From: Xylographa opegraphella
Lineage: Eukaryota
DNA: 64,000 bases
Assembly (NCBI GenBank): GCA_022813865.1
Contig: JALDZX010000004.1
Span: 620,001 to 684,000, forward strand
Reading direction: 5' to 3'
Both the position numbers and the translations under genes were made by a program. Below the pieces are notes generated by a model. The model saw only the letters and a program-made list of their open reading frames with translations, was not told the origin of the DNA and made no database searches. Within the stretch, counting starts at the first letter, position 1. Every line of letters begins with the position of its first letter. Shown one piece after another: positions 1 through 64,000 of the stretch.

Positions 1-1199
1 CGAGTGTGTTTTGTTGTGGTAAGGACCTGACTGAGGTCGCGGTGAGTTGAGTCGCGATGCATACTCTTCAGAAGCAAGATAGCCGATTTGTTCATCAGGA
101 CGTGCCACGACATTGGGAGAAGTGCCTAGTCAATCTTTAGAAAGAGAATTTAGAATCTTGCCAAATTGATAAAGAACATACCAAATCCAGCACCGCGGCT
201 TGCGGTGTCTCTGACGATTTTGTTCAAATCCTCACTACTCATCGCCCATTCTCCCCTGCTCCCACCGATCCCAGGGCCATATTGCCCTGATTCTTCTCGC
301 ACAAGAGCATCGGGGTGCTTGTCATACCATGCTTTCTCAAATTTATCAGGAACTGCCAGACCGTGTCCGTGTAAGCCATAACTGCCAGGCGGGCCTTGAA
401 AGACCTCTTTTGCGCTACTTCTGCGTCCATGATGTCTAGGCCTACTTCCATCGTTATGGAATCCAATCCCAGAAGGGTGATTCTGCGTATAAGGCGAAGG
501 CGACGGAGCCTGCACGTCTCCAGCGTTGGGATACATTGGCACTCGTTGGCCAATTTCGGGTATTCCGTGCTCGTCATCGACTTGTGTAGAGCTCGGTCGT
601 TCAGTGGATGCAGAAGACTGTATGCTCGAGAAGCTCTCTCTGGGTTTCAAAGGTCTTGCGTACGGATCCTTGTCGTCCACCTGTAATGGTGTAGCTGCCT
701 TGCCAATTCCCATGGCGGCAGCTTGAGAAGAATCTGTGCGAGTGACAGTCGCAATCCGCGCTTTTGCACCAGAGGTGGAAAGTGATGGCTTCGGTGCGTG
801 GAGAGGGAGATCATTGCCAACATTCCTAGTTTGTGTAGGAGAGCCAGCCTCGGAAGTAGTTCCAGACTCCTCGTATGCCAACTCCGCATACTCGTTTCCT
901 TCTTGACCAATGGAAGGGAGACTGACACTGGGCGGCCTTGCTGGCAAGCTCATACTCGAATTCGATATATTTGGTCCATCGCTGCTGTGTAGCCGAGTAT
1001 TCATGTTGCTGTGATTTATAGCAAAAGGAGTTTCATTGAGAGGAGATCGAGCGAAGCTGTCTCTGTGAGGTGATTCAGACCGATCTGCGCGACGCTGAGC
1101 AGGTCGCGGCGGAACCTTTGGCGGCTCCAGCATTGTAGTGGTTGGCGCCTGAGGCACTTGGGCACGATTCGGACGTGGAGGGATCTGAGGCATTGCCAT
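1..1199 (-). CDS. Aim21-like (DUF3210-type) proline-rich protein, 3' end runs off the window
   Basis: ORF from MAMPQIPPRP (ATG 1199) with HGIPEIGQRVPMYPNAGDVQAPSP and FEKAWYDKHP blocks that I recognise from fungal Aim21-like proteins; GT-AG intron 126-181; reading continues past base 1. Confidence 0.65.
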
Positions 1200-2426
1200 T
1201 TTTGGCTCGTGTGCTATCCGACCTATGATAATGGTGAGTATCCGGCACTTCAACACCGGTTACAAAGTCGTCATCAAGAAGCAAAGCATCGCGATGAGCA
1301 TGATATGAGAGTCCGCTATGACAATAAGAGTAATATCTCAGCACAATCGGCGGTCATATCAATTGGTGACTCTTGTACATTCTAGCCGTTGTTATGATAC
1401 ATATAACAGCACTTCGCAATGCCAGAGACTTTCACGGACGGAACTCCCATTGCGTCTGGCAGTTCTTGGGGGATGAATTGCAAGAGTATTCTCCAATGAA
1501 AGGGCTAGGATGCAACGAACAGGCCCTGGGGATGCTCAAGCACTTACCTTGGGATTTGGAGAAGCCTAGCACCACCTCCCTGATGTCTGGCAGACAGTAT
1601 AAGAAGAAGACTCAAGGCAAGAAAGACGTTCAACCGGAAAGTTTGAGGGGCTCGTCCGAGGTCATTCCTTTGATGAAGGTTTCAAGGTTCTGGCTCCCCT
1701 CGGTTCCTGTGCAGGGGACCGATCGATGACGATCCAGCCTAAAACTTAAGCGGAAAGCCCCCAAACAAGGGCAGGCTTAGGGAGGATGGGCCTCACGTTC
1801 TCGACAAAGACGGAATCCGCAATCGTACACATTATATCCTACGGGATTCACACAATCGTGAATAGCCTTTGCAAGGAACTGGCCTGTAAAACATTCCTTG
1901 TTGAGATCTCCTGGTGAGGGAATTAGGTATGGTAGGTACATACCTACCACAGTATTCGACTCACCGCCAAAAAGGGCATGGTTGCCTGCACAAGCAAAAA
2001 CTTCTGCATCTCACGTGGAAAGCACCCGTGCATCATCATTCGACACTATGAATTCTCCGCCGGCGCTTATGGATATCAACTGCTGATGGTAAGGTTGGTC
2101 CATGTCTACATCGAATCGCTACCTAAGCGGGCCCAGATATTAATGGCACTCTACAACTCCACCAAACCGATGTCTGGGTATCAAGCCTCACCGTGCACAT
2201 ATGAGATGATGTGTACTCATGGCTATTGGAATTGCATACTTCCGTAAGCCTATTCCGTGGAGACTGTGTACAATCCCACCCACCCCGCTTTTCTTCCATA
2301 AGGTAGTTCCTACACCCAAAAGCAGACCCGCTGTGAATCACGCCCCTTCTTTCTCCACACCTGCCGCTCAATCGATAGTCCCCCGTACATGTATGTTGTC
2401 ACCGCGGTTCGTTCTCGATCGACAGC

Positions 2427-3267
2427 CTATACGATCATCTGCGCAACTCCGTGACCACCCAGCGTCTTGCTTCCTGAGAAATCTTGTCCTCTGACTCCGG
2501 CAATAAGATAGAACACCGCCGCAGTAAGGAGAAAGACTGCTGCAGCAATGAGGCTACTGCTCCCCACAATCAAACTGAGCCATTGGACCAAGCTCATCAC
2601 TCCGTACATTACCGCCCTCATATAATTCGTAGTGAAGCGTCGCATGAACTCGTCGAACTTGGGTGATGTAGGACAGATTCGGAGGAGAAGTGGGATTTCG
2701 AGGAATATAAGTATTACGCCCGAGATCCTAAAGTATCGGTTTAGCAAGCTTTCTAACTTTTCGGATGGCAGAAACACTATACAAGCAAATTATACTGAAT
2801 ACTATGAGACTGATGTGGAATAGGTTGGCAATCCCCAACGCGATGCAGAGGATAATGCAGAGAACACCGGTCCTGTAACAGTATTATTAGCCATGAAAAT
2901 GACCGATCCTATATCGATACTTCGATATCTGTATGAAACCTGGCGTAGAAAGGTAGAGGTATTTTCATCCGCCATGAGTAGTGAGTTTGTTGTGTTTTCA
3001 AGTTGCGGAACTTTCGTCTCGCAATCTTTCAAGTTGCCCAAAGGAAGTTTCCAGTAGAGATTGAAAATCGCTCATTTTCCGCAGATAACTATTGTCGCGA
3101 ACATAGAGCCAAAATTCTGGCTCTCCGAACACGCGAAAGAAGACAGGACTACTAACCATTGAGCGTAGATACCTATCTCTATTAGCAGTCTGCACTATTC
3201 GCAGAACCATGTTCACCAAAGGAAGCTCACTGAAATTGCGCGATCTGAATTCGTCCGCCAGTGTCAT
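2427..3267 (-). CDS. TVP18: Golgi apparatus membrane protein TVP18 (4 exons)
   Basis: Spliced product MTLADEFRSRNFS|IYAQW|TGVLCIILCIALGIANLFH...|ISGVILIFLEIPLLLRICPTS...GVAQMIV; intron 2 is 2873-3156. Confidence 0.9.
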
Positions 3268-4207
3268 CTTGGTTTGCCTCTTGTTAAATTGAAGCTCTGG
3301 AAGCTATCTGACTCGCTCTCAAGGTTGCTGCAGAGCTCCCTTGGACCTTTAACGGCTTAAGTGGCTTATGTGTAAGCTTGCTGCGCTGTGGAAAAAGTGT
3401 AGCGACGATATGTATGTGCGACCTATACTAGCTCCACATAGATGTGTACTCGCATGGATAATAGAAGGTGCTGAAAAAGGTGCTGTGATGTGCAATGTGA
3501 CAGGTGCCTGAAGGAGCTGCAGACAACGACTGGCTTCTTCACAATGTGCCAGGTGTAGCCTAGCGTTCAAGGGTCTGTGCCAAGCTTTGGTAGCTCCTGA
3601 ATTTCGTGAGGCTCAACGTGGATCTAAACTCAGATGCATGTGGAGACCAAATTCAATATTGACACAATTCCCATATGGAAGAATAGGATACAGCATCAAG
3701 AATAACCTCGCAAAATGTTGATAGAAATCTCTGCGGTATACAGGGATCCCGATGATGGACCCAGATGATGACAATCCCGATGAATAAAAATGGCTACAGG
3801 GAAGCTGTTTCAATTCAATTAGTGAGCAGAAAGGTTCAAGGAAATAGACTTGCGGTTTACGGGGCTTTATGTACCTAGTACTCCAGTGTCTTCAGAGTCC
3901 TATAATGGATCTCAGCTAGACACCATAATAAACAAGATTTATCCTCATCAGCAGAGGGGCTGAAGGTTTACTACGCTTTGTGTTGCAGTGGAAAGTCGGA
4001 GTTTGCAAGAAGAGATAGAGATGCCATTGTCAAGTATAGAATCAATCGTAGATCGTAACCTTGGTCCCAGCGTCTTACATTAACCATAATCATTCCTACT
4101 AGATTGAAAGTTTTATTGCATGATCCATGAATCAAGATGCACGAAGGCACACCCGACCCTGCGGCCCTTGCACACCGCTGCTGAGTCTATGAGACAGCTT
4201 GATTCAA

Positions 4208-4952
4208 TTACCCGTATATCAATTTGAAGACATCGTTGAATACAAAATAGCTCCCTTGGTCTGGCATAAGTTGAAAAACTTGGGTATAGTTCATTGATCG
4301 CTGTTCCTCGTCCACCTGTGTACAATTAGCTCCGAGCAACTGCCCATCTAAGGTATACTGACTAGAAGTGCGCCTGTGACAAGTACCAGTATGCCGCCAC
4401 TCTCGTTGGAGGGTTGTGAATCGAGTGTCATGACTTGGTGTTTGATTTGTGAAAATGGCAGTGTCTGTCCACCATGTTAGCGACCAGAATGGCATATTCT
4501 TACTTGAAAAGAGCGCATATACTGTGAGTTTCTCGATTATACCTGTAACACCCTGAACAGCGGCGGTTTCAAAGGTGAGCATGGAGTGGTCACGCTTCGA
4601 AGTGGTCAGTATTCTGCGACTTCCCATTCATTGGATCCGTCGCCACACATACGTAAAGTGCTGCTAAGTTTTGCCGATTTTGATCGAAGGTTTGGTAATA
4701 GAACTCCACAAATTGTTCTGCGGTCGGTTAATCGGGCTGGCAGCTGCGGCGGCGCTACACGGCGCTTCAGAGCCATCGACGGAGCTCTTAAGACTTACGA
4801 GCGATGGTAGAGAAGTCTATGAGATCGCGTCAGCACTCATCATGTCAAAGCTTTACAAGACACAGCCTCAGGAATACAAGGCTTCCATATGCAATTCACG
4901 AATTCAATGGATATACATCTATATTTACGTGAAGACTATACGTACCAGCCAT
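4208..4952 (-). CDS. NTF2: Nuclear transport factor 2 (6 exons, including 7-nt and 18-nt coding exons)
   Basis: Spliced product MA|DFSTIA|QQFVEFYYQTFDQNRQNLAALY|RDHSMLTFET...|TLPFSQIKHQVMTLDSQP...|VDEEQRSMNYTQVFQLMPDQGSYFVFNDVFKLIYG; canonical splice sites. Confidence 0.95.
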
Positions 4953-5189
4953 AGTGTCAACTTATCTAGTGCAACTTTGTGTATTTTTTGATACGAGTTG
5001 TATGAGCGAACGGAATGTTTTTCTCTTTTGTTTGCACGTTGCAGACCATGAAGCCACTCCTGAGGCGATAAGGTAAGGTAGTTTCGCTATGGTGGGATTG
5101 TCATCGGTCCCGCCTACCTAATGCTAACATGTGCTTAGCTAGGCCATATATTGCTTAGCGTTGCGGCTTTAACAGACTACTGTTTTTTT

Positions 5190-5600
5190 CCCTCTGAGAT
5201 CTGTTACAGCAGGTACTTCGTAGAGCATTAGCATACAACGCATGGCAACCATGTCTGCTAATGCTGCACTCTATTTCAATTTGAAAGGGCCAAATAACCT
5301 CAAAGTGAGTCCACAATCGCTTTCATACTTCCTATTCATAAATACATGATGACCTCTACTTCTAAACGATAACTTCTGATCAACATGAAGTAACAAACCA
5401 ATATTCAAGCTCAACAGTCTGACAACCCATTCAATAAACTTCTATGTCGTTGCATTCTATCGGAGCTGAGAACTGATAGTGTATCATACAGATGTTTGTT
5501 TCATTCGTGGATTGCGGCAACTGATTAACCTCAGATCCTTTCTTGGAGAATGACAAGTTGTCGCAGAGGTCTGCGCAAAATTATTCAACCGACGATACCA
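5190..5600 (+). ncRNA. Putative non-coding, spliced snoRNA host transcript (ends uncertain)
   Basis: TATA-like TATAT near 5147; introns 5213-5287 (GTACTT..GCTAAT..AAG) and 5305-5491 (GTGAGT..ACTGAT..CAG) flank a 17-nt exon; no meaningful ORF. Confidence 0.55.
5342..5425 (+). ncRNA. Box C/D snoRNA with two rRNA guide elements, intron-encoded
   Basis: Box C ATGATGA 5346-5352; D' CTGA 5376-5379 preceded by TAAACGATAACT (complement of 18S AGUUAUCGUUUA); box D CTGA 5419-5422 preceded by TCAAGCTCAACAG (complement of 25S CUGUUGAGCUUGA); rRNA sequences recalled from memory. Confidence 0.88.
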
Positions 5601-5967
5601 GTAGTGTCTGCTAATTCTTTCGAATAATTGGCTAAGCGTGAATGTGCACCAAGTTCTTTGTGGCTCTATCGTCTGCAAGTTGGAACGACCAGTCTATGAA
5701 CTGTAAGAACTGTGCCATTGAATTATGGTATGACGCGCATTACTGTTTGTCATTTGTCATGGCTTTTCTGAATCTCTGGTGCACATTCTCTATTTATCGA
5801 CCATCAACTACCATCAATACGAGAAATTTAGTCTTCCTATACGCTGTAGGGTCTGAATTGTGGACGTGCAAGGCCTATCAGAATAGGGGTACGAATGTTG
5901 CGAAATATTATTCTCGTTATGATGGACACTCGAATGAATTTGGTAGATAGTAATGAGCCTGATGGTT

Positions 5968-7184
5968 CTAACCCTTCCGCCGAAGATCTAAAATCTCCGA
6001 AAGTTTCACTTCTCCTTTGCCACCCCATCCAGCCACTCCACTATCGACATCCGGCCTAACTTGGATATACCACGACCATGACCTACGGTCGAGGTCCTCC
6101 ATTCTTATGTACCGTGCCCAAGAACTGTATAGTAGATCCAGCGCAGCAAGCAACAGCGCCAAATTTCGCTCCTTTTCAGCAGGCGTGTCCGACTTTTTCT
6201 TGGAGTTGCCTTTGCCTTCCATTGTTGATGACTTGGAACTAAAGGACTTCATCAAGTAAGCTCTCGCGGACTGTGCAGTGTAGATTGGAAGATCTCCAGT
6301 GGTAGTTTCAGTATGTGAGGCCTTGCTCGACGAGCGCATAGACTCAAGGTCCAAGCCCCACAACGCAGGCTCTGTCTCCGCTTGTCCTATGTTCGTGCTT
6401 TGGGACACAACAGCCTGGCTGGACTCACTCGCCGGTTTTTGGTTGAAAAGGGATTGTTGAAAACCAGGCACTTGATTGGGAGCGTCTGCACCCTCGTCGG
6501 CATGATATCCCCAACGTTTGAGAGTGTGTATTTCACGGTTCATGACCTTCACCTTTGGTTGGCCAAGCCCCCACCCATCTTCTGCAGCGCTGGGCCCCTT
6601 TTCCAAGCCGATACTCACAGCTTTGCTTCTACTGTTCGCACTGACAACCGCTTGAGCGAGACTCAGTCGAGATGATAGTGGCTGGCTGGGCATCGTATAC
6701 TTGAGCAATGTCACAGCAAATGCCAATACCAACGGCGCTCGATTGGTGTAAAGGCTGACTTTGATCAGATCTTCAATTTTGGCATCGACAGTGGGGAGAG
6801 CGAGCGACTGTTCTATCGCTGCAGGAGTCAATATCTCTCCTCCCGATATTTTTTTAATTCGTTTCACGGGTGACGCTGACGAGGCATCCGAGGATTTCCT
6901 TTTCTTCGATACCCTCTTTGCGGCACTGATAATTTGCTTCGCCGTCTTTTCGTCATGGAAAATGTCTGCAATCGCCTTGACGTCTGCAGCTGCCAACTCG
7001 ACGATGCTGATCGCGTCGATTAGAGCTCGATCATGACAAGGCTCCCATCCGCGAAGTGGCTACCATACCTAGCTAGATTGGCCTTTTGAAGGTCTTTAAC
7101 CTTAGGCAACGCAACTTGCAAGGGAATTTTAGCATCTTGTGTGAAAAATCGCAAGATATCCTGTAGTCCAGACTTAGTCGTCAT
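5968..7184 (-). CDS. Conserved fungal hypothetical protein (2 exons)
   Basis: Exon 1 MTTKSGLQDILRFFTQDAKIPLQVALPKVKDLQKANLA then a GTATGG donor; long exon 2 with TNRAPLVLAFA, SRLSLAQAVVSANS and WYIQVRPDV..GWGGKG blocks. Confidence 0.75.
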
Positions 7185-7478
7185 TGTTTCGTCTCACTTT
7201 TGGCTGTCCATTCGTGAAGGATGTTCAGTTGAAGAGGCTCGAGAACAAGTTGTGACTGATGTGCTAAAATGGGAAACAATTTCGGTGACCAGGTATGGTC
7301 CATCCTATAATATTCAATCTTGAGGAAATTATACGAGCTAGATCTAGATTTATCCGCTGGAGATTTTACCTGTAATGTGCATGATGGATATCGCCAACTA
7401 TTTTCCCATTCGTTTCTCATCATCCGTTATCAAGATATTCCATCCCACGTCCAGCCTACACTCCTTTGAACTGCACAA

Positions 7479-8093
7479 TCAATCGCGTACCTTCAGCGCT
7501 TTCCACTCGTCCTCGAGCATTGAAAACTCGATTATATCATGCCAGCCTCCGTCATGCCAGAGTGCCTCTCTCTGTCGACCCTCGGGGACGAAACCAAGTC
7601 TCTCATATAATCTCCTTGCGCCATCATTCCATGAGAAACAGCCTATCCCAATTCTGTGTAGGCCAGCGATCCGAAAGCCCCAATCCAATATCCACCGTAT
7701 CGCCTCGGATCCATAGCCTTTGTTCTGATATTTCGCCAAGATTTCCAGGCCGATTTTGCTGCTGCGATGACGCGCAAACGCCACTTGCGAAATGAAACCA
7801 GCATCAAGCGCGATCCTGCCGATGGGAATTGGTATTTCTGTAGAGGTCCCTCCCTCCGGTGAAACGGAACCAGCAGAAGCTGGAGCAATGCAGATAATTA
7901 CGCCTAACAGAGATTTTCCAGAATAGGCTTTCCTGCTTTCCTCAATCTCTTTCTTGTCCGGAGGCTTTGGTAGCCTAGGATTCGAATTTACTGCGGATTC
8001 GATATCTTGGGCGATCTGCCAGGAGAAGTTGTCGTCCTCCGGACTCTCGTAAGCACGATAGACGAGACGTTGCGAACGAAAAAGGTCGTTCAT
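7479..8093 (-). CDS. GNAT N-acetyltransferase (RimJ/RimL-like), intronless
   Basis: 204-aa ORF with acetyl-CoA motif YQNKGYGSEAI and N..ARRLYERLGFVPEG. Confidence 0.9.
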   Translation of the reverse strand: MNDLFRSQRLVYRAYESPEDDNFSWQIAQDIESAVNSNPRLPKPPDKKEIEESRKAYSGKSLLGVIICIAPASAGSVSPEGGTSTEIPIPIGRIALDAGFISQVAFARHRSSKIGLEILAKYQNKGYGSEAIRWILDWGFRIAGLHRIGIGCFSWNDGARRLYERLGFVPEGRQREALWHDGGWHDIIEFSMLEDEWKALKVRD

Positions 8094-8673
8094 GCTGTGT
8101 CTCGGCAGGAGTGAAGGTGTTTGACTCAGAGCGACGGATGCACGTGAGGACTATCCAGATCTCTATATCTACTTGAGGCTCACGGGCTACTTGACCATGT
8201 TTTAGTTCCGCGTCCCAGCATGACATGGCACACTGAAAGCGCAACCCACCTGGTACACACCCGCGAAGTTCAGACGATCAAGGTTTCGGGCGATATGTTT
8301 CACTTCTACCTGAACATTCTATAGTGTCTCCGGCGAATACCCATCGCTTTCATCCTTCGCGACGCGTGGCCGCTGGTCGCTAGCCGCTTCAGAATTAGCC
8401 GTACGACGCTCTGGCAACTTCCTTGGCTTGTTGTGCGCTCCGGCAACAGTAGCGCCTTCCTATCGCCGAGCTAACCGGTTCTCGACCGTCCATTCGCCTA
8501 GCGTAGATTTCTTTAATTGCTTCAGATATCCCATTTCCTTCGTGCTCCCCCAGACATCTCTTCCATTATTGTATCTCCAGTTGCTCAATCCCATTCATCT
8601 CTCCATCATCCACTTCTCTCGTACCACTTCTCCATATCCACCCTCCCGATTCTATTGAGTCACCGTTGTCAAG

Positions 8674-9421
8674 ATGCTGTCCCTCATCGCCACTGCCATC
8701 ACCTTGACTTCCCTCGTTGCCACGGTCTCTGCGCAAGCTGTCACCACCAACTTCAGTTCCAGTCTTGTTCATCAAATCATCGGAGAAAATTCGCTCACCA
8801 CGCTGAGTAAGAATACGCACTTGATTCATTTCCTGCGAGTAAATCCGCTAACACCAGTTTCTGTGTAGACGCTTGGTGTACCGCACAACATACAGAATGT
8901 GGTACACTCTGCAATGGTGCTACGGATTCCAACTCGTGCGATGGCGTGAGTAGCTCTATCTTCAGAAAGCTATCTACTATTTCTCGTAGCAGATCTGACC
9001 GACTTAGGCATCTCTAAGCTATAACTGTACCTGCAATTCCAACCAGAGTGCCCCTGCGCTCCAATATTACGCCAATACTATCCCATTCTTCCTTTGCAAT
9101 GCTGGAAAGGGCGAATGCATGGCCACAAATGCCAATGACCTTGCTGCGCAACAACAATGCAACATGACCTATGTCTGTGGTAACTCTACTTACGACGCTG
9201 CTACTGCTGTGACAACCTCGTCAAGCTCCTCTGCTTCTTCTTCACCCACCGCTACAGGCACCGCTTCTGGTGCCGGCGCTGGCTCTGGTTCATCAACAGC
9301 TTCCGGTTCTGCCGCCAACCCAAGCCCCACCAAGGCTGCTGCCGCTCTCACGATTGGGCAAGACTATGGTTTTGGTATCCTGGTTGCCGGTTTGTTGACT
9401 GCAATGGGTCTTCTCTTGTAG
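8674..9421 (+). CDS. Secreted Cys-rich, Ser/Thr-rich GPI-anchored cell-surface protein (3 exons)
   Basis: Signal peptide MLSLIATAITLTSLVATVSA; Cys-rich core (AWCTAQHTECGTLC, YNCTC); S/T/A linker; hydrophobic C-terminus; first intron 8807-8868. Confidence 0.85.
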
Positions 9422-10125
9422 GTAACAATACTCGAGATGAAATATGAGGCATTGGGTGCGATGGACTAGGCGGGTTAGTTCATAGGCAGGTTTAGGATGC
9501 ATATTCATGGGTTGTTGATACGAGCTTATGTTAGAAAGCGAAGCGAGCGTGTCGTGGTGGAAGTTGGTGTGAATTACTTGCTTCACTTCATTTGTTTTAG
9601 CAGGGATTAAGGCGGGTAGTAATACTTTTAATCACTCCGTAGACGGAGCTTTGATGTACAGTCTTGGATGCATTCTAGCGTGTCGAAACTCGCAACTACC
9701 TGGTCGCTCTCCCTGGATTCATTACGTGTCGTAAATGGCTATTCTATCGTATACCCAGCCTGAATATCAAGGCTCATCTGCTCCGACTCGTTCCTCCTCG
9801 ACCGAGCATTTTCTACTTGCAGCTTCGGCAGATGGGTCTAGGAAATGGAGCCGCTTTCACAACCTCCTTCTCTCCTGCTCGTGATGTTTTGCATACTTTG
9901 CATATAACAACTCCTTTGCATTTCAAGCATCGCTTTCGACTAAGAAGGCTTTTAGAGAAGTATTTACCACATCAATCTCCCGGATGAGAAAGACACGGCT
10001 CGACCATTGGTTCTAACCAAATATGGAATATATACAACCAAAATCGGAATATATACAAATGAAATGTGATATCTTGAATAGTGACGAAAGAAGGCTTTTA
10101 CGACATGAGATGCACGCAAGTTCCA

Positions 10126-12150
10126 TCAGGTCATGTAGTATTTCGGTCCTTCGCCCCCGTTGGGCGTTGCCTTTCCCGTTTGTAAGCATATCGTTTGCTG
10201 AAAATGTTTAAAGGAGCATCTTACCCAGTTGATGTCCTGATCAGGGACCTTGATGTCACAGGTCTTGCAGTGAATGCAGCTACAAACAAACACAGTTAGC
10301 AACACGTACTCGTCCCTTACCTTCGCAGAAGACACAACGAAGCTGACTTACTTCTGCGCATTTATCTGGAATCTCATGCCGACGTCCTTGCTCCCATCTT
10401 CGATGTACTCATACACACCCGCGGGGCAGAATCGGTTTTCTATGCCTTTGTATTTTGGCCACTCCTTCCTTGCATGCTCGTCCCAGTCCTTGACCTGCAA
10501 GTGGACGGGCTGGTCTTCCTCGTGATTCGTACCGGTACGACTGACACTTGTTAGGATGTCGAAGCTGATTTCGTTGTCTGGTTTCGGGTATTCGATTTTC
10601 TTGCACTGGTCTGCCGTCTTTGTGACGCTGTGGTCGGTGCCGTGGTGCTTCAGCGTCCAAGGCGTGTGACCACGGAACAGGTATGCCTCAAGGCCGGAGT
10701 ATATGATGCCGCCATATATGCCTAGGGAGGTGTGGAACGATGGACGCATATTTCGCACTTGTTTTAGTTCTTTCCATATACTGCTCTCTCGTAGAGCGTC
10801 TTCGTAGTCATATAGAAACACTGCTCCGCTGTCGGATTTGGTGCTTCCGAGCGCCGTGTATGCAGCCTGCGCAGCTAGCATCCCCGAGCGCATTGCTGTG
10901 TGTGTTCCTTTGATTTTGGGGACGTTAAGAAATCCAGCAGTGTCACCAATGAGAGCACCACCTGGAAACGAGCACTTCGGTATTGATTGGTAGCCGCCTT
11001 CATTCAAGGCGCGTGCGCCGTATGATATGCACTTACCACCTTCGATCACGGATTTATACAGAGGATGGTGTTTGAGTTTCTGGAACTCACCGTATGGCGA
11101 AAGCCAAGGATTCGGATAGTCCAGACCTACCACGAGGCCTAACGACACCAGATTCTCACCAAAGTGATAGATCCAGCCGCCACCGTAGGTGTCTGAGGGT
11201 AGCGGATAGCCCATGGAATGGACTACTTCTCCTTTGCGGAAATTTTCGGGCTTGACCTCCCATACCTCCTTCAGGCCAAGGCCATAAGTTTGCGGCTGAC
11301 TTTCTCTCCGTAAGTCGTACTTCTTTATGACTTGCTTGGTCAAGCTACCATGGCAGCCCTCCGCAAAAAGGGTGACCCGAGCATGAAATTCCATGCCTCG
11401 CTCAAAAGAAGCCTTTGGCTTTCCATCACGCCCTACACCAAGGTCGTTGGTGGCAACGCCTTTGACTGAGCCATCGTCCGGCCTGTAGAGAACCTCACTT
11501 GCTGCAAAGCCTGGGTACACCTCCACTCCAACCTCTTCAGCCCTCTCTCCCAGCCACTTGCAAAACTGATTGAGACTTATAATGTAGTTTCCGTGGTTGT
11601 TCATCTGTGGAGGAGCAGGGATAGGTATCGAGCTCTTCTTGGTCAAGAAGCGCATCTTGTCGTGCGTCGCAGGCGTAGCATTCTCGAACCTCGAGGGATT
11701 GTCCGGAGATATCCAGTCCGGGAGTAGTTCCTCCACTGCAGAAGGCTCAATCACATTCCCGGACAGTATATGTGCCCCCAGCTCACCGGCCTTTTCCAGC
11801 AGTAATACTCGAAATTCCTCTTTGCCAGCTGCGTTTGCCAACTGTTTCAATTTAATGGCAGCACTGAGGCCCGCAGGTCCTCCGCCAACAATGCACACAT
11901 CGACTTCATCACTCTCTCTATCTTGCTGACGTGGGTCGAATGTCTCATCTACGTCTGCGAATTTTTGCTGAGATGTAGTCGAAAAGGTATGTCTGGTAAT
12001 GGTGGGACTGAAAGGGCTCCTCCGGTCGTAAAGGCATCTCCGCCGTGCTGGGGCAAAATATGAGTATCTCCTCGTGGCAATGCCCCATAGCTGATTATCC
12101 AGAGCGGAAACTCGCCTGACAAGAGGAAGGCCCAGTGACTTTGATGCCAT
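10126..12150 (-). CDS. CIR2: Electron transfer flavoprotein-ubiquinone oxidoreductase, mitochondrial
   Basis: DVCIVGGGPAG FAD motif, FCPAGVYE and a spliced CIHCKTCDIK 4Fe-4S motif; ends GPKYYMT after two 3' introns. Confidence 0.97.
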
Positions 12151-12441
12151 AGCTGTAACTTGCCACCAAATAGTGGAAGAACATAAGTGTGCCCTCCGAC
12201 TATGTGTACTAGGTATTCGACAGCATCATGAGCCGAGGTTGGACCTGTTTGTGGAGCCCTCAAATGATGTCAATCATCCCCACGGCTTGGCATTAATAGC
12301 CAACTGCATTGCATACCTACCAGTAATTTACGGATGTCACCGGAGCTCTTTCAGCTCAAAGGTAGCCATCAATAATATCAAAAGCATGTCTACATCGAGA
12401 TCTCGATGAATCCGACTGTTCAAATGCTTGCTTGACATACA

Positions 12442-13312
12442 ATGAATATACTGAAAACGCGCCTGGACACTCAGGATATCATCTTCCTGAAAAACCTGCA
12501 TTTGTCCGCAGTCGTTGGAAAAGATGCATGGGGTCGGGCTGCAAAAGCTCAGCCGGTCGTTCTATCTATCGCTTTGCAGCAGAATCTCGTCAATGCTGCC
12601 GCTCGAGACGACATAAATCAGACTGTCAGTTATGGTCAAATATGCAAAGATGTGACCAAGTACGTCGAGACAGCGAAATCTTTCGACGATTTATTGTCTT
12701 TCAATAATTCGCTTTGTCAGGTCGCATCATTGAACAAATGGGGCGGCGGTAACCTGGATGTATTCACTATCTTACCCAAAGCCTCTCTTAGGGCAGAAGG
12801 GGGTCTTGGTCTAAGTACGAGCTTCTTAGGCGGCAAGGAAAGGATGATCGATGACAGCTCTGTTAAGTTTCTGGTCAAAGACATGAAATTATACTGTATC
12901 ATCGGGGTGAATTCACACGAACGGATGTCTAAACAGCTTGTCGTAATAAATCTAATGATTGAAGAAGATCGTGCCGAAAACCGGGCTCAGACAACGAGGA
13001 AAGCTCAGGTAACGAGGAGGATCGATGGGCATGCGTCCAATTGGAAATTGTTGTTACCTGATCTCATCCAGGTAATATACATCCTACTGTGGGTGTGGAA
13101 AGCTTGTGTTATTAACTTTCGTATCAGACTGTTGAAAGCTCGGGATATGAGACTCTGGAAAGCCTCGCAACGGAGATTGCTACAACGGCTTTAACAGGAT
13201 ATACTGTTAGCAGTATTGACGTTTCGGTTGAGAAGCCAAGTGCTTTGGCGTTTGTGGAAGGCGCCGGCGTCCAGATCAAAAGGACTTTCGCAGAAGATAG
13301 TGGTCTGAAGTG
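12442..13312 (+). CDS. Dihydroneopterin aldolase (two tandem FolB domains, standalone)
   Basis: VGKDAWGR..KAQPV, DDINQTVSYG, CIIGVNSHER..KQ; after intron 13072-13127 YETLESLA and VEKPSALAFVEGAGV; stop 13310-13312. Confidence 0.88.
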
Positions 13313-13629
13313 ATTCTCTGCATCTGAGGACGCTCAAGCACCTTCGTAGGCTTCTCATGTTGGCTTCTTTGAACGGAGCGCCGTTCCTTTCAGCGCAAAA
13401 GTGCGCTTATTATGTCGATTCAACACTACAAAGCGCTTTGTGCTGTTCGAGATTTCAGTCGCACTTGAATAGCTTATCCATTTTCATCATACTCAGATGG
13501 TTCCGTTCAGGAAGGAGTTCATGGGAAACCCTTATTACGTCCAGTCTGTTTAGTGGCACATAGGAATGGTGCAGTATATTTCAGGAAATTCGTTGTCTAC
13601 GGCATGTTCAAGAAGCCAATATGTCGAGG

Positions 13630-16046
13630 TCATCCGTCCAAACGCACGGTATCTTCCATTGGTTCGCCCTCCCCTCCTAGCTCCTGCTCGACCTCCTCTA
13701 CAACGAAGCCCTCATAGTCCTCCAGACTCTTCTGGATATGCACCTTGAACTTGATAATATCGTTGAGCATTCGCTCGATTTCTGTATGCAACTCTTCCCG
13801 AAGAGCGTTTGCTCGCAATGTCAATTGTTCGTACCTGCCGAGCGCTGATTAGTGGATGATCTGGAGACACGTGTGAGCACATACTCGATGTTGGTGTTCA
13901 TCTCTCTCTGTTCCATAAGCTGCACACTTTCCGTAAGGCCGGAACGCATCTTAGCAAGTTCTTTCTCCATCTTCTCTATCTGTGCGTCCGAGGCAAGTTT
14001 CTGGGTCGTTGTGACCTTGGAGGATGATTAGCATTGATTCCCTATACTATTTTCCAAACATACTTCTTTAGTCTTTTCAAATTCCTCTTCTCCCGCACGC
14101 ACTCTATGTTCCAAAGCAGCTACCTCGTTCTTTTTATCGTCGATGGCCTCGGAAAGCTCATCCAGTAGTCGGCGATTCTCTTCATCGTGGTCCCTAGCCA
14201 CATTTCTCCGCTTATTGATCTTTATTCTCAGACTGTTGAGCTGTTGCTTAATTGCACCTCTTAGGTCCAAGTTGAGGACTTTTGCAGGATGGTAGCCTAC
14301 TGAGCCATCAGCCAGCAGACGATCTCCGTCGCCATACTGAGAGGCGCCAAGCTGAGAGGATGAGAACGCTGGTGCATCAGTCAAAGAAAGGCGGAGTTCA
14401 TATTCTTCGCCCTTGGCGTTTGCTGCTGTTGATGGCAACAGACCCACACGATAACATAGCGAATTATACTCGTCGACTGCCACCTCGAGGTCTGCAAGTT
14501 TGTTACCCGCTTCTGCTTCCTTCTCAGCGACTTTTCGACGCGCTTCTTCAAGCTTTAGCTTGGCAGCTTCAAGGCCTTTCTGCAGTCTTTCTCGTTCGCC
14601 ATTCATCCTATCGATATCTTCTATAGAGATTCCCTGTTCGTCTACTGCTTTTTGTAGCGCCTTTTTCTCTTGCAATGCACTGCGGAGCTCCTCCTCCCAA
14701 TTCTCGATGTCCTTTCTCAGATGCTCGTTCTGTGTCTCAAACTTGTGAGTTTTTTTCTCGCCGTGTGGAACCCATTCTTCGAACTTTTTGATGTCATCAA
14801 CAAGGATTAGATGAGCTTTGTCCAGCTTTGCATTATCTGGAGTATCTCTTTCGGCCTCCTCAATCTGCTTCATGAGTGCTGCATTGGCAGCCTCAAACAT
14901 TTCCAAGTCTTCCGCATATGCCTTATTGCCTCGGTCAAACTCCGCGGCCATGGCTTCTACATGGGGCTGCAACTGCTGCTTGAAGTCCTCTTCATCTGCT
15001 TCCGGATCGTCGCTAGGCGTACTGGACAGGAAGGCACTGTAGGCACCGCCTAAGAACCGAAATATGATCCTATCACCGCTTACATCTACACCTGCTTGTG
15101 CACAGGCATCGTCGAAGTCGCCACGTTCATACCGCTCTAGCATCTGGGCCAGCTGCATGATCCAATGAAGCATACCAAGAAAGGTCGGCCAAGTATTTGC
15201 TGAACCTACTGCAGCAATTTGGCTTTTGCTAATACTTTTTTCGTAAGGATATCGCAATTGCTTCAGAATGGGAGGGACCTCTGTAGCGATATTCTTCTGG
15301 AACCGATAAGCGGGATCGATACGGTGATACAGCCATTGAAACATATACTCGAAGTCTTTTTGTATGGGAGATCGGATGTTGACGATCGAGTGCTTCATTT
15401 CCATCTCAAAATTGTTCTCGGTCATATATGCTAGAAGCTCCTCTGCCATAGTGTTTTGAGTAGCTCGATCTTTCAGCGGTCGTGGATCCTTTGGCACTCC
15501 GGCCGGTACTGGAGCTTGTACAAAGAACGATTGATGACCCATAGGCCCAGATGTGGAAGGACGAGAGTATATGCTGCTACGTCGTTGCAAGCTTTGAGAA
15601 GCGCTCATAGCCTGTTGCGTGTGTGGTGTCATAGCGCTGCCCGGTGCATAGCTCATACGACTGGACATATTTGTAGCGAAGAGATTCGTCGAGGAACTTC
15701 GCTGTGCAGTGGACGGCCGCCCCATATCAGCAAGATTCGTACCCGACGACGAACGCTGGAAAGCAGGTTGAGGAGGTCGATTTGGTGCAAAAGACATCCG
15801 CGATGAGGATGCGGAGCGTCCATGGTGAGTGGTATGAGGCGGTTGTATTTGTGATTCTTTGATATTTGAGATAGAACTTGAGCGCTTGAATGCGGAGGCA
15901 GGTTGTGGAATTGCGGAATTGTAATTGAGGCTTCCAAGAGTCTGATCGCGTAAGAGTTAGCATTTCAAGTCCTGGTATTATCTTTGTACATATTTACATA
16001 CTTCTCTTGGCCGGCGCACGCTGAACAAGTGCGTGTCTTGCGACAT
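13630..16046 (-). CDS. NDC80: Kinetochore protein NDC80/HEC1
   Basis: Starts [15 protein letters not shown] (ATG 16046); CH domain ([36 protein letters not shown]); long coiled coil; several introns. Confidence 0.95.
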
Positions 16047-16449
16047 CCCACCTTCGTGATTATTTCGCGTACCTAGTCTGAGGGTCTTGTGGGGAGGACT
16101 CGTAATTCGGTTCTCTTGTATGGTATAGCTGTAGATCTCAATATGTGGATGTAAATCATAGAGATATCGCGCAAGTATCAACCGGGTGTCGATTGCCTGC
16201 TTCGTCTCAAAGTAAACAAACACGGCGATTGGCCGTACCGCTAACTCCTTTAGGTAGCTTTCAATCTCAGCCCTACGTGTATCTGCCAAGACCGAGGTCT
16301 AATGATCCCCGACCACTGGTTTTGAATCTTGTAATGCGGTCTCGATGTCCTCGTCAGCCAATATTATGTTGAGAGGCTTTTCTCGATTTGACAACCAGGG
16401 ATGATGGTAACTTGATAAGTGTGTAACTTGGAGCTAGACCAAAATCATT

Positions 16450-17832
16450 ATGGTTCGAGAGGATCTCGTAACATCTGCGGTAAGTTGTACTTCACACGCC
16501 GCTGGCTCTTCACTGACGGCATAGCAGATCGCATGTACGTTTTCCGTCGCTATTCTATCGTGGGACAATAAATTTACGGAGACTTACTGATATATCCTCA
16601 GTTCTACAAGATCCGTCCGTCGCCGGCTCACCGATTGAGAAGCGAAAAGCATTCCTTCAATCGAAAAACCTCACAGAGGAAGAGGTTGCTATAGCTCTGG
16701 CGAGGGCTGGAGAAGACCAATCATATGCGGCTGCTTCTTCTCAGTATGGCTCGCCGACTTATACATACAACAATGCTCAACCCATGAGACAGCACTCGCA
16801 GGCACCATATAGCTACGGCTATGGATCTTATCAGGGTGGACCATGGGGCCAGCAGCCCCCGGAGTAAGCATATAACTTATGCGAAGATGTTCGGAGCTAA
16901 AATCATACTTCCACAGCCCACCACGGCGGGATTGGCGAGACTGGTTCATAATGGCGACGGTGACAGGTGGGGTCAGCTATGGTCTATATACTGTTGCAAA
17001 GGTAACGACGGACGCGCTATCATATTCCATTCCTCTCTCGATACTGATATGGGTGTAGCGATATGTCATGCCCCTGATCTCTCCGCCCACCCCACCCCAG
17101 TTAGAGCAAGACAAAGCTGCCATTGACGCCTCCTTCTCCCGTGCCTTCTCCTTGATTGACCAATTGGCCACTGATACCGCAGCCTTGAAATCTGCAGAAG
17201 AGTCACGAACAGAGGGGCTTGACAGCGCCCTACAAGAGGTGGAAGCAGTAATCAGTGAGCTTAAAGCCGCAAACAAGAGACGGGAGGATGACAGCAGGAG
17301 GATAGGGGACGAGGTCCGAGGACTAAAAGAAATGATTCCCAAAGCCTTAGAAGGGTGGAAAGCAGCGGAGGACATAAAACTCAAGGAACTCGGCGCCGGC
17401 CTGAAAAGCCTGAAAATATTGGTTGGCAATAGAGTTGGTGGGGATCAATCAACAGCAAATGCTGTAGGCAGGCCTTCCCAATTTTCCGAGCGGACAGGAG
17501 CAAATTCCAGCAACACGCCTAGAGGATCGGCGTCGCAGGCTCTTCCTTACACGGCTCCATCATATAGCCTGATTAGTGCCAGTGAGATGCAGGATGAGAA
17601 TTCTGCGGAGGCTCCACCATCGTCAGCTCCGGCTCCTGCGCCGGGTGTGAATGTTCCGAAACGGGAGGTGACAAGCCCTTTCAAGTTTGACCAAAGATCT
17701 GGAAGCAGGGCAGCCATACCAGCGTGGCAAATGGCTGCCGCTAGTAACAGCAAAGCGACGAAAATCCCAGCTCCAGAGCCCGCCAAGGTCGACGGTAGTG
17801 CAGAAGGGAGCGAAGCATCTGTTGATACATGA
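16450..17832 (+). CDS. PEX14: Peroxisomal membrane anchor protein PEX14
   Basis: MVREDLVTSA|IA(F)|LQDPSVAGSPIEKRKAFLQSKNLTEEE; RDWRDWFIMAT; C-terminal IPAWQ; 7-nt microexon 16528-16534. Confidence 0.95.
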
Positions 17833-18037
17833 TTGATTGTATTCGTTATCGAACTTCATTATGGCCGCTAAATCAATCTTGCTATTGGATAGCCACGAGG
17901 AGGGTGTTATGTATACCTCATAATGTTAACAATTTGGGGAATAGGCAAGAAGATGTAAGAATATATGCAACGCTCATCCGAGCTAAACGCTTGCACGACT
18001 GTTTTCAATATTGCACCTAACAACTAATTGTTCCGCA

Positions 18038-19563
18038 CTACACTGTCCGTCGTAACTCCTCCTCCCAAAGCATCCCCTTGTTGCCGCCTCGATATCGATC
18101 ATCACAACTCACAAAGCCCTCCCGGCCCTCGCCCCAACTCCACAGCCTGCTCAGCTCCTCATCCAGAGTTCCCTCCATCCTCTCCACGATCTTCTGCCCA
18201 AGGACCGGAAGGAACTTGAAGCCATGCCCGCTACCGCCCGTTGCGACCATCAAGCTCTTCCCATACTGGGGCACATAATCGACCAAGAAATCTCCCGACG
18301 GCGTATCCGTATACCAGCAGACCCGTGTTTGCGCGAAGGGGCGCTCGCCTAGCCAAGGCACGAACTCTCGCAGTGCCCTCCGGCAGGCCGCCTGGCCTTC
18401 CGATGGCATGGTCGTGAAGTCCGAGGCGGAGATGCTGACCTCGATCTCTTCGCCGCTGCCTGGCCGTTCCGGATGGGAGAGCCGGACTGGGTTCCGATAG
18501 CCGTAGCCATGGCGCGCGATCTTTAGCAGACCGTCTGAGGTGGGAGGCACGATGAACATGCCGGTGGACCCGTTGAGCAGGGTCGGAATGTCTGCGAGGC
18601 GTGCGGCTTCGGAAGGGGAGAGCTGGATGTATGAGAGGATCTGGCCCGTGGCAATGACGCGAGAACGGAGGTCCAGGAGCGAGGGCGTCCAGGCACCAGT
18701 GGCGAGGACGGTAAGGGCGCCAGTAAGGCGCGTGCGATCACTGAGGAGCACACCAGTGACAGTGCGAGTAGACTGCCCGGCGGAGGTAGGCGACGACGAT
18801 GTCTCTCCGTCCACTTCGTCCGAGAACAGAAGTCGCTCCGCCTGCCCAGAAGCCCACTCGAAGCTGCCTCTTTGCTTCCCCAGCTCATTGATCTTGCTCC
18901 TTGCCTCCTCCACGCCCCCCGCCGCGTCTATCCAGCCGCTTCCCCAGTTCACATATCCCCAATCGCCACTCCCGCCTTCCGTGCCGCGCATCACTTCCCT
19001 CACCGCCTGCCTGTCGGCCAAAACCTGAATCTGGCTGGCTTCCCCATCCAGTGCTTCCTCCGCATCTTGCCTCTGGATCTTACGCTGTCTCTGCAGGGCC
19101 AAGACATTTTCCAAGCAGTCCTTCACATATTCCTCTCCCGGCCCGCCGTCCCTGTCGGCGACGAGAGCAAGACCGCTTTCCTTGTATCTCCCATTTCCGG
19201 CCCACCCTGATTGCCACAGCTTCTGGGCTGAGGCCGCCAGCACTGCGTAGGCAGGGACGGCATAGTCGCTGCGGGTGAGGCGCGAGGAATCGATGGAGGC
19301 GGTGAGGGGGTTGAGCTGGGGACGAGGGGAACTCGGGTGAGGGGTCCTACTATCGAGGATGGTAATATGGGTTTGGGCATAGTGGGAAGAAGAGAGGAGG
19401 GCTAGGGCTGTGGAAACTGTATGTCAAGTGCAGGTCAGTTACCAGAGTTTGATTTTCTTCTCTTTTTGATGGGTGGGGTTGAAAGGCTACACGCACGACC
19501 AAAGACACCGGCGCCAACTATGAGGATAGAAGACGGAGGATCCTTTGTTGCCAGACTTGCCAT
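18038..19563 (-). CDS. FAD-dependent oxidoreductase, sarcosine/pipecolate/fructosyl-amine oxidase family
   Basis: ILIVGAGVFG, ASIDSSR..RSDY, RVCWYTDTPSGDF, ATGGSGHGFKFLP; one 5' intron. Confidence 0.9.
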
Positions 19564-20338
19564 CGTGAGTGTATGTTCAGGAGCAGATCAGGAACGTAAG
19601 CGGCTACTATATGCATTCAATTTTCGTGCGCGATCACGAAAAGTTGGCATTTGTAATCATGTATTCTTTCACGCAATCCACGGCAAGATGTACTCATAGT
19701 ATGGCATTGTAGTGATGCTATCAAAAGCCGAAAGCCACTACAAGTCATCATCAATTGCTTCCTAGATAACCTGCCGAAGTCAGATATCCGACGCAATCAA
19801 GCATTGGTTCTGTCGCATTTTGTGCTCCGAGACCAAAAGCGGCCGGGAGTTCAAGCTGAGTCCCTTGTCTCGCAATCATTCGCTCCTTCCATCATCCTTA
19901 TCAATTTTGTTATTCTAGTCCATCCACAACGAGCATGCTTTCCACGCAAGCTGTGTCATCACAATTACCAAAGGAAAATAGGCGGCACCTATCGAACCAG
20001 CGCACGCAACCACCTATGCAGTCGACGTAGTGCGACTGTCTAATGTATTAAGCGCAATCTGTATCGAGCCCATATGGCTCCCCTGAAAGAACACCATGTA
20101 AATGCAGCTAGCAATTTTGAAATGCAAAGAAATGGTGTCGATGGCGAAGACACGGCTGGCCAGAGTGCGAGGTATGCATCAATGGCAATACTGATGTCAG
20201 CTGTGCTTGCGAACCGAGGCAATGGTAGTCGTAACGCCGTCATGGAAAAGCTGTTCCTTTTAATACAAGAGAATCGAAAGATTGTGATGGTACATCGTGT
20301 CGGATGATCAACCACTGTTGAGTGTTGAATAGACAGAC

Positions 20339-21312
20339 TCATACTTTCCGGAAATCTAGAGATGTGAGCGATGACCCGATGGCACAGGAGGACGTGACAT
20401 ACCGGAGAGCACAGGGTAGATCATCTCGAACGCTTGGTAGATTTCTTCTCGCACCTTGGCACCAGTCAAGACAATTTTACCGCTTACGAAAATCAGAAGC
20501 ACGATCTTTGGCTTGATCATACGGTAGATTAAGCCCGGGAATAGCTCTGGTTCGTAGGAGCTGAAGTGGTGATGACGACTTGCAAGACCCTCAAGACGAA
20601 TTGGGAATTTGATGTCGCAGGAGCCGACGATATTCTGGATCTTAAAGTCGGTGAACTTGGCGTTGAAACCAAGTTTCTGAATAATTCTAGCATATTTTCT
20701 TGACGCGAGCTTAGAGTCGTCCTCAGACTTTGCCCCAGTGACAACCATTTTACCAGAAGCAAATATCAGAGCGGTCGTCTTGGGATCACGAATGCGCATG
20801 ATAACAGCCGCGAACCGCTGTCATAGTTTAGCAAATTCCCAAAACAACTATAGTCCCAGATCGTTAGTACCTTGGGGTTGTATTCGGCGTTTCTCGCATG
20901 GAGTGCAATCGTCTTGAGATCCAATCGGCAATCCAGATTGACTGTAGCAACGATATTTCTTGAAAGACGCCATTAAGCCTCGTCCTCAAACAACGAGACA
21001 GAAGGGCTACACTCACTGTAGAGTTGGAACAATCCCACTAACACCGTTCTGTATAGCACCAGGAGTCGCAGCAGGAGTTGTGGGAGTCACCCCGTTGCCT
21101 TCAATGCCGGCATTCCCTCCTGGTTTCTGCTGGCCGTTCGCATACCGGTTTGCACCAGTCGCCTGTCCAGATGTGCCAAGTGCCTGGTTGCTTCCATCTT
21201 TTTCAGAAGGTGGCGTCAAGTCTCCTGCTCCACCTGGATATGACAGTGATGCGGGTGAAGTGAAGGCTTTTGCCTGAAGTGCAGTAGAAGGGTGCGTAGT
21301 GAGAGAATCCAT
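20339..21312 (-). CDS. SPT15: TATA-box binding protein
   Basis: [16 protein letters not shown]...[30 protein letters not shown]...PVLS|DFRKV; three introns. Confidence 0.98.
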
Positions 21313-22801
21313 CCCCGTGGAGTAAACAACTCTCGAGCAATGTTCAACTCTGGGTATTGAGATGATATGACAGGCAAGATCTCGGTTAACAGTCTGTGAA
21401 CAAAGTTGTTGTCAGATTTGATGATTTCAGACCTGACTACGCAAACGGTAATGATATCGATATCGACGATGAATACCAAGCCGAATCGCGAGACCGCGCA
21501 GGTGAGCCGTACCGTATGTGGGAGATGAACAAGCAAATGTCTCCCTCACAGCCGCTGTTGTTGCGATAGTCTTAACGATCACCGAATATTCTTCTTTTCT
21601 CGATTCGGTGTCCGCCAAATGATGAACGATCACTAAATACAGTGATGAACCGATAGAAAGACGTTGTGGTTGGCAGTGATGATAAAAGTTGTCCTGTTTT
21701 GATGAAAGGCCAGCGGTCGCGCAAGCGCTCAAAAAACAAAATACTAAGTGTATCAAGGTGAAGGAGAGAGCACCTTGAACTGATCGCTCAAATTTGTCGT
21801 AAAATGTGTATTTAATTATCGCGATCGCTCTATCTAAACTCTTCCTAATTTCGCGGTGCGGTTGACGGTTGTGGCAGACCGTGGGTAGGTGAGTCACGAA
21901 TGTCAAGGAGGGATGGAGGGAAGGAGGGAAAAGATTTTCCAGTTTTATGCTTGGATTACTGTGCCGCCAAGCACGCTAGCTCTCTGGAGAGTTTGCGCCA
22001 CGGAGCCGCTCGCTCCCTTTCTTTCTCCTTTGTTGCGCCAACGCTGAATTCCATCCCCTTTCCTCCATCCCAGCCACGAGGCGGCCGACTTCCAGAAGAA
22101 AGCGCGAGCGTTCCTCATCAAGGCGCTTGTTCCAGAATATCGTCTACCTCGGCTTGTTACAAGGTTGCGGTCGCACTCACTCCTCGGATGGCCGCATGCG
22201 GCACAAAGCCTTCTCGCACAAGGCCCTTCCTTCCCTTCTTAGCTCTATATCTCTTTTCCTTTGCCTAGCCTCACTACATATATGACACCCGTTACTTTCC
22301 TGCTTCGTGTGCGGAGATCAGAGACCAATTTGCTGATGCTACGAGAATGCCACCTTAACACCCAATTTGAATGACTTCCGCGGTTAGAGTGACAATTTTC
22401 CGCACGTATTTAAACCTCGTAGCCGCGATACTTGATTTGTCTCAACATGAACTCGACGTGAGCCGCTTCTCCTATCATGCATCTTGTTTATTTAAGTAGT
22501 TCCAAACCTGAATACAATGCTCATATGATGTTACCCTGTTTCCAGCCAAAAGCTCAAAACGGAATATTCACAACATTGGCAAGACTCTACCCGGGTTGGT
22601 CCCATTGAAGAGGCTGTTACCACTTTGTATCTCATATGCAGTGAGAAATGAGAAATAGAAACGATCTGAGCAACGACACCACAAATGACATGACTATTTG
22701 CCGCAAGACTGCGGCAAGTCCACCACAAATAGACAATGGCGCATGCTAAGTTGTTCGTGCTTTACTGCAGCCATCAATATCAGCATTTTCATATAGCTTC
22801 C

Positions 22802-23960
22802 TCAGCCAAATCGTGCCCTAGCCAATTCGACCAAACCTTTCATCGTGGCCTCTTCCTTGGCTCGGTACTGCTTAACCCTCTCTTCCCTTTCCTCGGCTCT
22901 CGCCCTCAAAACCTCTTCTCTCCTGATTTCACGTTCATTTTTCTTCCTCTCCATTTCACGTTTCTGCTTCTTGAATCCTTCCAAGCCTCCTTCATCGTCC
23001 CCTAGTAATTCACTCTCTGGCACTTCAGCTACTCCGCCGACGTCAGTCTTGGCCGAGGCAAATGCTCGATTTGTGTCAGCCTTTTCTCGCTTCTTCTCCA
23101 GCATGCGCTCTTTAGAGCCAGCTTCGGCCCGCGGTACAAGCTCTTCCATTCTCTCCTTGTCCTTCTTTCGGTCTAACATTCGTTGCTGCCGGCGTGCTTC
23201 ATGTGCAGCAATATCGTCCTCGGTGGAAGTTTCTGCACTAACCAATCAGCCAATTCGCGGCCGTCACATATCTCTGTGATCAGTACTTGAAACTGACCAC
23301 GACGTAACTCGAGATCTTGTAAACTAGGAATTGTAGGACCTGATCGATGGAGCTTATTGAAGCTCTTTCCCTGATTCTCCGGCAACGCTGGGCCAATGTT
23401 TTCATCGTCACTACTTCCACTTCCATCAAGCGTTGCCTGCTTTTGGTTTGTGTTTTCGGGATATGATGTATAATCGCCGGGGTGTCTATTGGGAGAGGAA
23501 GGCCTGGTATACGAATCGATGGCTTTCCGTAAGATTACAGGATCATACCATCCTTCGGCTAGTTCTCCACGATTCCTCTCAAGTGTTAGCATTCGACTCT
23601 TCACATCATTAAAACGGTAGAGATACCAGCTTTGAGCCTGGCAATGTAGGATTTAGAGAAGACACACCATTTGCCAACGAAGCTCTTCCATCTGCCTCTC
23701 GCCTCGTTCTCTGACAGGTCGCCTAGTGCTAATTGCTTCTGAACCTCTAGATAAAGAGCAAAAATTGGTCTCTGCGAGCTATAATCATGCTTGCTAAGAT
23801 GAACAGCTTGGAAAGGTAGAAGAGTCGCAGGGACGGCTGGCCGCTTCCGCTTATGGTGATGGGTCTTTGGCGCAGGTGGAGCAGATTCTGGGGCTATATT
23901 GTGCTGGTCACCTTGACCGAGACTTTTCGGTCGTAAAGACGAAGTGTGAGAACCATCCAT
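22802..23960 (-). CDS. Conserved fungal hypothetical protein, charged coiled-coil C-terminus (3 exons)
   Basis: Three consecutive ORFs joined by introns: ARGRWKSFVGKW|NRGELAEGWYDP...GPTIPSLQDLELRR|...EELVPRAEAGSKERMLEKKR...LARARFG. Confidence 0.8.
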
Positions 23961-24186
23961 ACCGTTCGCATTATTTGTGGTGGAGCTGGTGGTATTCGTC
24001 AGGAATGAGCATGGAAGCTCGCTTAGGACTAGGACTATCCTAGGATAGGATAGTCTACCGAGTAGGATAAGGTATCTCGGAACTTATACCACAGTAGACC
24101 GTCTTCACTGAGACTCCATTCATGTACGTCGTCGCCGTTCTTAAGAGAAATGAGTTGAGACTCTTCCACATCTCAGAAGCTCACTT

Positions 24187-24240
24187 CGTTGATTACCATG
24201 AACGCGTTGATTACCATGAACGCGTTGATTACCATGAACG
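24187..24240. repeat. 18-bp tandem repeat x3 (CGTTGATTACCATGAACG)
   Basis: Three exact copies read directly. Confidence 0.95.
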
Positions 24241-24249
24241 CATCCATGT

Positions 24250-24311
24250 GATCCTACGCAAGAGGGATCCTACACAAGAGGGATCCTACGCAAGAGGGAT
24301 CCTACGCAAGA
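24250..24311. repeat. 16-bp tandem repeat, about 4 copies (ATCCTACRCAAGAGGG)
   Basis: Units begin at 24251, 24267, 24283 and 24299; one G/A difference; last unit partial. Confidence 0.95.
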
Positions 24312-26781
24312 CGAAACGAAGGCTTCTCTTGATCCTGTTTCCGTTCAATATCGGAGGTACTCCGTACCGCAAGCGAAATATTACTTTTTTTTGGAAAGCG
24401 GTGCTGTAACAACAATGATACGGGTGAATATTGAGAACATAATGAACAAGTAACTTGCCGTTTCTCAGATAGCTTTGTGATTGATACCCGTGTCAGAATC
24501 TGTTTTATGATATATAAAATATCCCTCAGCTGTCGTTTCCTCTTGACTTCAAACAACGTTGCAAGCCCCTTTCGACACAATCCACTGTGCGGAAAAGGCT
24601 ATCAGCCAGTATGATAGCGCTTGTTGTAATTGTGTCTCACTCATCGTAATGTTCACCAACTGCCTTCATTACAGGCCTGGGCCGCCTTACCATGCTGTTC
24701 ACTCTGAACAGGACCTTGATCCAGCCGACAGTTGAGACTACTCTTAGACTCTTTATTTCTGCCATCAACGTCTCCTGGCCGAATGTACGGTCAGCAACTC
24801 ATCGAAGGTCGCCATCATTCAACAGAAGGGTTCTACCAAAAGAAAGATGGCATTCCCTCCAACGACTAATGGAAAACGCCGCTTGGCGGGGCTTCGTATG
24901 CTAACGAGCTTGAAGTATATGCATCGACCAAAGTGGGTTCTTTACGCGTTGCAGAGGACTTCGTCAAATAAAATAGCTCGGGTTTGATGCGATCCATTAT
25001 GTGTCTCCAATCATCATAAGTAAGAACGAGCCAGTGACAAATATCATAGATATCTTGTCGCAAATGATGGAGTCGTTCTCTGGAAATTGCTAAACATGAA
25101 AATTCCGCATTCGATCCTATCGATGACCGTCGTTGTGATATCATCAAGCTCTACGTCTCACCCTTGAGCCCCAACATTTCAGGAATCCAAAGCTTTCTCC
25201 CCAAATCCGAGGGAATTAAGGAAACATCTTGGGAGATGCAATCGACCTGTGGCTACTAATTATGAAAAAGCTGTCATTCGGGATATCCTTATGAACAATG
25301 GGGGTTAGTTTACGATTTTATTCTGATCGATGTCTCCGGTACCGAGTCGGGTGTTTAGATACGTTTCCGGCCCGTATGAGGTTCAAGTAAAGAGCCAGTA
25401 TACAGGATGGCGACATAAGCCTTGGTCATCTGACGATCCGTCCTTCCCTTTGGCCACATCTGCCATTCATATGTCACGCCAGGACAGCTCTGAAGCTGTC
25501 AATACTTCGGCAACTGCGGTGCGCAATGACAAGCAACAAATGTGGTATCTTTATGCTAGAGCGAACGGAGTTGCAGGAAAAATAGACGGTTGGATGTAAA
25601 GATAAGTGCTCCATGGAACAGCTGGCAGAGGTAAATACCAAGTTGGGACAAGTTCTGGTGTTACTATATCGTCTACCAACGAGCCCGACAGGGTCTGACT
25701 CTATAGAGACAGAGTGGAGGGATTGAGGGAGAGCATTGGTGGGTTAAGTGTCACTCATACGTGATTAGAAGAATAGGCGTAGACAGCATCATCTCAATGC
25801 CTCTATCACAAGGCGAGGTCATCTAAACGGCTGATTGAAAAATTCCTGCTCCAGAGATATAAATTAGTGATAAATGTTGGCGCTGCGGCATTCTTGGCCA
25901 ACTTCGAGGTGATATGGTCCGTAGACTGGCATGAAAGGATATGGAGTCAGACGGTGGACGGAATAGCCCAAACTCCTAGAATGCATATGAGTGGACTTCG
26001 TCCGAGACCAACACTACCGGGGTCGCGTTACCATTGAGGCAAAATCAGGTACACCAGAGGATGGTCAGATTGTGAGGATGGAGAATCTTAAAAAGTATTC
26101 ACAGCCCTTAAAGATATTTACTTATCAAAAAAAATATGAGTTGGCAATATGACCGGGGTAGATTTCTCTGCCTCTCTACTCAACAGCAACTTATACTAAG
26201 CCTTCCTTCCTACTGATCCTCAATCATTAACAATCACGGAATGTTTTGTGGCTGCTAGTGACCACGAGGAAGAGTTATTATGTAGAATAATGATAACCTA
26301 GAGTGGAGGAAGTACTGAGACGCAATAGAGAGTTTAAATATGTAACATGCAGTCCGGGATTTGGGGAATCACCAATGCGAGGAACGGGAAGGGGCCTCCC
26401 AGACTCCAAACCCCTGCTTAATATGGGCTTCAATACTGAATGAAGCTCGACCGCCAGATTTCATATCAGTGAGCAAGCGCGTCGTTTAGTGCTGTGCTAG
26501 TGGCTTGATCACTAAAGCTGAGCCCCTAATCGCCACTATTGAAGAACAGAGTTTCGGAACCAAGGTACTTCTACCAAATGGAGTCGGAGTCTTCACTCTT
26601 GGTAGAGACTCTTAGTGTCGACGATTCCAGGTTTAAAGATTGTCAGAAAAAAGGACTCCAGAAACTTTTCTTTTAGGCATCGTATTTCCTCTCTGTGGAC
26701 ATACTGCGCAACCCACTTTTCAGTGTTTCACTCTTCGCGGAAGCGTTTGTTGGTATTTCAATCAATCACAAGACTTTCTCG

Positions 26782-27774
26782 ATGCGAGCATCTCAATGTC
26801 TATTGGTCAATCGTGGGTCTTCGCCGAAAGCCACGGGACATGATAGATTTAGAAATGAGCCTAGAGGGTACGAGCGGAACGGAGCCGCGCTTCCAAACGC
26901 GCGAGGCTCACCTAATACCGCTCGTCGAGCTCGTCGCGGGCCCTTGATATTCGGCGGCCTGGTTGTGTATTGCACCGTCTGCTACGGCACATATTTTTAC
27001 ATGAGCTTGGGCAACACTGCGAAGATGAGCGGAACTGAGGTTGCAGAAGATGTCTCTGACCGGTACAATCATACAGCACAGAGCTTTGATAAAGAAGTGG
27101 ATACTACTGAGAAGCTTATGGGACTGGGGTGGCTACGGAGGAGTCTGACAAGACAAGCAACTGGACACGTGCTGGAGGTCAGCGTCGGCACCGGGCGAAA
27201 TATCCGATACTACGATCCCACGAAGTGTAGCAGTATCACTTTTGTGGATCAGAGTGCGGAGATGATAGAGATCGCGAGGCGCAAGTTCAGGGGTATGTTT
27301 GATCTGTTACCCGAGTTCCAGCATCTAGGAGCTCATGAGGCTCGCAAGCTGAACAGTTCCGGAATAGATACATATCCTCAGTACCAGCGCTGCAGGTTCC
27401 TGACCCAGTCAAGCCATGATCCAATACCGCGGCCCGTCCCCAACGGCTTCGACACGATCCTTCAGAGCATGGGCATATGCTCGACAACAAATCCCTCGGC
27501 TCTGTTAAGTCATCTTGGCCGATTGGCTAATCCTACGACTGGGCGTATCTTACTGCTGGAGCATGGTCGAAGCAACTATGAGTGGCTGAACAGGATTCTC
27601 GACGAACACGCGCCGGCACATGCGGACAAGCACGGATGCTGGTGGAATCGAGACATTCAGAAGATTGTTCAGGACAGCGGCCTCGAAGTCGTGCAGATCA
27701 AAAGATATCACTTTGGAACGACCTGGTGGATCGAACTCAAACCTGGACTAGGGCGCGCCAAAGCTTCGGAATAG
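26782..27774 (+). CDS. OMS1: Mitochondrial SAM-dependent methyltransferase, OMS1-like
   Basis: Arg-rich presequence, TM helix, VLEVSVGTGRN motif I, ILLLEHGRS, HADKHGCWWNRDI; intron 27293-27367. Confidence 0.88.
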   Translation: MRASQCLLVNRGSSPKATGHDRFRNEPRGYERNGAALPNARGSPNTARRARRGPLIFGGLVVYCTVCYGTYFYMSLGNTAKMSGTEVAEDVSDRYNHTAQSFDKEVDTTEKLMGLGWLRRSLTRQATGHVLEVSVGTGRNIRYYDPTKCSSITFVDQSAEMIEIARRKFRGMFDLLPEFQHLGAHEARKLNSSGIDTYPQYQRCRFLTQSSHDPIPRPVPNGFDTILQSMGICSTTNPSALLSHLGRLANPTTGRILLLEHGRSNYEWLNRILDEHAPAHADKHGCWWNRDIQKIVQDSGLEVVQIKRYHFGTTWWIELKPGLGRAKASE

Positions 27775-29499
27775 CAGTAATCTAGCCTTCGGCCAAGCAT
27801 GACGTTTAGCAACCCTAAGAGAAAGAGAAAGCCAGGGACCGGAGGCGGACAGGCGTCGGCAGATGTCGTCCGTTGCGTACTTGACACCGTTTCTCGTTCC
27901 AGGGGCTTGGCATATCGATCAATAACCTATAGGTAAGGTAAGTTACGGTACCTAGTCTGCGCAGACCACCGTACAATGTTCTCTTTCTTGCAGCCTCGCT
28001 TTGGCTCGACCAGGAGTCGATGGGTACAATTCGGGCTAGCTCCGGAGCGGGGAAACCACATCCTGTCACATTCAGAGAAAGAAGTTGGTAGCAGTCGCAT
28101 GCACGTGTCCGCAGACAGGTGACAGGCTTTTCGACACCGGCATCCAAAATCGCCTGACTCATCTGGCAGCGGCGTCGAATGAACAGCCGAATCAGATAGC
28201 AGACCACTGAGATTTCGGTCGTAGGCTATCATCGTCTGCAACTTTGGCGAGACGGAACGCAAAACTCAACTGGGGCGCACGGAAGTACCTACGGTTTACC
28301 AGACTATCACGAGGACGATCACAATAAATTTGGAGGCATTGTTTGGACTTCCAGCTGGTGCGGCAACGTTGGTCTCGCAGTTGATTGGCTAAAGCTAAAT
28401 TGCTAGCGCGGCGAGACTCCCGGGGCTCCTGGCTCATGAGGTAATCGGGCATGGGGCAACTAGATGGCGAAAACAATAATAATGTGCAATTATCAATAAT
28501 AATACATGGATAATTCCGATCATAAGTCTGATGCCGAGCGACGACAGGCCCATGCGCGACAAGTTGGACGCTCGAAGAGACGGGCCTGTTCGCTCTCATT
28601 CATGATCACTAGGCGTAACATATGCAATCCTGCAAGTGGCGGCGGGTACCAGACGTATCATCCTCCGACGCAAGGCTCGCAGGATAGCGCGACGTGGTAG
28701 TGTCCTCGCACGCATGACAGGGCCAGAGGAAGCCTGGTCGCGTCCCACCTTCCACCCCCTGCATGCACATCAACGATTCTTTCCTTTCCCTCGTTGACAA
28801 GTGATGGGGCGGATCGGAGGGTGATCTGCCGGTTCCACGCTACTTCTGGCGGAGGGGCCTTCTCGCTAACGTTCATCAGTGGGCCCCTATTTTCTGATAT
28901 TATTGTTGCACGCGTTGAATCTGCGCGCTGTCGCTGCCTGCAAACTTGTTCCTACATGCTTTGGCTTCATCACATTTCTCCTGTCTTCCTTTGCCACTAG
29001 CCAGTCCTAGCTCGTCCAAGGCAGCCGGGCGATGTGAACGTCGTCGTCTCCTCGTCGGCCGGCTTTCTTTTCGTCTGAATGCCGCGATCCTCGTCGTTGC
29101 TCAAGCTGCTGCTGCTTCTACTGCTACTGCTGTCTCCCTCATGCGCTCGGCTCCCCCAAGTGGCTTGTAAAGTGGTCCGACCCGTTTTGCGCACAGTTTC
29201 CCTCCTCGCCCCCCCATCACACCCACACCAAAATCTTCCCGTGAGGCGGTCAGCGCTGCCCTCAAGCTTGTAAGGCCCCGCTAGGCTCGTCCCCCCCTGC
29301 CCTGGTCGCATTCCAACGCACTCCTTACTACCCGCCCGCCAATGGGAGGTCGAGGGCCGCATTCTTTCCACATTTCTCTTCAAAACATCACCCTGAGCTT
29401 CATCACACCAGCAGCCTGATCGCAAAGAAGTTTTGTTGTCGACCACGCTCTTCGCCACCGAGCGCCGATGCCACTGCAGCCCATATCATTCTCATCAAC

Positions 29500-30966
29500 A
29501 TGCCGTACAATACCAGGAGAAAGTCCTTGTCGCTGCCGTCGCTAGGCATTCAGCTCCCAAACAGCTCGCGAGCTCATACTCACCGCCCCCCTACCGCGAA
29601 ACCATCATCGCTTGCAGACGCTCAACAACCACCCGCGAAGAGAGTGAAACGATCGCATCCATCAGATACGCCTTCTCCTGCTGCTGCTGCTCTTCCACCA
29701 ACATCCGGTCGGCCGAGGGCTTCAACAAGCTCGTCGACGTCGTCAAAAACCGTGACATTCGCCGATCGACCGCACAGCAGTGGCCGTGTCGCCTATGAAC
29801 ATACCCCCCCACCTTCCCCGGGAGCATCGTATGATACCAAAATCGATACTGATGGGATCAACGATGATATCGTTACGGGTGTTATAGAACAGTTGGAGAA
29901 AACCGGCAATAGGCCGCATCTCATCAAGGAACTCGCCGCTGTTCTGTCTACGACCAATGATTCTGTATCAGGGTATGTTCACCAAAGCGACTCACATCTG
30001 ATTCTGTCCAAAGCTCATCATCTCAATAGCTCTGCCAACCCGGCCGCTCTCCTTTCATCCCGTCTTGCCGCCTACCTAAAACGAAACTCTTGGAGTGCCC
30101 TGTCGCCCTGTCCGCTCGGTAAGGAGCTTATCCCTATCCATCCACGAAAGGTCTATTATTACCTCACCTCCACTCCACGCCAAGAAATACCTGTGAATTC
30201 TACAGACATCTTGTCCTCTATTCACATGACCACAATTGGATCGGGCGGGAAAGGTGGCAAGCGCATAATATCACCAAGTCTTAGCAATGCCAGTGTTGAT
30301 GAGGACGCAGAAGCCGCGGCAGAAAGGAGACGGGAGGCGTTGAGTCCGAGTCCTGAGATAGATCTCTTCACCCCAGAATTTGACCATCGCGGTCCGGGCG
30401 CCGAGGACGACTTCCCAACGCCCCCTACCCCTGCTGGATCATCGTTCTCTGGTCGCTCCAGCCTGGCGAGAGATGGTTCGAATGGATCGTCCATCGAAGT
30501 CGTCAAGCTGGTGCATAGCAATAGGGCGCAGAGTCCGCCGCTCGAAGGCGACGAGCGAGAATTCACTCAAACAGCAAGTAGCATGCGGATGCGTGGCATG
30601 AGCCTTGACGAATCGGGCATCAGGGAATCGAAAGAAAGCGATACTATCGCCATACCCGACGTGCACGTCATGCACGTTGAGGAATCCGAGGAGGAGAAGG
30701 CAAAGAAGAATCGTGAAGCGGTTGCGACTTTATTTGGAGGCCAACACCATCAGCAGCACGAGCCCGCTCTTGCTATCATGACAAGCCCCCTGGTAAAGCC
30801 TGTGGTTGGGCATATTACACATGAGATGGCTAAAGGAACGACGGATGTGGTTATGGGTGATAGTGCATCAATTCTGAGCGAGCACGGTTTTGCGTTCAGC
30901 TGGGACATAAAACGGCCGGAAAATGTGGATCTGGATGAGCTGGATGATCTGTTTGGGGGCTTCTAG
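29500..30966 (+). CDS. GDS1-like protein (winged-helix domain)
   Basis: MPYNTRRKSLSLPSLGI start, INDDIVTGVIEQLEKTGNRPHLIKELA, SANPAALLSSRL, HPRKVYYYL; intron 29973-30029. Confidence 0.75.
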   Translation: MPYNTRRKSLSLPSLGIQLPNSSRAHTHRPPTAKPSSLADAQQPPAKRVKRSHPSDTPSPAAAALPPTSGRPRASTSSSTSSKTVTFADRPHSSGRVAYEHTPPPSPGASYDTKIDTDGINDDIVTGVIEQLEKTGNRPHLIKELAAVLSTTNDSVSGYVHQSDSHLILSKAHHLNSSANPAALLSSRLAAYLKRNSWSALSPCPLGKELIPIHPRKVYYYLTSTPRQEIPVNSTDILSSIHMTTIGSGGKGGKRIISPSLSNASVDEDAEAAAERRREALSPSPEIDLFTPEFDHRGPGAEDDFPTPPTPAGSSFSGRSSLARDGSNGSSIEVVKLVHSNRAQSPPLEGDEREFTQTASSMRMRGMSLDESGIRESKESDTIAIPDVHVMHVEESEEEKAKKNREAVATLFGGQHHQQHEPALAIMTSPLVKPVVGHITHEMAKGTTDVVMGDSASILSEHGFAFSWDIKRPENVDLDELDDLFGGF

Positions 30967-31394
30967 TCCGAGAATCTTCGGCCTGGCTCCTTCCTGCCAT
31001 GTCACCCTCTGTATATATAACTCTTCTCACCGTATATTATAGTTTGTTAAGATTCGAGAACTTTGTTATCTGGGTGGATGCAACTCAGACGAGTAGAACG
31101 CGATCGATTTGATGAGGAACGTATCAGTCTCGGGCGTTCCTTTGAAAACTGATTGCCATACCGGGCTGTTTCTTTGGGAGGTCTAGAGCTCAACAAGGTG
31201 CAGGCAGTAGATAGTTGCTGTGGAAAGATGCTTCGCGTGTTTAAATGGACTCCAGACTTGGAAGAGCGCTTCTTACTATGTGTCGCTCTACCCCAAGCTC
31301 ACTGGCTGCGTCTTTGGAACCGGGACGGACATTCTAGACGAATGACAGGTACCAGGTACCTTACCTCTTTATAGGTACCTTGGCATGCTAAGTA

Positions 31395-31931
31395 CTGCGG
31401 TTTTTACATGAAATAACGTTAGTTCGCGTTAGCGTCTTGGTACCTATACACAATAACAATACTATAGTATTTATATTTTACAGTAATAATAATATTTTTC
31501 TTATATTTAAAAAGCAAATTTTAAGTCGTAATTAGTGTAACGGCGTGTTACATGGCACCTTAACAAGTGATAGACGGAACGGGACTAAAGCGCGTCCNNN
31601 NNNNNNNNNNNNNNNNNNNNNNNNNNNNNNNNNNNNNNNNNNNNNNNNNNNNNNNNNNNNNNNNNNNNNNNNNNCTAGGTTGAAATCGCTCACCTATACC
31701 TGAGGTTCTAGGCCTGCTTTTCTGGTGAGATAGCGAGCCGTAACAGCAGGCAGGCCGAGACTCTATTTCTAACACTAAATAAATTAATTAATAAAATGTA
31801 CGATCGCTATTAAATTGTAATATATATAAAGGGTAAAGCAACGAAATAATAAAATAGTTATTTAATAAAATAATGTATTGTTGTGCCAAGACGCTAAAAC
31901 AAACTAACATTATATCCCCCTGTGACCGTAG
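31395..31931. mobile_element. Degenerate AT-rich element with terminal inverted repeats (MITE/Tc1-mariner-like) spanning an assembly gap
   Basis: TTAGCGTCTTGG 31429-31440 is the reverse complement of CCAAGACGCTAA 31886-31897; ends TA|CTGCGGT...ACCGTAG|TA; strong local AT enrichment. Confidence 0.6.
31598..31674. other. Assembly gap (77 N)
   Basis: Run of N. Confidence 1.
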
Positions 31932-32176
31932 TATTGGTCGGGCGTAGATTACATAAGCTGTGCCCGATCAAATCCAACCGCCTTCTCCAATTCTCAACCC
32001 TCCGTTGCCCTGCTTTTCTACATCTTTCGTGTCCAGGACAAAGCTGGACTCTTGCCTCATTCACCAGAGTAAAATCTATCGCATACTGCGCTTTTCGGGT
32101 GCTGTCCCTGTTTGCACGCCACGTTTGCACATTTTTGTTCCTCCTCTCAGCCTGATAAAGATTCGCGACCTCCGAA

Positions 32177-34012
32177 ATGGCTTCTGAGGTCTCGTCCACG
32201 CGCCTCTACCTTGGTAACCTTCCACGCGATGGTGAGCTTCCCTGATCTCAAGGTGGTCCGTTATCCAAGAAATACCTCCTTGACGCTGATGGACATCACC
32301 TGGTCCTCACTTGTTCCACTGGTTCTGTGTACTGGAAAAGAAGCTACAAACCCCCGCATGGATGGACACAGCATGGATATCGTTCTTCTTCGAGGATATG
32401 GGCCATACACTATCGGAGTACTGCTGACCTCCAACCTCCTTTTGCAGTAACCAAGGAAGACATCACGGAGCATTTTAAAGCCCATGGCGCTGGTAACATC
32501 ACGGAGGTGAAGCTCATGAATGGTTTCGGCTTTGTGGAGTACGATGACCCAATGGATGCTCGAGACGTTGTTCCAGGTTCGTTTAAATAACGCCTTCGCT
32601 AGACTACTGTACTGATTTGCTAACTTGACGACGATAGCGTTCCGTAAGCCTACCATTCAAATATCACACCATACGAACATTGTACTGATTATGCTGTTGC
32701 ATAGATGGGTCTATGCTGAAGGAAAACCGCTTGACTGTGCAATTCGCTCGGGGCTCTCGCCCGCGTGATACATTTGCGGCCCCCGATCGCACTCATCCGC
32801 GACCTAGGCGCACTGCATTTCGAATGCAGCTTACTGGGCTTGCCGAAGGAACCAGCTGGCAGGTTAGCTTTACATCCCCACATTCATTGGTTCTTGGATC
32901 TATCACCACTCTTGCTTGGCCTTGATCATTTCCGTTTCTTCCTCGTGGGACTTTGTTCTCAATGCCTTATCACAATTGCACTGGCTTGCCTGCTATCCTG
33001 CTTTGCGGCTACGCCTCATGAATCGTATGCAACGCAAGGATCAAAGCTATGTCTGCTTCTTTCAACACAGATATGTTTCCATATGGCGGACCTCCTTTTG
33101 CCGTGCCAAACATGCCATATACTTGCTTATGCTTACCATCACTGGGGACTGTCCTCTGTTTTATCCCAGATGTCCTTGCCTATAATACCTTTTCTGCTGA
33201 TCTGAACTATGGAGCCGCCGCGATCACCTGTTAGATGTTGTGGTTCTTATGCTTGGTCTTGGATCTGCGAATGGACATCAATCCCAACAAGGCTGGACAG
33301 GAACTTACTTGGGCGTATTAGGATCTCAAGGATTTTGCTCGCCGCTCAGGTCTGGACGTTGTTTACTCGGAAGTAGCCCGGGAGCGCGACGGTAGAGGGT
33401 GAGCACCCTGGTCGTGACAAGTTATGAAGCCCATATCTAATCTCGTTGCAGATTTGTTGAGTTCGAAACCGCTCTAGACCTAAAAACTGCGGTCGAAAAA
33501 CTGGACAACCAAGAGTTTAAAGGCGCCACTGTCCGCTGCACTGCAGATGTATGATTTCATGTCTCTACTTTTCACGATCCAGCTAATGTGAAATACAGCC
33601 TCAAGATGAAGTGCCACGTGACCGCTACCGATCTCGTTCTCCCCACCCACGCCGTGGAGCTGGCTATGGTGGCCCTCCTGATGACTATTATGGTGGTCGT
33701 CGTGGTCCCCCTCCTCGAAACTATAGTCCTCGTCGTGAAGACTTTCGCCACCGCTCCCCACCTCCACGCCGCGATGACTACTATTCTCGAGGTGAATACC
33801 GCCGTACTCCCCCTCGTGGTGTTCGGCCTCCAGTGGATGACGGATACCCACCCGCTCGTGGGGCTTACCGTGATGACCCATATGCAGCACCGCCACCACG
33901 TCGCTACGATGACCCATACACCAATGGCAGTTACGACCGCCAACCTAGAGCTAGGACTCCCCCACGAGCCTACGGTGGCGGAGGTTATGAGGAACGTCCA
34001 CGTTACTGGTAG
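32177..34012 (+). CDS. SR-family pre-mRNA splicing factor (two RRMs plus RS/RD tail; Srp2/SRSF4-5-6-like)
   Basis: RLYLGNLP, GFGFVEY, 6-nt microexon 32638-32643, pseudo-RRM SWQ|DLKD split by intron 32863-33321, Arg/Tyr/Asp-rich tail. Confidence 0.93.
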
Positions 34013-34760
34013 ATGGTCCTTTTCCATTCGCTACAGGCCGCCTCGTAGTTGAGGACGATCGCTTACTGTTCTAGATTCCATTCCTCTTCCTATCCATCTA
34101 CCGACGTGAATGAGTCATATGGTGATGGCTGAAGTGGATGGATATCAGATTTAGTGTGCAGTACGTTGTCTGGCGGTATGCAACTGGGAATGGAGCTGTG
34201 GGATTGCCTTTACCAATGTGGAAAGTCAACTGCATCCAAAAGTAATTTGAAGCTGTTATTGCCTTCTGTTTCACTTGTACCTAATATGAAGATGTAGAGG
34301 AATGGTTGCTCCTGGAGGTGAAAATCTCCAATGAGTATGTACTCCAAGAGCACACTGAATTGATATTTGCCTCCGCCAAATAGACAAGGAATTTTAGAAT
34401 CCTGTCGAGTCAGCCAGCTTGTTGTGCGAGATCCATTAGAGAAGACGAGGGAATGGGAAACTGTGAGGGAAGATCTCGACTCCGATCCGGCGCATCCATA
34501 GATTGAATTGTACAGTGTTGTTTGTCGTGATCAAGTTAGGGGTGGTCAGTAGCCGCGCTAGCGACAATTAGCGCCTGAGCCTCACCATGTTCAGAAAGCG
34601 ATGTACCCAACCTTGAAAGCTTCAATATTCCGACCTCATCATAAACCCCCTCGTGCTCAGCAACTAATCCCGTATAACGGCGCGTCCACCCTCAAACACT
34701 TCTTGACGCCCCTCCTCGTTGTACTCACAACAGGACGGGTCAAATGCTCTAGCGTGCTAG

Positions 34761-37700
34761 ATGAGCGGCTTTCCTCCCCTTCACCCTGTTTCTCAGAACC
34801 CGATTGCTCCCACTGCTTCCAACTTATCGAGCGCAGGGTCGGCAAGGCCTCGCCAGTCGTCGGCTTGGGGGCCGCCTGGTAGTACTCGTCGTGGACTAAC
34901 ACCTTTGTCTACGAACGTTCCTGCGACAACATTAGAGTACACTGCTCGAAGACCTGGCTCATCAAACAGTCCCTCACTCAGCACGACTTCCGCTTCCCCA
35001 TTCACATCCACGTTTTCTTCTGTCCTGAATTCTTCCAGCCGACTGAGCGCCAGCCGTACCACATCCTCTACCTCCGCGGCTTCTCAATTCACACCTCTTC
35101 AAACTGGCTCGCAGCAATCTCACAATAACCAGGTGCTGTCCTCCCCACGCTCGCGAGCGACGACGCCCTTCTCGAGCTCAAATTTGGCGTCTGCAGCTGC
35201 GGGTTCAAGCACCGCAGCTCAGATTGGAGGAGGGGGTGGGAGTAGTGGTGGTGGAGGATCTTCCCGATCAGCTGCCTTTTCGCCATCACTCGCACAACAG
35301 AACTTGACTTCCCCTACAGTCGCTGCTTTCGAGCGCAACCCGTTTCTGACCTCAGCGTCGGCATCGGGCAATTCTGGCCAGTCTTCTGTTTCGAAGATCG
35401 TTGTGACTCAGGTCTTCCTCCTCCTGGGTTCCATTACAGAGAAAGAAGGCAAGGCAAAGTGGGACTCTCAGGCGGAGGCGATACGCAAAGTAGGTTCAGA
35501 TTTCGAATTCGCGTCAGATTGTCTACTGCATGTACACGAAAGCTAACATAATTCAGTTGGTTCACTCACACGGCATGGAAGTTTTTGCCAAGTACTTCCA
35601 ACGACTAGTCGTGGGCAATTCTCCCCAGATATTCCCTGGCATCAATAGGAACGTGGAAAATCCAGGAAATCATCAACTTCTGGTCGAGGAAATAGAGAAG
35701 GCGTCTCAGAGCACTGAGCAGGCAAAAAAGATAGCTGAAATAATAGACAGTGCCGAAGGAGACATTTATAGGGACTTCGACCTCGCAACCTTCATCGGCC
35801 ATTTCCATTTGAATCCGGTTGCCAAAGCTATCATAGCCTCAGCTTTTAGCGAGGTGACTAGGCCAGATCTACGGAAAAAAGGTACTGTGTATAAAGCTTT
35901 ATTTGGCGATGTCTCTGAAACTAATACTTGCCAGCCATTTCAATCCTTGCTGGAAACTTGCAGGCATTGGTTCAAGCATTTTCAGAAATCGATATCAATG
36001 AGCATGACTATACTCCGGCGTTTCTTGCTACAGCTGCCATAAGGACCCTCCAAGGCCTGTCGCAATCCCCTGCAGATGATTCAGTAAAGCCGCGCATATA
36101 CGAGGCACTAGCGTCTCGATATTTGCGACAAGGTATCCCCGTACCTGCGGTTGTTCGTTCAGCAATGGCTCTTAGCGGAATCCTCGAAGAGGGATTTGAT
36201 CTGGCCAAGTTATTGCAGAGATCGGGACCCGTGGCAACCTCCACCCCAGACGCTGTCAGGGACCTCTTGTCGAAATATGGGAAGGGTAACGTGGATGAAA
36301 GCCAAGTATCTGGTGCTCTTCTATTCATGATTCTAACACTAGACTCGGAACAATATCGACCAGGCTTGTTTGTTGCCGCAACTCGGGACTATGTCTCAGA
36401 ATCGCTCGACTGGCACGCTGTCGTACGTGGCTTCGACCGAGAGGCTCTTGTTGTGACTTCATCCCAATTCTTGACGCTCTACAACGCACTCCTGCCCATT
36501 GCGCAAGAGACCCCAGAGTTCGATATCCAATTGCTATGGGGCGGTCGGTGGAACCACATTACTACACAGCTGTCCTTTGCTTTGGGTCTTGCAGCACTTT
36601 CATCCGAGCAATTGGACGCCACCACAATACCCAGATTACGTCAAGCTTACGATCCAAATGAATGCCTAGATGGCCCCGAGGACATCGTCCACGCCATACA
36701 AGCAGCTCTGCAGGATCCTATAATATCTCTGGATGCCGTCAGCTCCATCGCGGGGATTCTATTTAATCCAGAAAATGTACTTGCTCCTGAGGACGCACAG
36801 CCCGCTCGAGATCTTATTAGCATCAAACCGGCCTTCTTTCTATGTTCTGCCGTTGGTGTGCCGAAACCTTGGAGCGTGAACCACCAGACCTTGTTATCAA
36901 AGCTACTGGCATCTTGCTTGTTAAAGCAAGCACCCAACCATGCTTTTGCACTTCACTCTTTATGGAAACAGGACAAACAGTGGCTTGCAACGAGACTCAT
37001 CGAGACACATCTCGATGATCCAATGAAGTTGCCAATATTACTGGAGCATGCAAAGGACCATGGTTGGCTGGAGGATCTATGTACCATGATGAATGGATTT
37101 GGGATCGATCTTGCGGCTCTTGCTCATCGCAAGAGCTATCTTGACTTCGATCAATGGGCAGCAGACAAACTATCAAGAGTACCTGATGAATTTGCGGCAG
37201 CCATATCAAAATTTCTTCTCATCAAGGCACAGGACGAGATGCGAAATGTACGAGGAGAACAACCCGCCCCTCGTACAGTGAGCTTGGCGATGAAAACCGT
37301 CCATGCCATGCTACTCATCCTGGAAGACTACCCGAAAGAACGTCGGGATGAGCTCATCTTGCTTGAACGCCAATGCATGCAAGCCTTTCCAAGGTTGATC
37401 AACTATGGCGAAGGCTTTGATGAGTTGATTGAGCAGAACGGAGAAATAAGCAACGCGTTGTCACCCACAGCAGATGCAGAGATGCAGGATCTGTATAAGC
37501 GAATGTACAGTGCCGAGCTTGAAGTAATGGATATCATTAATGCCTTAAGAGAATGTAAGACGTCGGATTTGCCTGACAGACAGGATCTTTTCGCATGCAT
37601 GATTCATGGCCTCTTCGATGAATATGTCTGCTTTAACGAGTATCCACTTGGACCGCTGGCGACTACAGCAGTACTATTTGGGGGTATCATCAGCTATGGC

Positions 37701-40700
37701 CTTATCTCACATCTGACTTTGAACGTTGGCTTGGAGATGGTTCTTGAAGCCGTTAGAGATTACAACGCAGATACCTCCATGTATAAGTTTGGTTTGCAAG
37801 CTCTGCTGAACTTTTTAAATCGACTCTCCGAGTGGCCAGACTATTGTCAGCAACTTATCCAGATTCCTGGCTTGCAAGGTACTGACGCGCACCTCCGCGC
37901 TCAAGAAGTACTCCGTGAGGAGAGAGACCCTTCAGCGACCATGCCAACCACAAATGGAAGGAACGGTTTAGCGGACGGAATAGGTCTGAGCAATGGGAAT
38001 ATCGAAAACTTCCTTGCATCAGACACTGCTGTGGTTCAGCCGTTCCGATCTGTACATGCTGATCCTCCCACAAATTCAGAGCTCTTCGAAGATCCTGTAG
38101 AGGAAGTACAAGACAAAGTTCTGTTTGTTCTCAACAACGTCTCGGAACAGAATCTAACCGCCAAACTCGGTGATTTGATGGAAGCACTTGAAGTAAAGCA
38201 CCATCACTGGTTTGCCTCCTACTTGGTTGAACAACGTGCCAAGCTACAACCGAATTATCAGCAACTGTACCTAAATCTCCTAGACCTTCTCGGTGAGAAG
38301 ACCTTGTGGGCGGAAGTCCTTAGGGAGACTTATGTCAGTGTTCACAAAATGCTCAATGCCGAAACAACCATGAAATCCAATGCCGAGCAGGTGTATTTAA
38401 AGAACCTTGGTCATTGGCTTGGGTCTCTGACTATTGCACGAAACAAGCCCATCAAGCACAAAAATATAGCATTCAAGGAGCTACTTATTGAAGGGTGGGA
38501 AACTCAACGACTTGCTTTGGTCATTAAGTTTACCTGTGCGGTACTCTCGGAGGGAGTCAAGTCTGTTGTATTCAGGCCTCCTAATCCTTGGACTATGGAA
38601 ATCATTGCTCTCCTCCTTGAGCTCTATGATTTGCCGGAGCTCAAGATCAATCAAAAATTTGCCATTGAGGTACTGCTGAGGGAGCTTGGCCAACCTAAAA
38701 ACGGCAAGAATATGCCACGTTCGATTGAGTTGAAGAAACGGCAACAACAGCTCTACGAGGATGATATGTCCGGTCCTGCAATGCCAGAGGGGATTGATGG
38801 CTTCGATGACTTGACGATGGGGGGACTCAACAAGGGTATTCGAAACGCGAGGTTCTCACCTGCAGTGATAGCGCAGACTTTACCAGACCTAGAAAATCTG
38901 CTAGTTTTTCCACCCACATCTGGTTCTACGTCCAATCAGTTCCGCCTTCGGTCCATTGTACGCGATGCTGTTCAAAGGGCCATCATGGAGATCATTGGAC
39001 CCGTCGTCGAACGATCCGTTACAATTGCCACCATCGCTACCAAGGATCTGATTCACAAGGACTATGCTCAGGAGCCCGACGAGGACCGAGTACGCGAGGC
39101 TTCTCAGCAGATGGCAAAAGCCTTGTCTGGAAGTCTCGCACTGGTGACATGCAAAGAGCCACTCCGAATGAGTATGACCAATTACATTCGCTTAGCGGCA
39201 GGTGAAGTGCCCGATCAAGCATTCCCGGAAGGTGCCATATTGATGTGCGTGAACGACAACCTCGACACAGCATGCAGCCTCGTTGAAAAGCAAGCCGAAG
39301 ACCGCTCACTACCAGAAATCGACGCACATATCGAGAACGAGATACAAAAGCGGCGACAACATAAGGTCGACTATCCTAACGAACCCTATCGAGATCCAAT
39401 TTCAAGTAATTGGTCATCTTTTATTCCTGAGCCATACAAGCAAGGTCCCGGTGGTCTCAACCAGGAGCAGCTCGACATATACCTGCAATTCGCCCGCCAA
39501 ACTCGAGGTGTGACTAACCATGTACAGACGGGGTCTACTGATAGTGGGAAGCAAATTCCAGACGTTCTGCAGGAGGTGGGCTTTGCCGCCATACCCAATC
39601 TACCTACACCCGCCGAGCCTCCAGCTATACCGCTCCAGCAATCCCATATTCTTCAACAACAAGGTCGTGTATTATCGTCTGCGATGAACAACTCGCGTCC
39701 ACAACCTCAAATTAATGGATTCATGGATGCTGATACCATCCATGAACATATTCAAGACCTCTTTGCTAAGACTACCCAGCTCTCAAGCGCCACTTCGGAG
39801 CGTCGTTTCAAGGACTTAAGTCGAGAGAGCCCAATATCTGAGATCACCATTAGGGTCGACCAGATAGTCGCAGCTTCTCCGGATCGTGATGCCGTGGCAC
39901 TTTTTATAGCGGAAAACGCTTACGCAGCGTTGTATGGTGAGCCTGTCAACCAATTAGAGGTCGATATTCTGGCTCGCATTGTGCATCGAGCCTGCCAGAT
40001 ATCCCACAAAACCGCTACGAATGAAATCCTCCGCTTTCATAATCAAGATGACGAGAGGATCCTGAACAGCTCTGTGACAGCCGCTTTATTAGAACTCGGG
40101 TTGCTGGAATTCACGCATGTGGATATGGTACTGACCAAGGCAATCCAACAACGCTCATCAAGTGCAATCTATTGTTTGTCAGAGCTGTTGAACTCCCTCC
40201 TCATCATCAGACATCCTATTGCACTGAGAGCCGATTTTGCCAATAGTCTAGGAGCCATGGGACAGTGGCTTTCGCAACAGCCTGATCTTGCGCTTGCCAA
40301 AAAAATAATCGCGGATTTGAGAAAGGCTGGAGTGCCAGAGTCAGTCGAAGTTAACGTTGAGAGTGTCTCGAAAGCAGAGCAAGATCATCAATTCGAGTAT
40401 GTCTTCACAGAATGGCTTGCGCTTTGCAGTCACCCAGAGCAACAAGACAGCACGTCAATTGCTTTCATCAGTCAGCTCCACCAACGACAATTCCTTAACT
40501 CCCAGGAGGACATGGTCCTGTTTCTTCGCCTCTGTATCCACTCATCTATCGAAGCATTTGAGAGAGCAGATATGAACCCCAATCTGGATCCGAATGAGCC
40601 TTATTTCAACATCGATGCTTTAGCAAGACTGCTAGTATTGATGGTGAAGAATCAAGGGGAGACTGATGGTGCCGTGAAGGCGAGCAAACCGGCTTATCTG

Positions 40701-42069
40701 AACTCCATACTCTCACTCATTATTCTCATATTGAACAACCACCATGTTATGCGCGGCGAACAGTTCAATCAGCGGGTCTTCTATCGCCTTTTCTCCACAT
40801 TGCTATACGATTGGTACGACTTTGCACGGAGTGGTAACTTTCAGCAGGACAGGGAGATGGTCTTAATATTCGCTGATAATTTCCTGCTCCTCGATCCGCA
40901 CCACTTCCCAGGTTTTACGTACGGCTGGCTTAGCTTGGTCTCGCACCGAGTCTTTATGCCGGCTATCCTAAAGCAGTCGGATGATGAGGTGAGACTGCAC
41001 GAACACATACTATGAACGCGAGAAGTTGCTAATCTGCGGTAGGGGTGCGAGCCATTCGTCCAGATACTGGAGGTTATGCTATCATATGTGGGCGAGTTGC
41101 TAAGACCAGGGATAGTCCCCGGATTTACGAAAGAGCTATACCGAGGAGTCTTGCGAATCCTACTGATTCTTCACCACGATTTCCCCGAATTCCTTGCAGA
41201 AAACCACTATCGTTTATGCAACACGATTCCTCCACACTGCACGCAATTACGGAATCTTGTATTGAGTGCTTATCCTTCCTCCATTCTTGAGCTTCCCGAC
41301 CCGTTTACTGCGGGACTGAAAGTCGATCGTCTTGACGAAATACGCAAAGCACCCACTATTGCTGGCGACATTATCACGCCTTTGCGTCATAAGAACATAT
41401 ATGGTATCATTCAAAACACTCTACGAGCCTCTGAGAACTCCATACGAAATTCTGACATGTTAGACGAGAACGTCCACAAGATAGTGCTTGCAGTCAGCGG
41501 CGAAGTAGGAGATTCCACCCGATCATCGTTGGACCCAAGTGTCTTGCATGCTATGGTCCTATATATTGGCCAAACTGCTATTTCAGCAACGGGTACTAAA
41601 AATGGGCCATCTTTCAACCCCGAGTCAGTACAAGCAATTCTGTTAAGTAAATTGGCAAAAGAACTCGATGCCGAAGCTCGATACGACTTCCTCGGTGCCA
41701 TTGTGAACCAGCTCCGCTATCCGAACAGCCACACTCACTTCTTCATTTATGCCCTTCTTCATCTATTCGGGAGTGATATGGCAGACCAACAAGAATCCGA
41801 TGTCCGACAGCAAATTACACGGGTGCTACTAGAGCGGCTGATCGCACATCGTCCGCATCCTTGGGGTCTTATCATCACGCTCCTAGAGCTCCTCAAAAAT
41901 CCTATTTACATGTTCTGGGACTTGCCGTTCATCAAGGCCAACCCGGAAGTACGTTCTGCTATTTACACTCAGATTCCTAATATGTCTCAGCCGCCTTACT
42001 CAGCTAATCGCATTTCGCACGTTACAGGTTGAGAAGGTCTTTGGGGTACTCTTCCAACATGTCAAGTAG
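34761..42069 (+). CDS. NOT1: CCR4-NOT scaffold subunit Not1
   Basis: FACMIHGLFDEY, YPLGPLATTAVLFGGII, ALVTCKEPLR, HHDFPEFL, NQLRYPNSHT, HRPHPWGL; 5 exons. Confidence 0.97.
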
Positions 42070-42852
42070 AGGCCACGGAGTGATAGTCTAGGTGGTGATG
42101 AATCGTAATGGTGGCTGCTTGGTGGACTTCAGCTGCCGCGCCTTGGGTTGGCGCTTGCAACGAGATATTCGATGAGCGGATATGGGAACAACTCCATTCC
42201 TACACATTCTCAAGTAATGTTGCGTTTACTCTTCACTGCATTGTATATTGGTGGAGAGATACTTTCTACATACAGCTTTAGTACTGCCGCGTTCTCCCTT
42301 CATGTCAGGTCTGTCTGTTTCAAGACAGAGGAAGAGGAGGGATGGAAGGGCATGAAGGCCTTTTAGAGGAGTGCTCATGGACACTGGGTACGATGCTTCT
42401 GTTCTCGTCGATGCACGGCTTATGATGGCGGAAAAGCTGGCTGGGCGTTACGGAGATCCTTGGCGGGTTTCCTTGTATCATAGAGGTTGACGTATTGGTG
42501 TAGGATAGCACGGAATGGGATAACATTCCTTTCTCCGTGAGATTTTGCAGAACTCGTCGGTCGGCTTTACCCCTGAAAGCGAGTGCGCGCTCTATCATTG
42601 CCTGTTGCCCAATCAATGCCTTGGAGTTTTGTCATTTTTCTGGTAAGTTGCGCCTCTTTGCACCCACGGTGAGGTAACGTTTTTCGGTCCCCGGTGCCTC
42701 AGGGGCGTGTATTTATGACGCCAAACATAAATTGCCCGAAGATGTCGGACTTAGATAAGCTAAGTCCGCTCTGCAATCTTAGCGTAAACATGGGTGAAGC
42801 AAGTGACATCTCTCATCTCACGTCCACTTCTTTTGCCCGAATCTCCAACAGT

Positions 42853-44501
42853 ATGTCGGAAATTGAGCCCCCAGCTCCGATGATGTTCCTAAGCCTGCCA
42901 CATGAGGTGATGCACTGTATCTGCTTGGCCGGTGACATCAAGGCCTTGCGAGCGCTCTCGTCCTGTTGCAAGGCACTGCAGAGCTTCATCAAGTACAATC
43001 AATTGCTTTACAAACAGCTATATCTGTTGAACTGGGTATGATCAGGATCCTATCTCGTGAATCCAACACTGAAAGTGATTAGGATCCTCCAGAAGAGAAG
43101 TGCAAGGATGGTCAGATCCGCTGGGACGAGACCTTGCTTGCAATGGGTAAAGTTCAGCATCTGTTGGAGTCCAACGATGAGGATTACAAGGTAGAAGGCT
43201 TCGATTATCAATCGGATCGCTGCTGAAGCAAATACAGAAGCGGCATCTGGCTTTTGTCGCTGATGCTATTGATGCTCTGCTCAACTCGGTCCCTTCAAAT
43301 GGCGCCCCGTCCTTGAACATGGCTTTTCTACAACGTCATTTCGCTGCACCAGGTACGGTATCTGCATCGGAAGGCCCGGATACACCGCACAAGCTAGCTA
43401 TACCACTTAATGTAACTTCGTTCATGTGTCAATCATCCCTTTTTCGGCGTGCTATGCGCCAAAGTCCAAGTCACATATCCATTACGACTGAAGATCAGCG
43501 AAGTGCCAAGTTACATTGTCTTTATGGCGTGGCAATAGACGAACCCTGTGACAGGAGACATCTGGCAACTTATCCTTTTGCTGTGTCCAAAGTCTACGAC
43601 CTCCGAAATTATTCAATACGAACAGTGTGGGGGCCATTCTTAGATGATGGGTACTTTGGGGTAGACTGGGAAAGGATCGAGGCAGTCATGGTAGTACTGG
43701 CCCACAACCTTCGGCTTGTGACTGAGCGCACCAACAGCCACTTCATGCCTCTGTGGACGACTCCTTTCACCGGAGCATCGCCCAACAGTTATAAGGCTCG
43801 TGTACCACCACGGCTAACCAAGGAGCTCACTCCACCATTTGAATTACAGGATCCTTACAACGTTACAGGAACATACATGCGCGTGGTTTGTTTCCTGGAC
43901 TACACCGAGTTCTACGACTACAATTTTGTGGCTTCCCCTCCACCGCCGGATCAGCCACGCCCACCACTTGAAACTGACGAAGCTACTCGACTGATCATCA
44001 TGCGCGTCAAAGCTACTAAGGCCGAGGCACCCGGCGAGCAGGATGGGCAAGGGCTTCCTGTGATACACTTCGCGGGTACCTCGCATTCAATGCACGCGCA
44101 CCGGGATCCCAACGCAAATTCCCGAATTCGCGGTACGGTGCGGTTGACGAAGGAAGGCGAGGTCAGGTGGACATCCTTCTCCATCTACTTTGGGTACGTT
44201 GCCGTGATCAATATCGGCGGTATCAGATTACTGACCCGAAGCGTATCAGCGAGGAGCGCTGGCGCTCTGAAGGTATCCAGGTTGGTGGAGTAGGCTCGGC
44301 GCGCGGCGTTTTCGGTCACTGGTTCGACAAGTACGTCTCAAAAGTCCTTTTTTTTTTCACAAAGCCATGTGGCAGGGCCTCTCTCTCACTGACGATTCGA
44401 ATAGGGATTTCAGCCCGCACGGCCCCGCTGGCCCCACTGCATTGTGGAAGATCAGTGATGTCTATAATGAGGACAAGGGCGAATCTCTTTTGGATTTTTG
44501 A
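42853..44501 (+). CDS. F-box domain protein (fungal, multi-exon)
   Basis: N-terminal FLSLPHEVMHCI...LRALSSCCKAL F-box; SKVYDLRNY, VDWERIEA, RVVCFLDY, GEVRWT, HGPAGPTALWK blocks. Confidence 0.8.
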
Positions 44502-45716
44502 GGGTGGGGAGGAAGGGAGGGAGGGAGGAATGAATGATGTTGTAATATGACTGGGCAGGAGTCGTGTGTCGGATTTACTTGGTAGGAGTATCTGGGTTCA
44601 GGCAGGCGGAGAGGTGGTTTCTACGATGTTAGATAGGGGTAGGGATCGTATCATTACGCGTTGACAAATTCAAGGGTGTGCGGTGCAGTACTTTTGATAT
44701 CACATCCAACAGTGAAGAAGATCTCTCGCTGCACCGCTCGGCGTCTTTTGCACCCTATTACTGTAGCAAGTCGACGGGATCAGACACCAGCTTCTCTCCG
44801 ACTTAATTCGGGCACATCACTGCCGTGGCCATCCTCCAACTTGCCCTTGATGGGTTGCCGTCACGCCTGCAGGCGAAGCACAGCACTCATCGGCGACCAT
44901 CTCCGCACCCTCATTCCACACGCCTCGTGCACCAGACAGGTCCGGCGGCCATCGCCGCACACTCCTTCTGGTATATTTTATATCTCTCTCCCTTCCCCCA
45001 AAATGCAGAGCAAGCAGGGCATGTATCTATCCGCCGCTGCCTTCAGGATCCGTCCCCCAGCCCCCCAGACCCGCCATCCACCAAAAAACACCAGCCAGCA
45101 ACCCTGCTCTCGCACAAAACACTAACCCGGCCCCATCACTGACTCCGGAATGCTCCAAGCCAGGCCAGCACGGACCCGTGACCCGGGCTCGTCACGATCG
45201 GGGTATCCCATCCCCCACGAGTCTCGCGTATCTGTACATCCCCCTGAGACAAAACGTGGTGTTCCGTTGCTGCTGGAGTTGGATTATGGGATGTATACTG
45301 CACTCTTCGATCTACGTGCGGCGCTGCGTTCGCGCCAGCTTTGATAGCAGTCGGCCTATTTCAGCGGCCCCTTGGTTCCTAATAAGGCATGCATATAAAG
45401 TATGCCGAACGACGCTCGACTTACAGGTTTGGCGAAGACAACTCGATTAATGGCCTTTCGAGAAGTTTCGTGCAAGTACCATCATCTTTCTACTCGGCAG
45501 AACAGCAGGACTGACTGGATCCTTGCCCATTTCAAGGGTCATGTATCACCGTGAAGCGGATAGCTTTCTTTGCACAGCCCCAACTACCGTTCTGCGCGAC
45601 TTTCGTGAGTAATTGCAAGGAAGTTCTTTCATGATCGGGCCTCGGAGACGTTTTATGCGCTACAAGATCTTGAGTGTCTGTCTTGACGGACGGACGTACA
45701 GAAGGTGCGATCTGGC

Positions 45717-47375
45717 CTATGCGGAAGCCCCACTCAACCACGGGTCTTAAAGCAATTCTCTGGCGGTTTTTCTCTCCTCGGGCACCCAGCAGAGCATTTT
45801 CCGCATAAACTGCAGGAACAGCTCCTTGTTCTTGCCTTCAAGATATTCCTCAGACTTCTCAAACGATATCTCCGGGATAGGAGTGAGACCATCCCAGTTT
45901 TCTAGCAAGACCGTTCATCAGCAATATTCGCGGCGTGTGGCCATCAAATACCAGCTCTGCCCACTTACCATCCTCATCAAAGTATTCCTTGTATTCGTCG
46001 CTTCTTCGAAGGAACTCTAGTGGTGGTGGTCCAAGGTATGCAATCATTTCTGCGAGATGAAAGCGATTGGAGTACTGTTTGTCCTCGGGGTCGATAGCAT
46101 TAAACATTTGCTTTCTTTCAAACATGTCCCATATCTGAGAACTGTCAGTCCAAAACCCAAAGCTTCGCTATGATTGATACGCTGATTGCCCTCCCCGTGG
46201 GGTTGCTTGTTCATGGCGCGTAAAGTAACCGGAAAAAATAATCGCAACGTTGCGTAGGATGACACAGCTGCGAAACAGAGATGCTTGGAAGGTCTGACCA
46301 TTACGCCGACATTCCATATATCCACGCTGTAGCTCCATTCCATATATCCACGCTGTAGCTCCATTCCATATATCCACGCTGTAGCTCCATTCCATCTCGA
46401 GGATCACCTCTGGAGCCCTATAAAGCTCCGGTTGGATGTCATCGTTGTTCACAGCATTACCAAAACGAGCCGACCCAAAATCACTTAGGACTGGATGACG
46501 GGCCTTTTTGGGGAAGCCCAGCTCTCGGGTGGCGTATACAGTCCGATCGTCGTCGACTTTACATGGACTTGGATGTTCGATCTCCGCCCTCTCAAAGTCC
46601 GTAAGAATTGACTCGTCTTCGATTTCTTGTAGGATGTTGTCAGTTTTGATATCTTGAGACCTTGTTAGCATTACACAGGACAGGCAAGGTTGTTTCGGCA
46701 ATCAGATAGTTCAAAGTAATAGCATACCGGTATGAATCACCTGGCATTCCGTATGCAGATAGTCGAGAGCGACGAATAAATAGTTCAGCACTGCTTTCAA
46801 TGTGGGCTCATTGAACCTTTTGCCCTTCATGAGTTTTTGATAATCAAACAAGCTTATCCACAGCGGCTTGTGCACAAGACATTGATGCCGATTCCCTGAC
46901 TTCTCGATCTCAAAAGAATCCAAGACCGTTCGAACATAATTTCGACCATTATGCGTGGTACCGGCAGTGGCAAACTTCTTGCTAATTTCTACTTCTCGAC
47001 TGACTTGCGCCGCCTGCGCCGAGCCACGTCTATAGATTTTTAGGGCATTGTAGCGATGCGATCTGGTGCCAGTCAGGATTGTGTCCTCGTTGCCATGGCT
47101 ATATCTGCCGTCAGATGTTAAACTCACAGTAAATCACGTGACAGCCAAACGGTCGAGTTGCTACCATACCCAAGTTTGCCCAAGACTTGTTATCTAGATT
47201 CAAAGATCACCCCTATGTGGACAGGGTAGTAGTCTACGGCAGAATATCCAGGGAGTGTCTCTTCTTCTATTTTGCGTTGGGGGTCGATTGTCGGAACACT
47301 TGATTTGGAGAAGCGTCGTTTGGGCGGTGGTGACCTTGGGAAACATGATCTCCACCCTTTTAATATGGCTGGCAT
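45717..47375 (-). pseudogene. Disabled SRPK-like (CMGC) protein kinase
   Basis: KLGYGSNSTVWL, IHTDIK, DFG, YRAPEV motifs; nonsense TAA 47190-47192 (R*QVLGKLG); 52-nt frameshifting repeat expansion 46310-46395; nonsense TAA 45747-45749 (ELL*DPWL). Confidence 0.9.
46310..46395. repeat. 26-bp tandem repeat x3.3 inside kinase subdomain IX
   Basis: CATTCCATATATCCACGCTGTAGCTC at 46310, 46336 and 46362, partial copy at 46388. Confidence 0.95.
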
Positions 47376-47706
47376 GACAGCGGCAGGACTTGAGCAGGAG
47401 ATCCGAGATGGTAATGCCTTCTTAGATCAGACGAAATGGACGATGTACTTTCCGAGCTTTGGGTGGTATTGTGTGGTGTTAATTCACATCTTGTAGTGAA
47501 GGCGGGCTGTCACTAACTATCCTAGCCTGTGATTCATAATGGATGTCTGATCACCAATAACACCGGGTCTAGAGCCTGGGTACTTAAGAGCCTTGAACCG
47601 TCTCAATCTTTGGACCACTTCCAAGCATTCGTCTTATTATCACGATCCCAGTCTACAGAGTCTATTCTACACAGGCCAACCCAAGAAGACAACCAGAATA
47701 CTCAAA

Positions 47707-48201
47707 ATGTAGGCCACGAAGGCACTGTTTACTCAGTTCGTTGGGAAGGTCAAGAGGACAGATATTGTCGACCCTAAGTGGCTTGGAGCTCTAGATACTG
47801 CCCTTGGCGAAGCACAAGAGAAGGTAATACAACGCATATTAAAGTCCCGAAACGGTACACTGACTGCTTTTCATAGGAACCGCGTATCGAGCAAGCTGAG
47901 ATCAGGTAGTTATCACTGCTTCTACATGTTCTCTAAAGAGATAATACTGAAATCAACACAGGGGTGCAACACCACATACTTCGCCTGCCGGCTCTGACGA
48001 CCCCAAGAAGCATATTTCCGTCGTATGCAATGACAAGAATGGAAACGAATCGGTACCATGCATGTACATGAGGATGGGACCTCCAAACTCTCTCAGAATG
48101 CTTGTGGAAAGTCGAGCTCAAGGAGTGCTGAGAGAGCTAGGATGAGTCAAGCGGAAAATCAGCCTAAAGACCAAACTGGTGATGAGGCGGGGGCCTCCTA
48201 G
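47707..48201 (+). pseudogene. Small three-exon gene of unknown family, apparently disabled
   Basis: ATG then TAG at codon 2; open exon ATKALFTQFVGKVKRTDIVDPKWLGALDTALGEAQEK; introns 47824-47876 and 47906-47961; probable 1-nt frameshift near 48045. Confidence 0.5.
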
Positions 48202-48692
48202 GCAGGATTTCGAAGATTGGCGAAAATATGCTTTCCATGCCGAGTGTTGAAGGAGATGGTCGGAGGGTAGCTAGAAGTGTTGAATAATAGTATAGATACT
48301 CCACTCCGAATATGATATGATAGTTACGTGACGCTGGAGTGGGATGAAACGGTCACGTTTCTTCCCGCGCCAAGGCTCTCGCCCTATTGATGCTGTGACA
48401 CGCTAACGTAGGAGATGCGGGAAACCGCCGCCAAGCACCATTGATTGGCTTGTGGCCCGCCCCTTTACCCCCTGCAGAAATTGAGAGTCCGAGGGATATT
48501 TGTAACTTGCTAGTCTTCAATGCCATGAACCACTCGACTCCTATTGTTCTTCATCATCACAGCCACTCCGGGGTGTGTCTTCGCGCCGTACATTCCTTTA
48601 CCTCTGCCATATATCGAATAAAAGTCGCTCCTTCACCATAATACACTCATTTCCGCCGTTCTTTACCTGAGCTGTTCAAGAGCACTGCTATC

Positions 48693-49882
48693 ATGTTCTC
48701 GACAACCCCTTTGGCCTTCCTAGGCCTGCTCTCACTCGTTCTTCCAGCTGCTGCGCAGACCTGGACATCATGTAATCCCATGAACAGCACAACCTGCCCG
48801 AGCGACCCTGCTCTGGGCACTGCTGCAACCTTCAACTTCACCACTCAGACGTCGACGGATGCTTCGGTATGGAACGCCACCGCTGGAAAGGTGAACTACA
48901 ATACCGAGGGCGCCTTTTTTACGATCAACGAGAGAGGGGAATCCCCCACCATTCAGTCCAACTTCTATATCTTTTTTGGTACTGTCGAAGTCATCATGAA
49001 AGCAGCATCCGGCCAGGGAATCATCAGTAGCATTGTCCTCGAATCAGACGACCTTGACGAAATCGACTGGGAGCTGATGGGTGGAAATACTACACACGCC
49101 GAAACGAACTATTTCGGGAAAGGAAACACGACTTCGTACGATCGGGCGACCTACTATCCGGTGGACAAGCCCCAAGAGAACTTCCACAACTACACTGTGG
49201 TCTGGTCGCAAGAGAAGATCGAATGGCTCATCGACGGAGATGTTGTTCGAACGCTCCTGTACGCAGATGCCCTCGGTGGAAAAGATTTCCCCCAAACCCC
49301 GATGAACGTCCGATTGGGAATCTGGGCCGGCGGCGATTCCTCGGAACCGAACGGAACCGTCGAGTGGGCTGGTGGACCAACCGATTATTCCAAAGGTCCT
49401 TTCGAAATGGTAGTGGCAAGCATCAGAGTGATGGACGCCTCGAAGGGTGCCAGCTACACCTATGGTGACAAGACCGGCAGTTATAAGAGCATCAAGATCG
49501 AAAGGTATACCCATATCTCTTAGCGGGAGTGATCCATAAGCAGAGAGCATATTAACTGATATGACATATTAGCGGCAACTCCACCGTGGCGCAAACAGTG
49601 AACGCCCCACCACCAATGTCGCCCGTCCAGAAATTCCAGTCCCTCTCCAAGGGCGCTCAAATCGGCATCATCGCCGGAGCTGGCGCGGCAGCCGTTGTAC
49701 TCCTCGGCCTGATGATATGCTGCTGCGTCAAGCAGCGCCGATCCGGACGCCGAGAACGCGCGCTTGTGGATGCGGACTACGAGAAACGGACGGCAGAGCT
49801 GATGGCATACCGGGCGGAGATGAGCAAGCAGAGGGGATATGTTCAGGTCAGCAGTTTCGGGGCATCGAGGGAGAGATTCTGA
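48693..49882 (+). CDS. GH16 Crh-family chitin transglycosylase with C-terminal TM helix
   Basis: Signal peptide, QTWTSCNP, catalytic DLDEIDWE, FPQTPM..RLGIWAGG; intron 49505-49572; TM GIIAGAGAAAVVLLGLMICCC. Confidence 0.92.
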
Positions 49883-50268
49883 AATGTGGATGGTCAGCTA
49901 GAATAGGGTCTTCGCAGGCAGAAGTACCCTTAGGGAATATTGTGCATTACTGCGTATTGAGGATCCGACACGTATTACAATCTAATCAATAAACTCACGT
50001 GGATCCATTGATTGATCATCAAATTCGCCTCCAGTATTGCCCTAAATGACTGGCACAAATAGATTATGAGGACTGAATGTTGGCGGGAGGACGGCATCTC
50101 GCTAAAACTCGGTCCCCCAACCCACACATATAAGGTATTCTACACAACACCGCGCCACGTCCTCATCTCAACCAGCTGAACATCCATCCAACCACTCTGC
50201 AATCACTTTGTTCCACAGGCCAACACAACAAAAAGTTCAAGAGCCATAAAATGCAAAACATTATTGAT

Positions 50269-50361
50269 CGACGTAACTAGGATTTGAACCTAGGCCCCCG
50301 AAGGGATATGATACCAGAGAAGGTTTCTAGTCATACGCAATAACCACTCTGCCATCACGTC
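50269..50361 (-). tRNA. tRNA-Ser(AGA) with 12-nt intron
   Basis: Acceptor stem GACGTGA/TTACGTC, D arm TGGCAGAGTGGTT, anticodon stem TATGA/TCATA with CT-AGA-A, intron 50313-50324, long variable arm CCCTTCGGGG, T arm CTAGG-TTCAAAT-CCTAG, G discriminator. Confidence 0.95.
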
Positions 50362-52121
50362 ATGCAACATGGTTTCCCAATGTAAAATATATACTAATGG
50401 CGGTCTCGACTCTCATGTACATGCTTGCTTATCCAATCAATCCATGGGTTCTCGGTATCTTAATTGTTATGCATACTATGCGCAAGGACTAGACTACTGA
50501 GTACGGTTATGCAATGTGATTTTTACATACGGGCGCTCGGAAGTCTTTGGACCGTAAAGATGCGAGGAAATCAAACGGTATCGAACTACACACGCTGCCA
50601 CTTTGTTGTGCATTCTGAGAACGAATGGAGTTGTTGCATGGTGAATGCTCTCCCCGGGATGTAATGACTTTTGCACCGCTACATCTAGACCTTGCTCTAT
50701 CTACACTATACCGAGAAGTGGGCCTCGAGCTGTGGGATCCACCACAGCTGAGATGTTCTTCCCGAGGGTCTGCTCTAACCTCAATGTTGCTCTCGCCCCT
50801 GGAGAGCAAACACAAGGCCTACAATTGTATAGGGCTGTAGCAAGCTACCGAATCGCTCCTTTGGCTGTACAGCTATTCGTAGTGCCCCCACGGTGAGACG
50901 AATACTTGCCAACCCAATCTCTGGCCATGTCACAATGGCGTCTGGGGCAGCAGTCTTGTCCTGGAATTTGTGCATCGCATATTTGACATATTCGATCCTC
51001 ATGAAATCGCTGGTCAATAGCCCTGCTAAACAATGGCAATCGATCTGATTCACAGGTATTCTTGCTGCTAGATCAGTCGCTAGAGGTTCGGATAGCAGCT
51101 CCAGTCGTCAAGGCTAAGGTAAGATAAGAAGGCCAGTGTCAGGGGTTCGCTGTGTTTATTCGACAAAACGTGGAGGCCCTCCATATGATGTCAATATGCT
51201 TGAGCAGCGAAATGGGACGACCCTCTATTCCACTGGACAGTAGTTTTCTAGTGGAGCTTGCAGGACTTGGTGCAGACCCTCGCACGACGTACATAAGCTT
51301 GAAAGCAACTCGCAATCTGTTGTGAAATAAATATCGTCCAGAGATCATCACTCGATGCTGTTACAGCTGCTGACGACAGTGGGAGACTGATCATGACAAA
51401 TTCCACTGACATGTCATTCCTCCTCTTTGTATCCGATCATAAAGCCTTTCGTTATTGGTTCAGAATTTCCTCATTTCATTCCTCGACTGTCTCCATAGCT
51501 TCACGTGAACTTGTATCGAGTAGTGAAAAGGAAACATCGACGATTATAAGCACACAAATCGATGTTCATGATACCATAACGAGTAAGGACTTGTCACTTG
51601 TGGAGCAGATCCCTTGACTTCCGCATACGTCTTGTAGCAGAACACAAATATCATCCTATAGGAACAGAGGAAAAGATTTTGGTCCACCAAAGAAATTAGC
51701 AGACGCAGCCGACACGTTGCGATGAGAACCCATAATATGCAGATCCACATGTGCCAATGAACAAGGAGACCGACCACTGCCGCAGGAGAAGAGTGACTCA
51801 ATGGTCACAATAAAAATGACTTCTTATGCGAAAGCATAATAGAAGAGGTTGTAATACCTTCTGTGGACATGCACAAACATGATACTCAAGTTTCAGAATC
51901 GTCCTCGGTCGCCATTGACGGGCTCACGGGTTACATTGGCTAAGGTAATTCGTTGATCTCCAGGAAAGGCGCGGCTGATATATATACACCCGTGAAAGGC
52001 GCGCAGCTCTGACGTAGTTAGTACACATACGTCCCCTCCACGCCAGTCGAATATTGCTCGGCGCATACGGTAACCTACTCAAATAGATAGATGTAGCACC
52101 CCACCCGCCGTTAATGATTTG

Positions 52122-53523
52122 ATGGGTGACGACCCAGGCGAGCGGACCTTGCTGGGCAAGGCTGTGGTACTGTGAGACCGACCTCTTGATCGAGGGACAT
52201 TGCCTAACAAGAACAGGACACAGCCCTTGTTCCTGTCCACGCTGCCGTCTCCAAGCCCGCTCAGCGAGCGTATCTCGGTACTTTTCTGTTCGCCACCACG
52301 AGTCTGATATTGCTATGCACGTCCACTTTCGCCTATGTTCTCTTCTACTACAACTACGTGCCGCAGATTGCGGTCGAGCGGACTGTACATCTTCAATTCG
52401 GGTTGGCAATCCCGGCCGAGGAGTTGAACACGGCTGATATGTCGAGGGTGTTAGCAATGGCAATCCATACGGCGTTACATCCATTGCTTCCTCCTTAGTC
52501 TCGCTCCAACCATACGATGTATCTCTCACCCTCCGTCTCCCGCGTACCCCGGGCAATCTGGCCGCCGGCAACTTCATGCTTGATTTAGCCCTGCTTTCGC
52601 CCTCTGATTCGATCTCGGCACCAGCAGATCTGGTCTCTCCGGCGCTCGTGTCGAGTAACATTTCTGGTTCCGTCCTAGCGCTTTCACGGCGTCCAGCGAT
52701 TCTCACCTACACATCGCCAATAGTAGATACAGCGTCCAAGCTGAGCAGTCTGCCATGGTATATGCTGGGATGGCGAAAGGAGAGTGAGGTACTGGAAATC
52801 AACATGTTCGAGGGCGTCGTGTTCTCAAAAGGATGGAGGAATATTCCGGACAAAGTTCGGTTAACAGTGGAGGCGGACGAAAAGATGCAATTCTACGAGG
52901 TGTCTTTCAGGATTGTTGCTAGGTTTGGGGGTTTACGGTGGGCTTCCTCGACTGCTTACCCGCATACCAGGTGGATCTCTACTGACAGAAGATTCAGCTG
53001 GATCCTGTACAACCACCGCATTCTCTCCTACCTCTTCTTCACGACAACCTTTTTCACCGTCTCTCTGACCTCCACCTGCCTTGCCTATCTCTTCTTATCA
53101 TCCTATCTGTCTTCGGTATCTCCTCCCATTACTAAATCCGAATCTGGAATCCACATCAAACGCGAGCCCTCGGCCTCAGAGTCCGAGCCCTTCAATCCGC
53201 TTTCCACCTCCGATCTCTCCGACGCCTCTCGTACCTTCCCAACCATCGGCCGGCAGATGCCGCTTCACTTTTCCAGCCGCACCAACACCAGGAAACGGGA
53301 AGAGGACGATGCGAGGGTGAAGCAAGAGGAGGCTGACGAGCTCGAGCGCACTACACGCGTCCAACCCTTGGTCGCAGAACCAGACGACGAAGACGAAGAC
53401 GACGACGCAGAGTTTTTTTCATTCCGCGATTCGGGCATCGGCACGAGTCTGGACGAAGGGGACAGGAGAGCCGTGCAACGGCGGCGGAAAGCCTTGTTCG
53501 GGGGTGGAGGACGCGGCACATAG
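52122..53523 (+). CDS. SEI1: Seipin (lipid-droplet biogenesis protein)
   Basis: TM1 then FYYNYVP...VHLQFG; QPYDVSLTLRLPRTPGNLAAGNFML; FGGLRWILYNHRI then TM2; three introns. Confidence 0.88.
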
Positions 53524-54013
53524 GTCACAAATCCGCTTTCATCGAGCCGTAGCTGCCAGCCACCAATGGTGACCCGGTCTGGAATCATGGAAACTCAAAG
53601 ACTTCCTTTTTCCCTTTTCCTTTTCCGTTTTGTGCCGCCCTACACGTGCTCCAAACACCAGGCTCGAGCACCCAGAAAGTCTACAGTACCTCATCTAAAA
53701 CCATCCACACCCTCGTCACCGAATACCATAACAACACGCATAATCCCCCCCCCCTTCCTTCCGCTTTCTAAACCCATGAAACTGTAAAGCCCAAGAAAAT
53801 AGTTCGTCATATCCCCCATGGCATCTTCCCCCAGTAACATCTGCACCAAGCTTCATCCGCCACGATCAGCCTCCGTACACTCGAGTCGCCCATGCCGCGC
53901 AGCGAGACACGCGCACTCACCACGATAACCATCCGAAGCCCCTCGCCCCCCATCCAGCCATTCCAAGCCCCAGCAACTGCGTCCAAAAAACCCTCTAAGC
54001 CCCCCCCTCCCTC

Positions 54014-54319
54014 TCACGCCCCCTCCCCCTCCGCCCTCACATTCTCCTTCCCCATCTCGCCCGCCAGCTTACTGTCCCTCTTGGCCTGCTCCGCGCCCTC
54101 TTTAGGCTCGGCGGCCGGCTCCCCCTTGGCGCGGGCAGCCTTGCTGCAGACGGCGCACGTGTAGCCGGCGGCGTAGCGGGCGGTGAGGTACTGCACCTTG
54201 GGCTTGGTGCAGTAGTCGTCGTGGGAGCTGGGCGCGGGCAGCTTGGGCGCGTGGCAGGGCATGAGCAGGTGCGTGGACGTGTGCCCGCACGGGTGCGGGA
54301 CGGAGGTGATGTGGCACAT
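54014..54319 (-). CDS. Small Cys/His-rich hypothetical protein
   Basis: 101-aa intronless ORF MC-x8-CGH...C...C...CxxC; strong GC3 bias; pyrimidine-rich leader. Confidence 0.6.
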   Translation of the reverse strand: MCHITSVPHPCGHTSTHLLMPCHAPKLPAPSSHDDYCTKPKVQYLTARYAAGYTCAVCSKAARAKGEPAAEPKEGAEQAKRDSKLAGEMGKENVRAEGEGA

Positions 54320-55122
54320 TTTTCTGGAGGGGGAATGTGCACGGGGTGGGGGGTTGATGATGGATGGTTTTGATGGGTGATGGGGTTGGGGACTGGATGC
54401 TGGTTAGCTGGGGAGGTTCAGACTGGAGGCTGGAAGATGAGACCGAGGCGTGCGGGGGAGAGTCGGATGACCGAGGTGTTGAGGTCGGGATGGAGAGAGT
54501 GTGTCGGTGGTCGTGGTGGTGTCAAGGCCGCCTTTCGGGGGTGTGCGGGTGTCCTGCTGGAGTCGGGCGATGGAAGGATCGAGAGGCGTGGTTGGAGGAC
54601 GGGTAGAAGAACATCTGATCTGGGGTGGATATGGATGCTTGAAAGAGGAAGAAGGTGGGAGATGGAGAAGTGATGGGAGGTGAAGTTGTGGGATGAGGCC
54701 GTGAATGGAGTCGTGGGGTGGAGACCACCGGAAGTTTGTCCAAAGGTCGCTGTCTCATGGATGCACGTGCGTCACACCCAAAGTACGTGGGGCTGCTAGA
54801 TTTGATCTGTTGTTTCTGGTGTAAAATGGGAGCATAGCCGTTGCTGTCGCTATGACACATGCTGTCACTCTACATTGTAGTGGCAATCCAATGTATCACG
54901 TGACGAGAACTGCATGGCAACGGCAACACGCCTGCGAAGAGGAACAGGGATGTCCTCCGTTCTTGTGAGTCTGAGGATTATGATCTTCGGGTTGCTTATG
55001 AGCAACAGTCCGGTAGATATAGGAAAGCAGATGTACAGTACGTGCCGGGTATCCGCAAATGAAAGGACAATAGACGAAGAAAAGTTACAGAGAGTATGAT
55101 GTTACATGCCCCTTCAGGGTTA

Positions 55123-55827
55123 TTATTCGTCATCCACAAAGGAGCTCGCTATTCGACCGAAGAACGGAACCTCAAACCTGTCGAGTGTATCCGCTTGACC
55201 GAGTCAGATATGTGTAGCAAATGGAACGAGGAGAACGTACCATCGCGGTAGGCATGCAGAGACAGGAAACCGATGAGAAGGATGTCGACCACGAAGAGGA
55301 GCCAGGATATCACCTTCGAGAAAGAGAATATAAGGTGGATGATAAAGACGACGGCGAAGAGGAGGCTCGACTGCCAAGCATGGAATCTGGAGACCATGAC
55401 GCATCAGCCACGAATCTGAATGTCCCCCGGAACGCAACCTCTCCCATCCGGTCTGCCACAGTCCCCGGAAGGTTCTGACATACCGCACATAATCGCTCTT
55501 ATGCTCCATGACCAACAAGATGACTCCTCCCGCAGGCGGCAGCAGCAAATAGGCCAGCATAGCCTCGTAATCCAGCCTGATGGGCAAGCTGGTCTCGAAC
55601 AGGTTCACATTGAGTCTTCCTCCCTCGACGTCGGGCCCGCCGAATCCCGTTGCAGCACCGCCGAGGTGACTTGGAGGAGGGAGGGCTGACGTGGAGTAAG
55701 GATCGGTGGAGTATCGATTGGACGGCGGGGAATTTGGGGTCGGCGATCGGGATGACGAACGACGTGGCGGGGGCGAGAGCGCTCGTTCGTGTTCGGGGGC
55801 GGTATCTTGGTAGGGTGCAAAGTCCAT
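55123..55827 (-). CDS. UPF0132-like small membrane protein (3 exons)
   Basis: MDFAPYQD..., FETSLPIRLDYEAMLAYLLLPPAGG, EHKSDYVR|FHAWQSSLLF...|ADTLDRFEVPFFG. Confidence 0.85.
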
Positions 55828-56510
55828 GGTGTCTACCCGGGTACCTTGCCTTTGTGTCGTGCAGACTCCTCCCGGTGGGGATGTCACTTGGTCGCGTGGG
55901 AGGAAGTGTCTCACAGTCACACAGTCTCACCCATCAGGGCGATTAGCAGCGTTAGACTAGACTCGGTTCTAGTTTGTAGCCGAGCGTGTAAAGTTCAATC
56001 TAGCCCGATCCCACTTACAGTGCCGCTGAACAGCGCTTGACTTAGGGGAAGTAAGGTAAAATGTCGCACTGTCAACTGCAAACTACCTTAAACTCGCGGT
56101 TCACGACTCGCTCCGAATGGAATATTCACGCCACGGCCCATTTGTTCGATGCATCGTTCCAGCTGCCCGGCTGCCCTCCTGGTCTCGTTCCGCCACCAAG
56201 CAGGGCTTCAGCTGACTGCAGCCTCCGGCACTGTCAGCGGCCCCGGTATCTGGTGTGATAGGCCTGTAGCTCTACGGCGGGTCCCTTTCGCGAGTCTGAC
56301 ATCTTGCATTCGTTGATTATCCAGTGCGTCGCTAGGATCGTCGGCCTGAGGGATGCTGAGAGGCTTTCCAAGCTGTAAACCACAAACCAATGAAACATAC
56401 TCAAGCAGCGGTGTGGCGGTCCAACCAGGAGCACGAATCCTACCTGACATGCTGGTGAACCTTGCATCGTTTGTTTAAATCCTGAATGTCGTGCAGCTAG
56501 TCATTGCCAT

Positions 56511-56558
56511 GCTGCCTGCCACGCTGCCTGCCACGCTGCCTGCCACGCTGCCTGCCAC
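56511..56558. repeat. 12-bp tandem repeat x4 (GCTGCCTGCCAC)
   Basis: Four exact copies upstream of the ABC transporter. Confidence 0.95.
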
Positions 56559-56984
56559 GCACGAAGACGACTTCTCTTCTAATGTACAACAGCGTCCTCT
56601 TCTCTCTCAGTCGGTCTTCACCTCTGCCTCCTCCTCACCGTCGCATCTCTCTTCTCCCAACGTGTGTGCTGAGTGTGCTTGTTGAAGTCTGACTTGATCC
56701 CGCCTTCCTTTCTGGTTATTTTTCTACATTCACTCTGTCCGCCGATGGTCTAGGTACACGATTAGACTTTCCGGGGGACAATGGACCATAGTGCGGGGGC
56801 TTGCTCTTTCCTGTTGTGAATGAATCTTCGGCGACTTCGTTGACTTCATTCTTTTCGGGTCAAATTTCCTTGCTTCCTTGCAAACCCTTCCTCCACCTCG
56901 ATTTCACGTCGGCCTGACCTCCGAACTTGACGATCAATAACCAGGTACTCTTACACTCTTCCTGGCCGTGCCGCCAGACCGGAT

Positions 56985-59900
56985 ATGCTGTCTGCTAGAG
57001 ACGTAGTGGTCCTTCTTCGCTATGTGACCCCGTTCGCCGTATTCTTCTACTATTGTATTGATACAGTCATTGGCCTATGTACACTCCGGTCTGGCGAGGT
57101 TGAGGGTAGAAATCCAAGACTGACGGTACTTGGTCTCATGTCCGTGGTAATAGTCACATATGTACGTGTGCCATGCTGTAAGCTTCGCGGTTCTTCTCGA
57201 GCTAACAGAGATAGATATGTGAAGATGGCATTATCCTCAGTCAATTGTCGTTTGAAGAAAATCGGCTGGCAACGACGGACAGTAACATCTACGTTCTAGC
57301 TACCCTGCTGATCTGGTTTGTACTCATTGCCTCCCTGCTCGGCTCGAAGGGTAGTCTATGGTCTCCATACTATGGATCATGGCTTATCACCCTCATTTCG
57401 GAGATGCTGGTTTTAAGCTTAGGATTGAGCTCGTATCGACCCTCGACGGGCATCCAATATGTGCAAATAGGACTTGAAGCTCTGCGTCTGATTCTCCTGG
57501 CTGCCCTCCCCGTTGTTACTTTCGTATTCCTGAGGACACCGAATTCGGATCGTGGCAGCGATGTGGAATCCTCACCGCTCCTCGGACACTCTCAAGGAAT
57601 CTCTGAAGACTCGCAGCGCTCCGCTGGCACCTATGGCTCCACGTTAACTCAGAATACGGCAGAGAATACCTCTTCTACATCAAACGAGGAAATCGAAAAT
57701 CTTGCTCAGCAGGAGATGAAGAAAGAAAACCATGACCTGGAACTCTTGAACAAGCGCATTAAAGAGACCGGAAACTGGTGGGCGTACGCTAAAAGCTATT
57801 CGGTATGCTGCATAAATATCTCTTGATCTGATGATCCTGGTTTAATCGGTCTTGACGTAAACATCACCGTGCTAACATCGGACAGATATTCCTACAGTAC
57901 ATCTGGCCATCGAGAAACACTCGTCTGCAGCTAAACATGGTAGGTGTGGGTTTATGTATTGGTGCTATAAGAGTGTTGAATGTCCTTGTTCCACGTCAAT
58001 TGGGCCTGCTAGTCAACTCCTTAGGACATATAGGTTACAGTCGCCCATTTCTGGAGCTTGGTGTTTATATACTGCTGGCTTCATTGGAATCAAGAGTAGG
58101 TATAAGAGCGTTGCGGACTTATCTTTGGTTACCAGTAGAGATTTACGCTTCCCAGTCTATCGACTGCGCATCTTATAACCACATCATGTCACTTTCGAGC
58201 GACTTTCATGACAGCAAGCGATCGGGCGAACTCTACAAAGCAATGCAGCAGGGGCAATCTGTCATCCAGCTTCTCGAAACCGTACTCTATCAACTGGCGC
58301 CGATGATTATGGATCTGCTAATCGCATGCTTCTTCATGAACTACCTTTTCGACGCCTACATGGTCTTGATTGTCACTAGCACTATGGTTTTCTATCTCTG
58401 GGCATCTGTATATTTCACCCTGATAATGACTACGTCACGACGACAATACATCGCTGCTATCCGTCGAGCCTATCAAGTCTTGTACGATACTATGGGCGGC
58501 TGGAAGACGGTATCGTACTTCAACCGTATGCGGCATGCTGAAGAGCTCTACGCTACGAGTACGAGCGTCAACATGCGGTTTCGATGGAAGAATTCAGTGA
58601 TCTACTACGTTTCGGATGGTTTACAAGGCCTGATTCTGGACATTGGACTCTTTGGTGCATGCTTCTACGCGATTTACCAAGTGATTTATGGAAACCAGAG
58701 CGTAGGGCAATTTGTGACACTCTTTACATACTGGGCCAATCTTGCTGGTTGGTCGTCCCAATCATCCTGTTTGTAGGGAAAAACGCTGATTCGCTACGTA
58801 GGACCTCTGAATACACTTAGTTCCGCACATCGGGAACTCATGGGCAATCTGGTGGATGCCGAGCAACTCCTTGAGCTCTTCAACACTCGACCGACAATTC
58901 GTGATGGACCTGGCCATCTATATCTGAAGCAAGCGCAGGTTGACTTCAATCAGGTGAGGTTTTCGTATGATGGCAAAAAGCCAATTCTCGATGGCATAAG
59001 CTTCCATGTCAAAGCAGGCCAGACGATTGCTCTGATAGGAGAATCAGGAGGTGGTAAATCCACGATTCTGAAGTTACTGTTCCGCTTCTACGATGTGACC
59101 GGAGGCTCGATACTGATCGACGGACAAGACATACGAAACGTGACACTTGAAAGCTTACGAAAATGTATTGGTGTGGTGCCTCAAGATCCATCGCTGTTCA
59201 ATGATACAATCATGAGTAACGTCCGTTATGCAAAATTGGACGCGACTAATGAGGAAATTGTCGAAGCGTGCAAAGCTGCCGCTATACATGACAAGATCAT
59301 GACATTCACAAACGGATACATGTCAAAGGTGGGCGAACATGGTGTGAAACTCTCTGGAGGCGAATTGCAGAGAATTGCAATCGCACGAGCTATCCTCAAA
59401 AACCCGGATATCATCCTTTTGGATGAGGCTACGAGTAGTGTGGACAGTGAGACCGAAGGAAAGATACAAGCCGCTTTGAACAAGCTCTCCGAGAACCGCA
59501 CCACATTTATAGTTGCACATCGGCTTTCAACTATCGTGGATGCGGATTTGGTACTGGTCATCAAGGAGGGTGCTATTCTCGAGCAAGGGCCTCCTGAAGA
59601 GTTGCTCAGATCAAAAGGGAAATATTACAGTCTATGGGCGAAACAGATGGGTATTCAAATACCGGTTGAAGCCGAGTCTGGGGACAAGAGCTCTGATAGT
59701 GACGACGAAGTGCGGAATTCGAATAAATCAGGCAAAGGTGATCCGTTGGATATGACTACGACCAACGGCCCGGATCAAGCTGAAGGTGAAAAGAGCCGGA
59801 AGCCTTTGAAGCGTCCTACACCACGTAAAGCCTCGAACAGTAAGCACAAGGTCTTCACTGCTTTTGGCAAAAGGATATTCCGGCCCGATGCCCCTGAGTT

Positions 59901-60609
59901 TGTGCCTCAATATCAGCGAGGAACCGTAGCGTCCAGTAGCCAAGATGCATCTCACCACCACAATTTACCAGGTCACGATCAGAGTCACGAGGCAATAACT
60001 GTAAGGGGGACGGACAAGGATAAAAAGCAGAGATCACGGAAGCGAAAAGTGAAACAAAACGATTCTTCAGTTGCGATCAATCATCCGAATCCCGAAATCA
60101 ACAACGTGGACGGCACGACCGATATGCTGGACCAGGGAGCGGCCATACAATCGAACAGAGTCGAGCCACAAGCTAAGAGATCGCGCTTCAACCGCAGGCA
60201 TCAGTCCAAAAGCGAACCTGCCAACCAAAGCCTTCTGCACAGCCAAGCGGACGGTACCAGCGAAGGTGATGGACTCCCAATGGAGTCAGGCGATACTCGC
60301 CCAGTGGAGAACTCTTTTAGGCGCGTGACAGCTCCTAGTGATGCTCCATCCGGATCTCAGACGGTGCCTACCGTGCCGCAAGGTCAAAGTCGTCGAAGCC
60401 GTCAACGCCACTGGAAAGGTCGAAAACTGGATCCTTCTGGAAGTTTCGGCGCACAAGGCTCAGGTACCGGTCATGACTGGTCCTCGGATGCGCCCTCGAG
60501 TGGTGTGCCTGCGGTGCCGTTCAGTTCACCCGCGGGAGGTGTCACGCCGATGAACGAATTGTCGAGAGAACCCAGCGGAAGTGGCGTTCGATTTGTTCAT
60601 GGAGCTTGA
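56985..60609 (+). CDS. ABCB-type half transporter, HMT1/ABCB6-like, with long disordered C-terminal tail
   Basis: N-terminal TM extension, HIMSLSSDFHDSK, Walker A GESGGGKST, signature LSGGELQR, Walker B ILLDEATS, AHRLST; three introns. Confidence 0.9.
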
Positions 60610-61832
60610 CAGCCTGTGGTGGTACGTCAGGCGGTGACATGAAGTAGCGGCGAAGAGTGGTGATAATTGTCGATATGTTCGACTCGCGGACTGTTGCCAC
60701 AACTAGATTCTGGGCTTTCAAGGCATACTACAAGCAGAAACGGATAGAAAAGGACACAGCCAGAATCTGGCGGAGCTTGTTAAAGCTTGCTAAAGCTTCA
60801 TATGATAATGCTAAGACTGGCTCGGATTGCTAACGTTTATTACATAGCTTCACACCAATGTGATGACATGATGAGAAGAATGATAGACACAATTGACAAC
60901 ACTGATATCATGCATGGGTTTCTTACGGTCTCGGATGTGCTCCAGGGGCGTTGTGACAGTTGCAATATAAAATTGCACCATAATCGAAAGGAAGTATGAC
61001 TGGAAAACATGTTGTTATCAGTATGAACAACCCATTGTAACTCACTGGCCTCCTCATGATTCAGTCTATACCACTCCCTAATCAATCGCTAAGACAGACA
61101 ATGCGGTTCTCTGCCTCGTGCCCACCGATGTATCGTACAATACAAGACTCCCCGAATAGACTATTGAAATCACTACCATTGGGATCCTCTGCGATGTAAG
61201 AGTTCCGATTAAGGTCTCGAGAAGGGGGGCAGATCGTTCTCGGTCTCAAGTTTAGGGACTGGAAATGAAAGATTCAGGCGTCCAATTTTAGGCGGCTGAC
61301 TGGGGCGTGAAGCCTTCACGATAAGGGACCTTATCTAGGGGTGTCGAGCCCCTGTAATCATGCTCCAGGATGCATGGCTAGAATGCATTTAGCACGTGAG
61401 ACGTCAGAATTACGGTACCTCGGTTCCTACGGTAAGATAGATATGCTAGACCACTCTTGGCGAATTCTTCTTCCAAATGTTTCGACGACTACGAGCAACG
61501 TCTATATCGCCTTCACATGGCTCAGGCGCTACGCATGGAGCCGCTTGCAAAGTCCTCGGTCGACGTTCCGGAGTTGCTGCCGTACGCCTCCAGAAAGCTG
61601 ACGAAGATTTTATTATGGGCCTTCTGATGACATGGTGGAAAAGAGTTTGCACGGGCAGACGTCATACCAGGAAAGGGCCGGGAGATGGGGGAGTGTCAAG
61701 ATATAAGACTGGCGAAGAGGGTTGATTGCTGCTTCGATTATCGTTAGCGTATCATCACAGTTCTTGCCTGCAGAGACGATTTTGTTAACTTGTCGTATTA
61801 ATACTGCTATCAAATAATTGATTTTAGCCATA

Positions 61833-63035
61833 ATGGAATCCGTAAAAGCCACTTCTCAGAAGATTGCTTCGGCGGTCAACGGGGCCCTGTCCAATGGCAC
61901 AAGCAGCGGCCAGACTGTTCTCATCACCGGTGCTTCCGGCTTCGTGGCGGCACATATCCTCAACGAGTTCCTCGATCACGGATACAGTGTTCGAGGTACG
62001 GTGCGTGGTGAAGAGACCGCTGCTAAGGTCCGAAAGACGCATGCCAAGTACGGGGATAAGCTATCTTTTGCCATTGTGAAAGATGTCGCCGAGCCGGGAG
62101 CTTTCGACGAGGCCGTCAAAGGCGTCGATGGCGTGCGCATCCTCCTATCCTTCTAAACCTCCGCGCCAGAAGCTAATGCTTGCTCAGGTCATCCATACAG
62201 CTTCGCCGTTCCAAATGTCTGTGACCGATAACGAGAAAGAACTGCTGCAACCAGCCGTACAAGGGACGAAGGGTGTTCTCAAGTCGATAAAAGCGTATAA
62301 TCCCTCGGTCCGACGCGTGGTCATTACATCTTCTTTCGCCTCTATAGTTGATGTGACAAAAGGTGATCGGCCGGAGCATACATACACAGAGAAGGATTGG
62401 AATCGTAAGCAGTCCTTCTCTATCGGCTTTCGATGCCAGAGCACTAATGTGCCGCAGCCGTGTCATACGAGGACGCCAAAACCGCAGATGGAGCCACGGC
62501 ATATTGTGCTAGTAAGACTTTTGCAGAAAAAGCGGCGTTCGAGTTCGTGGAGACCGAGAAGCCCTCGTTCAATATCAGCACTATCTGCCCTCCCATGGTT
62601 TATGGCCCGAATGCACACAGCGTCAGCAACCTAGCTCATCTCAACACTTCGTCGGCCGACATCTGGCGCTTGATGAACGGCACAGAGAAAGAGGTCCCGC
62701 CTACCAGCTTCTATGCTTTCGTGGACGTGAGAGACGTCGCGAAATCGCATCGCCTGGCGTACGAGAACCCTAAAGCGGCAGGGGAAAGATACTTCGTCAC
62801 TGGGGGTAGCTACAGCTACCAAGATATCTGCGACATTATCAGAGCCAATGTCCCGGAGGCCCGGAAGAGGACGCCTGAGGGAAAGCCCGGCAATGGGGTG
62901 GGCAAGCCTGTGTACAAAGTTGACAACTCCAAGGCGAAAACAGAATTTGGCATGACATTCCGTTCGTTGGAGGAGTGTATAATTGACACAGCAAACAACC
63001 TGTTGCAATTGGAAAGGACAACAGAGAAAGCGTGA
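61833..63035 (+). CDS. NAD(P)-dependent epimerase/dehydratase-family reductase (GRE2/aldehyde reductase II-like)
   Basis: VLITGASGFVA, VIHTASP, VVITSSFA, YCASK catalytic motif; two introns. Confidence 0.92.
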
Positions 63036-63540
63036 GCTGGTTCGAGCGATGTAATATATCAGACCAATTAGATTATAGAAGATCTGTAGAATAGAAATCC
63101 TTCATATGAATTTCATGCTACCAATAGCTGTCGTGATGGGTAGAAAGTTCGAAGTTGATTTTGTGCTGTGGTCTTATTCAGATAATACAACCAAAAGCCT
63201 GACCATAACGACTACACCCAAATGGTGAAGCATCACAGAACACTAATGAAAACGACAGGGGACAATCGCGCGTAGAGTTAGGGCAGAATGGTTGCTGTGG
63301 CAACCCTTGGCAGCCAAGCAATCGTAAGCTCAACATTGGCAAGTCGAACTTCGATCCTGAAAGCCGCAATAACTCCTGCTGGTGTCACAAGATAATACAA
63401 CCACTAAATAATTTGGAGTCCGGCCAGAAGCCTACAGCGAGAACAGTCACCTCGGCAGCACGAGTACGAAATTTTAAAAGTGCAGAGTTTGAGAACTTGC
63501 AGCTACCCATCAAACCTCGTGAGCGAATTCGGCAGGCGCA

Positions 63541-64000
63541 ATGCCTGGAACGGTGGCGGATGGGCCCACCGTTTCGCTTTCTTGTACGGCAAATGCTTTT
63601 GAACTGGGTTTTTCGAATACTAACAGTCCACTCGTAGTTACAAACAACTTCTGGGGCAAAGAAGATGCTGGGGTACAGCCCCTCCTGGAGCGCATGCATA
63701 ATGCGAAAGTCACTTCGGATGAATTGAAAGCTTTCTACAACTGTACGCTATTCCTTTGCGGTCACCAGTCATTTCAATACTAACTCACCCCAGCTCGAGC
63801 TGCCATCGAAGACGAATACGCGCGCAAGCTGCTGGGACTATGTCGCAAGCCATTAGGCTCATCCGAGGCGGGGTCCTTGAGAGCATCTCTGGATGTGATG
63901 CGTGGAGAAGTCGAGTCGATGGGCAAATCGCATCAAGCGATCGCTGGTCAGATGAAGAGCGAGCTGGAAGAGCCTCTGGCAGCTTTTGCCGGCGGAATGA
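63541..64000 (+). CDS. F-BAR septation protein Cdc15/Hof1/Imp2 family, 5' part
   Basis: MPGTVADGPTVSLS|FTNNFWGKEDAGV...|ARAAIEDEYARKL...ELEEPL; runs off the window. Confidence 0.9.

Follow-up and report, generated by a model that had tools for sequence, protein, structure and literature searches.

A short stretch of DNA next to an NTF2 gene of Xylographa opegraphella raises the question of whether it encodes a small nucleolar RNA (snoRNA) and, if so, which nucleotides of the ribosome that RNA would modify. We addressed this question within a window of 64,000 nt, which is the whole stretch of DNA that was analyzed. A sequence-only reading of the same letters had proposed an unannotated box C/D snoRNA with two guides, one directed at 18S and the other at 25S rRNA. 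In our analysis, the snoRNA, both of its guides, and the 25S target stand, whereas the equation of the 18S site with Um121, the novelty of the snoRNA, and the restriction of the 25S site to fungi do not. The explanation that we favor, and regard as quite probable on the combined comparisons below, is that the locus carries an intron-borne box C/D snoRNA of the Nc CD20/snR88 family, with a D guide predicted to act on 25S U2410 and a lineage-restricted D' guide predicted to act on 18S U110.

The anatomy of the element is clear from the window letters, and our script reproduced all of the box and guide coordinates of the sequence-only reading on the + strand. The mature snoRNA, with approximate ends that were set from the boxes, the guides, and the extent of blastn similarity, spans positions 5341-5427 (+ strand). 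Box C (ATGATGA, 5346-5352) is followed by the D' guide TAAACGATAACT (5363-5374), a single T, and box D' (CTGA, 5376-5379). A C'-like box (ATGAAGT, 5385-5391) completes an internal C'/D' pair and agrees with UGAUGA at 4 of 6 positions. Next come the D guide TCAAGCTCAACAG (5405-5417), again a single T, and box D (CTGA, 5419-5422), all on the + strand. The distance from box C to box D is 77 nt (5346-5422), which bears out, with exact positions, the description of an ATGATGA box and two CTGA boxes within about 80 nt; the elements of 12 to 13 nt that had been placed one nucleotide before each CTGA are present as well. As a box C/D snoRNA we considered an RUGAUGA near the 5' end and a CUGA near the 3' end, 60 to 120 nt apart, and as a guide at least 10 nt of rRNA complementarity ending 1 to 2 nt before box D or D'. 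The spacing lies within this range, and the complementarity extends over 13 nt for the D guide (N. crassa 26S) and 12 nt for the D' guide (18S of the fungal-type contig L170). Boxes and complementarities together support the earlier view that the element is a box C/D snoRNA and that both of its guides complement rRNA, and to judge from the sequence, this is a genuine box C/D snoRNA gene.

A terminal stem was not apparent. At best, 1 of 4 pairs could be formed, none was present in the minimum free energy (MFE) fold, which was no better than shuffles (z -0.83), and the 24 related loci among the matches listed (classes A and B, described below) showed no obvious terminal stem either. Such stems are dispensable in many intronic snoRNAs. 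The MFE fold contains a different pairing, between UACUUC (5357-5362), just 5' of the D' guide, and GAAGUA (5387-5392), a stretch that shares letters with the C' box; several of the class-A homologs among the matches listed also have ACTTC and GAAGT.

The boxes by themselves are weak evidence. Because the 64-kb window contains 13 RTGATGA...CTGA pairs at distances of 50 to 140 nt, three of which use the box C at 5346-5352, the box arrangement alone is within reach of chance. It is the guides that carry the weight of the snoRNA call. With L171, one full-length fungal-type 18S, as the reference, the whole window contains two CTGA-adjacent 12-mers that are complementary to 18S, compared with a mean of 0.17 in 200 shuffles. 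Both fall at the snoRNA site (offsets 0 and 1), and there are none elsewhere in the window. The guides are beyond chance because this count exceeds that of the shuffles and because the D guide is letter-identical to a published snoRNA. One might still suppose that short motifs came together here by chance, or that the element is an intergenic snoRNA copy that has decayed and is not expressed, and the frequency of box pairs would agree with this, as would a sequence with neither a terminal stem nor a significant fold. We consider this very unlikely in view of the 18-nt identity to a cloned snoRNA, a conservation that ends with the snoRNA across 11 distinct homologs among the matches listed, the intron-like placement in all 24 related loci among the matches listed, and the shared position next to NTF2 in another locus (L069). 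A second ATGATGA...CTGA pair, also spanning 77 nt, lies in the 5' region of NTF2 (4767-4843, - strand). It can form only 2 of 4 terminal pairs, and next to its CTGA there is no stretch of at least 10 nt that complements the L171 18S; this pair is probably due to chance.

Rfam does not place the snoRNA in a family. At gathering thresholds, the whole window returned nothing at the snoRNA, the sole match being a tRNA gene at 50269-50361 (- strand; RF00005, 47.3 bits), which has an extended variable region and, in the anticodon-loop region, a 16-nt insertion that is probably an intron. A permissive scan of positions 5250-5520 yielded box C/D matches below threshold only: snosnR61 (RF00476) at 15.8 bits versus a gathering score of 45, SNORD18 at 14.6 bits versus 41, and snoZ107_R87 (RF00360) at 13.9 bits (E 2.8) versus 50. 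We rejected membership in snosnR61, since the score is under the gathering threshold and only the boxes align while the guides differ; snR61 itself guides 25S Am1133. Membership in snoZ107_R87 was rejected by Rfam's own criterion. In the Rfam check that had been suggested for this locus, no family is reached at gathering score; the family to which the snoRNA belongs is already known from Neurospora and S. pombe. A scan for bacterial-type promoters and terminators showed no enrichment, and such signals are irrelevant in a eukaryote.

It is the D guide that reveals the family. Together with its spacer and the D box, it forms UCAAGCUCAACAGUCUGA (5405-5422), which is identical at 18 of 18 nt to the printed sequence of Nc CD20. 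This snoRNA (EU780944) is a 75-nt intronic RNA of Neurospora crassa that was seen by cDNA cloning and northern blot (Liu 2009, PMC2780460), and its printed 3' end reads ...UCAAGCUCAACAGUCUGACa (Liu 2009, Additional file 1, PMC2780460). In the same study, Nc CD20 is the predicted guide of 26S-Um2372 through a 13/0 duplex at box D, which is printed with the N. crassa 26S as 3'-AGUUCGAGUUGUC-5' (Additional file 4, PMC2780460). The study names homologs in S. pombe (snR88) and A. thaliana (snoR58) and gives none for S. cerevisiae or human (PMC2780460). The methylation of N. crassa U2372 is given as a prediction, and the primer-extension figures cover CD11 and CD29 (PMC2780460). On this identity of letters, the window snoRNA is an ortholog of Nc CD20/snR88 and a new member of a known family. 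Its D guide and predicted 25S target are already known, because the guide is identical to that of Nc CD20 with its published target. The kind of snoRNA is not new; its 26S target was published in 2009.

The position of the 25S target can be stated with some precision. The D guide is complementary to 25S/26S CUGUUGAGCUUGA, a segment that had been named in the sequence-only reading and that does stand in N. crassa 26S (Liu 2009, Additional file 4). At the fifth position of the guide, A5414 pairs with the U after CUG in 25S. On the contiguous CUGUUGAGCUUGACUCUAGUUUG of N. crassa lie two adjoining targets, Um2379 of Nc CD2 (the snR66 homolog) and Um2383 of Nc CD5 (the snR78 homolog) (PMC2780460), and yeast snR78 guides 25S-2421 (Canzler 2018, PMC5824354; also in a plant review table). 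Because the snR78 target is yeast 2421, the offset on the shared segment makes N. crassa U2372 the equivalent of yeast U2410, which confirms the approximate position given in the sequence-only reading. Likewise, because yeast Um2421 equals Arabidopsis Um2422 in the plant review table, the site corresponds to Arabidopsis U2411. There, U2411 is 2'-O-methylated by RiboMeth-seq and is assigned to SnoR29 (PMC8053127), and the plant review table gives Um2411/2413/2413 in three plants, without a human or yeast counterpart. The suggestion that the guide combination may be specific to filamentous fungi accordingly does not extend to the 25S site.

Other published snoRNAs were compared with the window. 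The two double-guide families that Canzler 2018 (PMC5824354) reports from Pezizomycotina were rejected by their targets, which are 18S-Am154 and 26S-Gm2875 for Nc CD17 (PMC2780460) and 5.8S-Gm75 and U2-Am32 for AM921920/Afu-191. Table 1 of the A. fumigatus snoRNA paper (PMC2377427) contains no matching target, and neither guide was matched in four supplementary files for T. rubrum (PMC3890542). Under the Liu naming scheme, the family in Canzler 2018 (PMC5824354) would be called CD_20. The main text of that paper is without CD_20, snR88, 25S-3604, or an 18S site near 110; its supplementary tables may list such a D' target. In literature text, the guide-plus-box strings were not found, and the 13-mer of the D guide alone occurred only in unrelated papers. 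Our literature search also found no fungal mapping of methylation at 25S U2410 or 18S U110.

The D' guide points to a second ribosomal site. It is a perfect 12-nt complement of 18S 107-118 in L170, which is fungal in type and not the species' own 18S. The 5' end of 18S is complete in this contig (model positions 1-443 of Rfam SSU_rRNA_eukarya, 423 bits) and reads ...UUAAAUCAGUUAUCGUUUAUUUGAUAG, with AGTTATCGTTTA occupying 18S 107-118. The 18S complement put forward in the sequence-only reading, AGUUAUCGUUUA, is present at these positions. The numbering is fixed by its agreement with the N. crassa 18S, which is printed as 5'-UUAAA-Psi105-CAGUUAUA-3' (Liu 2009, Additional file 5, PMC2780460). 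The fifth nucleotide before box D' (A5371) pairs with U110 in fungal numbering, which is U112 in the plant type. From the location of the complement and the fifth-nucleotide rule, U110 is the predicted target of the D' guide.

A different identity had been proposed for this site, namely, that of vertebrate Um121, which would make the window snoRNA a fungal counterpart of SNORD4 (Z17) with a methylation homologous to that of human 18S. SNORD4 is the name of the guide for human 18S Um121, and the Us addressed by the two guides would both lie in one 5' region of 18S. The positions do not coincide. Arabidopsis Um123 is equated with human Um121 in a plant review, and in plant-type fragments such as L137 the D' target is U112 while position 123 is the last U before GAUGG; generally, the Um121/Um123 position is the last U before GAU(A/G)G. 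The analogy fails because the D' target sits 11 nt 5' of this site, and no SNORD4-like Rfam match appeared in the permissive scan of 5250-5520. We therefore regard homology with Um121 as refuted by position and scarcely conceivable.

Our 18S references came from a scan of a prokaryote genome collection with the NS1 18S primer, which returned at least 53 contaminant eukaryote-type fragments, 45 of them long enough to judge; the same scan of viral contigs gave 0 matches. The at least 53 contigs concerned (L118-L170) are filed as bacterial or archaeal and carry eukaryote-type 18S 5' regions, many plant-like and several fungal-like. They are eukaryotic contamination in prokaryote genome records. 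Among the 45 fragments, 6 have AGTTATCGTTTA at the D' site and 7 have AGTTATAGTTTA, a C113A-type variant that would give one mismatch in the D' duplex. We know of no 2'-O-methylated nucleotide (Nm) at the equivalent of 18S U110 in yeast or human. The Arabidopsis Nm sites tabulated in the plant review include none at 18S U112, and the N. crassa predictions, in the tables of PMC2780460, include no 18S U110 site. A literature search on 18S-Um109 to Um112 gave unrelated matches and one plant review only.

Homologs show how widely the two guides are shared. A search of metagenomes for the D guide joined to its D box (TCAAGCTCAACAGNCTGA) returned at least 117 loci. Since 17 specified bases were searched against a very large collection, mostly chance matches are expected, and most of the loci are indeed chance matches in GC-rich coding DNA. 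TGATGA occurs no more than 120 nt upstream in at least 32 of them. Class A, with the same D' guide as the window, comprises at least 13 loci, at least 11 of which are distinct (L037, L070, L072, L110, L108, L073, L049, L011=L068, L100, L098, and L069=L117). Class B has a different D' guide, TTAAGAACGGCCA followed by A and CTGA, and a C' box (ATGTTGA) as in Nc CD20; it comprises at least 11 loci, at least 10 distinct (L001, L016, L020, L021, L022=L059, L053, L088, L097, L107, and L109). The complement of the class-B guide, TGGCCGTTCTTA, lies at 18S 1272-1283 of L171 (L171 1501-1512), with C1275 as the fifth-nucleotide target. We take this C to be the one next to the conserved Gm of yeast 1271. 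Among the matches listed, D' regions are degenerate in L038 and L015/L084. Five further loci among the matches listed (L024, L045, L071, L090, and L113) have a form of about 50 nt, in which TGATGA, 23 nt, the same 25S guide, CTGA, and a G run follow one another; these loci may represent a snoRNA of very small size with a single guide, from some other group of eukaryotes. L038, L015/L084, the five short-form loci, and chance TGATGA matches (such as L028, L033, L052, and L082) were left out of the alignment.

Conservation among the class-A homologs is selective. Across the 11 distinct ones among the matches listed, identity to the window is 0.94 for the D' guide, 0.93 for box D', 0.99 for box C, and 0.79 for box C', while in the same comparison it is 0.42 to 0.63 for the spacers and 0.27 to 0.35 for the 5-nt flanks. 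The invariance of the D guide and D box proves nothing, because the search pattern demanded both. Beyond the element, the flanks of these homologs could not be aligned, and in a blastn comparison of the window with 11 loci among the matches listed, similarity was confined to the snoRNA stretch of about 78 to 80 nt, at 76 to 92% identity. The D' guide is well conserved, correctly positioned, and restricted to part of the family, and this pattern makes a functional 18S guide likely.

An alternative is that the locus encodes a real CD20/snR88-type snoRNA in which only the D guide methylates, the D' pairing having a chaperone or docking role on pre-18S rRNA or being unused. N. crassa CD20 works, if at all, without a D' guide to 18S, there is no Nm at the equivalent 18S position in the Arabidopsis table or among the N. 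crassa predictions tabulated in PMC2780460, and D' boxes are degenerate in some homologs (ATGA and CCGA among the 24 related loci, in the matches listed). Yet many functional guides have a degenerate D' box (Liu 2009, PMC2780460), and the duplex of the window stops exactly one nucleotide before a canonical CTGA, in the fashion of a methylation guide. Furthermore, the D' guide and box D' are conserved together among the matches listed, and the C'-like box is conserved too. On balance, we think it unlikely that the D' guide has no part in methylation, and we retain the reading in which it is directed at U110.

Variation within class A bears on the pairing as well. The D' variant of L073 (...GATAATT) keeps the pairing through a G-U at 18S G108. 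The D' guide of L098 is TAAACTATAACT; its complement AGTTATAGTTTA stands at the D' site in the 18S of L125, as it does in 6 others of the 45 fragments. The N. crassa 18S reads AGUUAUA at the D' site (PMC2780460). These differences hint at guide-target covariation at 18S position 113, and do no more than hint, since none of the loci can be paired with an 18S of the same organism.

The surroundings of the snoRNA suggest that it is intron encoded. A putative host intron of 187 nt (5305-5491, + strand) begins with GTGAGT (5305-5310), contains a branch-like CTGAT (5473-5477), and ends with AG (5490-5491). The branch-like A5476 lies 54 nt after box D, and the 5' splice-like site lies 41 nt before box C. 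A similar layout is found in the relatives: among the matches listed, CTRAY 50 to 70 nt after box D and then YAG occur in all 24 related loci, and a GTRNGT-type 5' site 33 to 111 nt before box C occurs in 15 of the 24. Splicing is the reading that this motif layout favors. The host transcript is probably noncoding, because the spliced exon frame would give only about 31 residues and the exons are not conserved in relatives among the matches listed. This transcript would be divergent from NTF2, with the snoRNA upstream of that gene, which is represented by two exon-sized open reading frames (ORFs) at 4208-4727 (- strand; Pfam PF02136, E 8e-8 and 5e-6). In L069, tblastx finds the first coding exon of NTF2 on the opposite strand, upstream of the snoRNA, and the NTF2-snoRNA arrangement is thus common to at least one other fungus. 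The other neighbor of the snoRNA is a 363-aa ORF (5968-7059, - strand) with no Pfam match at E 0.01 or better. Farther away, an NDC80 ORF (14031-15956, - strand) is 94% identical to proteins of Xylographa soralifera and X. trunciseda in a protein search, which sets the window within or close to this genus of lichen-forming Lecanoromycetes; a protein atlas assigned the same ORF to Ascomycota only.

Under the explanation that we favor, the snoRNA would be released from the spliced and debranched intron of a probably noncoding host transcript and trimmed to the snoRNP core of Snu13, Nop56, Nop58, and fibrillarin/Nop1, as is generally known for intronic snoRNAs. The box D guide would then pair with 13 nt of 25S rRNA and place the U after CUG at the fifth position for 2'-O-methylation, that is, U2410 of yeast, U2372 of N. 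crassa, or U2411 of Arabidopsis. The box D' guide would pair with 18S 107-118 and place U110 at the fifth position. This second function would be lineage restricted: the D' guide is present in this Lecanoromycete-like genome and in one group of homologs from environmental fungi, another 18S guide takes its place in a second group, and N. crassa lacks it.

If so, the family may have a history of its own. We tentatively suggest, while holding it somewhat less probable than its contrary, that CD20/snR88 kept an ancient 25S guide and swapped its D' guide within ascomycetes, so that one lineage, to which this Lecanoromycete-like fungus belongs, methylates 18S U110. On the same reading, the D' guide seems to vary together with a C/A polymorphism at 18S 113, its target in a second lineage is the C beside the conserved Gm of UGGCCG (18S 1275 of L171), and the D' guide was lost in Neurospora. 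If this is true, Um110 of 18S would be a ribosomal modification that is not yet described and is peculiar to one lineage, and its gain and loss could be placed in time on the fungal tree. A family with alternative D' guides would also be a compact, testable example of how guides turn over and covary with their targets. To our knowledge, 25S U2410 is not methylated in budding yeast; since the 25S segment is methylated in plants, the family would be a marker for a modification lost in Saccharomycotina. We are aware of almost no curated snoRNAs for lichen-type fungi. More immediately, a lichen-type fungal genome gains a snoRNA gene with correct coordinates, and two rRNA 2'-O-methylations are predicted for it. 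The general understanding of box C/D snoRNAs is unchanged by it.

Comparison with known systems sets the window snoRNA in context. Vertebrate SNORD4/Z17 is likewise of the box C/D type and directed at a U of the 18S 5' domain, but its target lies 11 nt 3' of U110, and we saw no sequence relation. The antisense element of the D guide recurs, as AAuAUUCAAGCUCAACAG, in the consensus of the plant snoZ107_R87 (Z107/R87), but the rest of the 117-position model fails to align with the window snoRNA. Arabidopsis SnoR29, which is responsible for 25S Gm2410 and Um2411, acts on the same 25S segment, and Um2411 is the homolog of the D-guide target (PMC8053127). Its guide, however, is a D' guide with G2410 at the fifth position and U2411 at position 6 (PMC8053127), whereas the D guide of the window snoRNA puts the U itself at position 5. 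The closest counterpart is Nc CD20, which is similar in size (75 versus 77 nt), is intronic, as the window snoRNA would be in its putative intron, has the same order of parts, and shares CUUCU..AAAC in the stretch before the D' guide. The differences lie in the D' half. Where the window carries TAAACGATAACT, the Nc CD20 sequence before box D' is CUUCUUCAAACAACUGA, which is no complement of 18S; the C' box of Nc CD20 is AUGUUGA, as in the class-B homologs, rather than ATGAAGT. The predicted function at 18S U110 belongs to the window type only.
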